Origin: an uncultured Chloroflexia bacterium
GTDB taxonomy: Bacteria > Chloroflexota > Dehalococcoidia > Dehalococcoidales > UBA2162
Length of the DNA stretch: 64,000 bases
Assembly: GCA_963735055.1 (NCBI GenBank)
Contig: CAVTJN010000019.1
Location: 329,547 to 393,546, forward strand
Reading direction: 5' to 3'
The stretch's first letter is position 1. Each line of letters opens with the position of its first letter. Shown piece by piece: positions 1-64,000 of this stretch. The position numbers were made by a program, and so were the translations under genes. Under the pieces are notes generated by a model that had not been told where the DNA came from, did not search any database, and saw nothing but the letters and a program-made list of their open reading frames with translations.

Positions 1-1
1 G

Positions 2-862
2 CGCGTGGTGACGGCCTTGATCGGGCAAGGGCACGTCGTCGCCGTCACCGGGGATGGGGTCAATGACGCTCCTGCCCTGAAGAAAGCCGACATCGGCATC
101 GCCATGGGTATTACCGGCACCGACGTCAGTAAGGAAGCGGCCGCCATGGTCCTCACCGACGATAATTTCGCCTCCATCGTGGCCGCCGTGGAAGAGGGCC
201 GGGGCATCTACGACAACATAAAGAAATACCTCATGTTTCTGCTTTCCTCCAATATCGGTGAAATACTCCTCATGGCCGCGGCCATTCTTCTCGGCCCCGT
301 GATCGGACTGCCCTTCGGCGCCATCCCTCTCATCGCCATTCAGATTCTGTGGGTCAACCTGGCCACTGACGGACTGCCCGCCATTGCCCTGTCCATTGAC
401 CCCCCCGCCCCCGATATCATGAAGCAGAAGCCCCGGCCCCGGGGACAGGGCATCTTCACCAGACCCGTCTTGACCCTCATGGCCGTCGGCGGCCTTTGGT
501 CGTGCATCGTCAACATCGGCATCTTCAAATGGGCCCTGGATTCAGGCCGGCCCATGCTCGAGGCCCAGGCGCTGTGCTTTCTCACCCTCATAATCATCCA
601 GTTCTTCAAAGCCTACAACTTCCGTTCCGACACCCATTCCATATTCAGCATCGGGTTCTTCAAGAACAAATGGCTGAATCTGGCCATCCTGTGGGAGGCC
701 GCCCTGCTGGCCGTAATCGTCTACACCCCCCTTCTTCAGGACTCGTTTCACACCTTCTCCCTGAGCCTGGCCGACTGGCTGATCGTCGTTCTGGCCGCCG
801 GCACCGTCTTTCCCGTCCTTGAGTTGGCGAAGCTGCTCATCCGCAGGCGGTCGAGTCGTTGA
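2..862 (+). CDS. P-type cation-transporting ATPase (type II, PacL/SERCA-like), C-terminal part; 5' end outside window
   Basis: ORF 5..862 has the hinge motif VTGDGVNDAPALKKADIGIAMG followed by several hydrophobic TM segments. The frame is open to the window start. Confidence 0.85.
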   Translation, partial: RVVTALIGQGHVVAVTGDGVNDAPALKKADIGIAMGITGTDVSKEAAAMVLTDDNFASIVAAVEEGRGIYDNIKKYLMFLLSSNIGEILLMAAAILLGPVIGLPFGAIPLIAIQILWVNLATDGLPAIALSIDPPAPDIMKQKPRPRGQGIFTRPVLTLMAVGGLWSCIVNIGIFKWALDSGRPMLEAQALCFLTLIIIQFFKAYNFRSDTHSIFSIGFFKNKWLNLAILWEAALLAVIVYTPLLQDSFHTFSLSLADWLIVVLAAGTVFPVLELAKLLIRRRSSR

Positions 863-869
863 GTGCCCT

Positions 870-1130
870 TCCGAGCCCAGCGAGGAATGGTCAAGGGGTA
901 ACCGCCTTCGTAGCGAAGCGGAGAAGTGGTCGTCCTCCCTATCCCGGAGACCATCGCGGTCCGGATGTTCGCCTTCGTTGAGTGTCCCCTTGACCCCCAT
1001 CAGTCATTGCGAGGAGCGTAGCGACGAAGCAATCCGAGCCCACCATCTTGCGGGACCCCCTCCCCGCTCACCCTGCCTGTCCAGAGCGTAGCGTGGGAAG
1101 CTTGCTTGCCCCCTCCGCTCATGGTGAGCC
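870..1130. repeat. Non-coding, hairpin-dense GC-rich spacer/repeat-like sequence abutting the truncated copB-like gene
   Basis: Short stem-loops at CTTCG-TAG-CGAAG (906-918), ATTGC...GCAAT (1006-1033) and GCTCA-TGG-TGAGC (1117-1129). No credible ORF. Minus-strand ATPase homology stops at ~1126. Confidence 0.3.
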
Positions 1131-2006
1131 TGTCGAACCAGTTCCGCAACCTGGCCCAGATAGGACTCTGCCCCGGTCCTCTGAACCCGAACGGTGACGG
1201 CTCCGTCCCCGTTGACGGAACCTCCCACCACCTTACTGCCAACCTGCTTTGGGACAGGCGCCGACTCCCCGGTAAGGAGGGCTTCGTCAGCCGAACTCCC
1301 TCCCTCCTCGACCGTACCGTCGGCGGGAAATATCTCGCCCGGACGCACCAGAATCCGGTCACCGATGGCCAATTCGCCAACCGGGACATCCAGAGTCCGG
1401 CCGTCAACCATAACCCGGTGAGCCGCCGCCGGCATCATCCGGGCAAGCGATTCCAACGCCGACGAAGCCCCTCCGATCGATCTCATCTCCAGCCAGTGGC
1501 CCAGCAGCATCACGTCTGTTAAGGTCGCCAGTTCCCAGAAGAAGACCTCACCGGCGAGGCCAAAAACGACCGCGCTCGCTGTAGACGTAAGCCGTCGAGA
1601 TGGCAACTGCAACAAGCGTCATCATACCCGGAGACCGGGTCCTCAACTCTTCAAAAAACCCTCTCAGAAAAGGGTAACCGCCGTAGAAGTAGACTACCGA
1701 GGAAAGAGCGAGCAGCACGTAGCCATCGCCATCGAAACGGAGTATACCGCCGAGCCCAAAGAGGTCCTGAATGACGGGCGAAAAAATCAAGATGGGGACG
1801 GTGACCGCCAGCGACCACCAGAACCGCCGCCGAAAGTCGGCGATCATCATGGCATTGTGATCGGGGCGTTCGGACGGGCCAGATGTATGCCCCGGCGTGT
1901 GCCCGTACTCCGCCCCTTCAACCGGCGCCAGCGGCTTCTTCAGGTTCTCTTCTTCATGCGCACCGTGACTCATATGCACGCGACTGACCCCCGATGTCGT
2001 GCCCAA
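1004..2006 (-). pseudogene. Heavy-metal P1B-type ATPase (CopB-like, His-rich N-terminus), frameshifted and 3'-truncated
   Basis: ORF 1548..2006 (His-rich N-term plus TM helices) and ORF 1004..1615 (actuator domain, LLTGESAPV) read as one gene split by one extra nt near 1571-1580 (..YVYS[g]SAVVFGLAGE..). Homology ends after ..AELVRQA at ~1126, so the DKTGT and ATP-binding domains are absent. Confidence 0.75.
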
Positions 2007-2092
2007 CCGACGAATTTCAACGAGACCACAGCCCTATTATAGCCTCCGCGGCGGACCCACTCGTCCGGTATCGCATGGACGCTTACATAATC

Positions 2093-2121
2093 TTGACAGG
2101 AAGGGAGTCGCGTGTTATGCT
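2093..2121 (+). promoter_or_regulatory. Sigma70-type promoter candidate for the substrate-binding protein gene
   Basis: TTGACA (2093-2098), 17-nt spacer, TATGCT (2116-2121), ~100 nt upstream of the TTG start at 2224. Confidence 0.45.
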
Positions 2122-2223
2122 TCGCCCGAAGCTGCCGAGCGGCCCTTCGAATGATCGAAAGGACAAGGAGACCGACTAACCAAGCGAAAACACCCGCAGG
2201 TAATAAGTAAGCAGGAGGAACAA

Positions 2224-4080
2224 TTGACAAGGAAAGGTGTGTTCTTAGCATTTGCCATCCTCACCTCCATCGTCCTAGTTCTAGTATCGTGCGGCTCGGG
2301 TCCATCCACCACAACTGCGCCGCAAACGACGACTGTCAAACCGACTTCCACGACGTCGGCCCCTCCTCAGCCAACGACGACTGCCGCCTCGGACAAACCG
2401 AAGTACGGTGGCACCATCACCATCAGGGAGTTGACCGACCCGACCTGCTGTGACAGCGCGGCCAACCGCTTGATGAGTAACACTCTGGGCCTGTGGTACG
2501 CGCACGAGCAACTGCTGAAGTTCGACTGGGCAAAAGGTCAGGCGGGCACCGGCGAATACAGCACCCTGGCTGTGGCCAGTCCCGAAGCAATGATGGGGGG
2601 GGAGCTGGCGGAGAGCGTACAGCTGCCCAATCCTAACACTTGGATACTCAACATACGGCAGAACGTCCGCTATCAACAACCCGACACTGAAGCGGGAAAG
2701 CTGGTGAACGGCCGCCTGATGACGGCCGACGACGTGGTCTGGACATACAAAAGGAATATCCAGGGTCCCAATACGGCTTTAAGCATCTTGCAGCCGCGGC
2801 TGGCTGCCACTATGGGGGTCGAGAAGACCGGCCCCTGGCAGGTGACCATAACCGCCCCGGTACAGCCGGTCACCGCCCAGTGGTGGGTGATCGAAGGTGG
2901 TGGGTATGGGTTCATGTACCCCAAGGAAATCGTTGACAAATACGGAGACATCAACAACTGGAGGAACATGGTGGGCACCGGCCCCTGGATGCTGGATGAC
3001 TGGGTCCCGGGAAGCTCCGTATCCCTCAGGCGTAACCCTAACTACTGGGGTGTGAACCCCGCTGGTCCAGGCAAGGGCGACAAGCTGCCTTACGCGGACA
3101 GGTTGAAAAGACTCATCATCCCCGACACGTCGACCTTCTTTGCGGCCGTGCGCACCGGCAAGATGGACATGTCAGGCCCGGTTGCGTACGATGATTATAC
3201 CGAGTTGAAGCGCACGGCGCCACAGCTGGAATACGTGGAGTATCTCGGTGACGGGTTCGCCAACGCTCACGCCGTCAACTTCAACCTGGCCGACAAGACC
3301 AAACCCTGGGCCGATGTCCGCGTGCGCCAGGCGCTCATGCTGGCCGTTGACTATGACGCCATCATCAGCGGCTACTTCAAAGGAAAGGCGGAAAAGGACA
3401 CCGTCCTGGTTAACAAGAACTTCACCGGAAAAGGCTACAAGCCGCTGAACACCATGGCGCAGTCAGTTCAGGATCTGTACAAGTATAGCCCCGACAAGGC
3501 AAAACAGCTTCTGAAAGATGCGGGCTTCCCCAACGGCTTCAAGGCCGAGGTGCTCGTGCCCAGTGTGCCGGATTCAATCGTAGACCAGGCCTCGATTATC
3601 AAAGATATGTGGGCGAAGATCGGTGTCGACCTGACCATAAAGCCCACCGACAGTGCCGCGCTCACGTCCATAGTGACCCGCACCTTCTCCTGGACCGACA
3701 TGTTTTACGGCACCTTCTCGGGCGGCACGGTGGCATCGTTCGGGTTCTCTCTCTATACCTATTTTGGCTACTACCGGGGCGACAACCGGCCCCAGTTTGC
3801 CAGCCGAACCGACGCCGGGGGGACGCCCGATCCGATAATTGAAAAGGCCTTTGCGACCACTCAGGAGAATATCTATGTTAACTGGCCGGCCGCCTACAAG
3901 GCGGTCGAAGAGATTCGGCCGTACCTGATTGAACAAGCTTTCAGGGTACCGTTCCCACAACCCTTAAACTACCAGATGTGGTGGCCCTGGATGAAGAACA
4001 CCTACGGCGCTGGTCCCACGGCATACTACCTGAAGTACTACTGGGTCGACCAGGACCTGAAGCGGTCCATGGGCTACTAG
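2224..4080 (+). CDS. ABC transporter substrate-binding lipoprotein, family 5 (peptide/nickel type); no permease or ATPase genes adjacent
   Basis: 618-aa ORF with TTG start after the GCAGGAGGA RBS. Signal peptide with lipobox LVSC and a Thr/Pro-rich linker. Length and composition fit SBP_bac_5 proteins. Confidence 0.8.
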   Translation: MTRKGVFLAFAILTSIVLVLVSCGSGPSTTTAPQTTTVKPTSTTSAPPQPTTTAASDKPKYGGTITIRELTDPTCCDSAANRLMSNTLGLWYAHEQLLKFDWAKGQAGTGEYSTLAVASPEAMMGGELAESVQLPNPNTWILNIRQNVRYQQPDTEAGKLVNGRLMTADDVVWTYKRNIQGPNTALSILQPRLAATMGVEKTGPWQVTITAPVQPVTAQWWVIEGGGYGFMYPKEIVDKYGDINNWRNMVGTGPWMLDDWVPGSSVSLRRNPNYWGVNPAGPGKGDKLPYADRLKRLIIPDTSTFFAAVRTGKMDMSGPVAYDDYTELKRTAPQLEYVEYLGDGFANAHAVNFNLADKTKPWADVRVRQALMLAVDYDAIISGYFKGKAEKDTVLVNKNFTGKGYKPLNTMAQSVQDLYKYSPDKAKQLLKDAGFPNGFKAEVLVPSVPDSIVDQASIIKDMWAKIGVDLTIKPTDSAALTSIVTRTFSWTDMFYGTFSGGTVASFGFSLYTYFGYYRGDNRPQFASRTDAGGTPDPIIEKAFATTQENIYVNWPAAYKAVEEIRPYLIEQAFRVPFPQPLNYQMWWPWMKNTYGAGPTAYYLKYYWVDQDLKRSMGY

Positions 4081-4098
4081 AAGCATCAACACATTAAT

Positions 4099-4130
4099 CC
4101 TCCCGGGCGGCGCCTGCACCGCCCGGGAGG
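4099..4130 (+). terminator. GC-rich hairpin after the SBP gene (no U-tract)
   Basis: Perfect 12-bp stem CCTCCCGGGCGG / CCGCCCGGGAGG with an 8-nt loop, 19 nt after the stop codon. Confidence 0.3.
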
Positions 4131-4302
4131 ACAAACCCAAAGAGCCGGACCACCCTCACCAGGCCTCGATATGAGCCCCGGTCCATCGCTGTCCCTGAGT
4201 GAATTCATCTCAGCAGGACGGCCGCTTCTCCGCCCTGAACAATCCTTCTCTTGCCTTCCCCGGTGTTGTAGAATAGGCGATGACCCAAGAGAGAAGACGA
4301 GG

Positions 4303-4818
4303 ATGAAGGCCGCACCGGCGATCGCGAAGTTCGTGTTCCTGCTGAGCCTGCTGGTTGTATCGTGCGGACCTTCGGGCCGCCCGGTCACAACCTCACCGGA
4401 AGGGCCGGCGCCTTCGGAGTCCCCGTCCTACCAGACCCTGGTCAGAGACGCCTTCATTGATCCCGCAATACCCAGGATCACGGCGGAGGAACTCAAGCTC
4501 CGGCTGGGGTCCGCGATGATCGTCGTCGACAACCGGAGTGAATACAAGTTCAAGGCTGGACACCTGGCCGGGGCGATCAATATCACCTATTCGGTCAACA
4601 GTCCATTTCCAGGGGCAGAAGAACAGATGGACCGCGATCTCTCCCGGCTGCCGAACGACTCGCTGAAGGTCTTTTACTGTGACTGAGCCAAGGATGATGA
4701 AAGTGCCCGTGTGGCACGAAGGCTGGTGGACAGGGGCTACGACATCCGGAACATCCTGGTCCTCTGGAAGGGCTACTTTCACTGGCTGGAACTCGGCTTT
4801 CCCGTTGTGACCGAATGA
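4303..4818 (+). CDS. Exported single-domain rhodanese (sulfurtransferase) lipoprotein with in-frame UGA (candidate selenocysteine) at the catalytic position
   Basis: Starts MKAAPAIAKFVFLLSLLVVSC (lipobox). Rhodanese core reads IVVDNRSEYKFKAGHLAGAINI. TGA at 4684-4686 is followed in frame by 43 more codons (AKDDESARVARRLVDRGYDIRNILVLWKGYFHWLELGFPVVTE) ending at TGA 4816-4818, which overlaps the next ATG. Confidence 0.6.
4703..4717 (+). promoter_or_regulatory. SECIS-like hairpin downstream of the rhodanese UGA
   Basis: GTGCC-CGTGT-GGCAC (5-bp stem, G/U-containing 5-nt loop) begins 17 nt after the UGA. Confidence 0.4.
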
Positions 4819-5351
4819 CCCGATGTGGACAAACGGCGCACCGGGTGAGGCAGTTCCTCACAAGTAGTGGCCTCAGCCTGGCCTTGCGTTACCTGTTGGG
4901 GGCGGTGATCCTGCTTTCTGCTGTCCCTAAGCTCGCTGACATCGACCTCAATTCGGTCTATGTGGTCTACAGCTACTACATTCTGCCCGTTCAGCCCGTC
5001 AACTTCGCCCGGTTTGCCGGCCTGGTCGTTCCTTACGTTGAACTTCTCATCGGGCTGGGCCTTGTCCTCGGTATCCTGACCAGACTCTCCGCCGCCGGCT
5101 GGATGGCGATGTCTTTGGTCTATTTCTCAATCAAGATCGATATTATCTTTGTTCAGGGACGAATCATGCCGTGCGGCTGTTTCCAGGGTGTGATTTCCAA
5201 CATGCTGGTAACGCAATCGATATGGCTGGACGTCATGAGCATCGTACTTTGCCTGCAAATTGTCCTGGCAGGCAAGGGACGGCCGCTCCTTTCGTTGTGG
5301 TCTGCGCTTCCCGACAGATGGCAAAACGGCCTGCCCCGGCGCTTCTGGTAG
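4815..5351 (+). CDS. MauE/DoxX-family integral membrane protein
   Basis: 178 aa with 4-5 TM segments and a CGC motif (IMPCGCFQG). The ATG overlaps the extended rhodanese stop (GAATGA). Confidence 0.65.
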   Translation: MTRCGQTAHRVRQFLTSSGLSLALRYLLGAVILLSAVPKLADIDLNSVYVVYSYYILPVQPVNFARFAGLVVPYVELLIGLGLVLGILTRLSAAGWMAMSLVYFSIKIDIIFVQGRIMPCGCFQGVISNMLVTQSIWLDVMSIVLCLQIVLAGKGRPLLSLWSALPDRWQNGLPRRFW

Positions 5352-5416
5352 AGGCCGACAATGCAGAAAGCCTCGAGGACGATGAGCCTGACTTTGCGCC
5401 GGCATCCTAACACGTT

Positions 5417-6424
5417 TCAGCCATGAAGCGCTCTCCTCAATGCTCGGCGTATGTCCAGGCTGAACCGTCTGGAGATATCGGCGCCGGGCACCAACGTATC
5501 AAAAGCATGGCAGCCTCCGCGATACACATGAAGCTCGGCAGGGACGCCTGCCGCTATCAGCCTCCGTGAGTACTCGATGTCTTCCTGGGCGAATAGGTCA
5601 ATGTCTCCAACCGCGATGTACGCCGGAGGCAGCCCCTCCAAATCCGCGGCTCTGGAAGCGGCCGCGTAGCAGGAAATCCCGTCAATTCCGGGTTCGCAGC
5701 CGAGATACGAGCGCCAGCCAATCCGGTTATTCTCCCGGGTCCAGAACAGAGTGTCGGGTAGTGAGTCTCTAGCAGGAGCTGTATTGCAGTCGTCGATCAT
5801 CGGATACACGAGTAGCTGGAATATGGTTTTGACCTCACCGCGGTCACGCGCCACGATGGCGAGCGCCGCGGCGAGTCCTCCGCCGGCGCTGGCGCCCCCG
5901 ATCGCGATGCCTGAAGCGTCAATCCCTAATCCAACGGCATGAGATGACATCCACTTCAGCACCGCATAGCAGTCCTCCAGTGGAGCCGGATAGGGATGCT
6001 CAGGAGCCAGTCGATAGTCTACAGATACGACAACGCATTCTCCGGCCAAAGCGAACTGTCGTGCCGTCATATCCTCCTGGTCAATATCTCCGAGCATATA
6101 ACCACCGCCATGGATCCAGAGCAGGGAAGGAAGTGGTCCAGACCGGTCTGCGGGCCGATAGACCCTTACCGTGACTTTTGATTGCCCCGTGGGCCCCGCG
6201 ATTTTCCGGTCTTCGGCAACTACCCCCGGAATGTCCGGCATCTGCGTCTTCATGGCCGCCCACATCTGCCTGGAGGCGACGCGGGCAGCAGGTAGATCAT
6301 CAAAAGACAGGAGACGGGGTCGACTCAATATCAATTTGACGGGTCCCTTGAGTTCGGGGTCCAGGAGTTCGGTCAGATCACGATTCATCCAGCGTCTCCT
6401 TTCAACAGTCCAGTACCAGTGCAT
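5417..6424 (-). CDS. Alpha/beta hydrolase, HSL-type esterase/lipase
   Basis: Oxyanion motif HGGGY and nucleophile elbow GGASAGG. The start may be the internal Met at 6388. Confidence 0.8.
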   Translation of the reverse strand: MHWYWTVERRRWMNRDLTELLDPELKGPVKLILSRPRLLSFDDLPAARVASRQMWAAMKTQMPDIPGVVAEDRKIAGPTGQSKVTVRVYRPADRSGPLPSLLWIHGGGYMLGDIDQEDMTARQFALAGECVVVSVDYRLAPEHPYPAPLEDCYAVLKWMSSHAVGLGIDASGIAIGGASAGGGLAAALAIVARDRGEVKTIFQLLVYPMIDDCNTAPARDSLPDTLFWTRENNRIGWRSYLGCEPGIDGISCYAAASRAADLEGLPPAYIAVGDIDLFAQEDIEYSRRLIAAGVPAELHVYRGGCHAFDTLVPGADISRRFSLDIRRALRRALHG

Positions 6425-6550
6425 AACGGCAGAAAGGTGGTCGGCTCGCTGCCCCGAAATACCTTCGCCACCATAGCGACAGAAGCATCACGAGGACCGC
6501 CAGCGGCAAAACGCCATCCAGCCAGCGGATACGGAGGACTAAGCCAACCA

Positions 6551-8077
6551 TTACATCGCCCCAGCCAGCCCTGCGAAGCCGAAGACGAAAAGGATGTAGG
6601 CGCCTCCGCTCACCAGCGTGACCGCCGCCACGCTTTTGACGGCCGTCCACAGGCTGACCTCGGTTCGGCGCTGCAGCCTCCCGGTCATCAACGCTCCGGC
6701 CAGAGCGAAGAGGGGCACCGTCACCACCAGGGGCTCAAGGCGATGTCCCGCCCCCATGGTCGAAATCAAGAAGGCGACCGCCCCGGGGAGGAACAACAGC
6801 AGATTCCACCCCAGAAACCCCAACCCAAGCCCCAGGACTCCAGCGGCTTTCACGCCACCGCCGAGGAGGCGGGGCATGAGGAACCACCAGGCCAGAATCC
6901 AGAATACGGCTGCCGCGATCAGACCGCTTATCAGTACCCGCATCTGTCCGGCCGACCTTACCCTGGCGCCCAAGGCGCTGACGGCAGCCCCCGACTTAAC
7001 CGTGATCACGATGTCTTCGGCGGCATTGCTGTTAGCGTAAGTCCCGCGCCACACGGTCAGTTCATTAGGCAGAAAGGGATGTCCCGAGCCAGAGGTGGTC
7101 TTCTGATTGAACGCCGATTCGGCGGCATAGGCGGGTGCCTTACCGGTCTGCGCAATCAGCGGCACGTAGCGGCCCCCTTCGACGGTCATGCCCGGACGGC
7201 GAATCCCGAGTTTCGGATACCTCACGTTGAAATGCAGGTCCGGGGGCGCCACCACATAGACCCGCGTCATCTCGATCGGGCTGGCCCAGGCAGCTCCGGT
7301 ACTGAGCGGGTAGGCGTAGGTCGGTCCCGCCTTGGCGGTAACCAACGCCGAATGCCATGACAGATGGAGACCGGGCTCTCCGATCTCCGCCGCCCCTCCC
7401 CCAGGGTCGCCGCCGGCCGACAGCGGGGCAGTGTGGAGTTTGACGACGGCAATTTGCTGACCTCTGACCCGGGACAGCGCCTCGGCGACTGACGGGTCAA
7501 GGCCGGCGGTAGCCGCCAGCGCGTCGACGTCAGTGTCTTCGCTTACATCAAAGACGCTCACCTCAGAGCTTTCCGTGGTGAAGGAAGAAACCGGGGCCAG
7601 TGCCGAGCCCGCGTCACATCCAGTCAGGAAAACCGGAATCCAGACCGGCGCCAGCCAGGCCCCGTTAGCGAGCAGCGCCCCGGCAAACAGGGTTTCCGTG
7701 AACTGACGGCTCTGCTCACGATACTCGAAGATCCTGGTATCGAACTCGTTAGTATAGCTCCTGGAGAAAGTGACAGAGTCCGTTTCGCCGACCGAAAGCC
7801 CGCCGGCGTCCACACCGAGGGGGACGAAGTACGTGATCTCGTGCGAGACTCCGGTCTCGTCGAGGATCGAGACGAAAAGTTCGACCGAGACGGTCTGGAG
7901 GTCCTTGATGGTGACTACGGCGACTTGCTGCCCTTCCTTCAAACGGGCGTAGAGCGATGGTTCGACGATCGGACCGCCGTCGGCGAGCGCTGCCGCCGGC
8001 CACAGGCCGATAACGGCGGACAACAACGCCGATGACCATGGGAGCCACCATCTCCGCGGAGAAACGTCAACGGTCAC
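6551..8077 (-). CDS. Uncharacterised exported protein with C-terminal multi-TM anchor
   Basis: 508-aa ORF with an N-terminal signal-like segment (LLSAVIGLWPAAALA), a ~370-aa soluble region and 4-5 C-terminal TM helices. No motif recognised. The opposite-strand ORF 6419..7360 is Arg/Pro-rich shadow. Confidence 0.6.
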   Translation of the reverse strand: MTVDVSPRRWWLPWSSALLSAVIGLWPAAALADGGPIVEPSLYARLKEGQQVAVVTIKDLQTVSVELFVSILDETGVSHEITYFVPLGVDAGGLSVGETDSVTFSRSYTNEFDTRIFEYREQSRQFTETLFAGALLANGAWLAPVWIPVFLTGCDAGSALAPVSSFTTESSEVSVFDVSEDTDVDALAATAGLDPSVAEALSRVRGQQIAVVKLHTAPLSAGGDPGGGAAEIGEPGLHLSWHSALVTAKAGPTYAYPLSTGAAWASPIEMTRVYVVAPPDLHFNVRYPKLGIRRPGMTVEGGRYVPLIAQTGKAPAYAAESAFNQKTTSGSGHPFLPNELTVWRGTYANSNAAEDIVITVKSGAAVSALGARVRSAGQMRVLISGLIAAAVFWILAWWFLMPRLLGGGVKAAGVLGLGLGFLGWNLLLFLPGAVAFLISTMGAGHRLEPLVVTVPLFALAGALMTGRLQRRTEVSLWTAVKSVAAVTLVSGGAYILFVFGFAGLAGAM

Positions 8078-8244
8078 GACAGTATCTCTTACATCCCGGG
8101 GTCCTGGCTCACATGTTAGTCCGAGACCGCGACTGAGTCAAACAAGATTGGATTCCTCGTTCAGAGTGTTAGGCAAATTGTTGAGCGGAAGGGAGACAAG
8201 GGGCAGACACCTGAGGCGAGAAAGTCGGACTTGAAACCGAAAGG

Positions 8245-8290
8245 TGGCGTCCCTGGAGCGATTCGAACGCTCGACCCACTGTTTAGAAGG
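8245..8290 (-). repeat. Partial copy of the tRNA-Arg(UCU) 3' half (att-like direct repeat)
   Basis: 45/46 identity to 9200-9245, covering anticodon loop through CCA. No matching 5' acceptor or D-arm sequence upstream. Confidence 0.8.
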
Positions 8291-8388
8291 TATATTTGTC
8301 TTAGCGGTATAGCACACGAGGCCAGTAGTTGAGCGAAACCTGTCCAGTTATCCGCTCGTGAGATCCCAGATATCGGTGGGGGATCAAT

Positions 8389-8631
8389 CTAGCGCAAGGA
8401 CTCAAAGTAATCCTTGGTCCATCCAGCTTGCCTCAGCATCGCGGAGAGTGTGCCGACCGGGATTTCCTTGCGGTTCATCTGCACGACGACTACTCTCGTG
8501 ACTTGCCCGGGTATCTCCTTCACATACACAAGATGGCTTCCACTCCCGGATTTCTTGTTTCGGAAGCCATCTTTGAGGAGCGCGTCCTCGAATTCTCTTG
8601 ATGATGGGAGGCTCGATCTACGGGGACACAA
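8389..8631 (-). CDS. hicA: HicA-family mRNA interferase toxin
   Basis: ..KSGSGSHLVYVKE..IPVGTLSAMLRQAG.. matches the HicA/YcfA pattern. TTG start at 8631 sits 8 nt after GGAGGA. Start position is uncertain. Confidence 0.7.
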   Translation of the reverse strand: MCPRRSSLPSSREFEDALLKDGFRNKKSGSGSHLVYVKEIPGQVTRVVVVQMNRKEIPVGTLSAMLRQAGWTKDYFESLR

Positions 8632-8935
8632 AAAAGGTGTCCTCCGATCCCATTGAAGGCAGAGCGATGCGTGTTCCACTCAAGAATACGGGCCGAGGGG
8701 ATTCTTCGCCCCTTACAAGCTCCACACCTCGTTCCCTCAACATTTGCGGCAGTTCGCCCAACTCGCTGTAAGTCTCCAGGAAACAATGGATGGCATCGTT
8801 GAGATTGGTGGAGGCCTCTTCTATGGTTGCGCCGCTGCTGGCAACATCCAGTTCCGGACACCAAGAAGCATATTGGTCACCTTCTTGACGTACCAACACC
8901 GAGCAATGGAGGTACAGCTTTTCCTGCGTCTTCAC
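8618..8935 (-). CDS. hicB: HicB-family antitoxin (UPF0150-like N-terminal domain)
   Basis: ..VRQEGDQYASWCPELDVASSGATIEEASTNLNDAIHCFLE.. The GTG start at 8935 follows GGAGGG. The gene overlaps hicA by 14 nt. Confidence 0.65.
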   Translation of the reverse strand: MKTQEKLYLHCSVLVRQEGDQYASWCPELDVASSGATIEEASTNLNDAIHCFLETYSELGELPQMLRERGVELVRGEESPRPVFLSGTRIALPSMGSEDTFFVSP

Positions 8936-8984
8936 TCGTCTTCTCCCTCCGGGGGATCTTGGGGACATCTCGCTTGGCCGCCAT

Positions 8985-9022
8985 AGTCTACGTCCGGACA
9001 CAAAGACGTGTCAACGTCACGT
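8985..9022 (-). promoter_or_regulatory. hicBA promoter candidate with inverted repeat over the -35
   Basis: Minus strand reads TTGACA (9014-9009), 18 nt, TAGACT (8990-8985). Inverted repeat ACGTG-n7-CACGT (9006-9022) overlaps the -35. Confidence 0.4.
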
Positions 9023-9199
9023 ACACTCGCTTATCCCCACTATGTCGCACGATCCTATTGTAACGTTTGGCGAATGTCGAAGTCACTTGCAGGAGTCGGT
9101 TGATCGAAGAGTCTCGGATATCGCAGTGCGCTGTGGCAAGAAGGCGAGTCGGTCAGGAGGTGGTTACGGAGGTCTGATTTAGCTTCAGAATGAGGGATG

Positions 9200-9276
<77 letters not shown>

Positions 9277-9378
9277 GAGTAACTCTCATAAATCTAGCAT
9301 GACGTAGATTCGAGGTCAACCCTTTTCGCCTGCCTGGCGATTCAACGCCGGAGATCATGGAGTGGGGAACCGGGCGTC

Positions 9379-9407
9379 TTGACAACAGTGACGGGCTGTA
9401 GTTGAAT
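9379..9407 (+). promoter_or_regulatory. Promoter candidate for pgk-apgM-tpiA
   Basis: TTGACA (9379-9384), 17 nt, TTGAAT (9402-9407). Confidence 0.4.
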
Positions 9408-9428
9408 CAACCTGAATTCGGAGGTGGC

Positions 9429-10649
9429 ATGATGGACAAAGCCTCGGTCCGAGATGTCAGTGTCAACGGCAAGAGAGTCCTGGTCAGGGTCGACTTCAAC
9501 GTTCCGATCGAGGAGAAGTCCGGCAAGATCACCGACGACGGCCGGATACGGGCGGCGCTGCCGACAATCAGATACCTGATCGAAAACGGAGCCATGGTCA
9601 TCCTCGCCTCGCATCTCGGCCGTCCTGACGGCAAGGTGGTCGACAGCATGAGGATGGGTCCGGTGGCGCGGCGGCTGTCCGAGCTGCTGGGCAAGGACGT
9701 GGCCACCACGGACGACTGCGTGGGGCCGGAGACGGAACGGACGGCGGCGCGCCTTCGAAAAGGCGACGTGCTACTGATTGAAAACCTCCGATTCCACCCC
9801 GAGGAGGAAGCCAACGTGCCGGCCTTCGCCGATGCGCTGGCCCGCCTCGCCGACATCTACGTTGACGACGCCTTCGGCACGGCCCACCGCAAACATGCCT
9901 CGATCGTCGGCGTGGCCCGGGACCGACCATCGGTGGCGGGGCTACTGATGGAGAGAGAACTCCAGATGCTGGGCGGACTCCTGGAGAGTCCGGCGCATCC
10001 TTTCTGCGCCCTGCTCGGCGGGGCCAAGATCAGCGACAAGATCGGCCTGCTGGGTTCGATCATGGGCAAGGTCGACCGCGTTCTGATCGGCGGCGGCATG
10101 GCAGCTACCTTTCTCCGGGCAAAGGGCCATGGTACCGGCCTGTCACTCACCGAAGAAGATCGCATAGGCACCGCCGCGGAGATAATGAGGGAGGCGGAAA
10201 AGCGTAACATACGACTGCTGTTGCCGGCTGACGTACTGGTCGCGGACAAGATCGGACCCGATGCGGCAAGCCGGACCGTCCCGTCCGATGCCGTGCCGTC
10301 CGACATGAGGATCGTCGACATCGGCACCAATGCAATATCGAGCTTTAAGGACCAGTTGAAGGACTCCAAAACCGTCTTCTGGAACGGACCCATGGGTATC
10401 TATGAAATCCCCGCCTTCAGCGCAGGCACGCAGGCCATGGCCAAAACGATCGCCGGTCTTCAGGCAAGCACCGTCATCGGCGGGGGCTCCACGGCCGACA
10501 TCGTGGCCAGCCTGGGATTGGAGGAAAAAATGACTTTCGTATCCACCGGCGGAGGCGCCTCACTGTCGTTCCTCAGCGGCGAGAAGCTGCCCGGAGTGGA
10601 GGCCCTTTGGGATAAGCGGCGCTTTCAAGATGGGGGCGCGGTAAAGTAA
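9429..10649 (+). CDS. pgk: Phosphoglycerate kinase
   Basis: ..VLVRVDFNVP..ILASHLGRP..GGGASLSFL.. ATG follows the GGAGGTGG RBS. ORF track start 9402 is an upstream TTG. Confidence 0.9.
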   Translation: MMDKASVRDVSVNGKRVLVRVDFNVPIEEKSGKITDDGRIRAALPTIRYLIENGAMVILASHLGRPDGKVVDSMRMGPVARRLSELLGKDVATTDDCVGPETERTAARLRKGDVLLIENLRFHPEEEANVPAFADALARLADIYVDDAFGTAHRKHASIVGVARDRPSVAGLLMERELQMLGGLLESPAHPFCALLGGAKISDKIGLLGSIMGKVDRVLIGGGMAATFLRAKGHGTGLSLTEEDRIGTAAEIMREAEKRNIRLLLPADVLVADKIGPDAASRTVPSDAVPSDMRIVDIGTNAISSFKDQLKDSKTVFWNGPMGIYEIPAFSAGTQAMAKTIAGLQASTVIGGGSTADIVASLGLEEKMTFVSTGGGASLSFLSGEKLPGVEALWDKRRFQDGGAVK

Positions 10650-11857
10650 TGATGTCCAGTCTCAGCCTGATGAAGTCGCTCTCTCAGCCGTCCCCGCAGA
10701 AGATTTTCCTGCTGGTTATCGACGGGCTGGGCGGACTGCCGCATCCTGACACCGGGAAGACGGAACTGGAGACGGCCAGGAAACCGAACCTGGACGGATT
10801 GGCGGCAAGAGGAATCTGCGGACTGGCCGACCCGGTTGGTCCGGGCATAACGCCGGGCAGCGCCCCGGGACACCTGGCTTTGTTTGGCTATGACCCGATT
10901 GAGTTCAATATCGGGCGGGGAGTGCTGGAGGCGGTGGGCGTTGACTTCGATCTCAGGCCGGGAGACGTTGCCACGCGAGGCAACTTCTGTACTGTCGACG
11001 CCGATGGAAACGTGACAGACCGCCGGGCGGGGCGTATCACGACCGAAAAGTGCGCCGAGCTGTGCCGGTTCCTCGACGGGACCACCGTCGAAAACACGAC
11101 GGTATTCGTTTGGCCGGTGAAGGAACACCGCTTCATCGCGGTGTTCCGGGGCGGGACGCTGTCGGCAGAAGCGTCCGACTCCGACCCGCAAATGACCGGA
11201 GTGCCTGCCAAACCGGTAGCCGCCCTCAGTCCCAATGCCGAAACGATGGCCCGAGTGGCCAACGAATTCATCCGCCAGGCAGGAAGGAAGCTGGCCCAGC
11301 ATCGCCCGGCCAACATGGTGCTGCTCCGCGGCTTTTCGCAGCATCCGCACTGGCCCGCCATGGCAGAAGTCTACCGGATGAAGGCGGCCGCTATTGCCAG
11401 CTATCCGATGTACCGCGGCCTGGCCCGACTCGTCGGCATGCAGATTCTGACCACGGGGGCCAGTATCGCCGAAGAGTTCGCCACCGCGGCAGCTAACTAC
11501 AAGGATTTCGATTTCCTGTTCATACACGTCAAAGGAGCAGACGCGGCCGGCGAAGATGGAGACTTCGAGCGTAAGGTCAGTGTGATCGAAGAGGTCGACC
11601 GGGCCCTGCCGTCGCTGCTTGCCCTCAAGCCTGATGTCATCGTCGTCACCGGCGATCATTCGACGCCGGCAGGGTTAAAGGGCCACAGCTGGCACCCGGT
11701 GCCGGCACTTCTCTGCTCAGAGGTATGCCGTGCCGACCGGGCGACGGAGTTCTCGGAATCGGCCTGCCTGACCGGCGGGCTGGGACGAATCCCGGCGACC
11801 GCGCTCATGCCATTGGCCATGGCCAATGCGTTCAAACTGACAAAATACGGCGCTTAG
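10649..11857 (+). CDS. apgM: Cofactor-independent phosphoglycerate mutase, archaeal-type
   Basis: 402 aa with ..LLVIDGLGG..FIHVKGADAAGEDGD..VVTGDHSTP.. Start overlaps the pgk stop (TAATG). Confidence 0.8.
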   Translation: MMSSLSLMKSLSQPSPQKIFLLVIDGLGGLPHPDTGKTELETARKPNLDGLAARGICGLADPVGPGITPGSAPGHLALFGYDPIEFNIGRGVLEAVGVDFDLRPGDVATRGNFCTVDADGNVTDRRAGRITTEKCAELCRFLDGTTVENTTVFVWPVKEHRFIAVFRGGTLSAEASDSDPQMTGVPAKPVAALSPNAETMARVANEFIRQAGRKLAQHRPANMVLLRGFSQHPHWPAMAEVYRMKAAAIASYPMYRGLARLVGMQILTTGASIAEEFATAAANYKDFDFLFIHVKGADAAGEDGDFERKVSVIEEVDRALPSLLALKPDVIVVTGDHSTPAGLKGHSWHPVPALLCSEVCRADRATEFSESACLTGGLGRIPATALMPLAMANAFKLTKYGA

Positions 11858-11868
11858 AAAGGAACAAG

Positions 11869-12648
11869 ATGCAGAACCAGGCACGCGTGCCCTTGATTGC
11901 CGGCAACTGGAAGATGAACACTACTGTTGACGAGGCCAGGCGACTGGCACGGCAGATCGGCCCGGCTCTTGACGGAATCGGGGGTGTCGAGAAGGTCGTC
12001 TGCCCGCCATTTGTTTCCCTGGCCGCCGTTGCAGAAGCCCTGCAGAACTCCTCGGTAAAGGTGGGGGCACAGAACGTCTTTTTCGAAGAGAAGGGCGCCT
12101 ACACCGGAGAGGTCTCTCCATTGATGCTGGCGGGCTTGTGTCAGTACGTCATCATCGGGCATTCGGAAAGACGCCAGTACTTCAACGAGACTGGAGCCGT
12201 CATCAACAAGAAGATCAGGGCCGTTATCAAGGCGGGTCTGAAGCCGATTCTCTGCGTCGGCGAGAAGCTGGAAGAAAACGAAGGGGGCCGGACCGCCCAG
12301 GTGGTGGTCGACCAACTCAAATCGGCACTAGTTGACATAACCATGGCCAACGGACTTGTCATCGCCTATGAACCCATCTGGGCAATCGGTACCGGCAGGG
12401 CGGCCACCGGGAAGCAATCCAACGAGACGATCGGCCTCATCAGGAGCACCGTGGGGTCCTTGATCAATCGGACGGTGGCGGCTGAAATGCGGATTCTCTA
12501 TGGCGGCAGCGTCACAGCGGAGAACATCACGGAGTTCATCAGCCAGCCGGACATTGACGGGGGCCTGGTGGGCGGCGCAAGCCTCAAAGCCGAGCAGTTC
12601 ATCGACATCGTGCGGAAGGCGGCCGAGATCAAGGGGATGTCTGCCTAA
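11869..12648 (+). CDS. tpiA: Triosephosphate isomerase
   Basis: ..PLIAGNWKMN..IIGHSERR..AYEPIWAIGTG..GGASL.. Confidence 0.9.
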   Translation: MQNQARVPLIAGNWKMNTTVDEARRLARQIGPALDGIGGVEKVVCPPFVSLAAVAEALQNSSVKVGAQNVFFEEKGAYTGEVSPLMLAGLCQYVIIGHSERRQYFNETGAVINKKIRAVIKAGLKPILCVGEKLEENEGGRTAQVVVDQLKSALVDITMANGLVIAYEPIWAIGTGRAATGKQSNETIGLIRSTVGSLINRTVAAEMRILYGGSVTAENITEFISQPDIDGGLVGGASLKAEQFIDIVRKAAEIKGMSA

Positions 12649-12713
12649 GAGGGTTGCACAGGCCAAAGCCCGCCGATGCGGCAGGTTACTCCAGACGGCG
12701 AAAAAAGAACTCA

Positions 12714-13649
12714 ATGCATGAACGCGTGGTTGCCATCGTCGGCCCTACCGGCGTGGGGAAGAGCCGCATGGCTCTCAGTCTGGCGCAGAAGATTCACGGC
12801 GAAATCGTCGGCGCCGACAGCCGCCAGACATATCGCGGCATGGACATCGGGACCGCCAAACCCACTCCCCTGGAGCGGGCACAGGTCCCTCACCACCTCA
12901 TTGACATCGTTGAGCCCGACGGCGACTTCAATCTGGCACTGTACCAGCGTTTGGCCTATCAGACCCTGGCCGACATCCGGCGCCGCCACAAGATCCCGCT
13001 GCTGGTGGGCGGGACGGGGCTTTACGTCTGGGCGGTGGTGGAGGGCTGGGACATACCCGAGATCGCCCCTGACACCGGATTGCGGCGGCAACTGGAGAAG
13101 CGAGCCGCTCTCGGGGAGGCGGATGCTCTCTTTGAAGAACTGGCAAAGATCGATCCCGAGTCAGCGCAGCGAATTGATCCAAGGAATATCCGCCGTGTTA
13201 TTCGCGCGCTTGAAGTCTCGACGACGGCGACGGTCCCTTTCTCCAAACTGCAGCGGAAAACGTCGCCCCCTTTCGAGACCCGGATTATCGGTCTCACCGC
13301 GGCACGGGCCAGCCTGTACCACCGCATCGATGCCCGGGTCGACCGCATGATGACGGAGGGACTGGTCGAAGAAGTCCGGAACCTGGTCAGCAGAGGCTAC
13401 AATTTCGATCTGCCCGCGATGTCGGGCATCGGCTACCGGCAAATCGGGGACTACCTGGCCGGCAGGGCCTCGCTGGAATCGGCCGTCCAGCAGATCAAGT
13501 ACGAAACGCACCGCTTCGTCCGCCGCCAGTACAACTGGTTCCGGCTGTCGGACAAGCGAATCTCCTGGTTCGACATCGAGGACGCCGGCGTGGAGGAGCG
13601 AATTCAGGCGGAGGTGATGGCTTTCCTGAACCCCGCTATTCCAGAATGA
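12714..13649 (+). CDS. miaA: tRNA dimethylallyltransferase
   Basis: P-loop AIVGPTGVGKS, then ..DSRQTYRGMDIGTAKP..HHLID.. Confidence 0.9.
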   Translation: MHERVVAIVGPTGVGKSRMALSLAQKIHGEIVGADSRQTYRGMDIGTAKPTPLERAQVPHHLIDIVEPDGDFNLALYQRLAYQTLADIRRRHKIPLLVGGTGLYVWAVVEGWDIPEIAPDTGLRRQLEKRAALGEADALFEELAKIDPESAQRIDPRNIRRVIRALEVSTTATVPFSKLQRKTSPPFETRIIGLTAARASLYHRIDARVDRMMTEGLVEEVRNLVSRGYNFDLPAMSGIGYRQIGDYLAGRASLESAVQQIKYETHRFVRRQYNWFRLSDKRISWFDIEDAGVEERIQAEVMAFLNPAIPE

Positions 13650-14472
13650 TGTTGTCCAGCAGCCGGGGTCTGCCGATCTTCACTGCCAGGGAGATGACAA
13701 CCGGAGGCTTGACCTCATCCAACTCCTCGAGCGTGTCGGCGTTGGCCAGGCTGATGTAGTCGATCCTCTGGACAAGGGCCTCTTCTTGAATCAACTCCAT
13801 CATTGCCCGTCGGATGCGTTCCGCGTTCCGTTCGCCTTTCAACCACATGTCCCGGGCTTCGTTCAGCGACCGTGACAGCACGGCGGCGGCGCGCCGCTCG
13901 GCGGGGTTGAGATAAGTGTTACGGCTGCTCATGGCCAGCCCGTCGGGCTCGCGCACGGTGGGCACGATCACCACTTCGAGGTTCATGTTGAGATCGGTTA
14001 CCATCCGCCTGATGACAACGCATTGCTGAGCGTCTTTCTGACCGAAGTAGGCCCGGGCCGGCTCGACGATGTTGAAAAGCTTGTTGCACACGGTAGCCAC
14101 ACCACGGAAGTGCCCGGGACGAGAAGCGCCTTCGAGCCTCTCGGTGACCTTTTCCACGTCTACCCAGGTATTGAAATGAGGAGGATACACTTCAGAGGGG
14201 GGCGGTATGAAGACGACATCCGTGCCGACCGTTCCCAACATCGCCACGTCCCTCGGGATATCGCGCGGATAGGATGCGAAATCATCGCTGGGACCGAATT
14301 GGCTCGGGTTGACGAAAATGCTGACCACGGCATGGGGATTTTCCGATTTCGCCCGCCTCACCAGCTCCAGGTGACCTTCGTGCAGATAACCCATGGTCGG
14401 CACCAGGCCCACCGCGCCCTTCATTTCGCGCCGGACCCGTTTCATCTCGGCGATCGATTCAACTACGATCAT
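13636..14472 (-). CDS. panC: Pantoate--beta-alanine ligase
   Basis: ..VPTMGYLHEGHLELVR..FVNPSQF..AYFGQKDAQQ.. Confidence 0.9.
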   Translation of the reverse strand: MIVVESIAEMKRVRREMKGAVGLVPTMGYLHEGHLELVRRAKSENPHAVVSIFVNPSQFGPSDDFASYPRDIPRDVAMLGTVGTDVVFIPPPSEVYPPHFNTWVDVEKVTERLEGASRPGHFRGVATVCNKLFNIVEPARAYFGQKDAQQCVVIRRMVTDLNMNLEVVIVPTVREPDGLAMSSRNTYLNPAERRAAAVLSRSLNEARDMWLKGERNAERIRRAMMELIQEEALVQRIDYISLANADTLEELDEVKPPVVISLAVKIGRPRLLDNIILE

Positions 14473-14504
14473 GGAATCTCACCCCCTTTTCGCGGCCCAC
14501 GAGG

Positions 14505-14538
14505 CCCCAAACGGAAAAGGCACGGCGTGCCGTGCCTT
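14505..14538 (-). terminator. Hairpin plus U-rich tract between panB and panC (partial terminator or processing site?)
   Basis: Minus strand reads AAGGCACG-GCACGC-CGTGCCTT followed by TTCCGTTTGG, inside the 114-nt panB-panC spacer. Confidence 0.3.
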
Positions 14539-14586
14539 AAGGATCGAGGTTGGTATTCATCTCGCCGGTTTCCGGAGAGCCGCCTG

Positions 14587-15414
14587 CTACTTCTTGAGTT
14601 CAGCAAGCAGGCTCTCATCCATCGTGAAGCTGTTCTTCTCGGTGGGGAAAGCCCCAGTCTTTACTTCGCCGTAGTACTCGGTGACCGCCTGCCTCATGAT
14701 CTCGCCAATGCTGGCATATTTCTTGGCCAGCTTGGGCACCCGGTCGGACAGGCCGAAGACATCATGGATGACCAGTACCTGGCCGTCGCAGCCGTCTCCG
14801 GCGCCGATGCCAATTGTCGGAATCGTCAGTCTCCGGGAAATCAGGGTGGCCAGCGGAGTTGGCACCTGCTCCAGGACCACTGAAAAAGCCCCGGCCTCTT
14901 CAAGCGCCAGGGCGTCCTGAAGCAATTGAGATGCCGCCTCGGGAGTCTTCCCCTGGACCCTCCAACCACCCAGCTGATTGACTGATTGCGGGGTCAGTCC
15001 GATGTGTCCCATTACCGGGATCCCGCACTGTACCATCTTCTTCACTTTGTCGGCGACGGTAACGCCGCCCTCCAGTTTCACGCTCTGGCAGCCGGCTTCC
15101 TGGATGAACCGGGCCGCGTTACGCAGGGCATCCTCGATACTGATATGGTAGGTCATGAAGGGCATATCGCCGACAATCAATGCCTTGTTCGTACCACGCA
15201 CCACGGCTTTGGTATGGTGGATCATCACATCCATAGTCACCGGTATCGGAGTCTCGTATCCGAGAACGACCATACCGAGGCTGTCACCGACCAGTATCAG
15301 AGGAACGCCGACCTCATCGACGATCTTGGCTGTGGAGTAGTCGTACGCGGTGAGCATGGCGATCTTCTCGCCCTTCTGCTTCATCTCCTTTATCTGGGCG
15401 ATGTTCACACGCAT
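14587..15414 (-). CDS. panB: 3-methyl-2-oxobutanoate hydroxymethyltransferase
   Basis: ..MLTAYDY..ILVGDSLGMVVLGY..VKLEGG.. Confidence 0.9.
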   Translation of the reverse strand: MRVNIAQIKEMKQKGEKIAMLTAYDYSTAKIVDEVGVPLILVGDSLGMVVLGYETPIPVTMDVMIHHTKAVVRGTNKALIVGDMPFMTYHISIEDALRNAARFIQEAGCQSVKLEGGVTVADKVKKMVQCGIPVMGHIGLTPQSVNQLGGWRVQGKTPEAASQLLQDALALEEAGAFSVVLEQVPTPLATLISRRLTIPTIGIGAGDGCDGQVLVIHDVFGLSDRVPKLAKKYASIGEIMRQAVTEYYGEVKTGAFPTEKNSFTMDESLLAELKK

Positions 15415-15797
15415 TATTGGGCCTCCAGCACCGTCATCAGGCGGTGTCCCCGTTTTGCCTCCACAATAGCATTGTCCGCATTGACGTAGACCAATCTGGG
15501 GGATGCCCGGCGCGCCTCTTCCTCGGGGACCTGGTGATAGCAGAGGATTATTACGATGTCACCTCTGGCCGCAAGCCTGGCGGCCGCTCCGTTGACGCAG
15601 ATCTCGCCCCGCTCGCCTTCGATGGCGTAGGTGGTGAAGCGAGCACCGTTGTTCACGTTCACCACATCAACTTGCTCATAGGGGAGGATATCGGCGGCCT
15701 CCATGAGCTTGCGGTCGATCGTGATACTGCCTTCGTAGTTGATATTAGAGTCGGTTACGCGGGCCCGGTGGATCTTGCTCTTCAACATTACTCGCAT
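15414..15797 (-). CDS. panD: Aspartate 1-decarboxylase
   Basis: ..[25 protein letters not shown].. (the GS processing site is present). The ATG at 15797 sits 6 nt after GGGGGTG. ORF track start 15806 is a GTG. Confidence 0.85.
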
Positions 15798-15802
15798 GGT
15801 GA

Positions 15803-16699
15803 TCACCCCCTACTCGTAGTCGCACCAATTTGCGCGGGAACGGGTTGCCGCAACAAAGCCAACAGCGCGTCGGCGGCAGCTTCGTCGATCTTGCCCTTGG
15901 AGACGGAAATCGGGACCGTCTCCAGTCCGAGTTCACGGTAGATCATCGCCACAGCGGGCGCCGCAGCGTCCAGTGCGACGAGATGCTTGCGCACCGTGCC
16001 GGCATCACCCCGGGCAATCGGCCCGGTAAGACAATCGGGGATGCCCACACTCTCCAGGTTATTCAGAGTCCCCTTGAGCAAAGGCATCAGTGCCCTGACC
16101 GCGTCCGCTCTCGGCACACCAAACGACCGCCACAAATCAGTGGAGAGCTTAACCAGGGTAACCAGATAATTGCAGGCGATCACGGCCGAGGCATGATAGA
16201 GGACTTTGTCACTGGCCTTCAGTTCGATTGAGTAGCAGTTAAGGGCTGCGGCCATTGCCTTGAGAGTCGCCCGCAGCGGTTCTTCAGCTTCGATCGCGAA
16301 GGTAGAGCCGGGGATATTGTCGACCGCCTGTTTGACGCCGGCGAACGTTTGAAGCGGATGAAACGCACCGACATCGGCACCGAGAGCCTTGGCCGGCTGC
16401 AGCACGGCCGTTGAATCGGCTCCACTGCAATGGACCACGCATTGTCCGGACCGCCATTTGACCTGAGCGGCAACTTGGCCGATGGCGCCGTCCGGGGTGG
16501 TGATGAAGACGATATCGGCGGCATCCGCCGCGGCCTGCGCACTTGGCACCGCCTGGCAGCCCGGGACCGCACCGGCGAGTCTCTCGGCAGAGGCAAAAGT
16601 CCGGCTGGCAGTCGCGGACACTATATACCCGCTGCCACTCAGCCTGATCGCCAGCGCCGTACCCACCGTGCCGGCTCCGATGAACCCTACTCTGAGCAC
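15803..16699 (-). CDS. Rossmann-fold NAD(P) oxidoreductase with DUF2520-like C-terminal domain; candidate ketopantoate reductase (PanG-like)
   Basis: Contains [11 protein letters not shown], then ..[27 protein letters not shown].. It is the first gene of the pan operon. GTG start after GAGGTGG. Confidence 0.55.
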
Positions 16700-16717
16700 T
16701 TCGCCACCTCGCTCAAG

Positions 16718-16753
16718 AATAAAAAAGGCCTTCCCGGACGTGCCGAGGAGGCC
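16718..16753 (-). terminator. Intrinsic terminator inside the pan operon leader (attenuator / riboswitch expression platform candidate)
   Basis: Minus strand: GGCCTCCTCGG-CACGT-CCGGGAAGGCC (10 of 11 positions pair) followed by TTTTTTATT. It ends ~10 nt before the RBS of the first pan gene. Confidence 0.6.
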
Positions 16754-16756
16754 TCA

Positions 16757-16771
16757 AATATCATTGATATT
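16757..16771. promoter_or_regulatory. Perfect 15-bp AT-rich palindrome in the pan leader
   Basis: AATATCA-T-TGATATT, immediately 5' of the leader terminator. Conspicuously AT-rich in a GC-rich context. Confidence 0.3.
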
Positions 16772-16883
16772 CTGCCGTCTCGGTCGTCCCCGATCCAAGC
16801 GACTACATATTGTTAAGGATACCCAGCCTGGCGCTCACCGTCCCATTCCTGCGGATCGATGGCCCCTTCGGCTTTCACCTACT

Positions 16884-16912
16884 ATGATATGGCCGGAAAT
16901 TCATTTTGTCAA
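16884..16912 (-). promoter_or_regulatory. Promoter of the pan operon
   Basis: Minus strand: TTGACA (16912-16907), 17 nt, TATCAT (16889-16884). This implies a leader of ~180 nt. Confidence 0.55.
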
Positions 16913-16933
16913 TAGCATCGGGTTCAGTTCCAC

Positions 16934-16962
16934 TTGAATCTGAGCGGCAAAGCGGATAGAAT
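16934..16962 (+). promoter_or_regulatory. Divergent promoter for the FAD-dependent reductase gene
   Basis: TTGAAT (16934-16939), 17 nt, TAGAAT (16957-16962). Confidence 0.45.
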
Positions 16963-17012
16963 TTCGAGACACTCCTTACCAAACGGCACGCTGGAATCAG
17001 GGCAGACTCTCA

Positions 17013-18188
17013 TTGTACGACGTCTTAGTCTTGGGTGGTGGTCCGGTGGGCAGCCAGGCAGCATACAGGCTCGCCGGCATGGGCTACGCCACGGCCGTAG
17101 TTGAACAGAAGACCGACCACTCGGGTCCTGTCTGCTGCACGGGCATCATAAGCGAAGAATGCTTCCGGGCATTTGAGATCATCCCCGGAGTGTCTTTCCG
17201 CCATGTCACGAGCGCCAGCGTCTATTCCCCTTCAGGTATCAAGATACGTCTTGAGCGAGCGGCTTCCCAGGCAGTCGTCGTCGATCGGCCGGCATTCAAC
17301 GCGTTCATGGCCGAACGCGCCCGCAAGCAGGGCGCACGCTACATTTGGGAAACGCGAGCGGTGGCAGTCGAGATAAGCAGGGAAGGGGCAGCAGTCACCG
17401 TGGCATCCGGAGGAACGGAACGACATCTCGAGGCAAGAGCAGTTGTCCTGGCGACCGGGTCCAGCGCATTCCCGACCGAGCCGCTTGGGCTGGGCCAACC
17501 GCGTGATTTCGCCGGCGGCGCACAGGCAGAGGTCGAGACCCGGGGCGCGGAGGAGGTGGAGGTGTATCTGGGACGGAGGTCTGCCCCGGAGCTTTTTGCC
17601 TGGCTGGTGCCGACATCTCCTGGCCGGGCACTGGCCGGCTTGTTGTCCCGGCACGCTCCCGGGCAGCAACTCAGGAGCTTCCTGACCGTCCTCAAGGAAC
17701 GGAACAAGATCCGGCACATTGACGTTCCTTTCACGTCAGCAGCAATCCCGCTAAGAGCGGCTTCCCGGACCTACGCCGACCGGCTGCTCGTCATTGGCAC
17801 CGCTGCCGGGCTGGTGAAACCGCTTACGGGCGGGGGAATCTACTTTGGCCTGCTCTCGGCGGACATGGCGGCCGAGGTCCTTCACCACGCGTTTGACCAC
17901 AACGATCTCTCTCATCGCCAACTGGCCGACTATCAGCGCAAGTGGAAACGTCAGTTGGGACACGAGTTGAGAATAGGCAGCTGGGCACGCAGTATTCTTG
18001 AACGCCAGAGCGACGAACGCGTGGACCGCGTGTTTGACATAATGAATTCCCAAGGTAGGATCACAAGACTGCTCGGCGAAGACGATATCTCCTTCGATTG
18101 GCACGGCAAAGCAGTCCGGCACTTGCTTAGTGATGGTACTTTGGCTAAACTAATTATAGGAATGAAGAAGCCGTTCCCCCGACAATAG
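17013..18188 (+). CDS. FAD-dependent oxidoreductase, geranylgeranyl reductase family
   Basis: DVLVLGGGPVGSQAA dinucleotide-binding motif at the N-terminus; 391 aa; ..GTAAGLVKPLTGGGI.. Confidence 0.75.
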   Translation: MYDVLVLGGGPVGSQAAYRLAGMGYATAVVEQKTDHSGPVCCTGIISEECFRAFEIIPGVSFRHVTSASVYSPSGIKIRLERAASQAVVVDRPAFNAFMAERARKQGARYIWETRAVAVEISREGAAVTVASGGTERHLEARAVVLATGSSAFPTEPLGLGQPRDFAGGAQAEVETRGAEEVEVYLGRRSAPELFAWLVPTSPGRALAGLLSRHAPGQQLRSFLTVLKERNKIRHIDVPFTSAAIPLRAASRTYADRLLVIGTAAGLVKPLTGGGIYFGLLSADMAAEVLHHAFDHNDLSHRQLADYQRKWKRQLGHELRIGSWARSILERQSDERVDRVFDIMNSQGRITRLLGEDDISFDWHGKAVRHLLSDGTLAKLIIGMKKPFPRQ

Positions 18189-18227
18189 CAGTACGGAGGG
18201 CGGATTGTCCGCGGAGGAGATTGGCAA

Positions 18228-19037
18228 TTGACAAACGAGGTTGCTGAAATAGGCCTTGGCGACGCCGCAAGCCGTTTCCTAGCCACGCTGACGCCCGAGG
18301 AAAGGGCGGGAAGCCAGCCGGATCTCAATAGGTTTGTGAGATGGTTCGGAAGCCAGCGAGCGATCGCCAGCCTCAACGCCGCTGAGGTGGAAAACTACGC
18401 CGAGCGGCTATCTCAATCCGACAAAGACTACTCGAGAAAACTCGAGACCGTAAAAGCCTTTCTGGCCGGCGCCAAGAAGTCCAAATGGACAAAAAGCAAC
18501 CTGGGCACGAATCTCAAGATACGGAAGAGCAAGACCAGAGCGGCACAGACCGAAGCCACCAGGCCAGCCGCTTCCGATGAGGTGCTTCTGACGCGGCTGG
18601 GCCACGCCCAGATGGAGGCTGAACTGGCCGCCCTCAAGAAGCAGAGCGTGGAAGTGATCGAGGATATTCGCCGCGCCGCTGCTGACAAGGACTTCCGTGA
18701 AAACGCGCCGCTGCACGCGGCCCGGGAAGAAAAGGGACATATCGAAGGCCGGATCAATGCGCTTGAGGCAACGCTGAAATCGGCCAAGATCCTGGACGAA
18801 AAAGCACGGCCTTCAGTTCACGTTGCTATTGGCAATACGGTGGTCTTATGCGACCTTAGTTCCAACGAGGAGATGCGCTATACCCTGGTGAGCACCCGGG
18901 AGGTTGACCTGGTACTCGGCAAGATATCGTGCGTTTCACCCATTGGGCAGGCAGTCCTTGGCAGAAGCGAGGGCGAGACATGCGATGTCGCCGCCCCGGT
19001 GGGCAGACTGCGATACAAGATCAAGCGAGTCGAGTAA
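18228..19037 (+). CDS. GreA-family transcript cleavage factor with ~110-aa N-terminal extension
   Basis: C-terminal ~160 aa resemble GreA: a coiled coil with ..DKDFRENAPLHAA.. and an FKBP-like domain ..GKISCVSPIGQAVLGRSEGE.. TTG start after GGAGGAG. Confidence 0.7.
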   Translation: MTNEVAEIGLGDAASRFLATLTPEERAGSQPDLNRFVRWFGSQRAIASLNAAEVENYAERLSQSDKDYSRKLETVKAFLAGAKKSKWTKSNLGTNLKIRKSKTRAAQTEATRPAASDEVLLTRLGHAQMEAELAALKKQSVEVIEDIRRAAADKDFRENAPLHAAREEKGHIEGRINALEATLKSAKILDEKARPSVHVAIGNTVVLCDLSSNEEMRYTLVSTREVDLVLGKISCVSPIGQAVLGRSEGETCDVAAPVGRLRYKIKRVE

Positions 19038-19290
19038 GCCCCGGACTGGCCGTGTCCACCTGCAGCTAACGACGCACTCCTGGATGGGGTTCAGACTCGT
19101 CGTCCTGCGGGGCCGGCGGACTCAGGGGTTCGACCGGAACCAGGTGATCATCAGGCTGCCGAGAGCCAAAACAGCAAGCCGACTCCACACCGTACCAGCC
19201 GAGTTACCATTGGCAACGATACGGAATATACTATAGAGATAGGAGACGCCCGCGGGTGCCGTACCACCGTCTCCAGAGGGGCAACGCACT

Positions 19291-19812
19291 GTGAGTGAAC
19301 AGCAGAACACAATCGATGCGCTAAAGACTGCGCTTCAGATGGAAATCGAGGGTAAGGAATTCTACCAACTCGCTGCTCGTGACAGCCGGGACGCCCTCGG
19401 AAGGAAGCTGCTCAATGCCTTGGCCGGCGAAGAAGACATTCACCGCCAGGTGTTCGTCCGTATCTATGAGGCGATGCGGGCCAAGCAAGCCTGGCCCGAG
19501 GTCGACCTAAGACCGGACGGCGGACAGAATCTGAGGGCGGTATTCGCCTCTGCCGGCAAACAGGGCGAGACCCGGCCACAGACAGGTGATAGCGAACTCG
19601 CGGCGGTGCAAAAAGCGCGAACGATGGAGGGGAAGACCTACGATTTCTATGATCAGCGGCGGAAGCAAGCCAGCGACCCCGCGGAAAAGGAATTTTACGA
19701 GAGGCTCTGCGGTCAGGAGCAGCAACACGCCCTTGCCCTCGCCGACTATCATGAGTACCTTGTAAACCCAGCCGGCTGGTTCGTGAACAAGGAACACCCT
19801 TCGTTAGACTAG
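19291..19812 (+). CDS. Ferritin-like / rubrerythrin-family diiron protein (no rubredoxin domain)
   Basis: Two E..ExxH-type helices (EIEGKEFY...EEDIHRQ; EGKTYDFY...EQQHAL). Confidence 0.65.
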   Translation: MSEQQNTIDALKTALQMEIEGKEFYQLAARDSRDALGRKLLNALAGEEDIHRQVFVRIYEAMRAKQAWPEVDLRPDGGQNLRAVFASAGKQGETRPQTGDSELAAVQKARTMEGKTYDFYDQRRKQASDPAEKEFYERLCGQEQQHALALADYHEYLVNPAGWFVNKEHPSLD

Positions 19813-19815
19813 GAA

Positions 19816-20361
19816 GTGAACAAAATGACTGAACAGACGACCCATGGCACGATGAACCTGGGGGCACTGCGCAATGTCGGATACGGGATGTACATTATCG
19901 GCGCCCGGAAGGGGGACCGACTCAATGCCCAGGTCGCGAACACCCTGTTCCAGATAACATCGGAACCGCCGACCGTTGCGGTGAGCATTAACAAGAGTAA
20001 TCTCACTCACGAGTTCATCGAGGAGACCCGGGCGTTTTCCGCGTCGATCCTGGGCGAGGACACTCCCTTGACTTTCATCGGCCGTTTTGGATTCAAGTCG
20101 GGGCGCGATACCGACAAACTGGCTGGAGTCACCTACCGAATCGGTGAAACGGGGTCGCCAGTGGTCACAGAAAACGCGACGGCTTTCCTTGAAGTCAAGG
20201 TAAGCAAAGAAGTCGATATGGGAACGCACACTATTTTCATTGGCAGCATCGTGGCCGCCGACATTCTGAGCGACAAGGCAAGTATGAGCTACGCCTACTA
20301 CCATCAGGTCAAACGGGGGACCACCCCCAAGGCGGCCCCAAGCTACGTGGCGGACAAGTAA
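19816..20361 (+). CDS. Flavin reductase-like (FMN-binding split-barrel) protein
   Basis: ..YGMYIIGARKGDRLNAQVANTLFQITSEPPTVAVSINK.. The start may be the ATG at 19825. Confidence 0.7.
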   Translation: MNKMTEQTTHGTMNLGALRNVGYGMYIIGARKGDRLNAQVANTLFQITSEPPTVAVSINKSNLTHEFIEETRAFSASILGEDTPLTFIGRFGFKSGRDTDKLAGVTYRIGETGSPVVTENATAFLEVKVSKEVDMGTHTIFIGSIVAADILSDKASMSYAYYHQVKRGTTPKAAPSYVADK

Positions 20362-20376
20362 ATGGAGGCAACCAGA

Positions 20377-20538
20377 ATGCAGAAGTATCGCTGCACCGTC
20401 TGCGGTTATGTGTATGATCCGGCGTTGGGCGACCCGGACGGGGGCATCAAGCCCGGAACCCCTTTCGAGCAACTCCCCGACGGATGGGTTTGTCCGGTGT
20501 GCGGGGCGACCAAGAGCGACTTCGAAAAGATGGACTAG
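20377..20538 (+). CDS. Rubredoxin (53 aa; below the ORF-track length cut-off)
   Basis: [53 protein letters not shown] has two CxxCG knuckles. GGAGG lies 8 nt upstream. Confidence 0.9.
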
Positions 20539-20558
20539 TGATTTTGCGGAGGGCAGCC

Positions 20559-20804
20559 ATGGTGCGACTGGCAAAGAAGACCAAACTGAAACCGGAAGAG
20601 GCCATCCGAAAAGCCATCGACTTCTTTGGCCCCAAGGGCTATGGTCTCAAGTTGTACGAAGACAGCCCCTGTTGCGTCAAGTTCGAGGGGGGCGGTGGAA
20701 TCGTCGAGGTTACGTCGTCGGCCGAAGAGAAGGGATCGTCGGTGGAGATCGTATCACAGGAATGGGATGTCCAGGCACATGAGTTCATGGGTAAACTAAA
20801 ATAG
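20559..20804 (+). CDS. Hypothetical small protein (81 aa)
   Basis: ATG after GGAGGG: MVRLAKKTKLKPEEAIRKAIDFFGPKGYGLKLYEDSPCCVKFEGGGG.. No recognised motif. Confidence 0.45.
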   Translation: MVRLAKKTKLKPEEAIRKAIDFFGPKGYGLKLYEDSPCCVKFEGGGGIVEVTSSAEEKGSSVEIVSQEWDVQAHEFMGKLK

Positions 20805-20899
20805 CGTCTGCGTAACCATAGTTGTTGGTTTCAACCTGATATACGGGACCTTAGGCTGCAGAGAATCAGCCCCACAAATAGAGAATTGGAGGTAGGACC

Positions 20900-21343
20900 A
20901 TGGCAAAGATCGCACCGGTAACCAAGGTTTCCAAGGAACTGCTGGGCCTGTTGAATGACGCGATCGCGCGCGAGCTTCAAGTCGTCGTTCAGTACATGTG
21001 GCAGCACGTTCAATGGAGCGGAGTCAAAGGATTCGCCGTCAAGGATTCGTTACAGTCGATCGCCATCGAAGAGATGAAGCATGCGGAGGCCATCGCCGAA
21101 CGCCTGTTCTACTTCGACGGTACCCCGACCACGAAACCCACGCCCATCTTCGTCGGCAACACCCTGAAAGAGATGATGGAACAGAATGTCAAGGACGAAG
21201 AAGGGGCCATCGTACTGTACAAGAAGATAATCGCCAAGGCCGCCGCAGATGGTGATGAATCAACCGTGCTGATGTTTGAGGGTATTCTCAAACAGGAAGA
21301 GGACCATCACGACACTTTCAGCACCCTGCTCGAAGACCTGTAG
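20900..21343 (+). CDS. Bacterioferritin-like (ferritin superfamily) protein
   Basis: ..ARELQVVVQYMWQH..IEEMKHAEAIAERL..KDEEGAIVLY..EEDHHD.. Confidence 0.75.
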   Translation: MAKIAPVTKVSKELLGLLNDAIARELQVVVQYMWQHVQWSGVKGFAVKDSLQSIAIEEMKHAEAIAERLFYFDGTPTTKPTPIFVGNTLKEMMEQNVKDEEGAIVLYKKIIAKAAADGDESTVLMFEGILKQEEDHHDTFSTLLEDL

Positions 21344-21367
21344 CGTCTGGGAGTCTGACCGAAAATG

Positions 21368-21404
21368 AAAGAGCCGTGCGCCCTCGGGGCGCACGGCTCT
21401 TTTG
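21368..21404. terminator. Bidirectional intrinsic terminator between the convergent bfr-like and nadA genes
   Basis: 13-bp stem GAGCCGTGCGCCC/GGGCGCACGGCTC flanked by AAA on one side and TTTT on the other. Confidence 0.75.
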
Positions 21405-21416
21405 GCGTGCCGGCAT

Positions 21417-22339
21417 TCACCCTATTTCGAGCATCCGGTCAACGGCGCGCCTCGCCTTGACGCGGATGGGTTCCGGTATCTTGATCACGTGACTATTGTT
21501 CTGCAGCGACCATAGAATCGTATCGAGCGTGATGAGTTTCATCCGCGGGCACACCGCTTGCTCCGATACGGCAAAGAACCGCTTGTCCGGATTCTCCTTC
21601 TGCAGACGATGAATAATGCCGATTTCAGTGCCGATTATCATTTCTGCAGCGTCAGTATCATGGGCGTAGCGAATCATCCCGCCGGTGCTGAGAACGGCGT
21701 CGGCCATCGCTTTGGCTTCCGGACGGCACTCCGGGTGCACCAGGACCTTGGCGGAGGGATGCTCTTTCAGGCGACGCGGCGATATCCTCGGGCAGAATCC
21801 GGGCGTGGGTCGGACAATATCCCGGCCAAAGTATCATCGATCTTCCGGTCTGCTCGGCCACCCAACCACCCAGATATTGATCCGGCACGAATATTATTTC
21901 CGGGGCGTCGCCCAACTTCCGCACCACCCTCACCGCGTTGGCAGAGGTGCAACAGATATCCGATTCGGCTTTGACCGCAGCGGTAGTGTTTACGTAGCAC
22001 ACCACTTTTGCCGAAGGATGCTCTTTCTTCTTCTGGCGAAGCCCATCGGGCGTTATCATGTTGGCCATCGGGCAGCCGGCGTGCAAATCAGGCAGCAGCA
22101 CGGTCTTGTCGGGACATATTATGGCCGCCGTCTCCGCCATGAAATGAACGCCGCAGAAGACAATCACCTCAGCGTCTGTCCCGGCCGCCTTTCTGACTCA
22201 ACTCGAGCGAATCACCGTTGAAGTCGGCGATTTCCTGCACCTCACCGAGCTGGTAGTTGTGCGCCAGAATGACCGCCTTCCGCTCCTTCTTCAGTTTCAG
22301 AATACTGTCGACCAGAGCCGGATCACGGTCCGCCATCAT
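21417..22339 (-). pseudogene. nadA: Quinolinate synthase NadA interrupted by two +1 frameshifts
   Basis: Three ORF fragments (22169..22366, 21658..22167, 21417..21740) join colinearly: ..DSLELSQK[g][19 protein letters not shown].. near 22175-22185 and ..PEDIAAS[c][18 protein letters not shown].. near 21760-21775. Confidence 0.8.
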
Positions 22340-23116
22340 GAATCCTCCACCGGTTGGCATAGACATTCATTCTCTTCCCCCGGACGAATCCGAGAAGGGT
22401 TATTCCCAGATCGTTGGCGAGCTTGACACCAAGGTCGGTCGGCGCCGATTTGGACGCGATCAGCGGGATACGCCGCCGCGCCACTTTGAGCAGGATCTCA
22501 GAGGAAATCCGGCCGCTGGTGACCACCATGCGGTCATCGGTCGGGATGTCTTCGAGAAGACACCGGCCGAATATCTTGTCGACAGCGTTGTGCCGGCCAA
22601 CGTCCTCCGAGAACACAAGTATCTTCTCCGAATCGCATAGAGCAGCGCTGTGGACTCCTCCGGTTGTCCGGTACAGGTCGGAGCGGCGCTGGAACTCTTT
22701 CACGAGGGAACCGATTTCGGCCGTCGAAACCCGAAATCGGAGAGACTGATCTTCTCCATCCCGATCGCGTCTGCGGCACTGTAGAAGGAGGCGCCCCGCC
22801 CACAACCAGAGCTGATGAACCGGCGGAACACCTCATCGCCTTGACCCTTGTCCCCTGTCGTTTCAACGCGAACGACGCCCCGAGTCTCGTCAACCAGGAC
22901 CTTCTTGAGATCGTTCTTGGACAGGATGAGTCCCTCCGAGAACAGGAACCCGATCGCCAGAGGCTTAAGGTCGGCAGGCGAACACAGCAGCGTCACCAGC
23001 TCGCGATCGTTCAGAACGACGGTGAGCGGAAACTCACGGGCCACCACATCCTGAACGGTGGTGCCTGCGTCCTCCGATACACGCCATACCTCGACTTGAC
23101 CGACCTCAGTCTCCAT
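22323..23116 (-). pseudogene. fdhD: Formate dehydrogenase accessory sulfurtransferase FdhD with one frameshift
   Basis: ORF 22700..23116 (..SSGCGRGAS..) and ORF 22323..22805 (..TGGVHSAAL..DVGRHNAVDK..) overlap in different frames. The switch lies inside a 10-bp inverted repeat at 22711-22740. Confidence 0.75.
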
Positions 23117-23549
23117 CTTGACTGACCCTGATCTCGTCGCCAGCCCTCACTACGCCGCTTCGAAGGACCCTGGTAAACACGCCTTCCTTGGGCATGATAC
23201 ACTTGCCCACCTGCTTGAAGATGGCGCACCCGGTGTGGCATTCCTTTCCGATCTGGGTTATCTCAAGCAGCACTTCATCACCCACGGCAAAACGGGTACC
23301 GACCGGCAGGATAAGATCGATGCCCTCGGTGGTGAGATTCTCAGCGAAGCTCCCCGGTACCACGTTGTAGCCCTCTGCTTTCATCCGGTTGATGCTCTCG
23401 ATCGACATGAGACTGACCTGACGCTTGATGTGGCTTTCGGCGTGGGCATCACCCTTGAGCCCGAAATCCTGTTCGATGAGGCCCTCGTCAATCGGATCTT
23501 TGACAGTGCCTTTACGATCGCTGCGGCACACCGCCAATATCTTCGCCAA
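23106..23549 (-). CDS. MOSC domain protein
   Basis: 147 aa: ..RQVSLMSIESI..GSFAENLTTEG..GKECHTGCAI.. Confidence 0.7.
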   Translation of the reverse strand: MAKILAVCRSDRKGTVKDPIDEGLIEQDFGLKGDAHAESHIKRQVSLMSIESINRMKAEGYNVVPGSFAENLTTEGIDLILPVGTRFAVGDEVLLEITQIGKECHTGCAIFKQVGKCIMPKEGVFTRVLRSGVVRAGDEIRVSQDGD

Positions 23550-23553
23550 TTCC

Positions 23554-24636
23554 CTACTCCTTCACCGAGTCTATTATTCCGCCGCCCACCACAACATCCC
23601 CATCGTAGAAGACGACCGTTTGCCCCGGGGCGATAGCCATTTGTGGCTCCTCGAACTTTACATAAACGTTGTCCCGAGACAAAGGCATGACCGTCGCTCT
23701 CGCTTCCCGGTGGCGGTACCTGATTCTTGCACTGAGTTCGATCGGCCCCTCAAGACCGTCGATGGCGATCCAATTCAGATTGGAGGCAATCAGTCCGCCG
23801 CTGGATGTCTCGCTGCGTTCGCCGACGATAACAGCGTTCCGAGCCGGGTCAAGGGCGGTCACATACAGCGGCTTCTCACTGGCAATGCCAAGGCCCCGTC
23901 GCTGACCGATAGTGTGGCGCCCAACACCGGAGTGCCTTCCCAATTCCTTTCCGTTACGGTCCAGGATCGGGCCGGAATTGGACGGCTCAAGGAGGCCTTC
24001 ATAATCGCGGTCGACAAAATCCTGGCTCTCCTGCTTTTCGGCCACCGGCAGGCCGAACCCGATCGCAAGCCGGCGCACGTCGGCCTTACAGTAACCACCA
24101 AGAGGGAATAGAGAGCGAGCCACCTGTGCCCTGGAAAGAAGTGCCAGGAAATACGACTGATCTTTGCCAAGGTCTTTAGCCTTCTTCAATAGATGCCGGC
24201 CGTCACTCTGGCGATACTCCACGTTGGCGTAGTGGCCAGTGGCGAAGTAATCAAACCGGATACCGCTCTCAACGACTTTGTCGACCAGCGCCCCGAACTT
24301 TATCGCCGGGTTGCAGCGCGAGCATGGATTCGGCGTCCGCCCCGACCGGTACTCGCTTCGAAAGTAGTCGAGCACCTCCGACCGGTATTCGACGGAAAGA
24401 TCAAGCACATGAAAAGGGATTCCGAGCTTGAGTGCAACCTGCCGCGCGTCATCTATGTCCTCTTCCTCGCCTGGGCCGTAGCAGCCATGGCGCCCCTGCG
24501 CAGACGAGGCAGGCCCGTCCCACAGCTTCATGGTGACACCGGCAACGCGATAACCGCCCTCCAAGAGAAGGGCGGCGGCGACCGATGAGTCAACGCCTCC
24601 GCTCATCCCGACAACAACGTCAAGCGCTCCGGACAT
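23554..24636 (-). CDS. mnmA: tRNA-specific 2-thiouridylase
   Basis: PP-loop VVGMSGGVDSSVAA, then ..GRTPNPCSRCN..ATGHYA.. Confidence 0.9.
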   Translation of the reverse strand: MSGALDVVVGMSGGVDSSVAAALLLEGGYRVAGVTMKLWDGPASSAQGRHGCYGPGEEEDIDDARQVALKLGIPFHVLDLSVEYRSEVLDYFRSEYRSGRTPNPCSRCNPAIKFGALVDKVVESGIRFDYFATGHYANVEYRQSDGRHLLKKAKDLGKDQSYFLALLSRAQVARSLFPLGGYCKADVRRLAIGFGLPVAEKQESQDFVDRDYEGLLEPSNSGPILDRNGKELGRHSGVGRHTIGQRRGLGIASEKPLYVTALDPARNAVIVGERSETSSGGLIASNLNWIAIDGLEGPIELSARIRYRHREARATVMPLSRDNVYVKFEEPQMAIAPGQTVVFYDGDVVVGGGIIDSVKE

Positions 24637-24665
24637 CGTATGTCCTCCAGTACACGGAAGGTTGT

Positions 24666-25088
24666 CTATTCTTTCGGGGGTTCACCCCGCCTCAGCCCAT
24701 GCAGCATTTCATGCTCTTTTCGCATGCACTTGTCCATGACCACCGCCAGTCCGGCTTCCCTGGCACGGGCGGCCGCAACGTCGTTAACGACTCCTTCCTG
24801 CATCCACACCACCCTGGCCCCGATCTTGATCGCCTGCTCGACAATGGGCGGGACGTCGCTGGACCGGCGAAAGATATCCACGATCTCGACGTTCCCCGGC
24901 ACCGAAGCCAGATCCGGGTAGCAGACCTCACCCAGGACCTCAGGGGCCATTGGATTCACCGGGATTACGCGGTACCCATGTTCCTTCAGGTGTTCCGCCA
25001 CGCGGTAGCTGTCTCGTTCTCTGTTTGGAGAGAGTCCGACGACGGCGACGATCCGGTAGGACGTCAGGATATCGGACTCAACGCTCAC
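24666..25088 (-). CDS. CoA-binding domain protein (YccU/YneT-like)
   Basis: ..IVAVVGLSPNRERDSYRVAEHLKEHGYRVIPVNP.. GTG start overlaps the upstream stop (GTGA). Confidence 0.75.
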   Translation of the reverse strand: MSVESDILTSYRIVAVVGLSPNRERDSYRVAEHLKEHGYRVIPVNPMAPEVLGEVCYPDLASVPGNVEIVDIFRRSSDVPPIVEQAIKIGARVVWMQEGVVNDVAAARAREAGLAVVMDKCMRKEHEMLHGLRRGEPPKE

Positions 25089-26155
25089 TTGCCCTCCAAG
25101 GCCGATCGCCGTGCGAGGGCGTCGTAGAAAGCCTTCCAGAATGGATCGACAACCGGATGCACCAGCTTCGTTTCGCGCCCGCCCTCAACCAGGACCATTC
25201 CCCGTTCGGCCGAGGTCAGATCACCGACGATTGAGGCCTTGATGCCCTTCTTCGAAAGGGCATTCACCACACTATCAGCCTTGTGCGGACGGCAGGACAT
25301 TATAAGCGTACCCTCACTGATCGAGGCGTAGGGATCGATGCCAAACAAGTGACAGACCTCGCGCACGCTTTCTTCAACCACAATACGGTCTTTTTCAACG
25401 CGGACGCCGAGACCCGATGCCTGCGCTATTTCGTACAAACCGCCCCAGACACCACACTCGGTGGCATCGTGCAGGGCGCTGACGCCGTTGTCCCGCACTC
25501 CGACGCTAACCGCAGTGAGGGCATCCTCCACGACAGACATCTTGTAGAAGACGGTCGCCGCTTGTCGGCTCACCGCGGCCCCGAGTTCCCGCTCGATAAG
25601 CGAGGGGAACATCGCGGCGAAGATCCCGGTGGCTTCAATCGCCGGGCCTTTAGTGATGATTATCTTATCGCCCACCTTCGCCATTCTTGGAGTCACGTAC
25701 TCTTCCAGTCCGCCAATACCGATTACCGTGGCTCCACCAACCATCGGATAGTGACAGTTTTCATAGCGGGCGGTATGCCCGGTGATGACCGCAATACCAA
25801 GCTTCTCGCACTCACGGTGCATGGTGTCCCACATGGTCACCAGTTGCTGTTTGGTGATCTCCATGGGCAGGTTTAGATCTATCGAAAGGTACTTGGGCCT
25901 GAGACCGCTGGTGACCGAATCCGATGCAAGGATATGAATCGCAAACCAGGCGGCACGCTCCCACCCGTATTCAGGCACAATGAACACGGGGTCGGTTGTA
26001 AAGGACACTGCCTGACCACCGATTTCCACGATGCCGACGTCCACCCCGTGCTGAGGTCCCACGAGGATGCTGCCATTCCGGGCACCAAGACGCGGATAGA
26101 TCAGTTCGTTAAAAATCTCAAGAGAAATCTTGCCTATCTCTGGTATCTCAGCCAT
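25085..26155 (-). CDS. AIR synthase-related (PurM/HypE/SelD/ThiL superfamily) protein of unknown specificity
   Basis: 356 aa: ..HGVDVGIVEIGGQAVSFTTDPVFIVPEYG..ASDSVTSG.. The ATG abuts the nifS stop with no spacer. Confidence 0.65.
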   Translation of the reverse strand: MAEIPEIGKISLEIFNELIYPRLGARNGSILVGPQHGVDVGIVEIGGQAVSFTTDPVFIVPEYGWERAAWFAIHILASDSVTSGLRPKYLSIDLNLPMEITKQQLVTMWDTMHRECEKLGIAVITGHTARYENCHYPMVGGATVIGIGGLEEYVTPRMAKVGDKIIITKGPAIEATGIFAAMFPSLIERELGAAVSRQAATVFYKMSVVEDALTAVSVGVRDNGVSALHDATECGVWGGLYEIAQASGLGVRVEKDRIVVEESVREVCHLFGIDPYASISEGTLIMSCRPHKADSVVNALSKKGIKASIVGDLTSAERGMVLVEGGRETKLVHPVVDPFWKAFYDALARRSALEGK

Positions 26156-27325
26156 CTACCCCACCTTACCTTTCAGCAACGGAGACATGGCCCTCAGCTT
26201 GCCGACCACATTGGTCAGAGAACTGATCACCCGATCGATCTCATCTGGCTGGGTCCATTTGCCCAGGGTGAAACGTAGCGAACCGTGCCCCAATTGGGGA
26301 GGGACTCCCAGGGCCATCAGCACGTGAGACGGCTCCGCGCTCGAGGAACTACATGCTGACCCGGTCGAAACGCAGATCCCTTCCAGATCCAGGTTCAGGC
26401 ACAGGGATTCCCCCTCGACAAAGTCAACGCTGACATTGACGTTGTTGGGCAACCGGCGCGTGGGATGGCCGTTCAGGATGACCCGGTCCATGCCCTCGGT
26501 CAGCCCGTTGATGAGCCTGTCTCTCAAGACCGTCAACCGCGCGCCCTCGGCGTCCATCTCGTCCCGGGCAATATCGGCCGCCTTCCCAAATCCGACGATC
26601 CCGGCCACGTTCTCGGTACTTGCCCGACGGCCGTGCTCCTGGGCTCCGCCGTGCATCAAGGAAGTCAAACGGACCCCTTTTCTAACGTAAAGGGCCCCGA
26701 CGCCCTTCGGTCCATAGAGCTTGTGGGCTGACGTCGAAAGCATGTCAATTCCCATACTGTTGACGTCGACCGGAAGATGACCGATGGTCTGAACAGCGTC
26801 CGTGTGGAAGAGCACCCCGGCTTCCCTGGTGATACGGCCGATTTCGGCAATCGGCTGCACCGTGCCGACTTCGTTGTTGGCATGCATTACGGACACCAGG
26901 AGAGTGCCGGGCCTGATCGCCTTTTTCACATCTTGAGGATCGACCAGCCCCTGTTTGTCCACCTTCAGGTAAGTAACCTCGAAGCCTCGTTCCTCAAGAA
27001 ACTTGGCTGTCTCCAAGATCGCATGATGCTCAATGGCAGTAGTAATGAAGTGGTTACCCTTCGCCTCCCGTGAAAAAGCGAGTCCCTTGAAGGCGTAATT
27101 GTCGGCTTCGGTGCCGCTTCCGGTGAAGATGATCTCCTCAGGCTGCGCCCCAATGAGAGCTGCGACCTGGGTTCTGGCCACCTCAATGCCCTCTTTGGCT
27201 TCCTGGCCGATGGAGTAGATGCTAGAAGGATTGCCGTAATACTCGGTGAAATACGGCAACATTTCTTTGACTACGTCAGGGTGCACAGGCGTGGTGGCGG
27301 CGTAGTCGAGATAGATTCTCTTCAT
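26156..27325 (-). CDS. Cysteine desulfurase (NifS/IscS family)
   Basis: PLP-Lys motif [10 protein letters not shown] and catalytic loop STGSACSS. Confidence 0.9.
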
Positions 27326-27374
27326 TGGTCGCAGTCCCTCCGTAACATCATCCGAACGTCGCTCTCATATCGGC

Positions 27375-27404
27375 ATTATAGCATTCAGATTTGAGCGTCT
27401 CAAA
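27375..27404 (-). promoter_or_regulatory. Promoter of the nifS operon with palindrome over the -35
   Basis: Minus strand: TTGAGA (27403-27398), 17 nt, TATAAT (27380-27375). Palindrome TTTGAG-ACG-CTCAAA spans 27390-27404. Confidence 0.5.
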
Positions 27405-27566
27405 CAGACTCCAAAGGTTATTCCCACACCTGCCCGGAACTGAAACTGTACCGTGATCGCGTATCGAGGCGGGCTCTCCGTGACCGGCCGCGATCGCGAC
27501 CTCAAGCCAACACGCCATGCCGGTGAGAACGCGTTGCTCTCGCTGCAGGCCGCTGCGTCCGGCACA

Positions 27567-28712
27567 CTATCCGAATGCGCCTAAAGCCTGCGCAAGATCC
27601 GCTATCAGGTCATCGATATCTTCAAGTCCGACGGAAAGCCGGATAAGGCTATTCTTGATGCCGATCTTCGCCCGGAACTCCGGGGGCATTGAAGCGTGAC
27701 TCATCGAGGCCGGGTGTTCGGCAAGGGAGGCCGACCCTCCGAGCGACTCGGCCAATGAACAGAGTCTCATCGCCCTCAGGAAACGATTGGCGGTGCGAAT
27801 ACCTCCCTTGGTTTCAAACGAGACCATGCCCCCGAAACCAGCCATCTGGCGGCGCGCCGTTTCGTGGCCCGGGTGGGACGGGAGGCCCGGATAATACACC
27901 CGGGAAACGCCCGGGCAGTGGCAAAGATAATCGGCGACCGCGGCGGCATTCGCCTGGTGCTGCCTCATCCTGACTGCCAGGGTCTGGATACCGCGCAGGA
28001 CAAGCCAGCAATCGAACGGGGCCGCGCAGGTGCCCAATCCGTTCAACAGGAACTGCACCCTTTGGGTCAGTTCGTCACTCGTCGTGACCACGGCGCCGCC
28101 CACGACATCACTGTGCCCGTTCAGGTACTTCGTCGTGGAATGCACCACCAGGTCAATTCCGAACGCAACCGGCTTCAGTAGATACGGCGTGGCGAAGGTA
28201 TTGTCCATGACCGTCAGTATGCGATGCTTTCGGGCCACGTCAACGACCATCTCAAGATCAGTGATGTTCAGGAGAGGATTGGACGGAGATTCGACCCAGA
28301 GCATCCTGGTGTTGGGACGAATAGCCGCCTCGAGCTTCCGCCTGTCGTTAAGTCTGACAAAAGTGAAGTCAATGCCGAACTCGCCCATGATATCGTGAAA
28401 CAGCCGGTACGTGCCTCCATAGACGTCGTCCCCGGAAATGACGTGGTCGCCGGCCCTGAGAAGGTGGATCACCGTACTTTCGGCCGCCATACCCGTGGCA
28501 AAGGCAAAACCGGCCCTACCACCTTCAAGCCCGGCTATTGTCTCTTCAAGGGCTCGCCGCGTCGGGTTCGCGCTCCGCGAATAGTCGAATCCCCTGGTCT
28601 TCCCCAGATCGTCAAAAGCAAAGGTGGACGTCTGATATATAGGCACGGACATCGCGCCGTAGGCCCTGTCCGGCCGTTCGCCGGCGTGGATCGCGATGGT
28701 TTCGAATTTCAT
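27567..28712 (-). CDS. Cys/Met-metabolism PLP enzyme (cystathionine gamma-synthase/lyase family)
   Basis: ..IHAGERPD..PIYQTSTF..HSTTKYLNGHSDVVGG.. Confidence 0.85.
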   Translation of the reverse strand: MKFETIAIHAGERPDRAYGAMSVPIYQTSTFAFDDLGKTRGFDYSRSANPTRRALEETIAGLEGGRAGFAFATGMAAESTVIHLLRAGDHVISGDDVYGGTYRLFHDIMGEFGIDFTFVRLNDRRKLEAAIRPNTRMLWVESPSNPLLNITDLEMVVDVARKHRILTVMDNTFATPYLLKPVAFGIDLVVHSTTKYLNGHSDVVGGAVVTTSDELTQRVQFLLNGLGTCAAPFDCWLVLRGIQTLAVRMRQHQANAAAVADYLCHCPGVSRVYYPGLPSHPGHETARRQMAGFGGMVSFETKGGIRTANRFLRAMRLCSLAESLGGSASLAEHPASMSHASMPPEFRAKIGIKNSLIRLSVGLEDIDDLIADLAQALGAFG

Positions 28713-28760
28713 GGGCGACGCCTCACGCCACGCGCTAGAACCAACTGACCAGCCCGGCCG

Positions 28761-29771
28761 CTAGATCGCCGGGGCGGTGGGGGGAACAGGCTCCTGAAAC
28801 AGCCAGGTAGACAAATAGCGCTCCCCGGTATCGGGCAGAATGACGACAATAAGCTTGCCCTCGCTCGATTGCCTCTTGGCCACTTCAATAGCCGCCCACG
28901 TCGCCGCCCCCGATGAGATCCCGGCGAGTATTCCTTCTTCTTTAGCCAATCTCCTGGCCGTTGCCCCAGCATCCTCGTTGGAGACCTGAATGATCTCATC
29001 GACAAGGTCCCTGCGCAGAACGTCAGGTACAAAACCCGCCCCGATACCCTGGATCTTGTGAGGTCCGGCCTTTCCCCCGGACAGGACCGGCGAATTGACC
29101 GGCTCGACAGCGATCGCCTTGAACTCCGGCTTTCGCTTCTTTATCACGTCAGCAACCCCGGTGATGGTGCCACCGGTCCCCACCCCCGATACGAGGATAT
29201 CAACTCTGCCGCCGGTGTCACGCCAAATCTCCTCGGCCGTGGTAACACGGTGTATTTCGGGATTAGACAGGTTCTTGAACTGCTGCGGCATGAAATAGCC
29301 CTTTTCGGCGACGAGCTGTTCGGCCCGCCTCACGGCGCCAGGCATACCTTCAGCGCCGGGGGTCAGAATCAGTTCGGCTCCAAGAACCGAAAGCAACTGC
29401 CGTCTTTCCATCGACATGGTTTCGGGCATGGTCAAGACCAATTTATAGCCCCGGGTAGCGCAGACGAAAGCAAGCGCAATGCCGGTGTTCCCGCTCGTCG
29501 GTTCAACAATTGTCGTCCCCTTCTTCAGAAGTCCCGACTCTTCAGCAGTCAGTATCATGGCCACGCCAATCCGGTCCTTGACACTACTCAGAGGGTTGAA
29601 GGACTCCAGCTTGGCTATCACTTCGCCTTTGGCGCCCCCGGTCACCCGGTTCAGCCTGACCAGCGGCGTATTACCAATGAGCTCGGTGGAATCTTTAGCA
29701 ATCCCCCGCGTTATCTTGGGCAGTTCCAGTGACTTGAATCGAATCTTCTCAACAGTTGGCAAGTCTTTCAT
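28761..29771 (-). CDS. cysK: Cysteine synthase (O-acetylserine sulfhydrylase family) with ~25-aa N-terminal extension
   Basis: ..[28 protein letters not shown].. ATG follows GGAGGAGGG. Confidence 0.85.
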
Positions 29772-29808
29772 AGCACCCTCCTCCTATAACCCAATCTGAT
29801 ACCAGGTC

Positions 29809-30258
29809 CTAAATGTAGTACATGCTCGCCGTGGGGACTTCCTCGAGCTTCCTCTTTTGCCGCTCGACCAATTCTTTCAGCGTCGTGCCCCCCAACACTC
29901 CAGTCATCACGCGCTTAAGCTCCGTCCAGACTTCTCGCGTCACGCAAGCCTCGTAACGCCGGCAGTACTTTGGATCGTCAACGCACTCGACAGGAGCCAG
30001 GGAGCCTTCGAGCAACTGAATGACTTCGGTCAGTTTAATGTCTTCCAATTCCTTGGCGATCCACACGCCGCCCTTCGCACCACGAGTGCTCCGGACGATG
30101 CCGGCCGAGATAAGCGGCGTAATAAGATGCTCAAGGTACATCGTCGAGATCTCCTGCCGCCGCGCCACGTCTCTTAGCAACACCGGTTTGCCGTTTGAGT
30201 TGATCGCAATGTCGATCAGTGCTCGCGTTCCGTACCGTGATCTGGTTGATAACTTCAT
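29809..30258 (-). CDS. Rrf2-family transcriptional regulator (three-Cys cluster-ligand pattern)
   Basis: MKLSTRSRYGTRALIDIA.. wHTH, then CVDDPKYCRRYEAC. Confidence 0.85.
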   Translation of the reverse strand: MKLSTRSRYGTRALIDIAINSNGKPVLLRDVARRQEISTMYLEHLITPLISAGIVRSTRGAKGGVWIAKELEDIKLTEVIQLLEGSLAPVECVDDPKYCRRYEACVTREVWTELKRVMTGVLGGTTLKELVERQKRKLEEVPTASMYYI

Positions 30259-30301
30259 TCTTCAGGCCGCCTATTCATTACTAACCTAATCGTCAATGCA
30301 A

Positions 30302-30331
30302 AGAATACCACAGTAGAAAAGCGCCTGTCAA
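30302..30331 (-). promoter_or_regulatory. Promoter candidate for rrf2-cysK-metB-like operon
   Basis: Minus strand: TTGACA (30331-30326), 18 nt, TATTCT (30307-30302). Confidence 0.4.
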
Positions 30332-30412
30332 CGGTAGCGGCATGATCTAAGTCGCGAGGGCGATGAGTGCAGCAATAATGACATCGGCCAGGCGATTCGG
30401 TATGGGCGCTGA

Positions 30413-31462
30413 CTAGCTTACGATTATCTTGCCGCGCGGCTCGGCAACAACATCGCCAATGACCGCCGCCTGACCTATCCCCGCCCTCTTCATCTCAGTG
30501 AGCAACCTGTCCGCGCTCGCCGCGCCGACACTGATCAACAGGCCGCCCGAGGTCTGCGGATCGGAAAGTATCCGCTGCAGGTGTTCCGAGACCGGAGAGG
30601 CGAACCTGACGCAACTGGAGTAGTACTCCCGATTCCGCTCCAATCCGCCCGGAAGAAAGCCGGCTTCGCTGAAGGCCACGGCCTCCGGAAAGAACGGCAA
30701 AGCGCCGGCTCTTATGACAAATCCCACACCGCTGTTCTGCGCCATCTGAAGAGCGTGCCCCAGAAAGCCAAAACCGGTTATGTCGGTGCAAGAATGAGTA
30801 TCCGCTGCCGTCATCAGCGCCGATGCCTTCTCATTCAAGGTCGCCATGCTTTCAGTGATGCGGTCAACGACCGGCTTAGAAGCTGCGCCGTTCTTCAAGG
30901 CCGTACTGATAATACCGGTACCCAGGGCCTTGGTGAGTATGAGTCGGTCACCGACCAATGCGCCGCCGTTAGTAATCAGACGCTTGGGATCGACTACTCC
31001 GGTGACTGACAAACCGTACTTGAGTTCGGGATCATCTACGCTGTGCCCGCCCACTAGTGCCACCCTCGCCTGCTTCATCTTATCCAGGCCACCCCGAAGA
31101 ATATCCCTGAGCACCGACGGGTCGAGAATGTCCTTGGGGAAACAGACCAGATTCATCGCGGTGACCGGCCGAGCGCCCATGGTGTAGATATCGCTCAGCG
31201 AGTTCGCGACCGCGATCTGCCCGAAACTATACGGATCGTCAACGACCGGCGTAAAGAAATCGACCGTCTGGACTATGGCGAGGTCATCGGTCAGCCGGTA
31301 GACGCCGGCGTTATCCCGACTCTCAACGCCTCGCAACACGTTCGGATCTGACTCAAACCGCAAACCCGACAGGGCTTTGTCCAGGTCCTCCGGACCCAGT
31401 TTGGCTGCTCAGCCCGACGAGCGCACGCTCTCCGTCAACCGAGGCTGTTTTCCCGACGGCAT
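30413..31462 (-). CDS. selD: Selenide, water dikinase (selenophosphate synthetase) with in-frame UGA (Sec) in the N-terminal glycine-rich loop
   Basis: ORF track calls only 30413..31363. Extending upstream in frame gives [39 protein letters not shown].., with the ATG at 31462 preceded by GGAGG and the TGA at 31409-31411. Confidence 0.85.
31381..31399 (-). promoter_or_regulatory. SECIS-like hairpin downstream of the selD UGA
   Basis: Minus strand: CUGGGUCC-GGA-GGACCUGG (8 bp including G-U pairs) starts 10 nt after the UGA. Confidence 0.5.
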
Positions 31463-31495
31463 GTATGACCTCCGGATGGTTGCATGATTTACGCC

Positions 31496-31525
31496 ATTCT
31501 ATCACCCTGGTTTTCCCAAAAGCAA
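31496..31525 (-). promoter_or_regulatory. selD promoter candidate
   Basis: Minus strand: TTGCTT (31525-31520), 18 nt, TAGAAT (31501-31496). Confidence 0.35.
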
Positions 31526-31584
31526 AGGAGTTCCTGGAACAACACATAGCTCAGACACTCACCACCAAGCCCAGGAAACTGCGT

Positions 31585-31613
31585 TTGACAGCCCCCCCTC
31601 CCCATTGTAGACT
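31585..31613 (+). promoter_or_regulatory. glyA promoter candidate
   Basis: TTGACA (31585-31590), 17 nt, TAGACT (31608-31613), then GAGGAG RBS and the ATG at 31633. Confidence 0.5.
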
Positions 31614-31632
31614 TCAAAAAGAGGAGAAAAGA

Positions 31633-32877
31633 ATGGGCTCTTTGAGGCAAGTTGACCCCGAGATCAGCCATGCCATCGAACTTGAGAAACAGCGGCTCCA
31701 GGAGAGGATAAACCTGATCGCGTCGGAGAACTACCCGAGCCGGGCGGTGATGGAAGCCCAGGGTTCGTTCTTGACTTCGAAATATGCCGAGGGTTACCCC
31801 CGCCACCGCCACTACCCCGGCTGCGAAAACGTGGATATGGTTGAAGATCTGGCCATCGAACGCGCCAAGTCCTTGTACCGGGCAGAACATGCCAATGTCC
31901 AACCCCACGCTGGAGCTCAGGCCAACATGGCCGCCTACTACGCAACTCTGGAGCACGGCGACACCATTATGGGAATGTCGCTGGCCCACGGCGGTCATCT
32001 AACTCACGGAGCGGACGTCAATTTTTCGGGCAAGCTCTACAACGTCGTAAGCTACGGGGTTGACCGCGATACGGAAAGAATCGACTACCGCGAATTGGAG
32101 CGGCTCGCAGTCAAACACCGCCCCAAACTAATAGTGGCCGGCTTCAGCGCATATCCAAGGATCATTGATTTCGAACGTTTCAGACAGATCGCGGACAGTG
32201 TCGGCGCCATCCTGATGGCCGATATTGCCCATATTGCCGGTATGGTCGCCGTGGGCCTCCATCCGACGCCGGTGCCCTACTGCGAAATCGTCACTTCGAC
32301 GACTCACAAGACGCTGCGCGGTCCGCGGGGCGGCTTCATCCTGTGCCGCCGAGCATTGGCTCCGGCAGTTGACCGGGCGGTCTTCCCCCAGATGCAGGGC
32401 GGCCCGTTGATGCACACCATCGCGGCCAAGGCGGTAGCTTTCCGCGAGGCGATGCTCCCCGAGTTCGTGGAATACCAGCGAGCGATACTCGACAACGCTC
32501 AAGTCCTGGCATCTGAGCTCAAGAGACTCGGGATGCGACTGGTCGCCGGCGGTACCGATACGCACCTGGTCCTCGTTGATCTTACCCGCAATGGCTTCAG
32601 CGGCAAGAAGGCTGAGGAAGCTTTGGGCAAGGCGGGTATTGTAGCAAACCACAACCTGATCCCGTTTGACCCGCGCCACCAGGCCGCAACGAGCGGGATC
32701 CGCCTCGGGACTCCGGCAGTCACTACCAGGGGATTCGGACCTGCCGAGATCAAGTTCATCGCCGCGAGCGTAGTTGACGTCCTCAACCACATTGATGATG
32801 CCAGGGTACAATCTCAGATCGCCGACAAGGTGAAGGAACTGTGCTTGCGGTTCCCGATACCGGCGCTGGTAGACTAG
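31633..32877 (+). CDS. glyA: Serine hydroxymethyltransferase
   Basis: ..[30 protein letters not shown].. ORF-track start 31465 is an unsupported 5' extension. Confidence 0.9.
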
Positions 32878-32878
32878 A

Positions 32879-33457
32879 CTACCGCTGGGCGAAATAGCCC
32901 AGAGCCTGTCTCACCTTTTCTTCGAGGCTAAGGTCATCATCAGGCAGTGACGCCACCGCTCGAGCCGCCTCGGCTACGGAGTAGCCGAGGGTGGTGAGAG
33001 CAGCCAGCACATCGGTCTGCCCCTGACTATCCTGCAGCGGAACCAGATTCAACCCTGCGCCGACCTTGTCCTTCAATTCCAGGAGCAAACGCCCGGCGAT
33101 CTTCTTCCCTATTCCCGGTACCGTCGTCAAGAGCTCAACGTCGCCGCTGGCCACGGCCGCCACAATCTGGTCGACCTTCAAAGACGAAAGCATCGCCAGA
33201 CCGAGTTTAGGCCCGACCCCCGACACCCCAGTCAGCGTCTGGAAGAGAGCAAGCTCCTCGAAAGTGCTGAACCCGTATAGAGCCAGCACATCTTCCCGGA
33301 CGTGAAGATGGGTGAACAATCGGACCTGGCCGCCGATCTTCCCGAACGTGCTGAGGGTGGACGTGGGCGCAAAGACCCGAAAGCCAACGCCATTCACGTC
33401 AACGATGGCCCAGTCTCCTCCTGTCGCCTCAAGCCGGCCACGAAGACTGGCGATCAC
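32879..33457 (-). CDS. ruvA: Holliday junction branch migration complex subunit RuvA
   Basis: MIASLRGRL.. and helix-hairpin-helix ..LTGVSGVGPKLGLAML..VPGIGKKIAGRL.. Confidence 0.9.
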   Translation of the reverse strand: MIASLRGRLEATGGDWAIVDVNGVGFRVFAPTSTLSTFGKIGGQVRLFTHLHVREDVLALYGFSTFEELALFQTLTGVSGVGPKLGLAMLSSLKVDQIVAAVASGDVELLTTVPGIGKKIAGRLLLELKDKVGAGLNLVPLQDSQGQTDVLAALTTLGYSVAEAARAVASLPDDDLSLEEKVRQALGYFAQR

Positions 33458-33961
33458 CTATCGCCTCACCTGACCGGCGAGAAGGCGGCTAAGTCTGGTC
33501 TCGCAGAGATGACACAAAGCTACGGCAAGAGCGTCGGAGGCATCGGCGGGTTCAGGAACATGGGTCATCCCGAGTTGAAGCCTGACCATCTCCTGTATCT
33601 GCTCTTTCGAACTACCACCGAAGTTGCTGACGCGCTGTTTGACCTGGGCCGGAGTATACTCCGACACCGGGATTCCCTGCCCTGCGGCGGCCAGAATGGC
33701 AATCGCCTGTGACCTGCCGATGGCGAGCGCCGACCGGGCATTCTTAGCGACAAACGGCTGCTCAACGGCGGCAGCGTCGGGACGTTGGCTCTTGACGATC
33801 TCGAGCAGCCGCTGATACATGAAAACCAAACGCTCCCCGATCGGGGAGCGTGATGGAGCCGTGATGGCGCCGTACTCAGCTACTGTCAGCGTGTCGTCAA
33901 TCTCGTCGATCACCCCGTAGCCCATGGTCACGGTACCTGGGTCAATCCCCAGAATCCTCAT
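33458..33961 (-). CDS. ruvC: Crossover junction endodeoxyribonuclease RuvC
   Basis: MRILGIDPGTVTMGYGVI.. ..AAVEQPF.. ..DASDALAVALCH.. Confidence 0.9.
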   Translation of the reverse strand: MRILGIDPGTVTMGYGVIDEIDDTLTVAEYGAITAPSRSPIGERLVFMYQRLLEIVKSQRPDAAAVEQPFVAKNARSALAIGRSQAIAILAAAGQGIPVSEYTPAQVKQRVSNFGGSSKEQIQEMVRLQLGMTHVPEPADASDALAVALCHLCETRLSRLLAGQVRR

Positions 33962-34719
33962 ACCTGAACGCCATTCTGATACTTCTCAAGCACCGCATCC
34001 GAGAATTCGACATTGGAGGTAACGTTCTGAACTTCGTCCAACTCCTCGAGCCTTTCGAGCAATTTAAGGGTCTGGAGCGAAGCTTTGTCCTCAAGCGACA
34101 GGGGCGCCTTTGAGAGCATTGAAAGCTGAGCGCTGTCCACCGGAATTTTCTTCTCCTCCAATCCCTTCCTCACGGCCTCGAGCTTGTCCGGAGCAGTGTA
34201 TATCTCCAGCACATCCCCGTCGACCTTGACGTCCTCGGCGCCGGCGTCGATCGCCTGAAGTTCAAGGTCCTCCGCATTCTGTCCCTCGGTCTTGACGGTA
34301 ATCACTCCCTTGGAGTCGAATAACCAAGCCACGCTGCTACTTTCGCCGAGACTTCCCCCCGCCCGCGAAAGGAGGTTGCGAACCTCCTGTACGGTACGGT
34401 TACGGTTATCGGTAATAGCCTGGACGAGAATGGCGCTGCCACCGGGACCCCGGCCGCCCAGCACCATTTCCACCATGCCGGCTCCTTCCCCACCGCCGCT
34501 ACCCCTGGCTATTCCACGCTGGATGTTATCAAGCGGCATGTTGCTGTCGCGCGCCTTCTGAATCGCCAGACGAAGCCGGTAGTTAGTGTCAGGACTGGCT
34601 CCGCCCTCGCGCGCCGAAGCAATGATCTCGCGGGTCAGCTTGGTAAACAGCTGGCCGCGCTTGGCATCCGTAACGCCTTTCTGGTGCTTAATTGAAGACC
34701 ACTTCGAATGCCCAGACAT
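33958..34719 (-). CDS. YebC/PmpR-family DNA-binding regulator
   Basis: MSGHSKWSSIKHQKG..DAKRG.. Confidence 0.9.
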   Translation of the reverse strand: MSGHSKWSSIKHQKGVTDAKRGQLFTKLTREIIASAREGGASPDTNYRLRLAIQKARDSNMPLDNIQRGIARGSGGGEGAGMVEMVLGGRGPGGSAILVQAITDNRNRTVQEVRNLLSRAGGSLGESSSVAWLFDSKGVITVKTEGQNAEDLELQAIDAGAEDVKVDGDVLEIYTAPDKLEAVRKGLEEKKIPVDSAQLSMLSKAPLSLEDKASLQTLKLLERLEELDEVQNVTSNVEFSDAVLEKYQNGVQV

Positions 34720-34853
34720 CGCTAGACCTCCTTGACCGACAAGCCTTAGGCAATTCTAACATCAAGTCAAAATCGGGGCAATAAGGTTGGCCTGAGCCGA
34801 CAGCCGCCCCCGGGCAACTGAACAAAATACTCTGGTGACTCAAGCCAAACGCG

Positions 34854-34882
34854 TTGACAGCCGCGTCGGCGAACGTTACAAT
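34854..34882 (+). promoter_or_regulatory. Promoter placing the transcription start at or next to the glmM-like ATG (leaderless candidate)
   Basis: TTGACA (34854-34859), 17 nt, TACAAT (34877-34882). The ATG at 34891 is only 8 nt after the -10, and no RBS is present. Confidence 0.5.
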
Positions 34883-34890
34883 CAACCGCA

Positions 34891-36186
34891 ATGGGATTGT
34901 TCGGCACTTCGGGAATACGAAGAATCGCAGACCGGAACCTGCTTGAAATCGCCCTGCGGACCGGGCTGGCACTGGGGCGCATGCACCGAACGGTGGTGGT
35001 GGCACGGGACACCCGGACTTCCGGAAACGCGCTGAAGTTCGCATTGGTCTCGGGGCTGCTTTCGGCGGGGGCAAAATGCTTCGATGCTGGAGTTGTGCCA
35101 ACGCCGACACTTGCCTTCGCGACCCGGAGCTTCGACGTGGGCGTGATGATCACTGCTTCGCACAATCCGCCAAACTACAATGGCATCAAGATCTTTAACC
35201 CGGACGGCTCGAGCTATGTCTCCGGACAGCAAATCGACCTTGAAAGGATGCTCGCAGGCCCGCTGCCCACCGCCTCATGGCAGGACATCGAGGAGAACCT
35301 CTTAACTTACGAAGACGCGGTCAATGAGCACGTCGAACACATCATGGAGCAGGTGGATCTCCCTAGGGCGATGCGAGTTGTGGTGGACTGCAATTGCGGG
35401 GCGGCCTCGGTGATCACCCCGGTCCTGCTCAGGAGGATGGGCTGCGACGTAGTCGGCCTGAATTCTCACCCCAGCGCCTTCTTCCCCCATGATGCCGAAC
35501 CTACCGCCGAGAACCTGGTTGATCTGGCCAGAGTGTGCAGGGAACTGAATTCGGTCGGGATCGCGGACGATGGTGACGCGGACCGCATGATGGCGGTGGA
35601 CGAAAAAGGTCGGTTCATACCAGGCGACAAGTTGTTGATACTGCTGGCCCGCAGCCTGGAGGCGAAGCGGGTCGTCACCACGGTTGATGCGTCGATGGTG
35701 GTCGAGGAACTGGGCTTGAGTACGGTACGCACGAGAGTCGGCGATACCTACGTCTCCGAGGAACTGATCGCAGGCGGCGATTTCGGCGGCGAACCTTCCG
35801 GAGCGTGGGTATTCCCCAAGAATTCGCTATGCCCCGACGGCATCTACGCCGCGGCCGCGCTGGCGTTGATCGCATCCGGGGGGAGTCTCTCAACTCTCGC
35901 CGACGGCATACCGCAATACCCGATCATCCGTGGCAGCGTACTGGCCAATGGCCGTTCAATCGATACTGACCGATTGACAACGGCGCTCCAGCCCAAACAG
36001 GTCAGCGCCATCGACGGCGTAAGATTCACCATGGGTGATGGGTGGGTGCTGGTCCGGTCGTCGGGGACCGAGCCCAAGGTAAGGATTACGGCCGAGGCAC
36101 AGACCGAGGAGCGCGCCCGCCAGTTGTTCGACATCACGGTCAAGACACTCGGTGAAGGGAAGAATACGGGAGGGAGCTCGGGTTGA
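34891..36186 (+). CDS. Phosphohexomutase (phosphoglucosamine/phosphomannomutase, archaeal-like)
   Basis: Active-site loop ITASHNPPNYNGIK, then ..DGDADR.. Confidence 0.85.
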   Translation: MGLFGTSGIRRIADRNLLEIALRTGLALGRMHRTVVVARDTRTSGNALKFALVSGLLSAGAKCFDAGVVPTPTLAFATRSFDVGVMITASHNPPNYNGIKIFNPDGSSYVSGQQIDLERMLAGPLPTASWQDIEENLLTYEDAVNEHVEHIMEQVDLPRAMRVVVDCNCGAASVITPVLLRRMGCDVVGLNSHPSAFFPHDAEPTAENLVDLARVCRELNSVGIADDGDADRMMAVDEKGRFIPGDKLLILLARSLEAKRVVTTVDASMVVEELGLSTVRTRVGDTYVSEELIAGGDFGGEPSGAWVFPKNSLCPDGIYAAAALALIASGGSLSTLADGIPQYPIIRGSVLANGRSIDTDRLTTALQPKQVSAIDGVRFTMGDGWVLVRSSGTEPKVRITAEAQTEERARQLFDITVKTLGEGKNTGGSSG

Positions 36187-37385
36187 TCGCGGTGATTTTG
36201 GCAGCCGGCGAGGGCAGCCGAATGCGGCCTCTGTCATACACTCGATCGAAGGTCATGCTGCCAATCGCCAACAAGCCGATCCTGGAACACCTTATCGTTG
36301 AAGCCCGGGAAGCCGGGGTCACTGACTTCGTACTTGTTGTGGGCTATCATGACGAACAGGTCAGGGCCCACTTCGGAGACGGGCGCAAGTGGTCGATCCG
36401 CCTCACCTATGCGAGTCAGCGAAAGCAGCTTGGCACGGCCGACGCGGTGAGAGTGCTGGAAGGAAGGATTAGCGGGAATTTTCTGGTGATGAACGGGGAC
36501 ATCATAGTGGGCCGTACTGACATCAAGGCATTAATCGATGAGGGCCGAAATGCTGTGTCGGTGATCGAAGTCAAAGACCCGAGGGGTCTGGGCATGGTCG
36601 AGACGAGGCGAGGGCGCGTCCTCAGAATCCATGAGAAGGTCGAAAGACCCCCCACCAACATGGCCAACGCCGGGCTGTACCTGTTCACCCCCGACATTTT
36701 CGCCGCCGTGGCACAGACGCCCGCTTCCACCCGCGGTGAGTTTGAGATAACCACTTCGCTGCAGATCATGATTGACCGGGGCGAAGAAATCATCTGTCAC
36801 AAGATCGGCTACTGGCTTGATCTCAGCTATCCCTGGCATTTGCTAGCCGCCAACGAAGCCCTGCTCTCGAAGATGGACGCCGTAACCCTGGGGAAAATAG
36901 AGGCCAACGTGACCATCAACGGCGCCGTTTCGGTAGGCGCAGGATCAATGATCAGGTCGGGATCCTACATTATCGGTCCGGTCGTGATCGGCGACCACTG
37001 CGACATAGGGCCTAACTGCTTCATAAGACCCTGTACTTCGATTGGCGACCATTGCCATGTCGGAGCAGCCGTCGAGGTGAAGAACTCCATAGTAATGAAT
37101 GGCAGCAAGATACCACATCTCAACTACGTCGGCGATAGCGTCATCGGGGAGGGATGCAACCTCGGTGCGGGGACGAAGATCGCCAATCTACGGCTCGATG
37201 AAAAAGAGGTGGTGGTGGGCGGCAGCAACACCGGCAGGCGTAAATTCGGAGCTGTCCTGGGAGACGGGGTTAAGACAGGCATCAACGCTTCAATCAACAC
37301 AGGAACAATGATAGGCAACGGCTCCTTTGTGGGACCAGGGGCGGTGGTAAGTGGTATCGTCAGTCCGGATTCGAAGGTGTTTTAG
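36183..37385 (+). CDS. Bifunctional sugar-1-phosphate nucleotidylyltransferase / left-handed beta-helix acetyltransferase (archaeal GlmU-like), paralog 1
   Basis: AVILAAGEGSRMRPL N-terminus and C-terminal hexapeptide repeats. Confidence 0.8.
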   Translation: MIAVILAAGEGSRMRPLSYTRSKVMLPIANKPILEHLIVEAREAGVTDFVLVVGYHDEQVRAHFGDGRKWSIRLTYASQRKQLGTADAVRVLEGRISGNFLVMNGDIIVGRTDIKALIDEGRNAVSVIEVKDPRGLGMVETRRGRVLRIHEKVERPPTNMANAGLYLFTPDIFAAVAQTPASTRGEFEITTSLQIMIDRGEEIICHKIGYWLDLSYPWHLLAANEALLSKMDAVTLGKIEANVTINGAVSVGAGSMIRSGSYIIGPVVIGDHCDIGPNCFIRPCTSIGDHCHVGAAVEVKNSIVMNGSKIPHLNYVGDSVIGEGCNLGAGTKIANLRLDEKEVVVGGSNTGRRKFGAVLGDGVKTGINASINTGTMIGNGSFVGPGAVVSGIVSPDSKVF

Positions 37386-38570
37386 GTGAAGACAATGAAG
37401 CAGGCCATCGTTCTTGCCGCCGGAGAAGGGCAAAGACTAAGACCATTTACCGTCACCCGACCCAAAGTGATGCTCAACATCGGCGGCAAGCCAATACTGC
37501 AGCACGTCATCGAAGCATTAGCCCAGAATGGCGTCCGGAAGATCGTCATGGTGGTCGGATATCGCAAGGAACAGATCTTCGACCACTTCGGCAATGGCGA
37601 GCAGTTGGGGGTAGAAATCGTATACCTTACCCAGGACCGGCAGCTTGGCACCGCCCACGCCCTCGGCTACGCGAGGAGCGTGGCGGAAGAGGAGTTCCTT
37701 GTACTCGGTGGGGACAACCTGATCGACGCCGAGACCATTGCCGGAATCGTCAACGCCGATCCTCCAGTGATGTTGTTGAAGCAAGGTTCAGACGCTCACC
37801 GGTACGGAGTCGTAAGGGTTGAAGATGGCGAGATAAAGGGCATGATCGAGAAGCCGACGAGCCATCAAGGGGACAGAATAAACACCGGGATATATGCCTT
37901 TCGAAACGATGTCTTTGACTTCATCGGTCCCGAGCTGGACATCCCCAATGTCATAAACGTAATGCTTGACCGGGCCTGCAAAGTCAACGCTCTTGAGACT
38001 CAGGGCACATGGCTCGACGTTGTTTACCCCTGGGACCTGGTGAGACTCAACGGAGCAATCCTGGCACGAACCACGCCGCGACTGGGTGGCACCATCGAGA
38101 GTTGCGTCACTCTGAAGGGGGCGGTGTCCGTCGGTATGGACACGATTATCAGGTCGAACTCGTACGTAGTGGGACCCGCCGTGATCGGCGAAAATTGCCA
38201 GATCGGCCCAAACGTGTGCATTCTGCCTTCCACCAGTATTGGCGACAACGTTTCGATCGCTCCATTTACTACCATAGAGAACAGCGTTATCGGGGACGAC
38301 GTGAGCATAGGACCGGCTTCCATCATTGAGGACTCGGTAATTGACAAGGGATCCGTGATTCGAGGCCACTTCTCAGCACCGAGCGGAGAGACCGTGGTGC
38401 AAATTGACGAAGAGCACCACCGGGTGACTGTGGGAGCCATGGTGGGTATCGGCTGTTCGCTCGGAAACAGCATCGTGGCCGAACCGGGTTCAATAATCGG
38501 CAACTACTGCCAGGTACAGCCAATGAAAGTAATCCGCGGCAGCTTCCAGGATAGAAGCCGCATTTTCTAG
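37386..38570 (+). CDS. Sugar-1-phosphate nucleotidylyltransferase / LbH protein, paralog 2
   Basis: AIVLAAGEGQRLRPF N-terminus and hexapeptide repeats. Start abuts the paralog 1 stop. Confidence 0.8.
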   Translation: MKTMKQAIVLAAGEGQRLRPFTVTRPKVMLNIGGKPILQHVIEALAQNGVRKIVMVVGYRKEQIFDHFGNGEQLGVEIVYLTQDRQLGTAHALGYARSVAEEEFLVLGGDNLIDAETIAGIVNADPPVMLLKQGSDAHRYGVVRVEDGEIKGMIEKPTSHQGDRINTGIYAFRNDVFDFIGPELDIPNVINVMLDRACKVNALETQGTWLDVVYPWDLVRLNGAILARTTPRLGGTIESCVTLKGAVSVGMDTIIRSNSYVVGPAVIGENCQIGPNVCILPSTSIGDNVSIAPFTTIENSVIGDDVSIGPASIIEDSVIDKGSVIRGHFSAPSGETVVQIDEEHHRVTVGAMVGIGCSLGNSIVAEPGSIIGNYCQVQPMKVIRGSFQDRSRIF

Positions 38571-38579
38571 CAGGTAAAT

Positions 38580-40364
38580 ATGTGCGGAATAGTCGGATAC
38601 GTCGGTGACAGCCAGGCGCAGCCAATACTGTTGAACTGTCTCCGGAAGCTTGAGTACCGGGGATACGATTCGTGCGGCATCTCGGTCGCCTCAGGAGAGA
38701 TCCAGACCTGTAAGGATGCCATCAGGGTCGAGGATTTGTCCAGACTATCCCCGCAGTTCCCGGGAACCATCGGGATAGGACACACCCGCTGGGCAACCCA
38801 CGGTCCTCCTTCCCGAGTCAATGCTCATCCGCACTCGGATTGCTCGCGGAGGATATCGGTGGTGCACAACGGCGTTGTGGCCAACTACCAGCAACTCAAG
38901 AAGCAGCTTATCACCGAGGGCCACAGGTTCCTATCCGAAACCGACACGGAGGTAATTCCACACCTGGTGGAGAAGCACTATCACGGTGACCTCGTCAAAG
39001 CCGTGGAGTTGACCGTCGCCGAGTTGGAGGGTTCCTACGCCTTCATTGTGATGATGGCGGGAGATCCGAGACTGGTCGTGGCGAAGCGAGACAATCCGCT
39101 GGTTATCGGGATCGGCGACCACGGGAACTTCGTTACTTCGGACGTACCGGCCTTGTTGGATTATACGAACAGAGTCATCTACCCGGAAGATGGAGACCTG
39201 GTCGTCCTCGAACAAAGGAGCGTCCGCGTCATCAGGAACGGCGAAGAAGTGAAGGTCGAGGAACAGAAGGTGCTCTGGGGAGTGGACGAGGCCAGGAAGG
39301 GCGGCTACGAGCACTTCATGCTCAAAGAAATCCATGAACAGCCGCGGGTGATCAGGAACACCCTGGCCGAATACTCACGCAACCCGGACCCGGTGGCCGC
39401 CCTGTCACGACTACGCGACGACGGGATGGAATCGATGCTCATGCTTGCCTGCGGCACTTCCTATCATGCGTCGCTGGTAGGCAAGTACATGATCGAGGAA
39501 CTGCTGAGAATTCCGGTGAGGGTCGAACTGGCCTCTGAGTTCAACTACTACAGCCATGCACTGGCAAAGACGCTCGCCATCGCCATAACCCAATCTGGAG
39601 AGACGGCCGACACGCTAAAAGCGATGAGGCGATCGAAGGAGGTCGGCTGCTCCATCCTGGCTATCACCAATGTCGTGGGCAGTTCGGCGACGCGCGTGGC
39701 GAACCAGACCATCTACACCCGGGCCGGGCCCGAGATGAGCGTCGCCGCGACCAAGAGTTTCACGGCGCAGCTGATGGTGTTGTACTGGCTGGCGATATCG
39801 TACTCTAAGGATCCCCCCAAGCGCGTGGCGGCTTTGCACGGGGAGCTCAGGCAACTACCGACCAAGGTGCAGCAGGTGCTGGACGAGGAAAACAGCATCA
39901 GAGATCTGGCCAAGTCATTGGCACAATACGAAAATGCCTTCTTTATCGGGCGCGGAATCAACTACCCGATAGCCCTGGAGGGCGCCCTGAAATTGAAGGA
40001 GATCTCTTATATCCACGCCGAAGGCGCGGCCGCCGGGGAGATCAAACATGGCCCGCTCGCCCTGTTCGGGGCCGACACGCCCGTGATTGCACTTGTGGGC
40101 AAGGACGGCACCTACGGACCGATGGTAACCAGTATCAAGGAAATCAAAGCCAGGGGGGCGCCGGTCCTGGCGGTGGCTGAGGAAGGCGATGATTCGGTCA
40201 AGGAACTCGCGGACTCCGTCATCTATATTCCGCCGATAGAACCGATCTTCTCACCAGTCCTGAACGTTGTCGCCCTGCAATTGCTGGCCTACCACACGGC
40301 CAAAGAGCGGGGCTGTCCGGTGGACTTCCCGCGCAATCTGGCCAAGAGTGTAACGGTAGAATAG
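38580..40364 (+). CDS. glmS: Glutamine--fructose-6-phosphate aminotransferase
   Basis: MCGIVGYVG.. Ntn-Cys, two SIS domains, C-terminal ..NLAKSVTVE. Confidence 0.9.
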   Translation: MCGIVGYVGDSQAQPILLNCLRKLEYRGYDSCGISVASGEIQTCKDAIRVEDLSRLSPQFPGTIGIGHTRWATHGPPSRVNAHPHSDCSRRISVVHNGVVANYQQLKKQLITEGHRFLSETDTEVIPHLVEKHYHGDLVKAVELTVAELEGSYAFIVMMAGDPRLVVAKRDNPLVIGIGDHGNFVTSDVPALLDYTNRVIYPEDGDLVVLEQRSVRVIRNGEEVKVEEQKVLWGVDEARKGGYEHFMLKEIHEQPRVIRNTLAEYSRNPDPVAALSRLRDDGMESMLMLACGTSYHASLVGKYMIEELLRIPVRVELASEFNYYSHALAKTLAIAITQSGETADTLKAMRRSKEVGCSILAITNVVGSSATRVANQTIYTRAGPEMSVAATKSFTAQLMVLYWLAISYSKDPPKRVAALHGELRQLPTKVQQVLDEENSIRDLAKSLAQYENAFFIGRGINYPIALEGALKLKEISYIHAEGAAAGEIKHGPLALFGADTPVIALVGKDGTYGPMVTSIKEIKARGAPVLAVAEEGDDSVKELADSVIYIPPIEPIFSPVLNVVALQLLAYHTAKERGCPVDFPRNLAKSVTVE

Positions 40365-40501
40365 GGAGCATGAGCAACCCGCCCGCTGCGCAAGGATACT
40401 CCCAAGGCCATGCCAAGCCCTCGGGACTAAGTAGCAGGGACTAGTCCTTTCGATCCAAATAGTTACGCGCCAGGGACGATGACATCCAGATTTTCCTCCG
40501 C

Positions 40502-40530
40502 TTGACTTGCCCCGCCGCATGGGCTATACT
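40502..40530 (+). promoter_or_regulatory. Promoter candidate for the Wood-Ljungdahl cluster
   Basis: TTGACT (40502-40507), 17 nt, TATACT (40525-40530). Confidence 0.5.
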
Positions 40531-40561
40531 GTCATGGGTAAGCAATAGACGGCGTTCCTGC

Positions 40562-40596
40562 AAAGCTGAGTGCTTTCCCCCGGAAGTCTCAGCTTT
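40562..40596 (+). promoter_or_regulatory. 9-bp perfect hairpin in the cooC/fhs 5' leader
   Basis: AAAGCTGAG-n17-CTCAGCTTT, lying between the promoter and the ATG at 40621. Confidence 0.3.
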
Positions 40597-40620
40597 AATT
40601 ATGTCCCCAATAAGGTTTCA

Positions 40621-41391
40621 ATGAAGCTGGCAATTAGCGGCAAAGGCGGAGTAGGGAAGACTCTACTGTCGGCGTTACTGTGCAAGGCTTTCGCTGAATC
40701 AGGGTATTCGGTCATCGCGATCGACGCTGATCCCGACGCAAATCTGGCAGCTACTCTGGGTTTTCCCCACCCGGAACAGATCACCCCGGTATCCGAGATG
40801 AAGGAACTCATCGAGGAACGCACGGGTACCCGTCCGGGGGAGGTGGCACCATATTTCACTCTGAACCCCAAGGTTGACGATATCCCGGACAGATATGCCC
40901 ATCGCCATGAGGGGATCAGGCTGATGCGAATGGGCGATGTAAAGGGCGGCGGCCACGGCTGTTACTGTCCGGAAAGCGCCTTGCTCAAGACGCTCATGGC
41001 CCACCTGCTGGTCGCCCGGAATGAAGCCGTCATCCTCGATATGGAAGCAGGCATCGAACATTTGACCCGGGGCACAGCCGGCGCAGTGGATCGACTGGTG
41101 GTTGTTGTCGAACCGGGCCGGAGAAGCATCGAGACGGCGGTCAGCATTCACAAGCTGGCAACTGATCTGGGCCTGAAGAACCTTGCTGCGGTGGGCAACA
41201 AAGTGCGAGGTGAATCGGACCGGCAATTCCTGACGTCGGCCTTGCCCGGTTTTACGTTTCTCGGATTCATCCCCTACGACCAGGCGGTCGTGGATGCCGA
41301 CCTGGCGAACCGGTCGGTACTTACCGCCAGCCCCCGGGTGATCGCGGCGGTGAAAGAAATCTTCCAAGCTCTTATTTCGACGAAGAAGTAG
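40621..41391 (+). CDS. cooC: CooC-type nickel-insertion ATPase
   Basis: [15 protein letters not shown]-loop, then ..GCYCPE.. Confidence 0.85.
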
Positions 41392-41438
41392 TCGAACGAT
41401 TGGTCAAAGAGACACTAACTACAACAGGAGGAGACCGC

Positions 41439-43214
41439 ATGCCCTACGATGTTTCCAAAATGGCCGACTGGCAGATAGCTGATGCCGCCGAAGAGAACAT
41501 GCCCACGCCCGATGAATGGCGAGAGAAGCTGGCCCTGAAGAAAGATGAACTCCTGGCTCACGGAAAGGTCGCCAAGCTTGACTTTCTGAAGGTAATGGAG
41601 CGGTTGCAGAGTCGGCCGGACGGAAAGTACATCGAGGTAACGGCGGTGACCCCCACCCCACTGGGCGAAGGCAAGACCACCACGACCATGGGTCTTATTG
41701 AAGGTCTTGGAAAGCAAGGCGAGAACGTGGGCGGCTGTATCCGCCAGCCTTCGGGCGGCCCCACCATGAATGTCAAGGGGACGGCGGCCGGTGGTGGTAA
41801 CGCCATCCTCATCCCGCACACCGAGTTGTCCATGGGCCTGACGGGTGACATCAATGACATCATGAACGCCCACAACCTGGCGATGGTAGCGCTCACCGCC
41901 AGAATGCAGCATGAACGCAACTACGATGATGCGCAACTCATGAAATTCAGCAAGATGCCCCGCCTGGACATCGACCCGCTGAGAGTCGAAATGGGATGGA
42001 TCATTGACTTCTGCGCCCAGAGCCTCCGTAACATAGTGATCGGCCTGGGGCCGCAGAAGACCGACGGCTTCCTGATGCAGTCGAAGTTTGCCATTGCGGT
42101 GAGTTCCGAACTGATGGCAATACTCTCCATCATCAGGGATCTGGCCGACCTCAGGGCACGGATGAACGACATTACCGTAGCCTATGACAAGAAGGGCAAG
42201 GCAGTCACCACCGCCGATCTACAGGTGGCCGGAGCAATGACCGCCTGGATGCGGAACACCATCAACCCGACCCTATGCAGCACCGCCGAGTACCAGCCGG
42301 TCATGGTCCATGCCGGCCCCTTCGCCAATATCGCAGTCGGTCAATCTTCAATCATTGCCGACCGCCTTGGATTGAAGATGTTCGACTATCACGTGACCGA
42401 AAGCGGTTTCGCCGCTGACATCGGATTTGAGAAATTCTGGAACGTGAAGAGCCGCTTCAGCGGACTAAAACCCAACGTTTCTGTGCTCGTCGCCACGGTG
42501 AGATCGCTAAAGATGCACGGTGGTGGTCCGAAGGTAACCCCGGGAGTGGCTCTACCCGATGCCTACAAGAAGTCGGCTCCCGACCTGGTTGAAAAAGGGT
42601 GCGCCAATCTCGTCCATCACATCGGCATCATACGAGCCGCGGGAATCAATCCCGTTGTTTGCGTCAACATGTTCCCGACCGACAGCAAGGAAGAGATCGC
42701 CATCGTACGGAAGGCGGCGGAAGCGGCGGGGGCCCGCTGTGCCGTATCTACCCACTACGCCCAGGGGGGAGCGGGCGCCGGCGAGTTGGCCGATGCGGTC
42801 AAGGATGCCTGCAAAGAGAAGAATGATTTCCACTTCCTGTATCCCAATGAGATGAAGCTGCGCGACCGTGTTGAGAGGATAGCCAAGGTGGTCTACGGAG
42901 CCGCCGGGGTTAGTTGGTCTGCCGACGCCGAAGCCAAGGCCAAGCGCTTTGAGTCGGACAAGCAGTACGACGAATACGCAACCATGATGGTGAAGACGCA
43001 TCTGTCGCTCAGCCACGACCCGACCCTCAAAGGTGTACCCAAGGGTTGGACTCTCCCCATCAGAGACGTTCTTATCTACTCAGGGGCCAAGTTCCTTTGC
43101 CCGATGGCGGGGACTATCAGCCTGATGCCGGCAACCGGATCGGACCCGGCATTCCGGAAAATAGACGTGGACGTTAAGACGGGAAAGGTAAGGGGACTTC
43201 ACGAGGTAGACTAG
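41439..43214 (+). CDS. fhs: Formate--tetrahydrofolate ligase
   Basis: ..[15 protein letters not shown].. ATG after AGGAGG. 591 aa. Confidence 0.9.
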
Positions 43215-43264
43215 AGTCATACTCGGCTGATATTGCGTTATGCTAGGCTAGACTAGAGGTTGGG

Positions 43265-45241
43265 TTGGCGAAAGACGTAGCGGAGGCAGGCTGCAGGGTA
43301 CATTTTGAGCCAGGCAACTGTGACGTTGTCGTGGAAAAAGGGAGTAATCTGCTGGAGGCGGCAATTCAAGGCTGTGAAAGGCTTGTGGCCGCCTGCGGCG
43401 GATCGGGCACCTGTGGGACCTGCAAAGTGCTAATTGAAGAGGGGGAGGTCGAGACCACCCGGACGGCGAAGCTGTCTGATGAGGAATTCGCAAAGGGGCT
43501 TCGGCAGGCTTGCCAGACCAGGGTACTGACCGACCTGAGGGTGTTCGTACCGGTGGAATCTAGAATGGAGACCGCGGTGCTGTCCCGCGAGCGCAAGGGA
43601 CTGGCTGCGGGTTCTCGAGACGACGCCCTCGCCTCCGGATGGCGATTCAATCCTCCGCTGACCAAGTACTATCTCAAACTCCCGCCGCCGACATTGACCG
43701 ACAACAGCAGCGACCTGTCACGATTGTTGCGAGGTCTCAAGCAGGAATTCCGACTGGGCAACATGACCGTTGATTTTGATGTGGTTAAGCGCTTGCCTGG
43801 CGTCCTCCGGGCCATGGATTGGACCGCTACGGTGACGACGCTGGTTACGGCCCTAGAACCGTCGACCGTTAACCGAACGCGACGGCCAAGGCTGGTAAAC
43901 GTAGAGTCTGGGGATACGCGGCAAAGACACTATTCACTCGCGGTGGACATCGGGACCACGACGGTTAAAGGACAGCTGCTTGACCTGGCACGCGGCCGAG
44001 TCGTCGCCGAGAGCGCCGAGTACAACGGACAGAGGAGGTACGGGGCCGACGTCATTACCCGCATCACATACTGTCAGAAGCCGGGCGGCCTCGAGAGGCT
44101 GCAATCGGTCGTTGTTGAAACGATCAATAACATACTCGACAGACTACTCAACCAGAGCAGCGTGGACCGTGCGGATGTTGGCCACCTCAGTGTCGCCGGC
44201 AATACCACAATGATCCAGATATTCCTGGGTATCGACCCAAAGTACATCCGGCTCTCCCCCTATACGCCGGCAGCCACCTACTTGCCTCCGGTGAAGGCCG
44301 CCTCGCTGGGCGTCAGGGTGGCAGATCACGTCTACCTGTCCGCTTTTCCGCTGGTTGCGAGTTATATTGGTGGCGATATTACCGCCGGGGTGGTCGCGGC
44401 CGGCATGCACCAGACCAGGAAACTGACATTCTACATGGACATCGGCACGAATGGTCAAATCGTCATCGGGAACTCCGATTGGATGGTCACGGCCGCTTGT
44501 TCAGCGGGCCCCGCCTTCGAAGGTGGGGAGATCAAGCATGGGATGATCGCCACCAATGGCGCCATCGAAGGGTGCGACATCAATCCGACCACCCTTGAGC
44601 CGACAATCGGCACCATCGGCGGCGAAAAGCCGAAAGGAATCTGCGGCTCCGGGCTGATCAACATTGTTGCCGAGTTGCTAGAAAACGGGGTCATCGGCCA
44701 GAACGGCAAGTTCGACACCTCTCTCAACAGCGAGCGCATCCGGCGCGGTGAAGACGGATACGAGTACGTATTAGCCCCGGCCGGCGAAACCCAGATCGGG
44801 AAAGACATCGTGCTCACCGAAATCGACATCGACAATCTCCTTCGGGCAAAAGCGGCCATGTATGCCGGCTTTCGAACGCTGATCAAGAGCGTTGGCTTGG
44901 TGCCGAACGACGTCCAACAGATAGTCATTGCAGGAGCATTCGGTAGCTACATCAATGTGGACCGGGCGATCACGATTGGGCTCTTGCCTGATTTGCCGCG
45001 TGAACGGTTCATCTTCATCGGCAACGGCTCTCTGATGGGCGCTCGCCTGGCCGACTACTCGATCGACATCATCGACGAAGTCCGGCGGGTTGCCAGGGCG
45101 ATGACCAATTTTGAACTGAGCGAAAATACGGATTTCATGAACAACTACGTGGCGGCAATGTTTCTGCCCCATACGGACAGCGAAGAGTTTCCCTCGGTGA
45201 GTGCACGGTTGCCAAGCCTCGCGGGAAGAGGCCAGGAGTAG
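43265..45241 (+). CDS. RACo-like reductive activator of corrinoid Fe-S protein ([2Fe-2S] ferredoxin domain plus ASKHA ATPase)
   Basis: N-terminal CGGSGTCGTCKV. Central/C-terminal ..VDIGTTTVKG..MDIGTNGQ..CSAGPAFEGG.. Confidence 0.75.
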   Translation: MAKDVAEAGCRVHFEPGNCDVVVEKGSNLLEAAIQGCERLVAACGGSGTCGTCKVLIEEGEVETTRTAKLSDEEFAKGLRQACQTRVLTDLRVFVPVESRMETAVLSRERKGLAAGSRDDALASGWRFNPPLTKYYLKLPPPTLTDNSSDLSRLLRGLKQEFRLGNMTVDFDVVKRLPGVLRAMDWTATVTTLVTALEPSTVNRTRRPRLVNVESGDTRQRHYSLAVDIGTTTVKGQLLDLARGRVVAESAEYNGQRRYGADVITRITYCQKPGGLERLQSVVVETINNILDRLLNQSSVDRADVGHLSVAGNTTMIQIFLGIDPKYIRLSPYTPAATYLPPVKAASLGVRVADHVYLSAFPLVASYIGGDITAGVVAAGMHQTRKLTFYMDIGTNGQIVIGNSDWMVTAACSAGPAFEGGEIKHGMIATNGAIEGCDINPTTLEPTIGTIGGEKPKGICGSGLINIVAELLENGVIGQNGKFDTSLNSERIRRGEDGYEYVLAPAGETQIGKDIVLTEIDIDNLLRAKAAMYAGFRTLIKSVGLVPNDVQQIVIAGAFGSYINVDRAITIGLLPDLPRERFIFIGNGSLMGARLADYSIDIIDEVRRVARAMTNFELSENTDFMNNYVAAMFLPHTDSEEFPSVSARLPSLAGRGQE

Positions 45242-45246
45242 ACTAA

Positions 45247-46005
45247 TTGACTTTTTCAATTGCGGTTGCAGGGAAGGGCGGTACCGGCAAGACGACGCTG
45301 GCTACCCTTGTGGTTCGTCATCTGATCAGGCGAAAACTGGTGCCGATCCTGGCCATCGACGCCGACCCCAACGCGAACTTCGGGGAAAGCATGGGCCTCG
45401 AGGTCACCGAGACGGTCGGCTCCACGATCGCCGGTTTCAACGAGGATAAGATCCGCCTGCCCTCGGGAATGACCAAGGAAGCTTACCTGGAAGTCCAACT
45501 CAATGGGACGCTGGTGGAAAGCCGCGGGGTGGACCTGTTGACCATGGGACGGGGGCAAGGAGCTGAATGCTACTGCTACCCAAACCTGGTACTGAGGAAA
45601 TTCGCGGACACGCTGGTGCAGAACTACCCTTACATGGTGATGGACAACGAAGCAGGGATGGAACACCTCAGCCGCAGAACCACCGACAACATCGATGTCC
45701 TGGTGCTCGTATCAAACCATTCCATAAAGGGACTGCGGGCGGTGGCCAGAATCAAAGAACTAGTCGCCGAACTGAAGCTGCGGATCGGACGAGAATTGGT
45801 AGTCATTACCTCTGTGCCAGGGAGACTCGACCCCATGATGAGCGAAGAACTGGAAAACCTCGAAATCAAGCCCTTTGCCCTGATTCCGTACGATGAGACG
45901 ATACGAAAATACGATTTCGAACGGCGTACACTCCTTGACCTGCCCGACGACGCCATTGCAGTGGCCGCGGTAGACACTCTGATGTCGGGGATTCTAAGCA
46001 AATAG
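45247..46005 (+). CDS. CooC/AcsF-type nickel-insertion ATPase, second copy
   Basis: IAVAGKGGTGKTT, then ..AECYCYPN.. Confidence 0.8.
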   Translation: MTFSIAVAGKGGTGKTTLATLVVRHLIRRKLVPILAIDADPNANFGESMGLEVTETVGSTIAGFNEDKIRLPSGMTKEAYLEVQLNGTLVESRGVDLLTMGRGQGAECYCYPNLVLRKFADTLVQNYPYMVMDNEAGMEHLSRRTTDNIDVLVLVSNHSIKGLRAVARIKELVAELKLRIGRELVVITSVPGRLDPMMSEELENLEIKPFALIPYDETIRKYDFERRTLLDLPDDAIAVAAVDTLMSGILSK

Positions 46006-46027
46006 CAGACTTGAAAGGAGCTGATAT

Positions 46028-46906
46028 ATGGCGGCAGAGATAATCGACGGCAGACGGATAGCGGCCGAAATCCAAGGCGAGTTGAAAGAACGCATAGCCA
46101 AACTGCAGGACAAGGGCATCACCCCGAAGTTAGCCACCATACTCGTCGGAGAAGACCCGGCGTCTTTGTCCTATCTTCGCGGCATCACGCGCACTTGCGG
46201 CGAGGTCGGTGTTGCCACGGACGCGGTCAAACTCGCCGCGACGATCAACCAGGCGGACCTGCTGCACAAGCTTGAGGAACTGAACCGTGACTCAACAGTC
46301 CACGGGATATTGTTGTTCCTGCCACTGCCGAAGCAGCTCAACGCAATCGAAGCGGAGAGCGCCATTTCGCCAGACAAGGACGTCGATGGCACCAACCCGG
46401 TGAGCACCGGCAAATTGTTGCTGGGAGAAGAGACCTTCTACCCATCGACTCCCTACGGGGTCCAGGAGTTGCTGGTGCGAAGTGGCAACGACCCCGATGG
46501 GAAACATGTGGTTATCGTGGGCCGGAGCAACATAGTTGGCAAGCCTTTGATAGGAATACTCGTTCAAAAAGGCAGGGGCGCAAACGCCACTGTCACCGTG
46601 TGCCACACGGGCACTAAGAACCTGGCCGCAATTACCAGACAAGCTGACATCCTGGTGGCAGCGATGGGCAAGGCCCGAGCGATCACCTCGGATCTGGTGA
46701 GGGAAGGGACAGTAGTAATCGACGTGGGGGTAAACTTCGTCCCCGACCCGGCAACCGGGAAGAACAAGCAGGTTGGCGACGTCGATTTCGATGCGGTCAA
46801 GGAAAAGGCGAAGGCGATCACGCCGGTCCCCGGTGGTACGGGTGCAGTGACATCGATGATGCTCATGGCCAATACGGTCAAGGCCGCGGAACGAATCAGC
46901 AAATAG
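46028..46906 (+). CDS. folD: FolD-family methylene-THF dehydrogenase paralog 1 (cyclohydrolase Lys/Gln replaced)
   Basis: Canonical VIVGRSNIVGKPL, but SYLRGITRTC replaces YVxxKxKAC and LLFLPLP replaces QLPLP. Confidence 0.8.
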   Translation: MAAEIIDGRRIAAEIQGELKERIAKLQDKGITPKLATILVGEDPASLSYLRGITRTCGEVGVATDAVKLAATINQADLLHKLEELNRDSTVHGILLFLPLPKQLNAIEAESAISPDKDVDGTNPVSTGKLLLGEETFYPSTPYGVQELLVRSGNDPDGKHVVIVGRSNIVGKPLIGILVQKGRGANATVTVCHTGTKNLAAITRQADILVAAMGKARAITSDLVREGTVVIDVGVNFVPDPATGKNKQVGDVDFDAVKEKAKAITPVPGGTGAVTSMMLMANTVKAAERISK

Positions 46907-46934
46907 TCCAAATAACCTGGAAGAGGTGAACACC

Positions 46935-47816
46935 ATGCCGGCCAGGATTCTGGATGGGCGCAAGATATCTGCCGAGATACGGGAAGAGTTGAAGGAAGAG
47001 ACGAGGAAACTCGGGGAACGGGGGGTGGTTCCCGGACTTGCCGGTATCCTGGTGGGCGAAGACCCGGGTTCGGTGACCTACGTCGGTCTCAAGAGCAAGG
47101 CTTGCGAAGAAGTGGGCGTCAAGGAGATGATGTGCCATCTGCCGGAGACAGTCACCCAGACTGAACTGCTTCAGAACATCGATCGGCTTAACAAAGACCC
47201 CAAAGTCCATGCCATCTTCATTCAACTGCCACTCCCGAAGCATCTTTCCGAGGAGGGCGCACTTGCGGCGATCGCCCCCGATAAAGATGTCGACGGTTTT
47301 CACGCCATGAACGTAGGCCGGGCCTGGCTCGGGCAGAAGGCGTTTGTTCCCGCGGTGGCCATCGCGATTCAGGAGATGGTGATCCGCAGCGGATACTCTT
47401 TCGCCGGCAAGGAAGTGGTCATTATCAACGTAGATACGATGGTCGGCAGACCTTTGGCCTCGATACTGGTCCAGGATAACGCGCGGGCGAGGGCAAACGT
47501 CACAATGTGCTATCCTGACACCCCGAATCTCGCAGACTATACGAAGCGCGCCGATGTTGTAGTAGTCTCCGTCAACAAGCCAAGGTTCATCGTTGCGGAC
47601 ATGGTTAAGGAAGGCGCCGTCGTCATAGATTTCGGCGGGACGTTCGTTGAAGATCCGGTCACGAAGAGGCGAAGGACCGTTGGGGACGTGGACTTCGACG
47701 GCGTGAAGGAAAAGGCCGGCGCGATTACGCCGGTCCCCGGAGGCGTCGGACCGATGTTGGTAACCATGCTTATGCTTAGCGCTGTTGGTTCCGCCAAGAC
47801 AGCGGCCGGAATTTAG
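46935..47816 (+). CDS. folD: FolD-family paralog 2 (catalytic Tyr/Lys/Gln kept, Rossmann G-R-S motif degenerate)
   Basis: TYVGLKSKACEEVGV, IQLPLP, DKDVDGFH and PGGVGPML are present. VIINVDTMVGRPL replaces V(I/V)G(R/A)SxIVGxP. Confidence 0.8.
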   Translation: MPARILDGRKISAEIREELKEETRKLGERGVVPGLAGILVGEDPGSVTYVGLKSKACEEVGVKEMMCHLPETVTQTELLQNIDRLNKDPKVHAIFIQLPLPKHLSEEGALAAIAPDKDVDGFHAMNVGRAWLGQKAFVPAVAIAIQEMVIRSGYSFAGKEVVIINVDTMVGRPLASILVQDNARARANVTMCYPDTPNLADYTKRADVVVVSVNKPRFIVADMVKEGAVVIDFGGTFVEDPVTKRRRTVGDVDFDGVKEKAGAITPVPGGVGPMLVTMLMLSAVGSAKTAAGI

Positions 47817-47831
47817 GAAGGAGGAGGCACC

Positions 47832-48050
47832 ATGGAGTACAAGGTCGAGAAGAAGAGCGCACCTGGATGGGACCAGATAGACGTGCTCGGCGAGACCTAT
47901 GAGCCGGGAGTTCCGCAAGGACAGGAAATGGGAGCGTGGCGGCAGAAGCTGCTCAGCCGCGGTGAAAAACTAAGATACCTCGAAAGTGGGGAAAGATACT
48001 ACTACGGGAAGGAATGGTACGGCAGTGAGAAGAGAAAGAAGCCCGCATAG
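47832..48050 (+). CDS. Hypothetical 72-aa protein inside the Wood-Ljungdahl operon
   Basis: Strong RBS GGAAGGAGGAGG. Charged, Tyr/Lys-rich sequence with no recognised motif. Confidence 0.5.
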   Translation: MEYKVEKKSAPGWDQIDVLGETYEPGVPQGQEMGAWRQKLLSRGEKLRYLESGERYYYGKEWYGSEKRKKPA

Positions 48051-48066
48051 CCGAGGGAGGCGATAG

Positions 48067-49011
48067 ATGGCAGTTGAAATTCCGAAAACGGCTTATACCG
48101 GCAAAATAAAACAGGTCGTCCTCGGCACGGGCCCCGGGGCCGTCACCGTGGGTGGCGAAACCGCGTACCCATTCTACCTCTTTGAAGGTCAGATGCCGAA
48201 CGTGCCGAAGATCGCCATGGAAGTCTGGGACTGCCCCCCGGAAGACTGGGCGGAAGCGGCCCTGCTGCCCTTCACCGGAGTAACCGACAACCCGGTTGCC
48301 TGGGCCAAGAAATGCATTCTCGACTACAAAGCCGAGATGATTTGCCTTCAGCTCATCAGCACCGACCCCAACGGCCTCAATCGCGGCGCCGAGGAAGCGG
48401 CACAATTGGTTAAGACGGTAGCTGACGCCATCTCGGTGCCCCTGATCGTCTGGGGAACGGCTAACCATGACAAGGACACCGAGGTGTTGAGAAGGGTTAG
48501 CGAACTGTGCCAGGGCAAGAGCCTGATTCTGGGACCGGTAGAAGAAGGAGATCACAAGCGGATTGGAGCGGCGGCCATGGCCTACAAGCACACCATCGCC
48601 GCGTCGACGCCAATCGACATCAACCTGGCCAAGCAATTGAATATCCTGTTGGGCAATCTGGGAGTACCAGATCAGCAAATCGTGGTCGACCCGACCGTGA
48701 GCGGCATCGGCTATGGCATCGAGTACTGCTACTCCGTCATGGAACGGATGAGAATGGCGGGGCTTGCCCAACAGGACGAGAAGCTACAATTCCCGATCAT
48801 CTGCAACATCTCAAAAGAGGTGTGGAAAACCAAAGAAGCCAAGATCGCGGCGAGCGAAGACCCCAAGATGGGCGATGCCTCCAAGCGAGGCATTCTGCTG
48901 GAGGCAATGTCGGCAATGTCGCTGCTCCTGGCGGGCGCCGACGTCCTGGTGATGCGGCATCCCGAGGCAATTAGACTAATTAGAGAGATGATAGCCGAGC
49001 TATCGTCATAA
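48067..49011 (+). CDS. acsD: Corrinoid/Fe-S protein small (delta) subunit
   Basis: 314 aa. TIM-barrel-type sequence adjacent to cooS/acsB/acsC. Confidence 0.8.
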   Translation: MAVEIPKTAYTGKIKQVVLGTGPGAVTVGGETAYPFYLFEGQMPNVPKIAMEVWDCPPEDWAEAALLPFTGVTDNPVAWAKKCILDYKAEMICLQLISTDPNGLNRGAEEAAQLVKTVADAISVPLIVWGTANHDKDTEVLRRVSELCQGKSLILGPVEEGDHKRIGAAAMAYKHTIAASTPIDINLAKQLNILLGNLGVPDQQIVVDPTVSGIGYGIEYCYSVMERMRMAGLAQQDEKLQFPIICNISKEVWKTKEAKIAASEDPKMGDASKRGILLEAMSAMSLLLAGADVLVMRHPEAIRLIREMIAELSS

Positions 49012-49026
49012 CTGGAGGTTGGAACG

Positions 49027-50995
49027 TTGGCGGACAAAGAGATTAAGAGCATAGACCAGGCCACTCTCGAGATGATCGAGAAGGCCAAAGAGGAAGGAGT
49101 CCTGAACGTCTTCGAGCGGGCGGAACGCATCAGGGCGTGCCCGATAGGACAAGAAGGCAGTTGCTGCGCCGTCTGCGCCATGGGACCATGCCGAGTGATG
49201 TTACCCAAGGGCAAGACCGAAACGCCCGATGAGAAGCGCAGGCGGACCGGTGTCTGCGGAGCCACCCCAGAAACAATCGCGGCCCGTAACCTGGTCCGCA
49301 AGATGGCGGTGGGGACGGCTTCACACGGCGACCACGGCCGCGAGGTAACCAAGATATTCCTCAAGGTAGCCCGCGGGGAAATCAAGGACTTCGAGATAAA
49401 GGACGAGCAGAAGCTGCTTCAACTGGCATTGGAGCTCGGCGTCAAGATCGGGGACCGGACGAACAACGAAATCGCCGTGGACGTCGGCGAACTGCTCCTG
49501 AAGGAATTCGGCAAACAGGAAGGAGAACTGGTCTTCCTGAAACGCGCTCCGCTAAAGCGGCAGGAATTGTGGCGTAAGCTGGGGGTCGCTCCGCGTGGAA
49601 TCGACATGGAAGTGTCGGAAGCGCTGCACCGCACCCACATGGGCATCGACCAGGACTACCACTCACCTGATGGACTCCGGCACCCGGGTCTCTCTGGCCG
49701 ACGGATGGGGCGGCAGCATGATCGCGACCGAACTCCAGGACATCCTGTTCGGCACGCCTTCACCGGTAGCCAGCCAGATCAATCTGGGAACGCTCAAAGA
49801 GGACGAGGTAAACCTGATCATCCACGGTCACGAACCTTATCTGGCCGAAATTCTTACCGTGGCGAGCCAGGACCCGGAGATGATTGCCTACGCCAAATCC
49901 AAGGGGGCGAAAGGAATCAACCTGGCCGGGATGTGTTGCACCGCCAACGAGATTCTGATGCGACACGGCATTCCCATTGCCGGCAACTTCCTGCAGCAGG
50001 AGCTGGCAATTGTAACCGGCGCTCTCGAAGGGATCGTGGTTGATGTCCAGTGCATCATGCAGGGACTAGCCGATGTCGCTAGCTGTTACCACACCAAGGT
50101 GATTACCACCGACCCGAGGGTGCACATTCAGGGCGCTACTCACATGGAATTCGACCCAAACCGGGCGATGGAGACCGCCAAAGAGGTACTCAGGGCCGTC
50201 ATCGACAACTACCCGAACCGAGGTAAGAACGTCCGCATTCCGAAGCAGAAGACGGACCTCATCGCCGGTTTTTCGCACGAAACGATCAACTATTTGCTGG
50301 GCGGGCTGTTCCGCTCATCCTACCGGCCCTTGAATGACAACATCATCAACGGTCGAATCAGGGGAGTCGCCGGCGTAGTGGGCTGCAACAATGCCCGGGC
50401 CAACCATGACAACAATCACGTCACGCTGGTGAAAGAGCTGATAAAGAACGACGTGCTGGTCCTCGAGACCGGTTGCGCCGCCATGGCTTGCGCGAAGGCC
50501 GGCCTGATGGTCCCCGAGGCGGCCAGAGAATTCGCCGGTCCCGGTCTGACCGAAGTCTGCGAAGCAGTAGGCATTCCGCCGGTGCTTCACATGGGCGCCT
50601 GTATCGACAATTCGCGCATCCTGGTGGCAGCTACGGCCATGGTCAAGGACGGCGGACTCGGCGATGACATCAGCGACCTGCCGGCGTGCGGCGCTGCCCC
50701 CGAATGGATGAGTGAGAAGGCGCTGGCCATCGGCCAATACTTTGTGGCGTCAGGCGTGTATACCATCTTCGGTGTCAACTGGCCAACAACTGGAAACCAG
50801 GAAGTCACCGACTACCTCTTTAAGGACTACGAGGCGATATATGGTGGCAAGTGGGCGTTCGAGCCTGACCCGATCAAGATGGCTAAGATGATGATCGATC
50901 ACATAGACAAGAAGCGCAAGGCCCTCGGTTTGGACAAGGCCAGAGAACGGGTCCTCTATGACATGGCGATGCGTCGGGAGTTGGAGAAGGAATAG
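49027..50995 (+). pseudogene. cooS: Ni-CODH catalytic subunit (CooS/AcsA) interrupted by one +1 frameshift
   Basis: ORF 49027..50043 (..CPIGQEGSCCAVCAMGPCRV..HRTHMGIDQDYHS) continues in ORF 49595..50995 (LMDSGTRVSLADGWGGSMIATE..) after one extra C at ~49663-49666 (CAC TCA C CTG ATG). Confidence 0.8.
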
Positions 50996-51028
50996 TCCGG
51001 CATCTGAAATACAGCGGAGGCTTGAATA

Positions 51029-53236
51029 ATGTCAAAAATAATCGCGTCAGCGGCAATTCGAGGGGCCCACAAGATAGTGGACCGGGCTGAGAAGAAGTGG
51101 CAGGACGCTATGGACAAGTGGGGGGCCAAGGAACCCGTCGGTTTCCCCAACACGGCGTACTACCTGCCTGTCATCTACGGTATCCTTGGCATGAAAGTGG
51201 AGAAGCTCGGCGACATGGAAGCCGTACTAAAGAAGACCCGGGCGATACTCCCGCCGCCGGTAAGAGAGACTCACCCGTTGCCCTACCTGGCGCCGGCACT
51301 CGACGCAGGCATGGCGACCCTTTTCGCTGAGGAGATAATTGAAGCTATCAGGTACCTGGAGACTCCAAACTTCTACACTAAGACGGAGGACCCGACCGAT
51401 GAGAACATCTGGCTGGGCGCGGCCGATGACATTATTCTGAGAAAGCGCGGTATTGAGTTCGTCGATGGTACGGCCCCCGGGTTTGCCGCCGTCCTCGGCG
51501 CCGCTCCCACCAAAGAAATCGCGGCCAAGATCGCCCAGGAACTGCAACAGAAGAACCTCTATGTCTTCATGTCAGCCGAGTACAACGGCAAGCGCTTTGC
51601 AGAGCAGCTTGTCGAAGCCGGTGTCCAGATCGGCTGGCCGACCCGCCTGGTTTCATTTGGCCCGGACGTATCGGCGACTGTCTTCGCCATGGGTTTTGCC
51701 ACCCGCGCCGCGCTATCCTTCGGCGGCATCGAGCCAGGCAACTTCCGTAACGTCCTCATCTACAACAAGGACCGTGTCTTTGCGTTCGCCTTGCCGATGG
51801 GCTACGTAACCGACGAGTGGTACGCCAACGCCGCCGGAGCCATCAACTTCGGCTTCCCGGTGATTGCCGACAGTCCGATCCCCGAGGTACTGCCCACCGG
51901 AATATGCACTTACGAGCATGTGGTTTCGAATATCGCCCACGACAAGATGGTGGCCAAGGCAATAGAAGTCCGGGGTCTTAAGGTCAACGTGGCCGCGGTC
52001 CCGATTCCGGTGGCCTTTGGCGCTGCTTTCGAAGGCGAAAGGGTGCGAGGCGAAGACATCTACCTCGAAGCCGGCGGCGGCCGGACAAAGATGGTGGAAT
52101 GGGTTACCAGCAAGCGCATGGACGAGGTCGAGGACGGCCGGGTCGAGCTCATCGGGCCGGATCTCACGGACATCAAGCCGGGGTCGAGACTACCCATGGC
52201 CATTACCGTAGAAGTCGCCGGCCGGGACATGCAGGAGGACTACGAGCCCATTCTGGAACGCCAGATTCACCACCTCATCAACTACATCCAGGGCGTGATG
52301 CACATCGGCCAGCGTGATATCGCCTGGATCCGGGTGAGTAAGCAGGCCATGGACAAGGGTTTCCGGCTGAAGCACATCGGAACGGTCCTTCACGCCAAAC
52401 TGCACCAAGACTTCGGCAGGATATTCGATAAGCTTCAGGTGAAGTTATACACAAATGAAGAAGACGTCAAGGTCATCGTCGACAAGGCCCGCGATGTCTA
52501 TCACACGAGAGATGCCCGCATCGAGGGCATGACGGACGAGGGCGTTGAGACCTACTACTCATGTACGCTGTGTCAATCGTTTGCCCCCAGTCACGTCTGC
52601 GTCATCAGCCCGGAGCGGACCGGTCTGTGCGGCTCTTACAACTGGATGGACTGCAAAGCGTCGTTTGAGATCAATCCCACCGGTCCGAACCAGCCGGTGG
52701 TCAAGGCCGGGGTAATTGACGGCAAGCTCGGGCAATGGCAAGGAGTTAACGATTTCGTCTTCAAGGCATCCCGGGGCAAGATCGACCATTACAACTTCTA
52801 CAGCATCGTCAACGACCCGATGACCACCTGCGGTTGCTGCGAATGCATCGCGGCCGTTCTCCCAATGTGCAACGGAGTGATGACCGTAAACCGGGAGTAT
52901 ACCGGAGAAACGCCGTCGGGCATGAAATTCACCACCTTGGCAGGAACCATCGGGGGCGGACTGAGCACGCCCGGCTTCGTCGGCCACGGCAAGTACAACA
53001 CCACTCAGCGCAAATATCTTGCCGGTGACGGTGGACTGCTGCGGATGGTCTGGATGCCCAAGAGCCTCAAGGAAGAATTAGGTGATCGATTCAAGGCAAG
53101 GGCGGCCGAACTAGGCGTACCCAACCTTATGGACATGATCGCTGACGAGACGGTTGGCACGACCGAAGACGCCATTCTTCCCTTCCTCCAAGAAAAGGGT
53201 CATCCGGCGCTCACCATGCCATCGCTACTGGGTTAG
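51029..53236 (+). CDS. acsB: CO-methylating acetyl-CoA synthase (ACS) subunit
   Basis: 735 aa. A-cluster region reads ..YYSCTLCQSFAPSHVCVISPERTGLCG..TTCGCCE.. Confidence 0.9.
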   Translation: MSKIIASAAIRGAHKIVDRAEKKWQDAMDKWGAKEPVGFPNTAYYLPVIYGILGMKVEKLGDMEAVLKKTRAILPPPVRETHPLPYLAPALDAGMATLFAEEIIEAIRYLETPNFYTKTEDPTDENIWLGAADDIILRKRGIEFVDGTAPGFAAVLGAAPTKEIAAKIAQELQQKNLYVFMSAEYNGKRFAEQLVEAGVQIGWPTRLVSFGPDVSATVFAMGFATRAALSFGGIEPGNFRNVLIYNKDRVFAFALPMGYVTDEWYANAAGAINFGFPVIADSPIPEVLPTGICTYEHVVSNIAHDKMVAKAIEVRGLKVNVAAVPIPVAFGAAFEGERVRGEDIYLEAGGGRTKMVEWVTSKRMDEVEDGRVELIGPDLTDIKPGSRLPMAITVEVAGRDMQEDYEPILERQIHHLINYIQGVMHIGQRDIAWIRVSKQAMDKGFRLKHIGTVLHAKLHQDFGRIFDKLQVKLYTNEEDVKVIVDKARDVYHTRDARIEGMTDEGVETYYSCTLCQSFAPSHVCVISPERTGLCGSYNWMDCKASFEINPTGPNQPVVKAGVIDGKLGQWQGVNDFVFKASRGKIDHYNFYSIVNDPMTTCGCCECIAAVLPMCNGVMTVNREYTGETPSGMKFTTLAGTIGGGLSTPGFVGHGKYNTTQRKYLAGDGGLLRMVWMPKSLKEELGDRFKARAAELGVPNLMDMIADETVGTTEDAILPFLQEKGHPALTMPSLLG

Positions 53237-53248
53237 CTGTAAGTCTCG

Positions 53249-53277
53249 TCGAGAGAGGGGCAGGGCCCCTCTCTCGA
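53249..53277 (+). promoter_or_regulatory. Intercistronic hairpin acsB|acsC
   Basis: 13-bp stem TCGAGAGAGGGGC-AGG-GCCCCTCTCTCGA. Confidence 0.4.
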
Positions 53278-53338
53278 GGTGTCGTCCGGGGAGCAGTGGT
53301 CGAGTCCACGCAATATCTCGAGAAGGAGTGACGGGAAC

Positions 53339-54685
53339 ATGCCACTAACGGGGATTGAAATATTTAAGCTGTTGCCGAAGACAAACTGCGGCGAATGCGG
53401 TGTGCCGACCTGCCTGGCGTTTGCGATGAACCTCGCCACCGGTAAGGCTGAGCTTGCCAAATGCGTCAAAGTATCCGAGGAAGCGAAGGCAAAGCTCCAG
53501 GAAGCATCGGCTCCGCCGATCAGACCGGTATCTATCGGTACCGGCAAGCGGGTGCTCAAAGTCGGTGGCGAGACCGTCATGTTCCGCCACGAGAAGCGAT
53601 TTGAGAATCCGACAGGCATTGCCGTTCTGGTAAAGGACACGATGCCTCAAGCTGAAATCGACGGTAGACTGGACCGGTTCAACCGGCTGCAGTACGAGAG
53701 GGTCGGCCTGACGCTGCGTCCCGACCTGGTCGCTGTGAAGGACGAATCCGGCGATGCCGGAACGTTTGCGGCGGCGGCTGCCAGGGTGAAGCAGGCGACC
53801 GATGCCGGTATGATTCTGATGAGCACCAATGCCGATCGCTTGGAGGCCGCTCTTAAGGACTGTGCTGACCGCAAGCCTTTACTCTATGGCGCAAACAAAG
53901 AGAATGTGGAGAAGTTGGCTGGGCTGGCCAAGGCAAAAGGTTGTCCGGTGGGCGTGCAGGCTTCCAGCATAGATGAGATTGCCGAACTGACGGCCAAACT
54001 TACGCAAGCGGGAATAAACGATATAGTCATCGATTCCGGAGCGAGGACGGTGAAGAAGGCCTTCCAGGAGCAAGTCATGATCCGCAGTTCCGCTCTGGTG
54101 AAGAAATTCAGGCCCCTTGGCTACCCCACGATCACTTTTCCGGCCGAGATGACCAATGATCCGCTGAAGGAAGCCGTCATCGCTTCGATGTTCGTGGCCA
54201 AGTACGGCGGCATCGTCGTCCTCTCTGACCTGCAGGGTGAGACCCTCTTTCCACTAGCCGTCCAGCGGTTGAACATCTTCACTGACCCGCAGCGTCCGCT
54301 GGCAACCACCGCTGGAATCTACGAAATTGGCGGACCCACTGAGAATTCGCCGGTCCTAATCACAAGCAACTTCTCGTTGACCTACTTCATCGTGTCGGGC
54401 GAAATCGAAAACAGCAAAGTCCCCACCTGGTTACTGGTTATGGACACCGAGGGCTTATCGGTGATGACGGCGTGGGCCGCCGGCAAGTTCGTCGCCGACG
54501 CCATCGCGCCCTTCGTGAAGAAGTCCGGGATCGGCGACAAGGTCAAACACCGCAAGCTCGTCATACCCGGTTACGCGGCGGTCGAGGCCGGGGGTCTTGA
54601 AGAAGAACTCGCCGGATGGCAGATACTGGTCGGGCCCCGGGACGGCGCTCATATACCGGCCTACCTGAAAGCATGGAAACCGTAG
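53339..54685 (+). CDS. acsC: Corrinoid/Fe-S protein large (gamma) subunit
   Basis: MPLTGIEIFKLLPKTNCGECGVPTCLAFA ([4Fe-4S] motif). ATG after AAGGAG. Confidence 0.9.
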   Translation: MPLTGIEIFKLLPKTNCGECGVPTCLAFAMNLATGKAELAKCVKVSEEAKAKLQEASAPPIRPVSIGTGKRVLKVGGETVMFRHEKRFENPTGIAVLVKDTMPQAEIDGRLDRFNRLQYERVGLTLRPDLVAVKDESGDAGTFAAAAARVKQATDAGMILMSTNADRLEAALKDCADRKPLLYGANKENVEKLAGLAKAKGCPVGVQASSIDEIAELTAKLTQAGINDIVIDSGARTVKKAFQEQVMIRSSALVKKFRPLGYPTITFPAEMTNDPLKEAVIASMFVAKYGGIVVLSDLQGETLFPLAVQRLNIFTDPQRPLATTAGIYEIGGPTENSPVLITSNFSLTYFIVSGEIENSKVPTWLLVMDTEGLSVMTAWAAGKFVADAIAPFVKKSGIGDKVKHRKLVIPGYAAVEAGGLEEELAGWQILVGPRDGAHIPAYLKAWKP

Positions 54686-54695
54686 GGAGGGAAGA

Positions 54696-55574
54696 ATGAT
54701 CCTTATCGGCGAAAACATCAATATCATGTCCAAGACGATCGGCCCGGCCATGCGCGAGCGGAACGCGAAGCCGATCCAGGAACTCGCCGTGGCCGAGACC
54801 AAGGCGGGAATCGACTACCTTGACCTTAATATCGGTCCGGCCCGCAAACTCGGCGATGAGATGATGAGATGGGTTGTCGAGACCGTTCAGTCCGTATCCG
54901 GAAAGTCGATTTCTCTGGACACCACCAATCCGGTGGCGATGGAGGCGGGCCTCAGAGCCTACAAAGGCAAGGCCCTGATCAATTCCATCTCGCTTCAGCC
55001 GGATAGACTCAATTCCGAGCTTCCGCTGGTCCGAAAATACAATGCGGACATGATCGGGCTCCTATGGGGCGTGGATGGAATGCCACGCGATGCCAATGAG
55101 AGATGCGCGATGGCCGTCGACCTGGTATACAAAGCCAACGAAGCTGGTGTCCCCAACGAGAACATCTGGGTCGACCCTATTGTAAGCCCGATATCGGTTG
55201 AGATAAACCAGGTCAAATCATGCGTCGAGTTCATGACCATGCTGGGCGAGATTTGCCCCGGCTGCAAGAGCACGGTTGGCCTGTCCAACATCTCCAACGG
55301 AACCCCAGACAAGCTACGGCCGGTACTGAACCGCACCTATATGATAATGCTGATGCGGTACGGTCTGTACTCCGCAATCGTGGACGCCTTCGACAGTGAT
55401 CTGGTCAAGATTGCCCGCGGGGAACGGCCCGATATTGTGGACCTCGTCCACCGGGTAATGGACGGGGAGAACCCGAACCTGGCCGCACTCACCAAGGAAC
55501 AGGCGGACTACGTCAAGACGGTCAAAGTGCTGAAGGGAGACACGCTGTATTCCCACTCCTGGCTTGAGGTATGA
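54696..55574 (+). CDS. acsE: Methyl-THF:corrinoid/Fe-S protein methyltransferase
   Basis: MILIGENINIMS..GIDYLDLNIGP.. pterin-binding barrel. Confidence 0.85.
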   Translation: MILIGENINIMSKTIGPAMRERNAKPIQELAVAETKAGIDYLDLNIGPARKLGDEMMRWVVETVQSVSGKSISLDTTNPVAMEAGLRAYKGKALINSISLQPDRLNSELPLVRKYNADMIGLLWGVDGMPRDANERCAMAVDLVYKANEAGVPNENIWVDPIVSPISVEINQVKSCVEFMTMLGEICPGCKSTVGLSNISNGTPDKLRPVLNRTYMIMLMRYGLYSAIVDAFDSDLVKIARGERPDIVDLVHRVMDGENPNLAALTKEQADYVKTVKVLKGDTLYSHSWLEV

Positions 55575-55593
55575 GGCAGCCTGACGGCTGCCT
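55574..55593 (+). terminator. Hairpin overlapping the acsE stop (no U-tract)
   Basis: AGGCAGCC-TGAC-GGCTGCCT. Confidence 0.3.
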
Positions 55594-55646
55594 ACCCATC
55601 CTTGCTCGAACGGCAGGCACTTTAAACAAAGTGACGATTGGACTTT

Positions 55647-55676
55647 AATAGGGGGGGGCAAGTGCCCCTCTCTATT
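55647..55676 (+). promoter_or_regulatory. Intercistronic hairpin acsE|DUF3786, related to the one at 53249
   Basis: AATAGGGGGGGGC-AAGT-GCCCCTCTCTATT. 13 bp when two G-U pairs are allowed, so it folds only as plus-strand RNA. Confidence 0.4.
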
Positions 55677-55722
55677 CATTTGCAGTCAAGACGCGCCAGC
55701 GGGCAGAAAGGAACGGTATCGA

Positions 55723-56379
55723 ATGGAGATTAGAAGGCTGTCTCCTCCCCAGGTGAAGGGATACGACAGGGCGTACGAGCTATCTTATCAACTGGCCTGC
55801 GAGAGACTGGCTGGAAACGTCGACATCGAGGATCAATGCCGCAAGGCGGGCGCAGCCCTCGAGGTAACCGGTTCACGACGAAAGATAGTCCTGCAATTCC
55901 TGGGCCGGCCGCATACGATTACCTTACCGGAGGTTGACATTGAGGTGCCCGGCGGCACCGACCCGGTGGTGCTTCGAGACAAGTTGCTGATCCTTCACTA
56001 TTTCAACACTGCCGGCGGCACGCCGCCCACCGGGCGACGGGTGACATTCAGAGAACTGCCGGCGGGTCCAGTCTACTTCCCGACTTTCACCAAGCGGGCC
56101 ATCAAGCCGATTGTTGATGCGTTCGGCAAAGAACCAGTCCGACTGGTGACGGCCGCCGGCAAGATGGGGACGATCCAGAGCGATCTTGGCGATGCGGCAA
56201 TAACAATCGACGCTTTTGCCCGCGTCCCCATAACATACGTCCTCTGGGCCGGCGATGAGGAGCTACCGCCCCAAGGGAACATACTTTACGATGCAAATGT
56301 GCCAGATTACCTTCCGACAGAGGACATCACCGTACTTACGGAATCCATTACCTGGAGACTGGTGCGATCGCTGGTCTGA
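55723..56379 (+). CDS. DUF3786-like protein
   Basis: ..LILHYFNTAGGTPPTGRRVTFRELPAGPVYFPTFTKRAI..ILYDANVPDYLPTEDITVL.. matches my recollection of the DUF3786 family pattern. Confidence 0.6.
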   Translation: MEIRRLSPPQVKGYDRAYELSYQLACERLAGNVDIEDQCRKAGAALEVTGSRRKIVLQFLGRPHTITLPEVDIEVPGGTDPVVLRDKLLILHYFNTAGGTPPTGRRVTFRELPAGPVYFPTFTKRAIKPIVDAFGKEPVRLVTAAGKMGTIQSDLGDAAITIDAFARVPITYVLWAGDEELPPQGNILYDANVPDYLPTEDITVLTESITWRLVRSLV

Positions 56380-56469
56380 AGCAGTGGCAGGATGCACCGT
56401 TCAGGAGAGGACCAAGTCGGCGAGAATGGCGCTGGAGGCGCCGCCTGATGCACTCGGAACACCACGAGA

Positions 56470-57162
56470 ATGCGCATGATCACCCGTATGAAAGCGACTT
56501 CGATTATCCTCTGTGGCGGTAGAGAACGCCGCTTCGGCAGTAACAAGGCGCTCGCGGTCGTCGACGGCAAGAGGGTAATTGACAGAGTCATCGATCAGCT
56601 CGCCCCGTTGTCCGGCCAGTTGCTGGTGGTCACATCGGCTGAGAAGTCCGACCTCCCCCTGGGAGACCGGGCGAAAATCGTAATCGACAAGTACGTCGGC
56701 AAAGGGCCGCTTGGTGGAATCTATTCCGGACTGGCCGGAGCCGACTTTCCACTGGCGATTGTGGTCGGGTGCGACATGCCTTTCGTCAACGGCCGACTAT
56801 TGAGGTACATGCTCGGTCTGGCTGATGGATTCGACGCCGTCATTCCCAGGCTCGATGAAGGCATGATCGAGCCCCTGCACGCGATCTACGCCCGGACATG
56901 TATGCCGCGAATGAAAGCTCGTCTGGAAAGCGACCAACTGTCGGTTTCGCAGTTGCTCCATGAGGTCAAGGTCAGGTACGTGGAAAAGGCAGAGTACTTG
57001 CCGTTCGACCCACAGTTGCTGTCCTTCTTCAATATCAACTACCCCTCCGACCTGGACCGCGCGAACGAGCTAGCCAGCGAGTCGAATTCCACTACTCTCG
57101 GACGGCAAGCGCATACCGCGCCACTTCGGACAGGACCTTCAAAGCCCTTCTCGGGCTCGTGA
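56470..57162 (+). CDS. mobA: Molybdenum cofactor guanylyltransferase
   Basis: ..SIILCGGRERRFGSNKAL..GPLGGIYSGL..GCDMPF.. The 3' tail overlaps the convergent gene by ~70 nt. Confidence 0.8.
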   Translation: MRMITRMKATSIILCGGRERRFGSNKALAVVDGKRVIDRVIDQLAPLSGQLLVVTSAEKSDLPLGDRAKIVIDKYVGKGPLGGIYSGLAGADFPLAIVVGCDMPFVNGRLLRYMLGLADGFDAVIPRLDEGMIEPLHAIYARTCMPRMKARLESDQLSVSQLLHEVKVRYVEKAEYLPFDPQLLSFFNINYPSDLDRANELASESNSTTLGRQAHTAPLRTGPSKPFSGS

Positions 57163-58471
57163 ACGAGGGAACGCCGTTGCAGGTCAGGACAGCCATGCCG
57201 GACCGATTCAGAGTAACGTACCCGGGGACGATAAAGATCGTCTTGCCGGTGTCATCCCTCAGGTTCGCCATTTGCCGGGATAGCGTCTCGTCAAACCGCT
57301 GGTAGTCGAGCATGACGGCGGCATCAGTCTCCCCAAGCATGACGCGACCGCACGCGACGAACAGTCCGCCCGGGTCGTCGGCGGGTCCCCAGACGATATC
57401 AACCGGATTACGGGGCGGGGCGAAAGGTGGAATTCTCCCGGTAAGGACCTCGATCAGTCTTCGCTGCGCGTCAGGAGAGAGGGTTGGCAATTCAAGGCCG
57501 TAGTCCTGGGCAGCGTCACTTCCTGATACCGCGCCGCCCCCGGACTCGCACAACAGGGCAACGCGCCTACCCCGCGGATATACCGGAGCACTGAACCCCG
57601 CCATGAGATCCAGAAGATCATCCAGATCATGGGCCTGGATCAACCCGGCCTGGGTCGCAACAGCGTCGAACACCATGGCATCTCCCGCGAGCGAACCTGT
57701 ATGCGAAGCAGCCGCCCGGCCGCCGATCGCCGAACGCCCGGACTTCCAGATGATCACCGGCTTTGTTCTACCGGCGTCCTTGACCGCCCTCAGGAAGTCG
57801 CGGCCGCGTTTGATCCCCTCGGCATAGATGGCAATCACGCGGGTCTGTCTATCATCGGCCAAGTACTCGATCATATCCTCTATCGTCAGATCACTCTGGT
57901 TCCCAATACTGATGATCTTGCTGAAACGTAGGCCTCGTTCCCTGCCTAGCACGACGACATTCTCGGTTACCCATCCGCTCTGGCCGACAAAGGCAACCAC
58001 GCCCGGCTCGCCAGCGGGTGACCCGTAAACGATGGTGTTGATTCGGGATCCGGGCACGTAGATGCCCATGCAGTTGGGACCAACAATTCGTGAATCCCCG
58101 GACCGAACCATCCGGATCATTTCCCGTTCCAGACGGTTGCCTTCAGCACCAAGTTCGGCAAAGCCGGCGCTGTGGACAATGATGTATTTCACTTTCCGCT
58201 GGCAGCACTCAGCGACGACCTTGGGCACCAACGGCGAAGGTACCGCCACTATCGCCAGGTCGATGCCGTCAGGGACATCGGCCATGCTCGGAAGACACTT
58301 GATGCCCATGACATCGGAGGCGTTCGGATTCACCGGGTAAATGACCCCATCGTAGCCACTGTCCCGCAAGCCTTTGACGAAACGCCCTCCTGCCTTATGC
58401 GTATCTCCGGAAGCGCCGATGACAGCGATGGACGAGGGGGCAAAAAGTCGATCCATGTTTACTCTGGCCAA
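57092..58471 (-). CDS. ADP-forming acyl/acetyl-CoA synthetase alpha subunit (CoA-binding plus SCS-like domains)
   Basis: ..PSSIAVIGASGDTHKAGG..VNP.. ..GPNCMG.. 459 aa. Confidence 0.8.
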   Translation of the reverse strand: MARVNMDRLFAPSSIAVIGASGDTHKAGGRFVKGLRDSGYDGVIYPVNPNASDVMGIKCLPSMADVPDGIDLAIVAVPSPLVPKVVAECCQRKVKYIIVHSAGFAELGAEGNRLEREMIRMVRSGDSRIVGPNCMGIYVPGSRINTIVYGSPAGEPGVVAFVGQSGWVTENVVVLGRERGLRFSKIISIGNQSDLTIEDMIEYLADDRQTRVIAIYAEGIKRGRDFLRAVKDAGRTKPVIIWKSGRSAIGGRAAASHTGSLAGDAMVFDAVATQAGLIQAHDLDDLLDLMAGFSAPVYPRGRRVALLCESGGGAVSGSDAAQDYGLELPTLSPDAQRRLIEVLTGRIPPFAPPRNPVDIVWGPADDPGGLFVACGRVMLGETDAAVMLDYQRFDETLSRQMANLRDDTGKTIFIVPGYVTLNRSGMAVLTCNGVPSFTSPRRALKVLSEVARYALAVRE

Positions 58472-58558
58472 TCTGTGCTCCTTTCGACCGGTGTCGCGAG
58501 TGCAAAGCCATTATAGACGATCACCCGTCACCGGGCCATCATCGTCGCGGTACGTCCG

Positions 58559-58738
58559 ATGGGGCCGGCTCCCTCGCCGAAACGAGACAAACGCCATAAT
58601 ATCAGTAGTGTGGACAACGTATCGGTGTTCCTCGCTTTTGGCTACGGAATACTCTGTTTCGTGTCGCCCTGCATCCTGGTAGCGGCTGGCATCCTCTTCA
58701 TCACGGAGCGGATTCTTTGGTTATTGGGCGTGACATAG
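58559..58738 (+). CDS. 59-aa ORF with CcdA/DsbD-like first TM segment (possible ccdA remnant)
   Basis: MGPAPSPKRDKRHNISSVDNVSVFLAFGYGILCFVSPCILVAAGILFITERILWLLGVT. Lies immediately upstream of the TlpA-like gene and is below the ORF-track cut-off. Confidence 0.3.
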   Translation: MGPAPSPKRDKRHNISSVDNVSVFLAFGYGILCFVSPCILVAAGILFITERILWLLGVT

Positions 58739-58789
58739 GGTAGAATACCTGTTAGGGATTGAGTCTGCGTAGAGTCCCAACAGGGAAAG

Positions 58790-59329
58790 ATGAAACGCCG
58801 TAGAGTCTTATTGATGTTGCTGGCGATGGTCCTGGCCACAGCATTGGCCGGGTCTTCCTGTGCCCCTCCCCAGACTGCTGCTTCTGAAAGACTGCCCGTA
58901 ACGGGCTGGCAGATCGGCAACGTTGCCCCTGACTTCACCCTGGCCGACCCTGACGGCAAGTCGATCTCTCTGACTGACTATCGAGGCAAGCCGGTCGTGA
59001 TAAATTTCTGGGCCACATGGTGCCCATCATGCGTAGCAGAGATGCCCTATCTTCAACAGATGTACAACCAGCAGTCAAGCAAAGGCCTGACGTTCTTTGC
59101 CGTGAACATTCAGGAGAACCCGGCCAAGGTAAGGGACTTCTTCTCCAAATACGCCCTGTCTCTGCCTGTACTTTTTGACTTCACGGGCAATACCTCCAGC
59201 AAGTACGGGGTGAGCTCGATACCGAGCACATTCTTCATCGACGGCAATGGAGTAATCATACGGAAGGTGGTCGGGGCGTTTCCGAACGTTAAGGCGATAG
59301 AAACGGAGCTGCGCAGTATCATGCCGTGA
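58790..59329 (+). CDS. TlpA/ResA-like exported thiol-disulfide oxidoreductase
   Basis: Signal peptide and WATWCPSC active site. Confidence 0.85.
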   Translation: MKRRRVLLMLLAMVLATALAGSSCAPPQTAASERLPVTGWQIGNVAPDFTLADPDGKSISLTDYRGKPVVINFWATWCPSCVAEMPYLQQMYNQQSSKGLTFFAVNIQENPAKVRDFFSKYALSLPVLFDFTGNTSSKYGVSSIPSTFFIDGNGVIIRKVVGAFPNVKAIETELRSIMP

Positions 59330-59382
59330 CGACGGGACCGGTAGCTTCAAAGCGCCTGATACCCTGGATCAAGGAGTTCAAA

Positions 59383-59688
59383 ATGGGTGATGTTCTGAAT
59401 GAAGCCTACCGCATAATGCAGTGTAAGGACTGCCCGTGGTATAAATCGTGCGTCACGCCGATGAAGTTCTCGGCTGAGGACCTCCGCCGGCAATTGGAGG
59501 CTTCGGGTCAGGGAATGGGTGCCGGTGCGTCAAACGACAACATGCAGAGTCTATTCGCGGGAATGGCTACCGCGGCACAGAATTCATTGCTCGAGGGCTG
59601 CCCGGTCTTCATCGAACGTTTACGAGCCAGCCCTGAACTCGCCCAGCGAATAAAGGAGTTCATGCGCAACTGGGCCAAAGAGGGCTGA
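59383..59688 (+). CDS. Hypothetical Cys-containing small protein (101 aa)
   Basis: MGDVLNEAYRIMQCKDCPWYKSCVTP...EGCPVF.. ATG after AAGGAG. The stop lies 1 nt before the next start. Confidence 0.5.
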   Translation: MGDVLNEAYRIMQCKDCPWYKSCVTPMKFSAEDLRRQLEASGQGMGAGASNDNMQSLFAGMATAAQNSLLEGCPVFIERLRASPELAQRIKEFMRNWAKEG

Positions 59689-59689
59689 T

Positions 59690-61252
59690 ATGTCAGAAGA
59701 TACCGCCATCAAGGCACGACAACTGGCGGAACTCGGCGCCCGCCGTGAAGCCGCCGAAGGTATGGGCGGACCGGAACGAATTGCCGCCCAACAGAAACGG
59801 GGCAAACTGACGGCTCGAGAACGGGTGGACCGGTTGCTCGACAAGGGGACCTTCCGCGAAATCGGTCTCTTCGCCAAGAGCCGGGGCGCCATCAACGAGA
59901 TTCCGGCCGACGCCGTGATAGCCGGGTACGGCAGAATCGGCGGCAGGAAAACGTACGTTTACGCCCAGGACTTCACCAGCAGCGGCGGTACGCTGTCGGA
60001 GATACATGCGCTCAAGATATGCCGTGTCCTGGACCGGGCCCAGAAAGAAGGAAGACCGGTCGTTGGACTGAATGACTCGGGTGGTGCCAGGATTCAGGAC
60101 GGAGTGGATGCCTTGGCCGGCTACGGCCAGATCTTCTTCCGCAATACCCAGGCTTCGGGAGTGATCCCTCAAATATGTGCTATCCTGGGGCCGACCGCGG
60201 GGGGGGGCGTTTATTCACCGGCCCTCATGGACTTCGTCTTCATGGTGAAAGGCATCAGCAACGCTTTCATCACCGGCCCACGCGTGGTCAAAGCCGTAAC
60301 TGGGCAGGACGTCAGCGAGGAAGATCTCGGAGGAGCGATCGCCGCGCAGAAAAAGGCAGGCGTAGTCTGCCGATCGGAGGATACTGAGACCGAGTGCTTT
60401 GACAGCATTCGAGAATTGCTCGGCTATCTGCCATCGAGCAACCGGGAGAGCCCTCCGCGGGTAGACTGGGGAGACTCGCCTGACCGCCGGGACGCTTCCC
60501 TCTTCGACCTCGTTCCGGCTAACCCGCGGCTACCGTACGATATTCACAGGATAATCGAAAGCGTATTCGACCAGAGAAAAGGTGGCAATAACTATTTCGA
60601 GCTCTTTCCCATTTTCGCCACCAACATAGTAACCTGCTTCTCCAGGCTCAATGGTTGGACGGTCGGCATCATCGCCAACCAGCCCATGGCCAAGGCGGGT
60701 TGTCTGGATGTGGACGCCAGCGACAAGGCTTCCCGGTTCATCAGATTCTGCGATGCCTTCAACATACCAGTGGTGAATCTGGTCGACGTGCCCGGGTACC
60801 TGCCGGGCACCGACCAGGAATGGGGAGGGATCATCCGCCACGGTGCCAAGATGCTCTATGCGTACTCCGAAGCGACCGTGCCCAAGATAACACTGACACT
60901 CCGCAAAGCCTACGGCGGCGCCTACCTTGGCATGTGCAGCAGAGATCTCGGGGCTGACTTCGTCTTCTGCTGGCCGTCCACTGAGCTGGCGGTGATGGGA
61001 GCTGACGGTGCCGCCCCGATCATATTCCGCAGAGAACTCGAAGCCGCGGCAAGCCCCAAAGACCTGCTGGAAGAGAAGGTCCGCGAATATCGGGAGAAGT
61101 TCGCGAACCCCTACCTTCCGGCGGCCCACCTGCACGTTGATGACGTGATCGAGCCATCCGAAACCCGCCAGCGCTTGATCGATGCCCTCGAGATGTCACT
61201 CGACAAGCAAGAAGAGCGGCCGAAGAAGAAGCATGGAATAATGCCAACCTGA
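59690..61252 (+). CDS. Acyl-CoA carboxylase carboxyltransferase subunit (PccB/MmdA family)
   Basis: 520 aa: ..GKLTARERV..GGARIQDG..GPTAGGGVYSPAL.. Confidence 0.9.
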   Translation: MSEDTAIKARQLAELGARREAAEGMGGPERIAAQQKRGKLTARERVDRLLDKGTFREIGLFAKSRGAINEIPADAVIAGYGRIGGRKTYVYAQDFTSSGGTLSEIHALKICRVLDRAQKEGRPVVGLNDSGGARIQDGVDALAGYGQIFFRNTQASGVIPQICAILGPTAGGGVYSPALMDFVFMVKGISNAFITGPRVVKAVTGQDVSEEDLGGAIAAQKKAGVVCRSEDTETECFDSIRELLGYLPSSNRESPPRVDWGDSPDRRDASLFDLVPANPRLPYDIHRIIESVFDQRKGGNNYFELFPIFATNIVTCFSRLNGWTVGIIANQPMAKAGCLDVDASDKASRFIRFCDAFNIPVVNLVDVPGYLPGTDQEWGGIIRHGAKMLYAYSEATVPKITLTLRKAYGGAYLGMCSRDLGADFVFCWPSTELAVMGADGAAPIIFRRELEAAASPKDLLEEKVREYREKFANPYLPAAHLHVDDVIEPSETRQRLIDALEMSLDKQEERPKKKHGIMPT

Positions 61253-61264
61253 CGACCATACTGA

Positions 61265-61332
61265 CGGCCGGAGAACCATTATCACGAGCCCTCCGGGCAG
61301 CAAACCGGCTCGATGGTTTCAGACTCCGGCCG
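61265..61332 (+). other. Long interrupted hairpin in the pccB-holA spacer
   Basis: Three nested stems: CGGCCGGAG/CTCCGGCCG, AACCAT/ATGGTT and CGAGCC/GGCTCG, with two offset 5-nt bulges and a ~16-nt apical loop. Confidence 0.4.
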
Positions 61333-61374
61333 CAGGCACGAGTTGGATTATTCCCGTCGTTCCGGAGGTCTAAG

Positions 61375-62422
61375 TTGCTATACATCCTCGCCGGTCCCGA
61401 CGATTTCTCGTTGACCCGGTCGCTCCAGGAAATCAAGAGCCGACTGGGCGACGCCACGGTTCTTGCCACGTGCACAACCGTCCTCGAAGGCCAGAAGGTG
61501 ACCCTGGATGAGATAAGGAACGCGTGCCAGACGATCCCGTTTCTGGCTGAAAAGCGCCTGGTCATCATCGAGGCCTTGATCGAGCGGTTTGAAAGCGGGG
61601 CCAGGACAGAGCGCCCCACGCGGCAGCCGCGCCGCGCAGCAGCAGGACGCGCGCCCATTTGTGAGTTGTCTCGCCACCATGCCGGAAACCACGGTTGCCG
61701 TCCTGGTTGAACGAGAGATCCCCAATCTCGCGAAGGGCCCCTTCAAGGACCTGGCAGACCGGGCCGAGATCAAGACCTTCCCGCTCCTGAAGGATTCAAA
61801 GCTGACATCATGGGCACAACAGGCGGTGAATCAGTGCGGGGCGAGCATATCCGCGCCAGCTCTGGAGCTGCTTACCCAAATTACCGGGAGCAATCTCCGA
61901 GTGATCGCCAACGAAGTTGACAAGCTCGCGGCGTTCACCAGGGGCCGTCGCATAGAAGCCGGAGACGTGAAACTACTGGTCGGCTACTCTCAGGAAGCGA
62001 GTGTCTTCGCCATGATTGACGCCATCGTCGAGTCTCGAGTTGAAGCGGCAGCCCAAGTGCTCCAGCAGCTACTGCGCCAGGGAGCGGCCCCGGCCTACCT
62101 CTTGTTCATGTTGGATAGGCAGTTCCGCATGATAATCAGGGCGAAAGACATGAGAGCGCAGCGCAGACCGGATAACGAAATCCAGACCAAACTGGGACTG
62201 ATAAACGATTTTGCCTTCCGGCGGACCATGGCCCAAGCGGAACGCTATTCTCTGGCGCGGCTCACCCACATATACCGGAAGCTGCTGGAAGCCGACCTGG
62301 CCACAAAGACGGGGCAACTTGACAGTGAAGTGGCCGTTAACCTGCTAATGGTCGAATTGTGTCATCCTGCGCCCGGCCGACAATTACCAAGGCGAACGGG
62401 ATTGGCCGATGGTGACGACTAG
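61375..62422 (+). pseudogene. holA: DNA polymerase III delta subunit with one +1 frameshift
   Basis: ORF 61375..61710 (MLYILAGPDDFSL..) and ORF 61589..62422 (..VIANEVDKLAAF..) are N- and C-terminal parts in adjacent frames. The switch lies somewhere in 61589-61665. Confidence 0.7.
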
Positions 62423-63386
62423 CGAGCGGCCGGTAATAGGGGTTGACCTGGGCGGAACCAAGATTGCCGCCGCTCTAGTATCGCATTCAGGACAGATACT
62501 GGCCAGAGGGTTGACCCCAACGTTGGCTGCTGACGGACCCGGCCCGGTGATCGAACGCTTGTTCACGGTGATCGACGCCGTCCTCGGGCGAACCGGACTG
62601 AAACCGACGGACACAGCCGGAATCTGCGTTGCCGAAGCCGGCCCGATCGACATGGATGGCGGAATTGTCAGCACGTCGCCCAACTTGCCGGGGTGGGACT
62701 CGGTACCCTTGCGGGACATCATCAGAGACAAATATGAGATTGGCTCTTTCCTCATTAACGACGCCAAGGCCGCGGCTTTGGGCGAACACCAATTTGGGTC
62801 CGGAAGAGGGACCAGTAATATGCTTTGCGTCATGCTGGGAACAGGTATTGGGGTGGGGATTATCATCAACCAGCATCTGTACCTGGGCAGATCGGGGGCG
62901 GCGGGCGAGGGGGGCCACACCACGATTGACGTCAACGGACCGAAGTGCGCCTGTGGTAATGTAGGCTGTTGGGAACTGTTCGCCTCAGGGACGGCGATGG
63001 AGAAGGAGGCAGTCAGGCGGCTGGCGACGGGACAGGCTTCTACGCTGAGCCGATTGGCCGCGACCGGACGGGCGATCACCGCCAAACAGGTAGCAGATGC
63101 GGCCAACAGCGGCGATGCGGTTGCGTCGAGTGTCATCTCGTGGGCAGCCCATTACGTCGGGGTAGGCCTGGTAAATCTCACCAACATCTTTAACCCGGAG
63201 ATGATCGTCATGGGCGGCGGGCTCAGCAGGATCGGAGACCCCTTGCTCGGTCCCGCGGCCAGATTGGTCAACCAGCGGGCCTTTCCGCTCGTTTCGAAGG
63301 CAGTTCGCATCGTCCATTCGACAATTGGCGACGATGCCGGCGTACTCGGCGCGGCCGCCTTCGCCTTGCGTCACGGGAGGTTGTGA
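62409..63386 (+). CDS. ROK-family sugar kinase (glucokinase-like)
   Basis: ..IGVDLGGTKIAAA.. and Zn motif ..GHTTIDVNGPKCACGNVGCWE.. Confidence 0.85.
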   Translation: MVTTSERPVIGVDLGGTKIAAALVSHSGQILARGLTPTLAADGPGPVIERLFTVIDAVLGRTGLKPTDTAGICVAEAGPIDMDGGIVSTSPNLPGWDSVPLRDIIRDKYEIGSFLINDAKAAALGEHQFGSGRGTSNMLCVMLGTGIGVGIIINQHLYLGRSGAAGEGGHTTIDVNGPKCACGNVGCWELFASGTAMEKEAVRRLATGQASTLSRLAATGRAITAKQVADAANSGDAVASSVISWAAHYVGVGLVNLTNIFNPEMIVMGGGLSRIGDPLLGPAARLVNQRAFPLVSKAVRIVHSTIGDDAGVLGAAAFALRHGRL

Positions 63387-63626
63387 GGGCAGCCGCTTGT
63401 CCGGACTGCCACTGCAGGTATTCGGAAGGCAGTTCCTCAAGAACTTGAGCACCGTTTGATAGTGTGCCTGCGGGGTACCTCCGGCCCTCAAGCTTCAGTT
63501 GCACGACCACTGTTCCGATTCGGGTTGATAGCCTTCCGGGCAGACCCGTAACCTTGACAAACACACTCGATAGTCACTAATCTATAGCACTCACACTCTT
63601 CTATCTTCCTGCGAAGGAGCACGGAC

Positions 63627-64000
63627 ATGGCCAAGATCTTTGACGAGATCTCCCGGACTTTCGATGAATACCTCCTCATCCCTAATCTCACGACGAGGGA
63701 TTGCATCCCGAGCAAGATCGACCTTTCAACAACCATCACCAAGTTCAAGACTGATGCTGCTAAGTCTGTTACCATCAATGTGCCTCTTGTGTCAGCCTCG
63801 ATGCAGGCCGTCTCGAATCACACGCTGGCAATCGAACTGGCAAGATGCGGGGGACTGTCTTTCATCTACTCTTCTCAGCCGATCGAAAGGCAAGCAGATA
63901 TGATCAGGAAGGTCAAGGCCTTCAAAGCCGGGTTCGTCACCAGCGACTCCAACTTGAAACCCGACGACACACTAGAAGAACTGCTCCGCCTGAAGGAGAA
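63627..64000 (+). CDS. guaB: IMP dehydrogenase, N-terminal part (3' end outside window)
   Basis: MAKIFDEISRTFDEYLLIPNLTT...VPLVSASMQAVS.. Open to the window end. ATG after AAGGAG. Not in the ORF track because no stop is reached. Confidence 0.8.
   Translation, partial: MAKIFDEISRTFDEYLLIPNLTTRDCIPSKIDLSTTITKFKTDAAKSVTINVPLVSASMQAVSNHTLAIELARCGGLSFIYSSQPIERQADMIRKVKAFKAGFVTSDSNLKPDDTLEELLRLKE

Follow-up and report, generated by a model that had tools for sequence, protein, structure and literature searches.

The 64-kb stretch of DNA analysed here (the window) carries on its forward strand what is almost certainly the gene of a rhodanese-like selenoprotein (4303–4818), followed by the gene of a four-helix membrane protein of the MauE/DoxX type (4815–5351). 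The first frame is opened by ATG 4303–4305 (its encoded start is MKAAPAIAKFVFLLSLLVVSC) and comprises 171 codons and a true stop, TGA 4816–4818. Within it, the codons TAC TGT GAC (Y125, C126, D127) are followed by an in-frame TGA at 4684–4686. Past this triplet another 43 codons stay open (4687–4815), translate to AKDDESARVARRLVDRGYDIRNILVLWKGYFHWLELGFPVVTE and complete the rhodanese domain with its helix, GY and LWKG..W.ELGYP segments. The terminal TGA overlaps the ATG (4815–4817) of the MauE gene in the string GAATGA, and orthologues share the gene structure of the rhodanese. On the reverse strand lies selD, encoding selenophosphate synthetase (30413–31462), with an in-frame TGA of its own at 31409–31411 (SSG-U-AAKLG). 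Upstream of the rhodanese, a family-5 solute-binding lipoprotein gene of the NikA/opine-metal family (2224–4080, forward strand) is mentioned as context only: it is found in L001, L002, L004, L009–L012 and L040, is absent in L038, L041 and L044, and was rejected as a part of the rhodanese unit because it is conserved in the closest relatives only.

Read through the TGA, the product matches Pfam Rhodanese (PF00581) over residues 60–163 (7e-12, 46.1 bits against a cutoff of 22.2), a match that runs across the UGA. An AF2 model of a Cys-containing homologue (P0006, 47% identical to the window protein) was predicted with a pLDDT of 85.8, and rhodanese domains make up all of its top matches in the PDB. 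At the N-terminus, pattern inspection reveals a lipoprotein signal peptide (4303–4365) with a V-V-S-C lipobox, whose Cys21 is encoded at 4363–4365. The string ..LLVVSC21 fits the pattern [LVI][ASTVI][GAS]C, and a Cys after the hydrophobic N-terminal segment is kept in nearly all homologues (e.g. ..GGCG, ..GSCG, ..TACG and ..NACS). From its sequence, the product of 4303–4818 is predicted to be a lipid-anchored, extracytoplasmic rhodanese-fold protein.

The protein encoded downstream matches MauE (PF07291; 1e-15, 58.3 bits, cutoff 27) and also DoxX, with weak matches to DoxD/TQO and to the DoxX-like Cu-RiPP maturation family NF050144 (E = 0.003). Its Cys120-Gly-Cys122 motif (5172–5180, forward strand), followed by F-x-G, lies in the loop that joins predicted helices 3 and 4, which the positive-inside rule places on the outer face of the membrane. 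Among ten MauE partners, K39 and C-G-C-F-x-G (with C120, C122 and F123) are invariant, while E76 is present in eight. Both the motif and its outward position match the active site described in a preprint (bioRxiv 10.64898/2026.03.05.709764), where MauE complements a dsbB deletion via a periplasm-facing CXC motif and is shown to act as a DsbB-like thiol oxidase that is probably quinone-linked, a function taken from this single source and from work on distant MauE proteins.

The pairing of the two genes recurs. In the window, as in the loci L001, L010, L013–L015, L020, L023, L026, L034, L036–L040 and L044, MauE comes immediately after the rhodanese; in L041 it lies 1.1 kb downstream with inserted genes between. 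The linkage involves both Sec and Cys forms and is recovered also when starting from MauE homologues. Several Sec-form clades have neighbours other than MauE (L002/L004, L012, L021, L033 and L024), that of L024 being a small ferredoxin. Neither the ten multi-domain rhodanese relatives nor the 57 MauE homologues that were examined include a MauE-rhodanese fusion; one of the multi-domain relatives is a DsbA-rhodanese-rhodanese fusion with canonical loops. In the literature collection that was searched, MauE does not appear together with a rhodanese in any relevant context. Altogether, we consider it reasonably probable that the rhodanese is a functional partner of MauE. Much of this picture had been sketched in a first-pass annotation of the DNA, and it holds up: the start codon, in-frame TGA, 43 further codons and GAATGA overlap are all present; the alignment to rhodanese families crosses the UGA; export as a lipoprotein is backed by a lipobox conserved across homologues; and the proposed coupling to MauE/DoxX gains support from the ATGA overlap and from conserved adjacency in many loci.

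How the in-frame UGA (4684–4686, position 128 of the protein) is decoded can be judged from its relatives. Some 25 distinct DNA loci retain both the TGA and the frame downstream of it, the most divergent of them at about 32% identity. Among database homologues, gene calls stop exactly at ..YCD in 15 of 17 cases; of the 150 best cluster representatives, 31 break off at ..YC-x. Full-length homologues carry Cys in the UGA column, giving C-x-C (P0006, P0018–P0025, P0028, the loci L025 and L028, and 26 cluster representatives). Differences among eight close loci after the UGA number 191/174/467 by codon position and fall mostly in third positions, which indicates purifying selection in the rhodanese frame. 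The middle residue of C-x-U varies among relatives (D, N, T, A, S, G or L), and two loci depart from the motif itself: L043 has two TGAs and reads U-D-U, with Sec also in the Cys126 column, and L044 has Ser in that column (S-D-U).

After a 16-nt spacer, the UGA is followed by a SECIS-like hairpin, GUGCC-CGUGU-GGCAC (4703–4717, forward strand), with a 5 bp stem and a 5-nt loop. The five core pairs form in 20 of 20 Sec loci, and compensatory changes occur at three of them (pair 20-34 is CG in 10, GC in 9 and GU in 1); in a control with slid positions, pairing occurs in 27–54% of cells. In Cys-form loci the stem is weakened or decayed. The stability of the single-sequence hairpin is no greater than that of shuffles (z = -0.13), so stability alone is no evidence. 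Rfam, whose families do not cover bacterial SECIS elements, yielded only a tRNA-Arg and noise, whether the whole window was scanned at gathering thresholds or 4600–4830 at permissive E-values, with no family match to the hairpin. The covariation nevertheless supports the hairpin as a candidate SECIS for this UGA. What is decisive for selenocysteine is the comparative signal (conserved TGA, downstream frame and Cys homologues), not hairpin stability.

The selD gene adds to this. Read through its UGA, it matches TIGR00476 from model position 1 (5.5e-111), and the presence in the window of a selD that itself contains a UGA indicates that the organism decodes Sec. Neither selA, selB nor tRNA-Sec was found within the 64-kb window, and two genes on the selD side (31465–32877 and 38580–40364) were dismissed as Sec machinery, being SHMT and GlmS. 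The selD UGA is followed, starting 14 nt after it, by a hairpin GUCCGG-AGGAC-CUGGAC.

Two other readings of the TGA have to be weighed. It could be a real stop, the mark of a pseudogene or the result of a nonsense mutation or a sequencing error, with a downstream frame that is open by chance or decaying; all public gene callers did stop there. However, about 25 loci that are independent of one another and come from different samples and lineages share this TGA, and behind it both the frame, which is under purifying selection, and the structure are conserved; we regard this explanation as effectively refuted. Insertion of Trp, Cys or Gly at the UGA, in place of Sec, is very improbable as well. 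Such read-through would accommodate the W found at the UGA column in a few database relatives (P0027, P0088 and P0140), forms that may come from contigs translated with genetic code 4. Against it, TGA is the ordinary stop of 19 of the 53 long ORFs in the window, which rules out genetic-code reassignment, and the genes it ends include 4303–4818 itself; the alternative residue of the family is Cys, not Trp or Gly; the hairpin that covaries is peculiar to the TGA forms and lies at the distance expected of a SECIS; and selD is itself UGA-containing. We are highly confident that UGA 4684–4686 encodes selenocysteine and that 4303–4818 is a selenoprotein gene. The earlier proposals to this effect, with a hairpin beginning at the 17th nucleotide after the UGA and a selD that needs read-through, are upheld: Sec and Cys align in one column, the hairpin covaries in the Sec forms, and orthologues with the TGA keep the downstream frame under purifying selection instead of simply ending there.

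The position of the selenocysteine within the rhodanese fold is less straightforward. The loop reads C-D-U-A-K-D-D-E-(S), in which Cys126-Asp-Sec128 is given directly by the codons and follows an aromatic residue (F-Y-C-D-U). It is acidic and exceeds the canonical C-X5 loop by two residues, and the Asp/Glu at U+3 is invariant in relatives. The C-D-U motif and the acidity had both been pointed out in the first-pass annotation, which had further proposed that U replaces the active-site Cys, with GlpE-like spacing to the GY. The spacing stands: U+6 is Ser and U+17 is Gly (U128 to G145, 17 residues), as in GlpE. The replacement is not confirmed. In unmasked alignments to the PDB rhodaneses 6mxv and 1tq1, the Cys substituted at position 128 falls on their catalytic Cys, a placement that appears to be pulled by the Cys-Cys match itself. 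Masking the Sec column makes BLASTP pair C126 with GlpE Cys65, at the cost of a 2-residue gap in the helix. With both columns masked, a family profile places the Cys of four canonical-loop domains (YCGGGFRS, YCRSGKRS, YCGAGHRS and YCKVGMRS) in the C126 column. In the AF2 model of the Cys homologue, the strand ends at the Tyr, a six-residue loop runs from the first Cys, and a helix follows. By the masked alignments and this secondary structure, Cys126 (codon TGT, 4678–4680, forward strand) directly follows the central beta-strand and probably corresponds to the canonical Cys of rhodaneses; its column holds Cys in almost all relatives. Sec128 would then more likely sit at +2 in an elongated loop, adjoining the retained canonical Cys.

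The conserved pairing with MauE, together with the CXC oxidase active site of the latter, suggests a Cys-x-Sec/Cys-Gly-Cys relay outside the membrane. On balance, we lean towards an overall explanation in which a Sec-decoded, lipid-anchored rhodanese and MauE form a redox relay on the outer face. SelB and tRNA-Sec would decode UGA 4684–4686 as selenocysteine, directed by the hairpin at 4703–4717. Cys126-Asp-Sec128, followed by the invariant acidic residue, would cycle between the thiol/selenol state and an Se-S bond, and MauE, encoded by the translationally coupled downstream gene, would reoxidise this centre. The rhodanese-fold protein could in turn hand oxidising equivalents to extracytoplasmic thiols (candidate acceptors are protein thiols, or low-molecular-weight or sulfane-sulfur species) and would thereby fill the role held elsewhere by DsbA or MauD. 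As to the substrate and the direction in which electrons flow, the scheme is purely inferred. An oxidative, DsbA-like flow is possible, if somewhat doubtful. Still more tentative is the notion that rhodaneses with Cys-x-Sec (or Cys-x-Cys, or Sec-x-Sec) are dedicated exported partners of MauE, in place of thioredoxin-fold DsbA or MauD.

The same pair of genes might instead handle sulfur or selenium. The protein would then be a transferase or oxidase carrying a persulfide or perselenide on Cys126 or Sec128, with MauE/DoxX as a quinone-linked electron sink and no disulfide relay, along the lines of the DoxD/DoxA thiosulfate:quinone oxidoreductase or the M. tuberculosis DoxX-SseA complex. The latter precedent is reportedly due to work by Nambi and colleagues in 2015. 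We consider this function unlikely, even if the fold is that of a rhodanese, the partner matches DoxX (and weakly DoxD/TQO), and the structural matches include rhodanese domains coupled to persulfide reductases (3nt6 and 3icr). Loops that bind thiosulfate are basic or neutral, whereas the loop here is strongly acidic and has Asp or Glu at U+3 without exception. It extends two residues beyond the canonical C-X5, the window protein matches neither of the GlpE/PspE NCBIfam models (NF001195 and NF007627) at E <= 0.01, and the partner has the MauE CXC-F-G signature, not DoxD features. Improbable in turn is a cell-surface site for soft metals or metalloids (Cu, Hg, As or Se) formed by the Cys-x-Sec-x-x-Asp loop, with MauE keeping its redox state. 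Such a site would make use of a Cys, a Sec and an invariant carboxylate within one loop, and it would agree with the metal-related nature of several catalogued CU, UxC and CxU selenoproteins (PMC13188914), with the NikA/opine-metal family of the upstream gene and with the weak Cu-RiPP match of the MauE partner. None of these links, however, is more than weak or circumstantial: only the closest relatives share the solute-binding neighbour, and there is no metal transporter or regulator with a consistent linkage.

If the redox relay of rhodanese and MauE is real, it would represent a selenium-using, non-thioredoxin route by which Chloroflexota, and other uncultured anaerobes too, oxidise thiols outside the cytoplasm. 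The pairing gives a selenoprotein family without known function a concrete, testable hypothesis. In addition, C-x-C, C-x-U, S-x-U and U-x-U all occur naturally at a single site, a series that offers a probe of what selenium contributes to an i/i+2 redox centre in an acidic loop. There is also a consequence for annotation. In public records the gene and at least 31 clusters of relatives are entered as fragments of roughly 120–130 residues cut at the Sec codon; since the nearest curated model misses them too, a sizeable branch of rhodanese selenoproteins is invisible to current pipelines.

That nearest model, the best curated match for every family member tested, is NCBIfam NF041203 (rhodanese_LYCAU). 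With U replaced by C the window protein scores 54.3 bits against its cutoff of 115, and 20 relatives score 40–83 bits, all under the cutoff, which places the window clade as a sister branch outside the equivalog. CxU rhodanese selenoproteins have been catalogued before (NF041203; PMC9312934, PMC13188914), whereas this branch and its pairing with MauE appear to be new. NF041203 proteins, which were predicted by bioinformatics alone, resemble the window protein in their single rhodanese domain, in a Cys-x-Sec motif that follows an aromatic residue in the active-site loop (L-Y-C-A-U vs V-F-Y-C-D-U) and in Sec/Cys interchange. The model has 126 positions and lacks the N-terminal anchor and linker of the window protein, and the reviews of the family mention neither a lipoprotein anchor nor linkage to MauE.

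Further likenesses lie with the MauE pathway, in which MauE works with DsbA or MauD (10.64898/2026.03.05.709764). Shared are the four predicted helices, the outward C-G-C followed by F-x-G, the conserved Lys of helix 1 and Glu of helix 2, and an exported partner with two close redox-active chalcogens (here predicted). The partner itself differs, being here a rhodanese fold with Sec in a C-x-U (i, i+2) arrangement and there a thioredoxin fold with CxxC; the preprint mentions neither rhodanese nor selenocysteine. E. coli PspE and GlpE are likewise small single-domain rhodaneses, and PspE is extracytoplasmic. Overexpression of PspE can restore disulfide formation without DsbA, according to Chng 2012 as cited in PMC5403849. 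Each of the two has a single Cys in a canonical loop of six residues and is a genuine thiosulfate sulfurtransferase (PMC2593051), whereas the window loop is acidic, two residues longer, and holds Cys plus Sec. The combination that marks a GlpE/PspE-type protein (a C-X5 loop of six residues that bears no net negative charge, plus a family match) is not found in the window protein.

TsoB (NF045694; PMC13188914) is the second-best NCBIfam match of the window protein, at 35 bits against a cutoff of 805. It, too, joins a Sec rhodanese domain to a membrane module for thiol-disulfide transfer, but as a fusion of 572 model positions with two Sec (UxxxxU) and a DsbD-like reductive module, while the window has two separate genes and a MauE module that is oxidative and DsbB-like. 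Finally, the best structural matches to the P0006 model are BH2092-type rhodanese-like proteins (PDB 3nhv and 3o3w), known as structural-genomics entries, whose relatives carry Y-C-x4-C. They have an elongated loop of equal length with a Cys directly after the strand Tyr, as in the window family, but their second Cys is at +5 rather than +2 and they have no Sec.

A rhodanese-like gene on the forward strand runs from ATG 4303 to TGA 4816-4818 and contains an in-frame TGA at 4684-4686. From ATG 4303 it encodes a signal peptide (MKAAPAIAKFVFLLSLLVVSC21) that ends in a lipobox, V-V-S-C21, followed by GPSG, in line with the lipoprotein signal reported in the first-pass annotation. The C-D-U motif described there is likewise present: TAC TGT GAC TGA gives Y125, C126, D127 and then the TGA (U128). 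The frame stays open for 43 further codons, as had been noted, and its terminator overlaps the downstream ATG (4815-4817). Read through, the product has a Pfam Rhodanese match that covers residues 60-163 and so spans the TGA (46 bits, cutoff 22), and the adjoining gene (4815-5351, forward strand) matches both MauE (58 bits, cutoff 27) and DoxX, the families proposed for it. The window is 58.5% G+C, and UGA is not generally reassigned, because 19 of its 53 long ORFs end in TGA.

Upstream, a perfect 11-bp G+C-rich inverted repeat (4100-4129; CTCCCGGGCGG..CCGCCCGGGAG) without a T-run lies just 3' of a solute-binding gene and may separate it transcriptionally from the rhodanese-MauE pair. Elsewhere, the window edge cuts a P-type cation ATPase gene, leaving its C-terminal part (5-862, forward strand). 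A second, heavy-metal P-type ATPase (1004-2006, reverse strand) is probably a pseudogene, since it is split over two frames (1548-2006 and 1004-1615) and similarity is then lost. A 508-residue ORF (6551-8077, reverse strand), in which several membrane segments are predicted, has no match in Pfam.

Searching 5.8 billion proteins gave 17 homologues, 15 of which are gene calls of 96-149 residues terminating exactly at ..(V/I)(F/L)YC-x. The one full-length form, P0006 (167 aa), reads FYCDCPLDQTSAGLAQRLIDKGY..., and a second protein search added nine full-length C-D-C forms, so that Cys occupies the TGA column in these relatives. When a profile was run exhaustively against 1.84 billion cluster representatives, 46 matched at E <= 1e-30; of the top 150, 31 end at ..YC-x and 26 have C-x-C. 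Related DNA loci were drawn from contigs encoding the short gene calls (L001, L002), one scan of species-representative genomes (L003 and L004, close matches in Chloroflexota MAGs, and L005-L008, distant rhodaneses from other phyla), one metagenome scan (L009-L037), contigs reached from the MauE side (L040-L042) and two further representatives (L043, L044). TGA stands at the position-128 column in about 25 distinct loci, each with the same conserved C-terminal sequence after it (consensus x-x-D-x-x-S-A...G-[YF]...N-[IV]-x-[VI]-LWKG...W-x-ELGYP), and both the TGA and the downstream frame persist even in relatives only about 32% identical to the window protein. Differences at codon positions 1/2/3 (191/174/467 over the 42 codons past the TGA in eight close loci) point to purifying selection in this frame.

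Two variants stand out as informative. L043 (ENA ERZ27279932 k141_257113, 529-537) carries two in-frame TGAs six nucleotides apart (..VIY-U-D-U-TDDGQSA...), a putative Sec-x-Sec centre. In L044 (746-751) the motif is S-D-U, with the first Cys lost and an additional Cys at U+5. Separately, three protein records (P0027, P0088, P0140) read Y-C-D-W at the Sec column; either the TGA has mutated to TGG, or translation with genetic code 4 was used, which would mask more Sec forms. On the contig of another Sec rhodanese, L040, an AhpC/TSA gene (176-475), called at just 99 residues, may be another selenoprotein cut at its UGA.

The hairpin proposed after the UGA gains its support from comparison across loci. 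For the window alone its stability is not above that of shuffled sequence (z = -0.13), and it has no match among Rfam families. Across 20 aligned Sec-form loci (TGA to +57), a five-pair core stem (columns 20-24 with 30-34; window 4703-4707 with 4713-4717) forms in all 20, starting 16 nt after the UGA and closing a 5-nt loop. In three of these pairs both partners vary: 20-34 (CG 10, GC 9, GU 1), 21-33 (UA 15, CG 4, UG 1) and 22-32 (GC 14, GU 5, AU 1). When the 3' partner is slid by 1-3 columns, only 27-54% of cells pair, and RNAalifold independently predicts the same five pairs. Protein constraint alone is insufficient to explain this covariation, because it spans both Ser codon families (AGU versus UCU) and the partner base changes to match. 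L043 and L044 share the structure; in L043 a single hairpin (UCUGCC-CGUGC-GGCAGA) 3' of the second TGA serves both. In Cys-form loci the stem is degraded, with G.G and A.A mismatches in L028/L029, G.A and A.A in L038, and the closing pair lost in L025.

The reading of selD as needing UGA read-through also stands. The gene (30413-31462, reverse strand) has an in-frame TGA at 31409-31411 (..VRSSG-U-AAKLG..), and its read-through product matches TIGR00476 from model position 1 (5.5e-111). The UGA is followed 14 nt later by a hairpin with a 6-bp stem and a 5-nt loop, and by its sequence selD is itself a selenoprotein gene. It is flanked by an Rrf2 regulator, SHMT and a PLP-dependent enzyme, probably cysteine synthase-like. 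No tRNA-Sec, selA or selB lies within the 64-kb window.

U128 had been taken to replace the active-site Cys. The spacing behind that assignment holds (U128+6 is S134, U128+17 is G145), and in unmasked alignments, with U replaced by C, the substituted Cys falls opposite the catalytic Cys of 6mxv and 1tq1. Such alignments are, however, biased by the Cys-Cys match, because masked BLASTP, a masked family profile and Y-C-x4-C relatives all put the canonical or first Cys at C126. With the Sec column masked, BLASTP sets C126 opposite Cys65 of GlpE, with a 2-residue gap in the helix. With both columns masked, the profile places the Cys of all four canonical-loop domains tested (YCGGGFRS, YCRSGKRS, YCGAGHRS, YCKVGMRS) in the C126 column, two positions being deleted further on. 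Relatives of the same loop length read Y-C-x4-C with the first Cys at that column, as does the pattern of BH2092, the best structural match. For P0006, AlphaFold (pLDDT 85.8) models a strand (L117-Y121), a six-residue coil (C122-D-C124-P-L-D127) and a helix from Q128. We therefore lean, somewhat beyond even chances, towards C126 as the canonical Cys, with Sec at +2 and a loop two residues longer than usual; the original assignment is probably wrong. The S-D-U form, where Sec outlasts the first Cys, counts against a simple accessory role for Sec.

MauE lies directly 3' of the rhodanese gene in the window, L001/L003, L010, L013, L014, L015, L020, L023, L026, L034, L036, L037, L040 and L044 (896-1414, behind the S-D-U form), and in Cys forms too (L038/L039, the P0025 contig). 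Overlaps of rhodanese stop and MauE start recur. L040 and L041 were reached from MauE homologues, an unbiased direction; in L041 a toxin-antitoxin pair sits between the two genes. No MauE link was found in L002/L004, L012, L021, L033 or L024. In L024, of the Y-C-D-U-P-D-D-x-E-S clade, a small 2x[4Fe-4S] ferredoxin (2815-3084; 89 residues, C-C-D-C-K end) takes MauE's place, possibly as an alternative redox partner. Across ten partner MauEs, R-I-x-x-C-G-C-F-x-G in the stretch linking predicted helices 3 and 4 is invariant, as is the P-K with which helix 1 ends, and helix 2 mostly has a Glu; by the positive-inside rule the C-G-C loop would face outward. MauE proteins of two other phyla substitute for DsbB in E. 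coli; their periplasm-facing CXC (usually CGC, then F and G) is essential, and quinone docks near a conserved Lys and Glu (2026 preprint, 10.64898/2026.03.05.709764). That preprint anticipates partners with a thioredoxin fold; rhodanese and Sec do not come up in it.

Building on the fold, gene linkage and motifs established here, we infer topology, Se-S bond formation, direction of electron flow and substrate as follows. An exported, membrane-anchored rhodanese-fold protein would alternate between a reduced and a Se-S bonded C126/U128 pair, coupled to the C-G-C of MauE and through it to the quinone pool, and would act on extracytoplasmic thiols much as DsbA does with DsbB. P0200 (435 aa), in which a DsbA-like thioredoxin domain is fused to two rhodanese domains with a canonical CGAGHRS loop, independently hints at cooperation between rhodanese domains and the disulfide machinery of the envelope.

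Among the rivals, a genuine transferase or oxidase of sulfane sulfur, linked to quinone in DoxX fashion, is unlikely, if the least so: the neighbour does match DoxX, but the active-site loop, already described as acidic, is acidic across the family (D/E invariant at U+3) and in this differs from thiosulfate-binding rhodaneses. A soft-metal site at this acidic, Cys- and Sec-bearing loop is more doubtful still. Insertion of a residue other than Sec is very improbable given the Cys-aligned homologues and covarying hairpin. A real stop, where most gene calls end, is the least credible of all given the frame conserved in about 25 loci. As far as sequence comparison can establish it, UGA codes for Sec here, and the main point of the first-pass annotation was right.

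Proteins of this kind are already known, predictions of rhodanese selenoproteins going back to 2005 (PMC1088965), and reviews list five forms, one being 'form 3, NF041203, CxU' (PMC13188914; PMC9312934). In the papers searched on rhodanese selenoproteins and MauE, we saw neither the lipoprotein form nor the MauE pairing described. The value lies in the unannotated breadth of this branch, in the U-x-U, C-x-U, C-x-C, S-x-U series and in a connection, open to testing, with the recently characterised MauE pathway. More distant exported rhodaneses in Thermodesulfobacteriota-type MAGs (L005, L006, L007) carry Sec elsewhere (F-Y-C-R-G-x-x-U); their best match is to the rhodanese part of the TsoB selenoprotein model, at no more than 120 bits where the cutoff is 805. 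The best curated match of the window protein is NF041203 ('rhodanese_LYCAU'), with which its branch has the CxU motif type in common; because the window protein's 54 bits fall short of the cutoff, 115, which 0 of 20 relatives tested reach, the branch is, judged by these scores, a sister of NF041203 outside that equivalog.

Follow-up and report, generated by a model that had tools for sequence, protein, structure and literature searches.

Organization of the locus

The window, which is the whole 64-kb stretch of DNA that was analysed, carries a pantothenate operon on its minus strand. The leader described here lies in the 313-bp minus-strand gap between a divergent gene for an FAD-dependent oxidoreductase and the first gene of that operon. 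The genes and expression signals are the following.

17013-18188, plus strand: divergent FAD-dependent oxidoreductase gene, TTG start
16912-16884, minus strand: sigma-70-type promoter, TTGACA-17-TATCAT, agreeing with the consensus at 11 of 12 positions
16710-16704 and 16699-16697, minus strand: ribosome binding site (RBS) GAGGTGG and GTG start codon of the first gene
13636-16699, minus strand: the whole operon DUF2520-panD-panB-panC, predicted to be regulated by the leader
15803-16699, minus strand: DUF2520/Rossmann protein, a PanG-like ketopantoate reductase (Pfam)
15414-15806, minus strand: panD (Pfam)
14587-15414, minus strand: panB (Pfam)
13636-14472, minus strand: panC (Pfam)
9203-9276, minus strand: tRNA gene (Rfam, gathering threshold)

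A preliminary description of this DNA had proposed a near-consensus minus-strand promoter, a long untranslated leader, the GAGGTGG site with its GTG start and the gene order DUF2520-panD-panB-panC, and each of these was borne out. Two promoter-like sites occur in the leader region where 0.3 would be expected, and the TTGACA hexamer is invariant in the orthologue alignment A1. Among the matches listed, 47 of 61 related leaders carry TTGACn-16..18-TAnnnT, and the promoter ends a median of 6 nt before the first leader hairpin (H1); the RNA would therefore start essentially at the conserved motif. Transcription of the window leader probably begins near position 16877, which gives it a length of about 178 nt. 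On the plus strand, a promoter-like sequence TTGAAT-17-TAGAAT (16934-16962) faces the oxidoreductase gene and stands back-to-back with the promoter of the leader.

The N-terminus of the first gene product can be aligned with those of its orthologues, consistent with the position of the GTG start. NCBIfam returned no name for this DUF2520 protein. According to the literature, the DUF2520 family includes PanG, a ketopantoate reductase defined experimentally in Francisella, together with its Coxiella homologues, and a search anchored on the DUF2520 protein picked up homologues from Coxiella endosymbionts at about 30% identity. With a PanG-like protein followed by panD, panB and panC, the operon therefore encodes the full pantothenate route. 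The 114-nt gap between panB and panC contains a terminator-like element on the minus strand (14517-14538), made up of the GC-rich 9-bp hairpin AAGGCACGGCACGCCGUGCCUU and then UUCCGUUU; it may act as a weak internal terminator or as a stabiliser.

Leaders used for comparison

Five contigs of Dehalococcoidales/Chloroflexi metagenome-assembled genomes were fetched by means of the DUF2520 protein (59-72% identity), and a metagenome scan for the core of the second leader hairpin (H2) gave at least 120 loci. The listed loci, the window and the orthologues make up 126 leaders, which fall into 96 clusters at 80% identity. Alignment A2 comprises 49 leaders aligned with MAFFT, and its base pairs were counted by column. 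H2 is invariant in the metagenome set because the search pattern fixed it, and the test of H2 against the terminator is accordingly one of conserved complementarity, not of covariation. The clusters are phylogenetically related, so that p-values are inflated. In two loci (L091 and L123) the H2-core match lies inside an ORF that reads by translation like phosphoenolpyruvate carboxylase, a coding coincidence.

Relationship to the pan motif

The elements of the leader are listed here in the order of transcription.

16864-16832, minus strand: hairpin H1 of the predicted pan motif, GGC-CAUCG-A(16856)-UC ... GA-CGGUG-A(16835)-GCG
16831-16803, minus strand: linker between H1 and H2, 29 nt, variable in sequence and length
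16802-16775, minus strand: hairpin H2 of the predicted pan motif, UCG-CUUGG-A(16794)-UCG GGGA CGA-CCGAG-A(16778)-CGG
16783-16743, minus strand: predicted antiterminator, H2 3' arm (plus 1 nt) CCGAG..GGC with terminator 5' arm GCC..CUCGG
16771-16757, minus strand: 15-nt AT-rich palindrome AATATCAATGATATT
16755-16718, minus strand: predicted intrinsic terminator, GAGGCCUCCUCGG-CACGU-CCGGGAAGGCCUU then UUUUUUAUU

The original report describes the pan motif as hairpins, usually two in tandem, each stem with two conserved bulged A residues, located in the 5' UTR of panB/panC/panD operons of three phyla, Chloroflexi among them (Weinberg et al. 2010, Genome Biol 11:R31, PMC2864571). The window leader has two bulged A residues in each hairpin, a tandem pair joined by a linker, and a position upstream of panD, panB and panC. 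A full-length match to the Rfam model of pan (RF01749, model positions 1-92) extends over 16864-16771 with 29.5 bits and an E-value of 0.0039 in a 501-nt search, which is below the Rfam gathering score of 36.2 bits; at gathering thresholds the tRNA gene is the sole Rfam match over the window. The preliminary description had raised the pan motif as a possible identity, to be checked against the pan model and all of Rfam. That suggestion is upheld: in an all-Rfam scan of 16600-17100 pan is the sole match at E <= 1, though sub-threshold. Other RNA families were set aside, as the same scan at E <= 10 returned pan and a noise-level narK match alone. The latter (17017-17090, minus strand) lies inside the oxidoreductase ORF and was judged noise; it reaches 15.7 bits, where the gathering score is 43.2, and has an E-value of 1.7.

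The low score of the window leader is due to features that set it apart from typical pan RNAs, namely an 11-nt H1 loop with a 3-bp extension of the inner helix, a G.G outer pair and a GC-rich linker. Four of the five orthologous leaders score above the gathering score (36.5-42.3 bits), as do 8 of the 20 metagenomic relatives tested. Rfam under-calls this clade, as is evident from the sub-threshold scores of the window, of orthologue L005 and of 12 of the 20 metagenomic relatives. A covariance model that drew only on 12 relatives above the threshold, and not on the window sequence, gave one match in the 64 kb, at 16771-16864, with 59.5 bits and an E-value of about 2e-12; neither this model nor the H2 pattern detected any further pan site in the window. 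The 2010 seed already holds a member of the Chloroflexi type (NZ_AATI01000127.1) with a near-identical H2, a terminator and a DUF2520-like first gene. The assignment to pan thus follows from homology, in the scores of the relatives and the model built from them, and not from the Rfam cut-off. Judged in this way, the leader is a slightly divergent, sub-threshold copy of the known orphan pan motif, and the class itself was already known.

Conserved hairpins and terminator

Each of the two hairpins has a pseudo-symmetric 3-5-3 architecture, composed of 3 bp, a bulged A, 5 bp, a second bulged A and at least 2 bp. The bulged residues are A16856 and A16835 in H1, whose inner helix is 3 bp longer and capped by GGAA, and A16794 and A16778 in H2. 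The two bulged A residues and the G-C pairs flanking them are alone conserved in each hairpin; the loops vary in both length and sequence. In the 49 relatives of alignment A2, each of the ten H1 pairs has changed on either side, and pairing is kept in 95% of cells; the terminator stem shows covariation at 10 of its 11 pairs, with pairing in 90.5% of cells. Covariation in aligned leaders of related pan operons, which the preliminary description had put forward as a check, is thus present in both elements. None of 500 shuffles reached the observed pair counts, slid partners were paired in 34-54% of cells, and RNAalifold recovered H1, H2 and the terminator unaided. A scan for the H1 architecture found a match in 63 of the 96 clusters among the matches listed, a few of them apparently spurious, and the linker ranges from 17 to 61 nt among the relatives listed. 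H2 is identical in all five orthologues found through the protein.

The loop of H2 (window positions 16787-16790; A2 columns 106-113) is almost always a GNNA tetraloop in this clade, for example GGGA, GCAA, GAUA or GAAA. Firmicute members of pan have a longer, A-rich H2 loop.

The terminator predicted at 16755-16718 consists of a GC-rich hairpin directly before the U-tract UUUUUUAUU. Its 12-bp stem includes one mismatch and closes a 5-nt loop, with a predicted energy of -17.9 kcal/mol; a strict terminator scan missed it because of the 1x1 mismatch in the stem. The terminator ends 7 nt before the RBS, and the distance from H2 to the RBS is 65 nt. No upstream gene on the same strand was found that this terminator could serve. 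Among the matches listed, a comparable hairpin with a U-run lies 3' of H2 in 115 of the 126 leaders, and the sequence of the terminator 5' arm is conserved (GCCyUCUyGG) where loops and spacers are not. The strong hairpin and U-run that had been pointed out just before the RBS are therefore a conserved part of these leaders.

One close orthologue (L003) is without the terminator. Its leader (L003:1204-1325) keeps the pan motif and misses the spacer-and-terminator stretch of about 70 nt, which places the end of H2 about 10 nt from the GTG. The missing segment may reflect a natural deletion or an assembly variant, or else point to translational control.

Several other features of the leader were considered and set aside. 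The perfect 15-nt palindrome that had drawn attention earlier is present, and it forms a small spacer hairpin nested in the antiterminator in this window alone. A role for it as an operator or conserved element was rejected: such palindromes occur at chance frequency in the window (4 against 5.1 +/- 2.5 in shuffles), this one is not conserved among orthologues, and spacer hairpins are not enriched family-wide among the matches listed (p = 0.15). The palindrome is probably incidental. Likewise, the complementarity CGAUCC/GGAUCG noted in the preliminary description exists, but a functional long-range helix was discounted, as it is specific to the window, the orthologous H1 arms read CGACC, and the strands are used in H1 and H2. 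Attenuation by a leader peptide was also rejected, the only small ORFs having 21 and 25 codons, both without a Shine-Dalgarno (SD) sequence. One of them opens where transcription is predicted to start, and the other runs across the terminator; the ATG of a small ORF is missing in orthologues L002 and L005. Pairing of the H1 3' arm with the H2 5' arm, as a chain model would have it, is weak, with two G.U pairs and no covariation. This pairing is possible in about 82% of cells, which is expected anyway because H1 and H2 are homologous, and it remains speculation.

A predicted antiterminator and a proposed switch

The 3' arm of H2, CCGAGACGGC, and the terminator 5' arm, GCCUCCUCGG, are complementary. 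In the predicted antiterminator 16783-16779 pair with 16747-16743 (5 bp) and 16776-16774 with 16752-16750 (3 bp), separated by a 2x2 internal loop. The CCGAG/CUCGG alternative pairing with the terminator 5' arm that had been read from the window is part of this structure, and it is conserved. In the window itself the duplex has a predicted energy of -13.6 kcal/mol (p = 0.085 against shuffles) and, with its 2x2 internal loop, is weaker than the family norm. Across 85 related clusters among the matches listed, the mean energy of the duplex between these two arms is -11.2 kcal/mol, as against -7.1 with shuffled arms and -6.3 with reversed arms (Wilcoxon p about 1e-12, a value inflated by kinship of the clusters). 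Seven antiterminator pairs could be aligned in the 49 relatives of A2, and they are formed in 93% of cells compared to 51-71% with a slid partner.

The columns of the terminator are constrained in the same pattern. Terminator pairs whose residues are also bound by the antiterminator are almost invariant in A2, whereas the pair that faces the antiterminator mismatch (columns 163:187) varies freely, being UA in 27 leaders and CG in 21. The two competing folds are also close in predicted energy. When the window transcript is truncated before the terminator 3' arm, the antiterminator fold has -19.3 and the H2 fold -18.3 kcal/mol, and in truncated transcripts of the family the median gap between the two is 1.1 kcal/mol. 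An analogous complementarity of 5-8 bp is present in seed members of Bacillus and Caldicellulosiruptor and in one from a metagenome, amounting to 7-8 bp in Bacillus and others; taken singly, each case is marginal. That of Bacillus uses a conserved 3' tail, AGAGGGAU. Over the flanks of the 2010 seed, complementarity between H2 and the terminator is consistent across phyla and individually weak (p 0.03-0.2).

Comparison among the leaders, then, establishes as sequence features both hairpins and the terminator, together with a conserved complementarity that would form the antiterminator and two folds of nearly the same predicted energy. The conserved antiterminator between H2 and the terminator appears to be the new part; the available portions of the original paper and its supplement do not discuss it (Weinberg 2010, PMC2864571). 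The locus adds no new class of RNA; the comparison around it adds an explicit OFF-switch model with named base pairs.

Because the two pairings are conserved and mutually exclusive, the folds are nearly equal in energy, and terminator columns are constrained or free according to their part in the antiterminator, we infer an OFF switch. In our reading a pan-type cis-regulatory RNA probably controls the panG-like/panD/panB/panC operon by transcription attenuation. The earlier suggestion of a riboswitch or attenuator-type leader is thus supported, as regards attenuation, by the pan identity, the conserved terminator and the alternative pairing; a riboswitch in the strict sense, an RNA that itself binds the metabolite, is a possibility taken up below. 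Both the effector and the direction of the switch, off on binding, belong to the inference.

The proposed sequence of events would be as follows. Transcription would begin a few nucleotides upstream of H1, and H1 and H2 would form first. With no effector present, the H2 3' arm would capture the terminator 5' arm, forming the antiterminator, and the polymerase would read into the operon. A trans-acting effector that reports sufficiency of pantothenate or CoA would clamp the bulged hairpins closed; the terminator 5' arm would then be free, the terminator would form 7 nt before the RBS, and the operon would be off.

Such a design has parallels in well-known regulatory systems. In Firmicute-type OFF riboswitches a strand of the sensor takes part in the antiterminator and the alternative folds are near-equal in energy. 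The pan leader resembles these platforms in that a strand of a sensor helix is common to an antiterminator competing with a terminator upstream of the RBS, but its sensor is a simple pair of bulged hairpins, not a multi-helix junction. Proteins also mediate the choice between terminator and antiterminator, as PyrR does on pyr leaders and the CAT dimer of LicT/SacY does on RAT hairpins. Binding of PyrR favours termination, as proposed here for the pan leader. For pan, no conserved regulator gene recurs next to the motif among the at least 120 loci listed. Tandem small hairpins make up the guanidine-II (mini-ykkC) and NAD+-I (nadA motif) riboswitches, which share with pan two similar stem-loops, a variable linker and a position upstream of functionally coherent genes. 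The conserved nucleotides of guanidine-II lie in the loops, whereas those of pan lie beside single-nucleotide bulges in the stems and its loops are free.

Nature of the effector and alternative explanations

With respect to the effector, we lean slightly to a dimeric RNA-binding protein, which we give about an even chance, over a small metabolite, which we hold to be a tentative though serious candidate. The lean to a protein derives from the conserved pairs flanking 1-nt bulges, from the 3-5-3 pseudo-symmetry and from the view of the authors who described the motif; they judged it suggestive of a dimeric protein site (Weinberg 2010, PMC2864571). In the literature searched, no pan effector has been identified since 2010 and no pantothenate or CoA riboswitch was found. 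CoA and pantothenate belong to the small group of universal cofactors for which no RNA sensor is known, and reviews of 2022 list CoA as without any riboswitch and call it a riboswitch 'blind spot'.

It is possible, short of probable, that the leader is a true metabolite riboswitch, whose two bulged hairpins would directly recognize a small molecule from the pantothenate/CoA pathway and act through the same terminator/antiterminator platform. Candidate ligands are pantoate, 4'-phosphopantothenate, 4'-phosphopantetheine, dephospho-CoA or an acyl-CoA. The classic platform logic argues for this, with an aptamer strand common to the antiterminator and near-equal folds, and so do the missing regulator neighbour among the loci listed and a regulon that is narrowly about pantothenate supply. 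Moreover, the tandem hairpins of guanidine-II and NAD+-I were once thought too simple and proved to be riboswitches. Against it stand conserved nucleotides that are paired beside 1-nt bulges, with free loops, unlike most aptamers, the preference of the describing authors for a protein site, and a CoA riboswitch that was still not listed in 2022. A further point against it is that the single-hairpin pan RNA of Geobacter showed no change in in-line probing with 1 mM pantothenate, CoA or beta-alanine (Weinberg 2010 supplement); the tests reported there comprise this one construct and three ligands, and the authors gave explicit caveats on the constructs. If a riboswitch is the true explanation, the tandem, terminator-coupled form of Dehalococcoidia could reveal ligand binding where the single-hairpin Geobacter RNA tested in 2010 failed, since its H2 is invariant and its antiterminator cleanly defined. 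That pan is the missing riboswitch for a metabolite of the pantothenate/CoA pathway nevertheless seems rather unlikely to us.

Two further explanations dispense with attenuation as the main mechanism. Control might be exerted mainly on translation or mRNA stability, the terminator being a constitutive partial stop. The arrangement in L003, where H2 lies about 10 nt from the start codon without a terminator, would suit this, as would the delta-proteobacterial variants and the GC-rich single-hairpin ones near the RBS, some with anti-SD hairpins, and a direct reading of the sequence finds the terminator 5' arm CCUCCUC partly complementary to the RBS GAGGUGG. In the window, however, H2 is 65 nt from the RBS with a strong terminator and U-tract in between, the hairpin and U-run are kept in 115 of 126 relatives among the matches listed, and conservation of the terminator 5' arm is accounted for by antiterminator pairing; we consider this explanation improbable. 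More improbable still, to the point of being hardly credible, is that the terminated transcript of about 160 nt serves as an independent small RNA or that the leader hairpins are unregulated and do not switch. A strong promoter and a strong terminator do bracket a structured RNA here, but among the matches listed the motif is always in the sense orientation and directly upstream of pantothenate-related operons, in three phyla, and conserved mutually exclusive pairing would be unexpected. Attenuation through the antiterminator remains the reading we prefer.

Genes preceded by the motif and motif variants

The first gene after the motif could be named in many of the related leaders, with the following numbers among the matches listed.

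DUF2520 (PanG-like): 43 leaders
Peptidase_S58 (DmpA/BapA-like): 12 leaders
panB: 11 leaders
ECF transporter operon (EcfA-A'-T-S): 10 leaders
panD: 9 leaders
SBP_bac_5 ABC transporter: 3 leaders
PanE: 2 leaders

Among the same matches, the Peptidase_S58 genes often stand in S58-DUF2520-panD-panB operons, and 9 loci have coaX downstream of the motif. B. subtilis has the motif ahead of panB. The genes headed by the motif plausibly supply pantothenate or its precursors, by synthesis and probable uptake. This wider regulon, with the PanG-like reductase, S58 peptidase, ECF and ABC transporters and coaX, narrows the likely signal. The associations with S58, ECF and SBP_bac_5 genes are not mentioned in the available portion of the original report (Weinberg 2010, PMC2864571).

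The H2 core heads S58 operons in L020, L022, L067, L107, L111, L121 and L122, complete ECF operons in L030, L042, L046, L054, L113 and L114, and a peptide-type SBP_bac_5 ABC transporter in L100 and L129. Single-hairpin pan variants were seen directly after the -10 box in L025, L099, L103, L112, L118 and L125, and also in L048, L053, L055 and L066. In these variants a CCCGCCC...GGGCGGG hairpin comes next, then a conserved anti-SD hairpin, CAUCUCACUCGnAGGAGGAGAUAGCCAUG, and then panB. The Bacillus members of the seed have a similar anti-SD hairpin, CAUCUCCUC...GAGGAGGAG, before panB.

Follow-up and report, generated by a model that had tools for sequence, protein, structure and literature searches.

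In folate C1 metabolism, FolD is the textbook example of a bifunctional enzyme; it is also a drug target (MTHFD2; carolacton), and the sharing of one site by its two reactions is still argued from mutants. The canonical FolD/MTHFD enzymes (E. coli FolD, 1B0A; the DC domain of human MTHFD1, 1A4I; MTHFD2, 5TC4) carry the K56/Q100/D125 residues together with the G-R-S motif and the Arg/His/Ser NADP site in one chain. Arrangements with two proteins have also been described. In methylotrophs, MtdA and Fch are such a case, and both Fch and FchA have a fold unrelated to that of FolD. Acetogens such as Clostridium, Acetobacterium, and Thermoanaerobacter encode FchA and FolD side by side in the Wood-Ljungdahl cluster (PMC10213532, PMC9040625). 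The FolD superfamily also includes a monofunctional enzyme, the NAD-dependent methylene-THF dehydrogenase MTD1 of yeast (PDB 1EDZ), which has Thr and Tyr at the positions of the catalytic Lys and Gln. Mutants of human K56, attributed to Schmidt et al. in 2000, reportedly keep dehydrogenase and lose cyclohydrolase activity. In the E. coli K54N variant, about 19% of the dehydrogenase activity is left and cyclohydrolase activity is undetectable, and the Q98H variant retains 8% of the dehydrogenase and about 1% of the cyclohydrolase activity (PMC5688156). The methods of the same work describe the cyclohydrolase assay as consumption of methenyl-THF and do not mention NADP.

Two FolD paralogs in a Wood-Ljungdahl operon

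The window (the whole 64,000-nucleotide stretch of DNA analysed here) contains two neighbouring genes, P1 and P2 (Table 1), whose products both match PF00763 and PF02882 with E values of 1e-37 to 1e-60, far above the Pfam cut-offs, which places them in the FolD / THF_DHG_CYH superfamily. They share with the canonical enzymes the two-domain fold, the Pfam domains, and the step after Fhs; the difference is that each chain carries one set of the residues that canonical FolD unites. P1 and P2 are 49% identical to each other over 288 residues aligned gap-free and 40–45% identical to solved FolD structures, and yeast MTD1 (1EDZ) is a distant PDB match of both genes (E about 1e-8). With the NCBIfam FolD equivalogs, the best scores were 319 bits for P1 and 297 bits for P2 at a cut-off of 421 for each, and all 30 models stayed below cut-off. 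Residues are numbered after human MTHFD1, with the reference sequence verified against PDB 1A4I/6ECQ, and the lists of NADP-site and folate-site residues were taken from PMC3368264. P2 most likely starts from the ATG at 46935 rather than from the GTG at 46926: this ATG has a GAAGAGG ribosome-binding site ahead of it, and the database copy of P2 also has 293 aa.

The location of the pair inside a Wood-Ljungdahl operon, as given in the original prediction, was confirmed: fhs, RACo, and cooC lie upstream, and acsD, acsA, acsB, acsC, and acsE downstream. The 72-aa ORF that follows P2 has no Pfam match; in 19 related loci a homolog occupies the same place, and the C-terminus ...ERYWYGKEWYGSEKRKNPA is conserved. 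No FchA-type gene was seen within the window, and an Rfam scan of the whole window returned a single tRNA and did not find a riboswitch close to the operon. Frameshifts are abundant in some of the related long-read MAGs.

Table 1. Position of the operon genes and of the residues discussed in the text.
Feature	Position in window	Strand	Remarks
Promoter-like site TTGACT-17-TATACT	40502..40530	+	upstream of operon; consensus match only
cooC-type Ni-insertion ATPase, first copy	40570..41391	+	syntenic in related loci
fhs, formate-tetrahydrofolate ligase	41400..43214	+	PF01268, E 2e-204
RACo, reductive activator of corrinoid protein	43265..45241	+	
cooC/acsF-type ATPase, second copy	45247..46005	+	
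Gene 1 (P1)	46028..46906	+	FolD paralog, 292 aa, PF00763+PF02882
P1 Ile53, codon ATC	46184..46186	+	catalytic Lys position (human K56, E. coli K54)
P1 Phe97, codon TTC	46316..46318	+	human Q100 position; derived within sub-clade
P1-P2 spacer, 28 nt	46907..46934	+	GAAGAGG ribosome-binding site, without terminator
Gene 2 (P2)	46935..47816	+	FolD paralog, 293 aa, PF00763+PF02882
P2 Asn165-Val166-Asp167, codons AAC GTA GAT	47427..47435	+	stands where the G-R-S dinucleotide-binding loop was
72-aa conserved ORF	47832..48050	+	between P2 and acsD
Carbonyl-branch genes acsD to acsE	48067..55574	+	
acsD	48067-49011	+	
CODH acsA	49027-50995	+	split by 1-nt frameshift
acsB	51029-53236	+	
acsC	53279-54685	+	
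acsE	54696-55574	+	

Complementary loss of active-site residues

All the motifs on which the original prediction was built are found in the two ORFs on the + strand. As the HMMER alignments to solved FolD structures are gap-free around them, re-placing gaps does not bring back the canonical residues. In P1 the motifs are SYLRGITRTC (nt 46169-46198), LLFLPLP, VGRSNIVGKP, and PGGTGAVT. The replacement of the catalytic Lys by Ile and of a second Lys by Arg holds when read against human MTHFD1 (K56I, K58R), and the dinucleotide motif is intact as proposed, with G-R-S (G172/R173/S174), H196, and T197 all present. T148, Y52, D125, G273, and G276 are retained as well. Residues that also occur in canonical FolDs occupy 12 of the 13 NADP-site positions on the published list and five of the seven substrate positions, K56 and Q100 being the two that are lost. 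At the level of sequence, P1 fits an MTD1-like set of features, in which the dinucleotide and folate sites are intact and the catalytic lysine is missing. The change of Gln to Phe (Q100F) is also present; however, it does not define the family, in which position 100 is Gln in 27, Phe in 12, and Leu in 6 of 45 sequences. It is confined to the sub-clade containing the window, and distant pairs keep Q100. The idea that Arg at human positions 54 and 58 compensates for K56 was rejected, since Arg or Lys is equally common there in canonical FolDs. The AF2 model of P1 (pLDDT 51, from an alignment of 52 sequences that are all at least 79% identical) is uninformative.

P2 shows the reverse pattern. TYVGLKSKAC, FIQLPLP, DKDVDG, and PGGVGPML are kept, as originally noted, and with them all seven folate-binding and catalytic residues (Y52, K56, Q100, L101, D125, G273, and G276), each found in 46/46 sequences of the P2 family; 120 of 120 close homologs have the PGGVGPM loop unchanged. 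Of the Gln100/Asp125 pair, Asp125 is present in both proteins and Gln100 in P2, where P1 of the window has Phe. The other P2 motifs, PAVAIA and INVDTMVGRP, carry C147A, T148V, P149A, G151A, G172N, R173V, and S174D relative to human MTHFD1; S197P is found as well, and V236 is also lost. The G-x-S loop is therefore N-V-D, and the 2'-phosphate site (Arg173/His196/Ser197) now reads Val, Tyr, and Pro, which agrees with the degenerate Rossmann motif described before. The change of CTPxG to AVAIA is real too, but it is limited to a sub-clade, and the name "substrate loop" given to it has to be corrected: T148 of this loop is listed with the NADP-site residues and not with the folate-binding ones (PMC3368264), so the loss of T148 counts as part of the decay of the NADP site in P2. 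The AF2 model of P2 has a pLDDT of 85.7 and matches FolD structures at a TM of about 0.9.

Conservation of the pair across Dehalococcoidia

The same order, with the K56I-type gene immediately ahead of the N-x-D-type gene, was found in 48 Dehalococcoidia loci from as many species-representative genomes. In 46 of these loci the two genes are separate, in one they are fused, and in one (MAG L028) the second is disrupted. The spacer between the genes is 3–43 nt long in 39/44 loci, and fhs lies within the available flanks of most related loci carrying the pair. Homologs at 76–100% identity form 120 protein clusters for each gene and come from dozens of independent assemblies, and dN/dS values of 0.04–0.11 (about 0.05–0.1 for P1 and about 0.05–0.11 for P2) indicate strong purifying selection on both genes. 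The suspicion that a canonical FolD (P0396) lies on the same contig as a P1 homolog (P0046) was rejected, as both contigs are 46,956 bp long but different.

Position 56 is Ile in 45/45 P1-family sequences and Lys in 133/133 canonical FolDs of the same alignment; N172/D174 occur in 45–46/46 P2-family sequences, where G172 and S174 are each present in 133/133 canonical FolDs. The residue pattern is thus far beyond chance. The changes that define the families are K56I for P1 and G172N, R173V/T/A, S174D, S197P, and V236F for P2. Q100F and AVAIA are later changes, restricted to the sub-clade that contains the window, and distant pairs keep Q100 and T-P-x-G. These later losses (Q100F/L in P1; T148V/P149A/G151A in P2) are confined to the half-site already unused, and the divergence differs between the domains: the NADP domain of P2 is only 47% identical to canonical FolDs compared with 61% for that of P1. 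In a neighbor-joining tree, the P1 family is monophyletic with a bootstrap of 100% and the P2 family with 99%. However, support for P1 and P2 as sister clades is at most 3%, rising to 40% when as many as 8 extra sequences are tolerated.

A predicted dehydrogenase and a predicted cyclohydrolase

The complementary losses in about 48 species, the purifying selection, the adjacency, the fusion, and the published mutagenesis support the split proposed originally, and it is probable that P1 and P2 are a subfunctionalised pair derived from a bifunctional FolD, one a dehydrogenase only and the other a cyclohydrolase only. A full NADP(H) site (Arg/His/Thr triad for the 2'-phosphate) combined with the replacement by Ile of K56, the lysine on which cyclohydrolase chemistry depends, suggests that P1 acts as methylene-THF dehydrogenase only. 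In P2 the Tyr, Lys, Gln, Leu, Asp, and two Gly are kept, and the glycine-rich loop and the 2'-phosphate triad are gone (N-V-D, Pro197, Phe236), which points to a methenyl-THF cyclohydrolase only, predicted to be unable to bind NADP. The genes would be co-transcribed as the methyl-branch part of the Wood-Ljungdahl operon. In the reductive direction, Fhs would make 10-formyl-THF and feed the pair, P2 would close it to 5,10-methenyl-THF, and P1 would reduce this with NADPH to 5,10-methylene-THF. From the observed residue states, conservation, selection, synteny, and fusion we infer the two activities and also the P1:P2 complex considered below. The strict conservation of N172/D174, without drift, hints at a positive role that the split model leaves unexplained.

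P1 can be regarded as the natural equivalent of the E. coli K54N and Q98H mutants, with K56I accompanied or not by Q100F/L. Those, however, are laboratory or resistance mutants with reduced fitness, whereas P1 is a natural family under purifying selection that has a dedicated partner. Because the loss of K54 or Q98 cuts the E. coli dehydrogenase to 19% or 8%, respectively, P1 of the window, in which both residues are changed, could be a good enzyme only with compensating changes elsewhere. Yeast MTD1 is like the predicted P1 in being a dehydrogenase only, but it is very divergent from it and has no FolD-derived cyclohydrolase partner. In acetogens, too, the two activities lie on two proteins from neighbouring genes. 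There, however, the cyclohydrolase is FchA, and here the predicted cyclohydrolase is a FolD paralog with a degenerate Rossmann site. P2 is outside the FchA/Fch family, as only FolD domains were found in Pfam and only FolD structures were matched, although it may work like FchA.

A further family, FolD* (P0309, P0391-P0395, P0397, P0404), also keeps K56/Q100/D125 intact with a degenerate NADP site. Its genes stand directly after fhs and adjoin a PF01993 Mtd dehydrogenase or an F420 ligase; they were found on archaeal-looking contigs and in a glycine-cleavage context. The degeneracy of the NADP site, including T148A and T279L/I, is shared with P2. Unlike P2, FolD* retains the first loop Gly (G-[MVA]-x); it is a separate family, 48% identical to P2, and the dehydrogenase candidate next to it is PF01993 Mtd rather than a FolD without K56. 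The position beside fhs and an Mtd-type dehydrogenase supports, by analogy, the view that a FolD whose NADP site no longer functions can act on its own as a cyclohydrolase.

Arrangement of the pair and alternative explanations

The second issue is how the two proteins might be arranged. FolDs dimerise via the NADP domain. Because of this, and because one lineage fused both genes, P1 and P2 probably form a 1:1 complex, and a P1:P2 heterodimer is plausible. The fused form is a single ORF of 601 codons, present in MAG L031 as well as three separate JGI metagenome assemblies; the unfused form is present on seven contigs related to it, and the fusion was seen in one lineage or population only. The elements of the P2 dimer interface (α5, α7, β6, α8) have a conservation of 0.82, compared with 0.76 for the rest of the P2 NADP domain. 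A charge pair of K181 in P1 and D181 in P2, considered as specifying the heterodimer, was dropped, since it holds only in the closest sub-clade and not in the wider P2 family. A stronger and rather doubtful proposal assumes that the pair is an obligate asymmetric heterodimer, or a fused chain in one lineage, in which the strictly conserved N-x-D/Pro197/Phe236 pocket of P2 and its interface loop are not just remnants of decay but act in trans on P1. P2 could, for example, reach across the β6-β6 interface to help bind the NADPH of P1 at its 2'-phosphate end, or it could gate the hand-over of the intermediate. The same cyclohydrolase module, a FolD without an NADP site, would have arisen independently in the archaeal-type Fhs-FolD*-Mtd (F420) loci. 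The active sites of FolD are far from the dimer interface (PMC3368264), so the heterodimer gives no obvious channel for the intermediate.

P2 could also be a catalytically inert pseudoenzyme that stabilises P1 as a structural or regulatory partner, with the cyclohydrolase step being spontaneous or catalysed by an enzyme encoded elsewhere. The loss of the NADP site, the better conservation of interface elements than of the remaining NADP domain, and the disrupted P2 of MAG L028 would agree with this, and the cyclohydrolase reaction can run spontaneously (PMC5688156). However, a pure scaffold does not need K56, Q100, and D125, and the seven folate-binding and catalytic residues are invariant in all 46 species, as is PGGVGPM in all 120 close homologs. 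With a dN/dS of about 0.07 for P2, and no other cyclohydrolase gene in the stretches viewed of the analogous FolD*-plus-Mtd loci, an inert P2 is unlikely. It is likewise improbable that P2 is neofunctionalised, its remodelled pocket (N-x-D, Pro197, Phe236, Phe221) binding another ligand (a different hydride carrier such as F420, a nucleotide with a regulatory role, or a partner protein), instead of or beyond cyclohydrolase activity. N172, D174, and F236 are indeed strictly conserved without drift, and the analogous FolD* family is linked to the F420 genes Mtd and CofE; but that link is already accounted for by the separate Mtd protein, the adjacent P1 already supplies an intact NADP-dependent dehydrogenase site in the window, and the present data contain no positive sign of another ligand.

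That both proteins are still bifunctional, with a different basic residue standing in for K56 in P1 and an unusual mode of NAD(P) binding in P2, seems very unlikely. The complete FolD fold and most consensus residues are kept in both, and human positions 54 and 58 are Arg in P1; but Arg or Lys is also common there in canonical FolDs and so is not a specific compensation, and position 54, two residues before 56 on helix α2, would face a different side. P2, moreover, lost the first loop Gly, the whole 2'-phosphate triad, and T148 together, and the strictly complementary pattern and obligate adjacency in 48 species would be left without explanation. Finally, a decaying pseudogene or an assembly or annotation error, which the frameshifted CODH gene of the window and the frameshift-rich long-read MAGs among the relatives might suggest, is effectively refuted by two intact ORFs with 76–100% identical homologs in 120 protein clusters each, strong purifying selection, and presence in dozens of independent assemblies.

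Significance of the proposed split

Separate dehydrogenase and cyclohydrolase proteins are already known; no description of split FolD paralogs in Dehalococcoidia was found in the literature searched. A natural and widely conserved half-site pair would give evolved separation-of-function enzymes for tests of the FolD mechanism, and P2 would be a cyclohydrolase of the FolD fold that needs no NADP site. An obligate heterodimer acting in trans, if true, would be a new quaternary solution for coupling two C1 steps. The pair would also be a clear example of complementary degeneration after gene duplication, with a visible ratchet, in which later losses occur only in the unused half-site. Dehalococcoidia are abundant in the subsurface and in sediment, and in the Wood-Ljungdahl operons of many of them both genes are now annotated as bifunctional FolDs. 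If the split is correct, one dehydrogenase and one cyclohydrolase should be entered instead in metabolic reconstructions, and cofactors (NADPH versus other donors) should be assigned on the same basis.

Residue states of the two FolD paralogs

The Wood–Ljungdahl operon on the + strand of the window carries two adjacent FolD-like genes, P1 and P2, whose products share 49% identity across 288 gap-free aligned residues. Residues were numbered according to the human MTHFD1 dehydrogenase/cyclohydrolase (DHCH) domain, the sequence of which was verified against PDB 1A4I/6ECQ. P1 is changed at K56I, K58R, Q100F, and in the PGGTGAV motif, and retains G172-R173-S174, H196, T197, T148, Y52, D125, G273, and G276. 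P2 retains Y52, K56, Q100, L101, D125, G273, and G276, and carries G172N, R173V, S174D, S197P, V236F, and C147A/T148V/P149A/G151A. This residue-by-residue comparison confirms the complementary motif loss proposed in the original prediction; re-placing gaps fails to restore the canonical residues, since HMMER alignments to solved FolDs are gap-free at the motifs. Scored against the published residue lists for the human DHCH substrate/catalysis and NADP sites, the latter of 13 residues (PMC3368264), the P2 family retains 7/7 substrate and catalysis positions in all species, and the core of its NADP site is gone; the P1 family shows the reverse. Both P1 and P2 score under every cut-off of the NCBIfam FolD models.

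Operon context

A promoter-like site lies immediately upstream of the first cooC, and no terminator-like sites were found between the operon genes. The start of P2 is most likely the ATG at 46935, because a GAAGAGG ribosome-binding site precedes this codon and the protein is 293 aa long in the database. Within the 64-kb window, neither metF, metV, fchA, or formate dehydrogenase genes nor a canonical folD were found; glyA lies ~8 kb upstream of the operon. The two cooC-type ATPase paralogs stand on either side of fhs and RACo; synteny of both extends to the closest related loci. The 72-aa ORF encodes a small operon protein that lacks annotation; 19 related loci have a homolog in this position, with the conserved segments VLGxTFExGKPEGEExGRWRQKL and ERYWYGKEWYGSEKRKNPA. 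The CODH gene is split by an apparent 1-nt indel near 49660-49680 (...DQDYH|S... / ...LMDSGTRVSLADGWGGSM). Either the assembly is wrong here or this key enzyme of the carbonyl branch has a real frameshift; the ortholog in related locus L004 has an intact, uninterrupted reading frame.

Features of the window and of related loci
Feature	Position	Strand	Remark
glyA	31465-32877	+	serine hydroxymethyltransferase
cooC	40570-41391	+	first gene of operon
fhs	41400-43214	+	
RACo	43265-45241	+	
second cooC	45247-46005	+	
P1, FolD-like	46028-46906	+	both FolD Pfam domains
P2, FolD-like	46935-47816	+	both FolD Pfam domains
72-aa ORF	47832-48050	+	between P2 and acsD; no Pfam match
acsD, CODH, acsB, acsC, acsE, then DUF3786 protein	after 72-aa ORF	+	
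CODH (acsA/cooS)	49027-50995	+	two overlapping ORFs
P1-P2 fusion	L031:7965-9767		single 601-codon ORF
P2 copy with internal stops	L028:8880-9780		Dehalococcoidia MAG DAOUMA01
FolD* example	L080:4916-5791		
Mtd beside FolD*	L080:5766-6590		
three tandem FolD-like ORFs	L050:7956-10691		Bacillota MAG JAAZMI01

Conservation of the pair

Close homologs of P1 and P2 come from Dehalococcoidia/Chloroflexota MAGs; for either protein, at least 120 database clusters at 76-100% identity share its motifs. A locus scan with one genome per species returned 79 loci. In 48 of these, all Dehalococcoidia/Chloroflexota, a K56I-type gene is directly followed, in invariant order, by an N-x-D-type gene, in which the G-R-S loop is replaced. 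Of these second genes, 46 are ORFs of their own, 1 is fused, and 1 is disrupted. Two further contigs stop within or just past P1, and loci ≤57% identical to P1 (other phyla, some other Dehalococcoidia, SAR202) contain just one FolD, of the canonical type. K56I occurs in 45/45 aligned P1-family sequences; in the P2 family, N172 is found in 45/46 and D174 in 46/46, and R173 is lost in 46/46. K56, G172, and S174 are each present in all 133 canonical FolDs aligned. In L028, where P1 is intact, the disrupted P2 copy that follows it reflects either pseudogenisation or faulty assembly.

Predicted division of activities and order of losses

In E. coli FolD, the K54N variant (human K56) keeps ~19% of dehydrogenase activity with cyclohydrolase undetectable, and Q98H (human Q100) keeps 8% and about 1%, respectively; the authors concluded that the cyclohydrolase reaction cannot proceed without K54 (PMC5688156). 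By analogy, these data support a dehydrogenase-only role for P1. Since the cyclohydrolase assay is described in the methods as methenyl-THF consumption, with no mention of NADP (PMC5688156), the data also show that cyclohydrolase chemistry in a FolD requires no NADP. Judged from sequence, P1 is probably a dehydrogenase-only and P2 a cyclohydrolase-only enzyme.

For locus pairs with dS < 1, dN/dS is 0.04-0.11 in both genes, the few higher values being near-identical pairs; neither P1 nor P2 is decaying. Neighbor-joining trees give bootstrap values of 100% for the P1 family and 99% for the P2 family and do not settle whether the two are sister clades. In the NADP domain, P2 is 47% identical to canonical FolDs versus 61% for P1, and in the catalytic domain P2 is slightly nearer to them than P1; divergence is thus asymmetric between domains in the way predicted by a split of activities.

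The distant pairs (L015-L043) keep Q100 and PGGTGPV in P1, and P-A-T-P-x-G and PMT in P2. The further changes, Q100F/L and P277A in P1 plus T148V/P149A/G151A and T279L in P2, occur only in the sub-clade of the window. Because they are confined to this sub-clade, K56I and N-x-D are ancestral to all pairs, and Q100F and AVAIA are later losses. The comparative evidence supports the division of activities in the original prediction, and all motif losses it listed are present; Q100F and AVAIA, which are among them, do not define the pair. Every later loss sits in a half-site already unused under the predicted split, a "ratchet" that is what subfunctionalisation predicts. These losses count as one event and not as independent replicates, because the changes track one clade.

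Possible physical association and a natural fusion

FolD structures have both N and C termini in the distal catalytic domain, so the short linker of the fused form may be too short to span a canonical dimer in one chain. FolD active sites are distant from the dimer interface. The P1-P2 spacer measures 3-43 nt in 39/44 loci; a separate ribosome-binding site precedes every P2. In MAG L031, the genes form a single ORF: its relatives L026, L027, and L029 read ...GGAGTTTAACAAAGATG followed by a TAA stop, whereas L031 reads ...GGAGGGTTAACAAAGATG. This T-to-GG difference abolishes the stop and brings P2 into frame; the internal ribosome-binding site ahead of the P2 half is still there. In JGI metagenomes, a pattern scan detected 7 contigs with the unfused form and 3 with the fused form (L091, L092, L094; two of these 3 are 183 and 310 kb long). 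The fusion is real but confined to one population, because three assemblies carry it at 0-1 mismatches per 1806 nt from L031.

[quoted passage not shown] Conservation of the interface elements versus the remaining NADP domain is 0.82 versus 0.76 in P2, with little or no difference in P1 (0.86 versus 0.87) and canonical FolDs (0.65 versus 0.63). Spacer, fusion, and interface conservation fit a heterodimer without proving it; the obligate complex also raised in the original prediction is regarded as possible rather than probable.

Other unusual FolDs

K56-less FolDs are widespread outside Dehalococcoidia, because 29 of the 150 best matches to P1 (P0241-P0390) in a 50%-identity representative library have I, Q, L, V, or other residues at this position. 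One of them, P0326, has K56I together with a classical GGAGKQG motif and with Asp at 196, and its site looks like an NAD-type site. A few other FolDs in the library have a degenerate Rossmann site. A small family of this kind, FolD* (P0309, P0391-P0395, P0397, P0404), has intact K56/Q100/D125 and a degenerate NADP site (G-R-S to G-[MVA]-x, CTP to SPAA, D/G/Q at H196, and, as in P2, L/I at T279). Its genes directly follow fhs and neighbor an F420 ligase or PF01993 Mtd, the F420-dependent methylene-H4MPT dehydrogenase family (metagenome and MAG contigs L080-L087); L080 also contains glycine-cleavage, 5-formyl-THF cyclo-ligase, and lipoate ligase genes. These loci may represent an F420-linked folate C1 module. 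FolD* thus provides a second example of a FolD that is predicted to be unable to bind NADP and has been maintained next to a different dehydrogenase, which strengthens the cyclohydrolase-only reading of P2. The FolD* contig L084 is archaeal in appearance. In L050, ORF 1 is canonical, ORF 2 is heavily degenerate (K56E, Q100R, D125G, PGGVGPM gone), and ORF 3 has D125E and an altered Q100 region; FolD paralogs have decayed or specialised here as well, in a different way.

Relation to known systems

The separation of the two activities as such is already known: methylotrophs have MtdA and Fch, and yeast has MTD1, a dehydrogenase of the FolD fold that lacks cyclohydrolase activity. Acetogens encode FchA and FolD in Wood–Ljungdahl clusters (PMC10213532, PMC9040625). 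FolD is treated as bifunctional in Dehalococcoidia papers, and a K56-less FolD paired with an NADP-site-degenerate FolD paralog was found neither in full-text literature searches nor in NCBIfam. Compared with FchA and FolD, MtdA and Fch, or MTD1, what appears new here is the make-up of the pair: the predicted cyclohydrolase, too, is a FolD paralog, one whose NADP site is degenerate, and its partner is a FolD that lacks K56.
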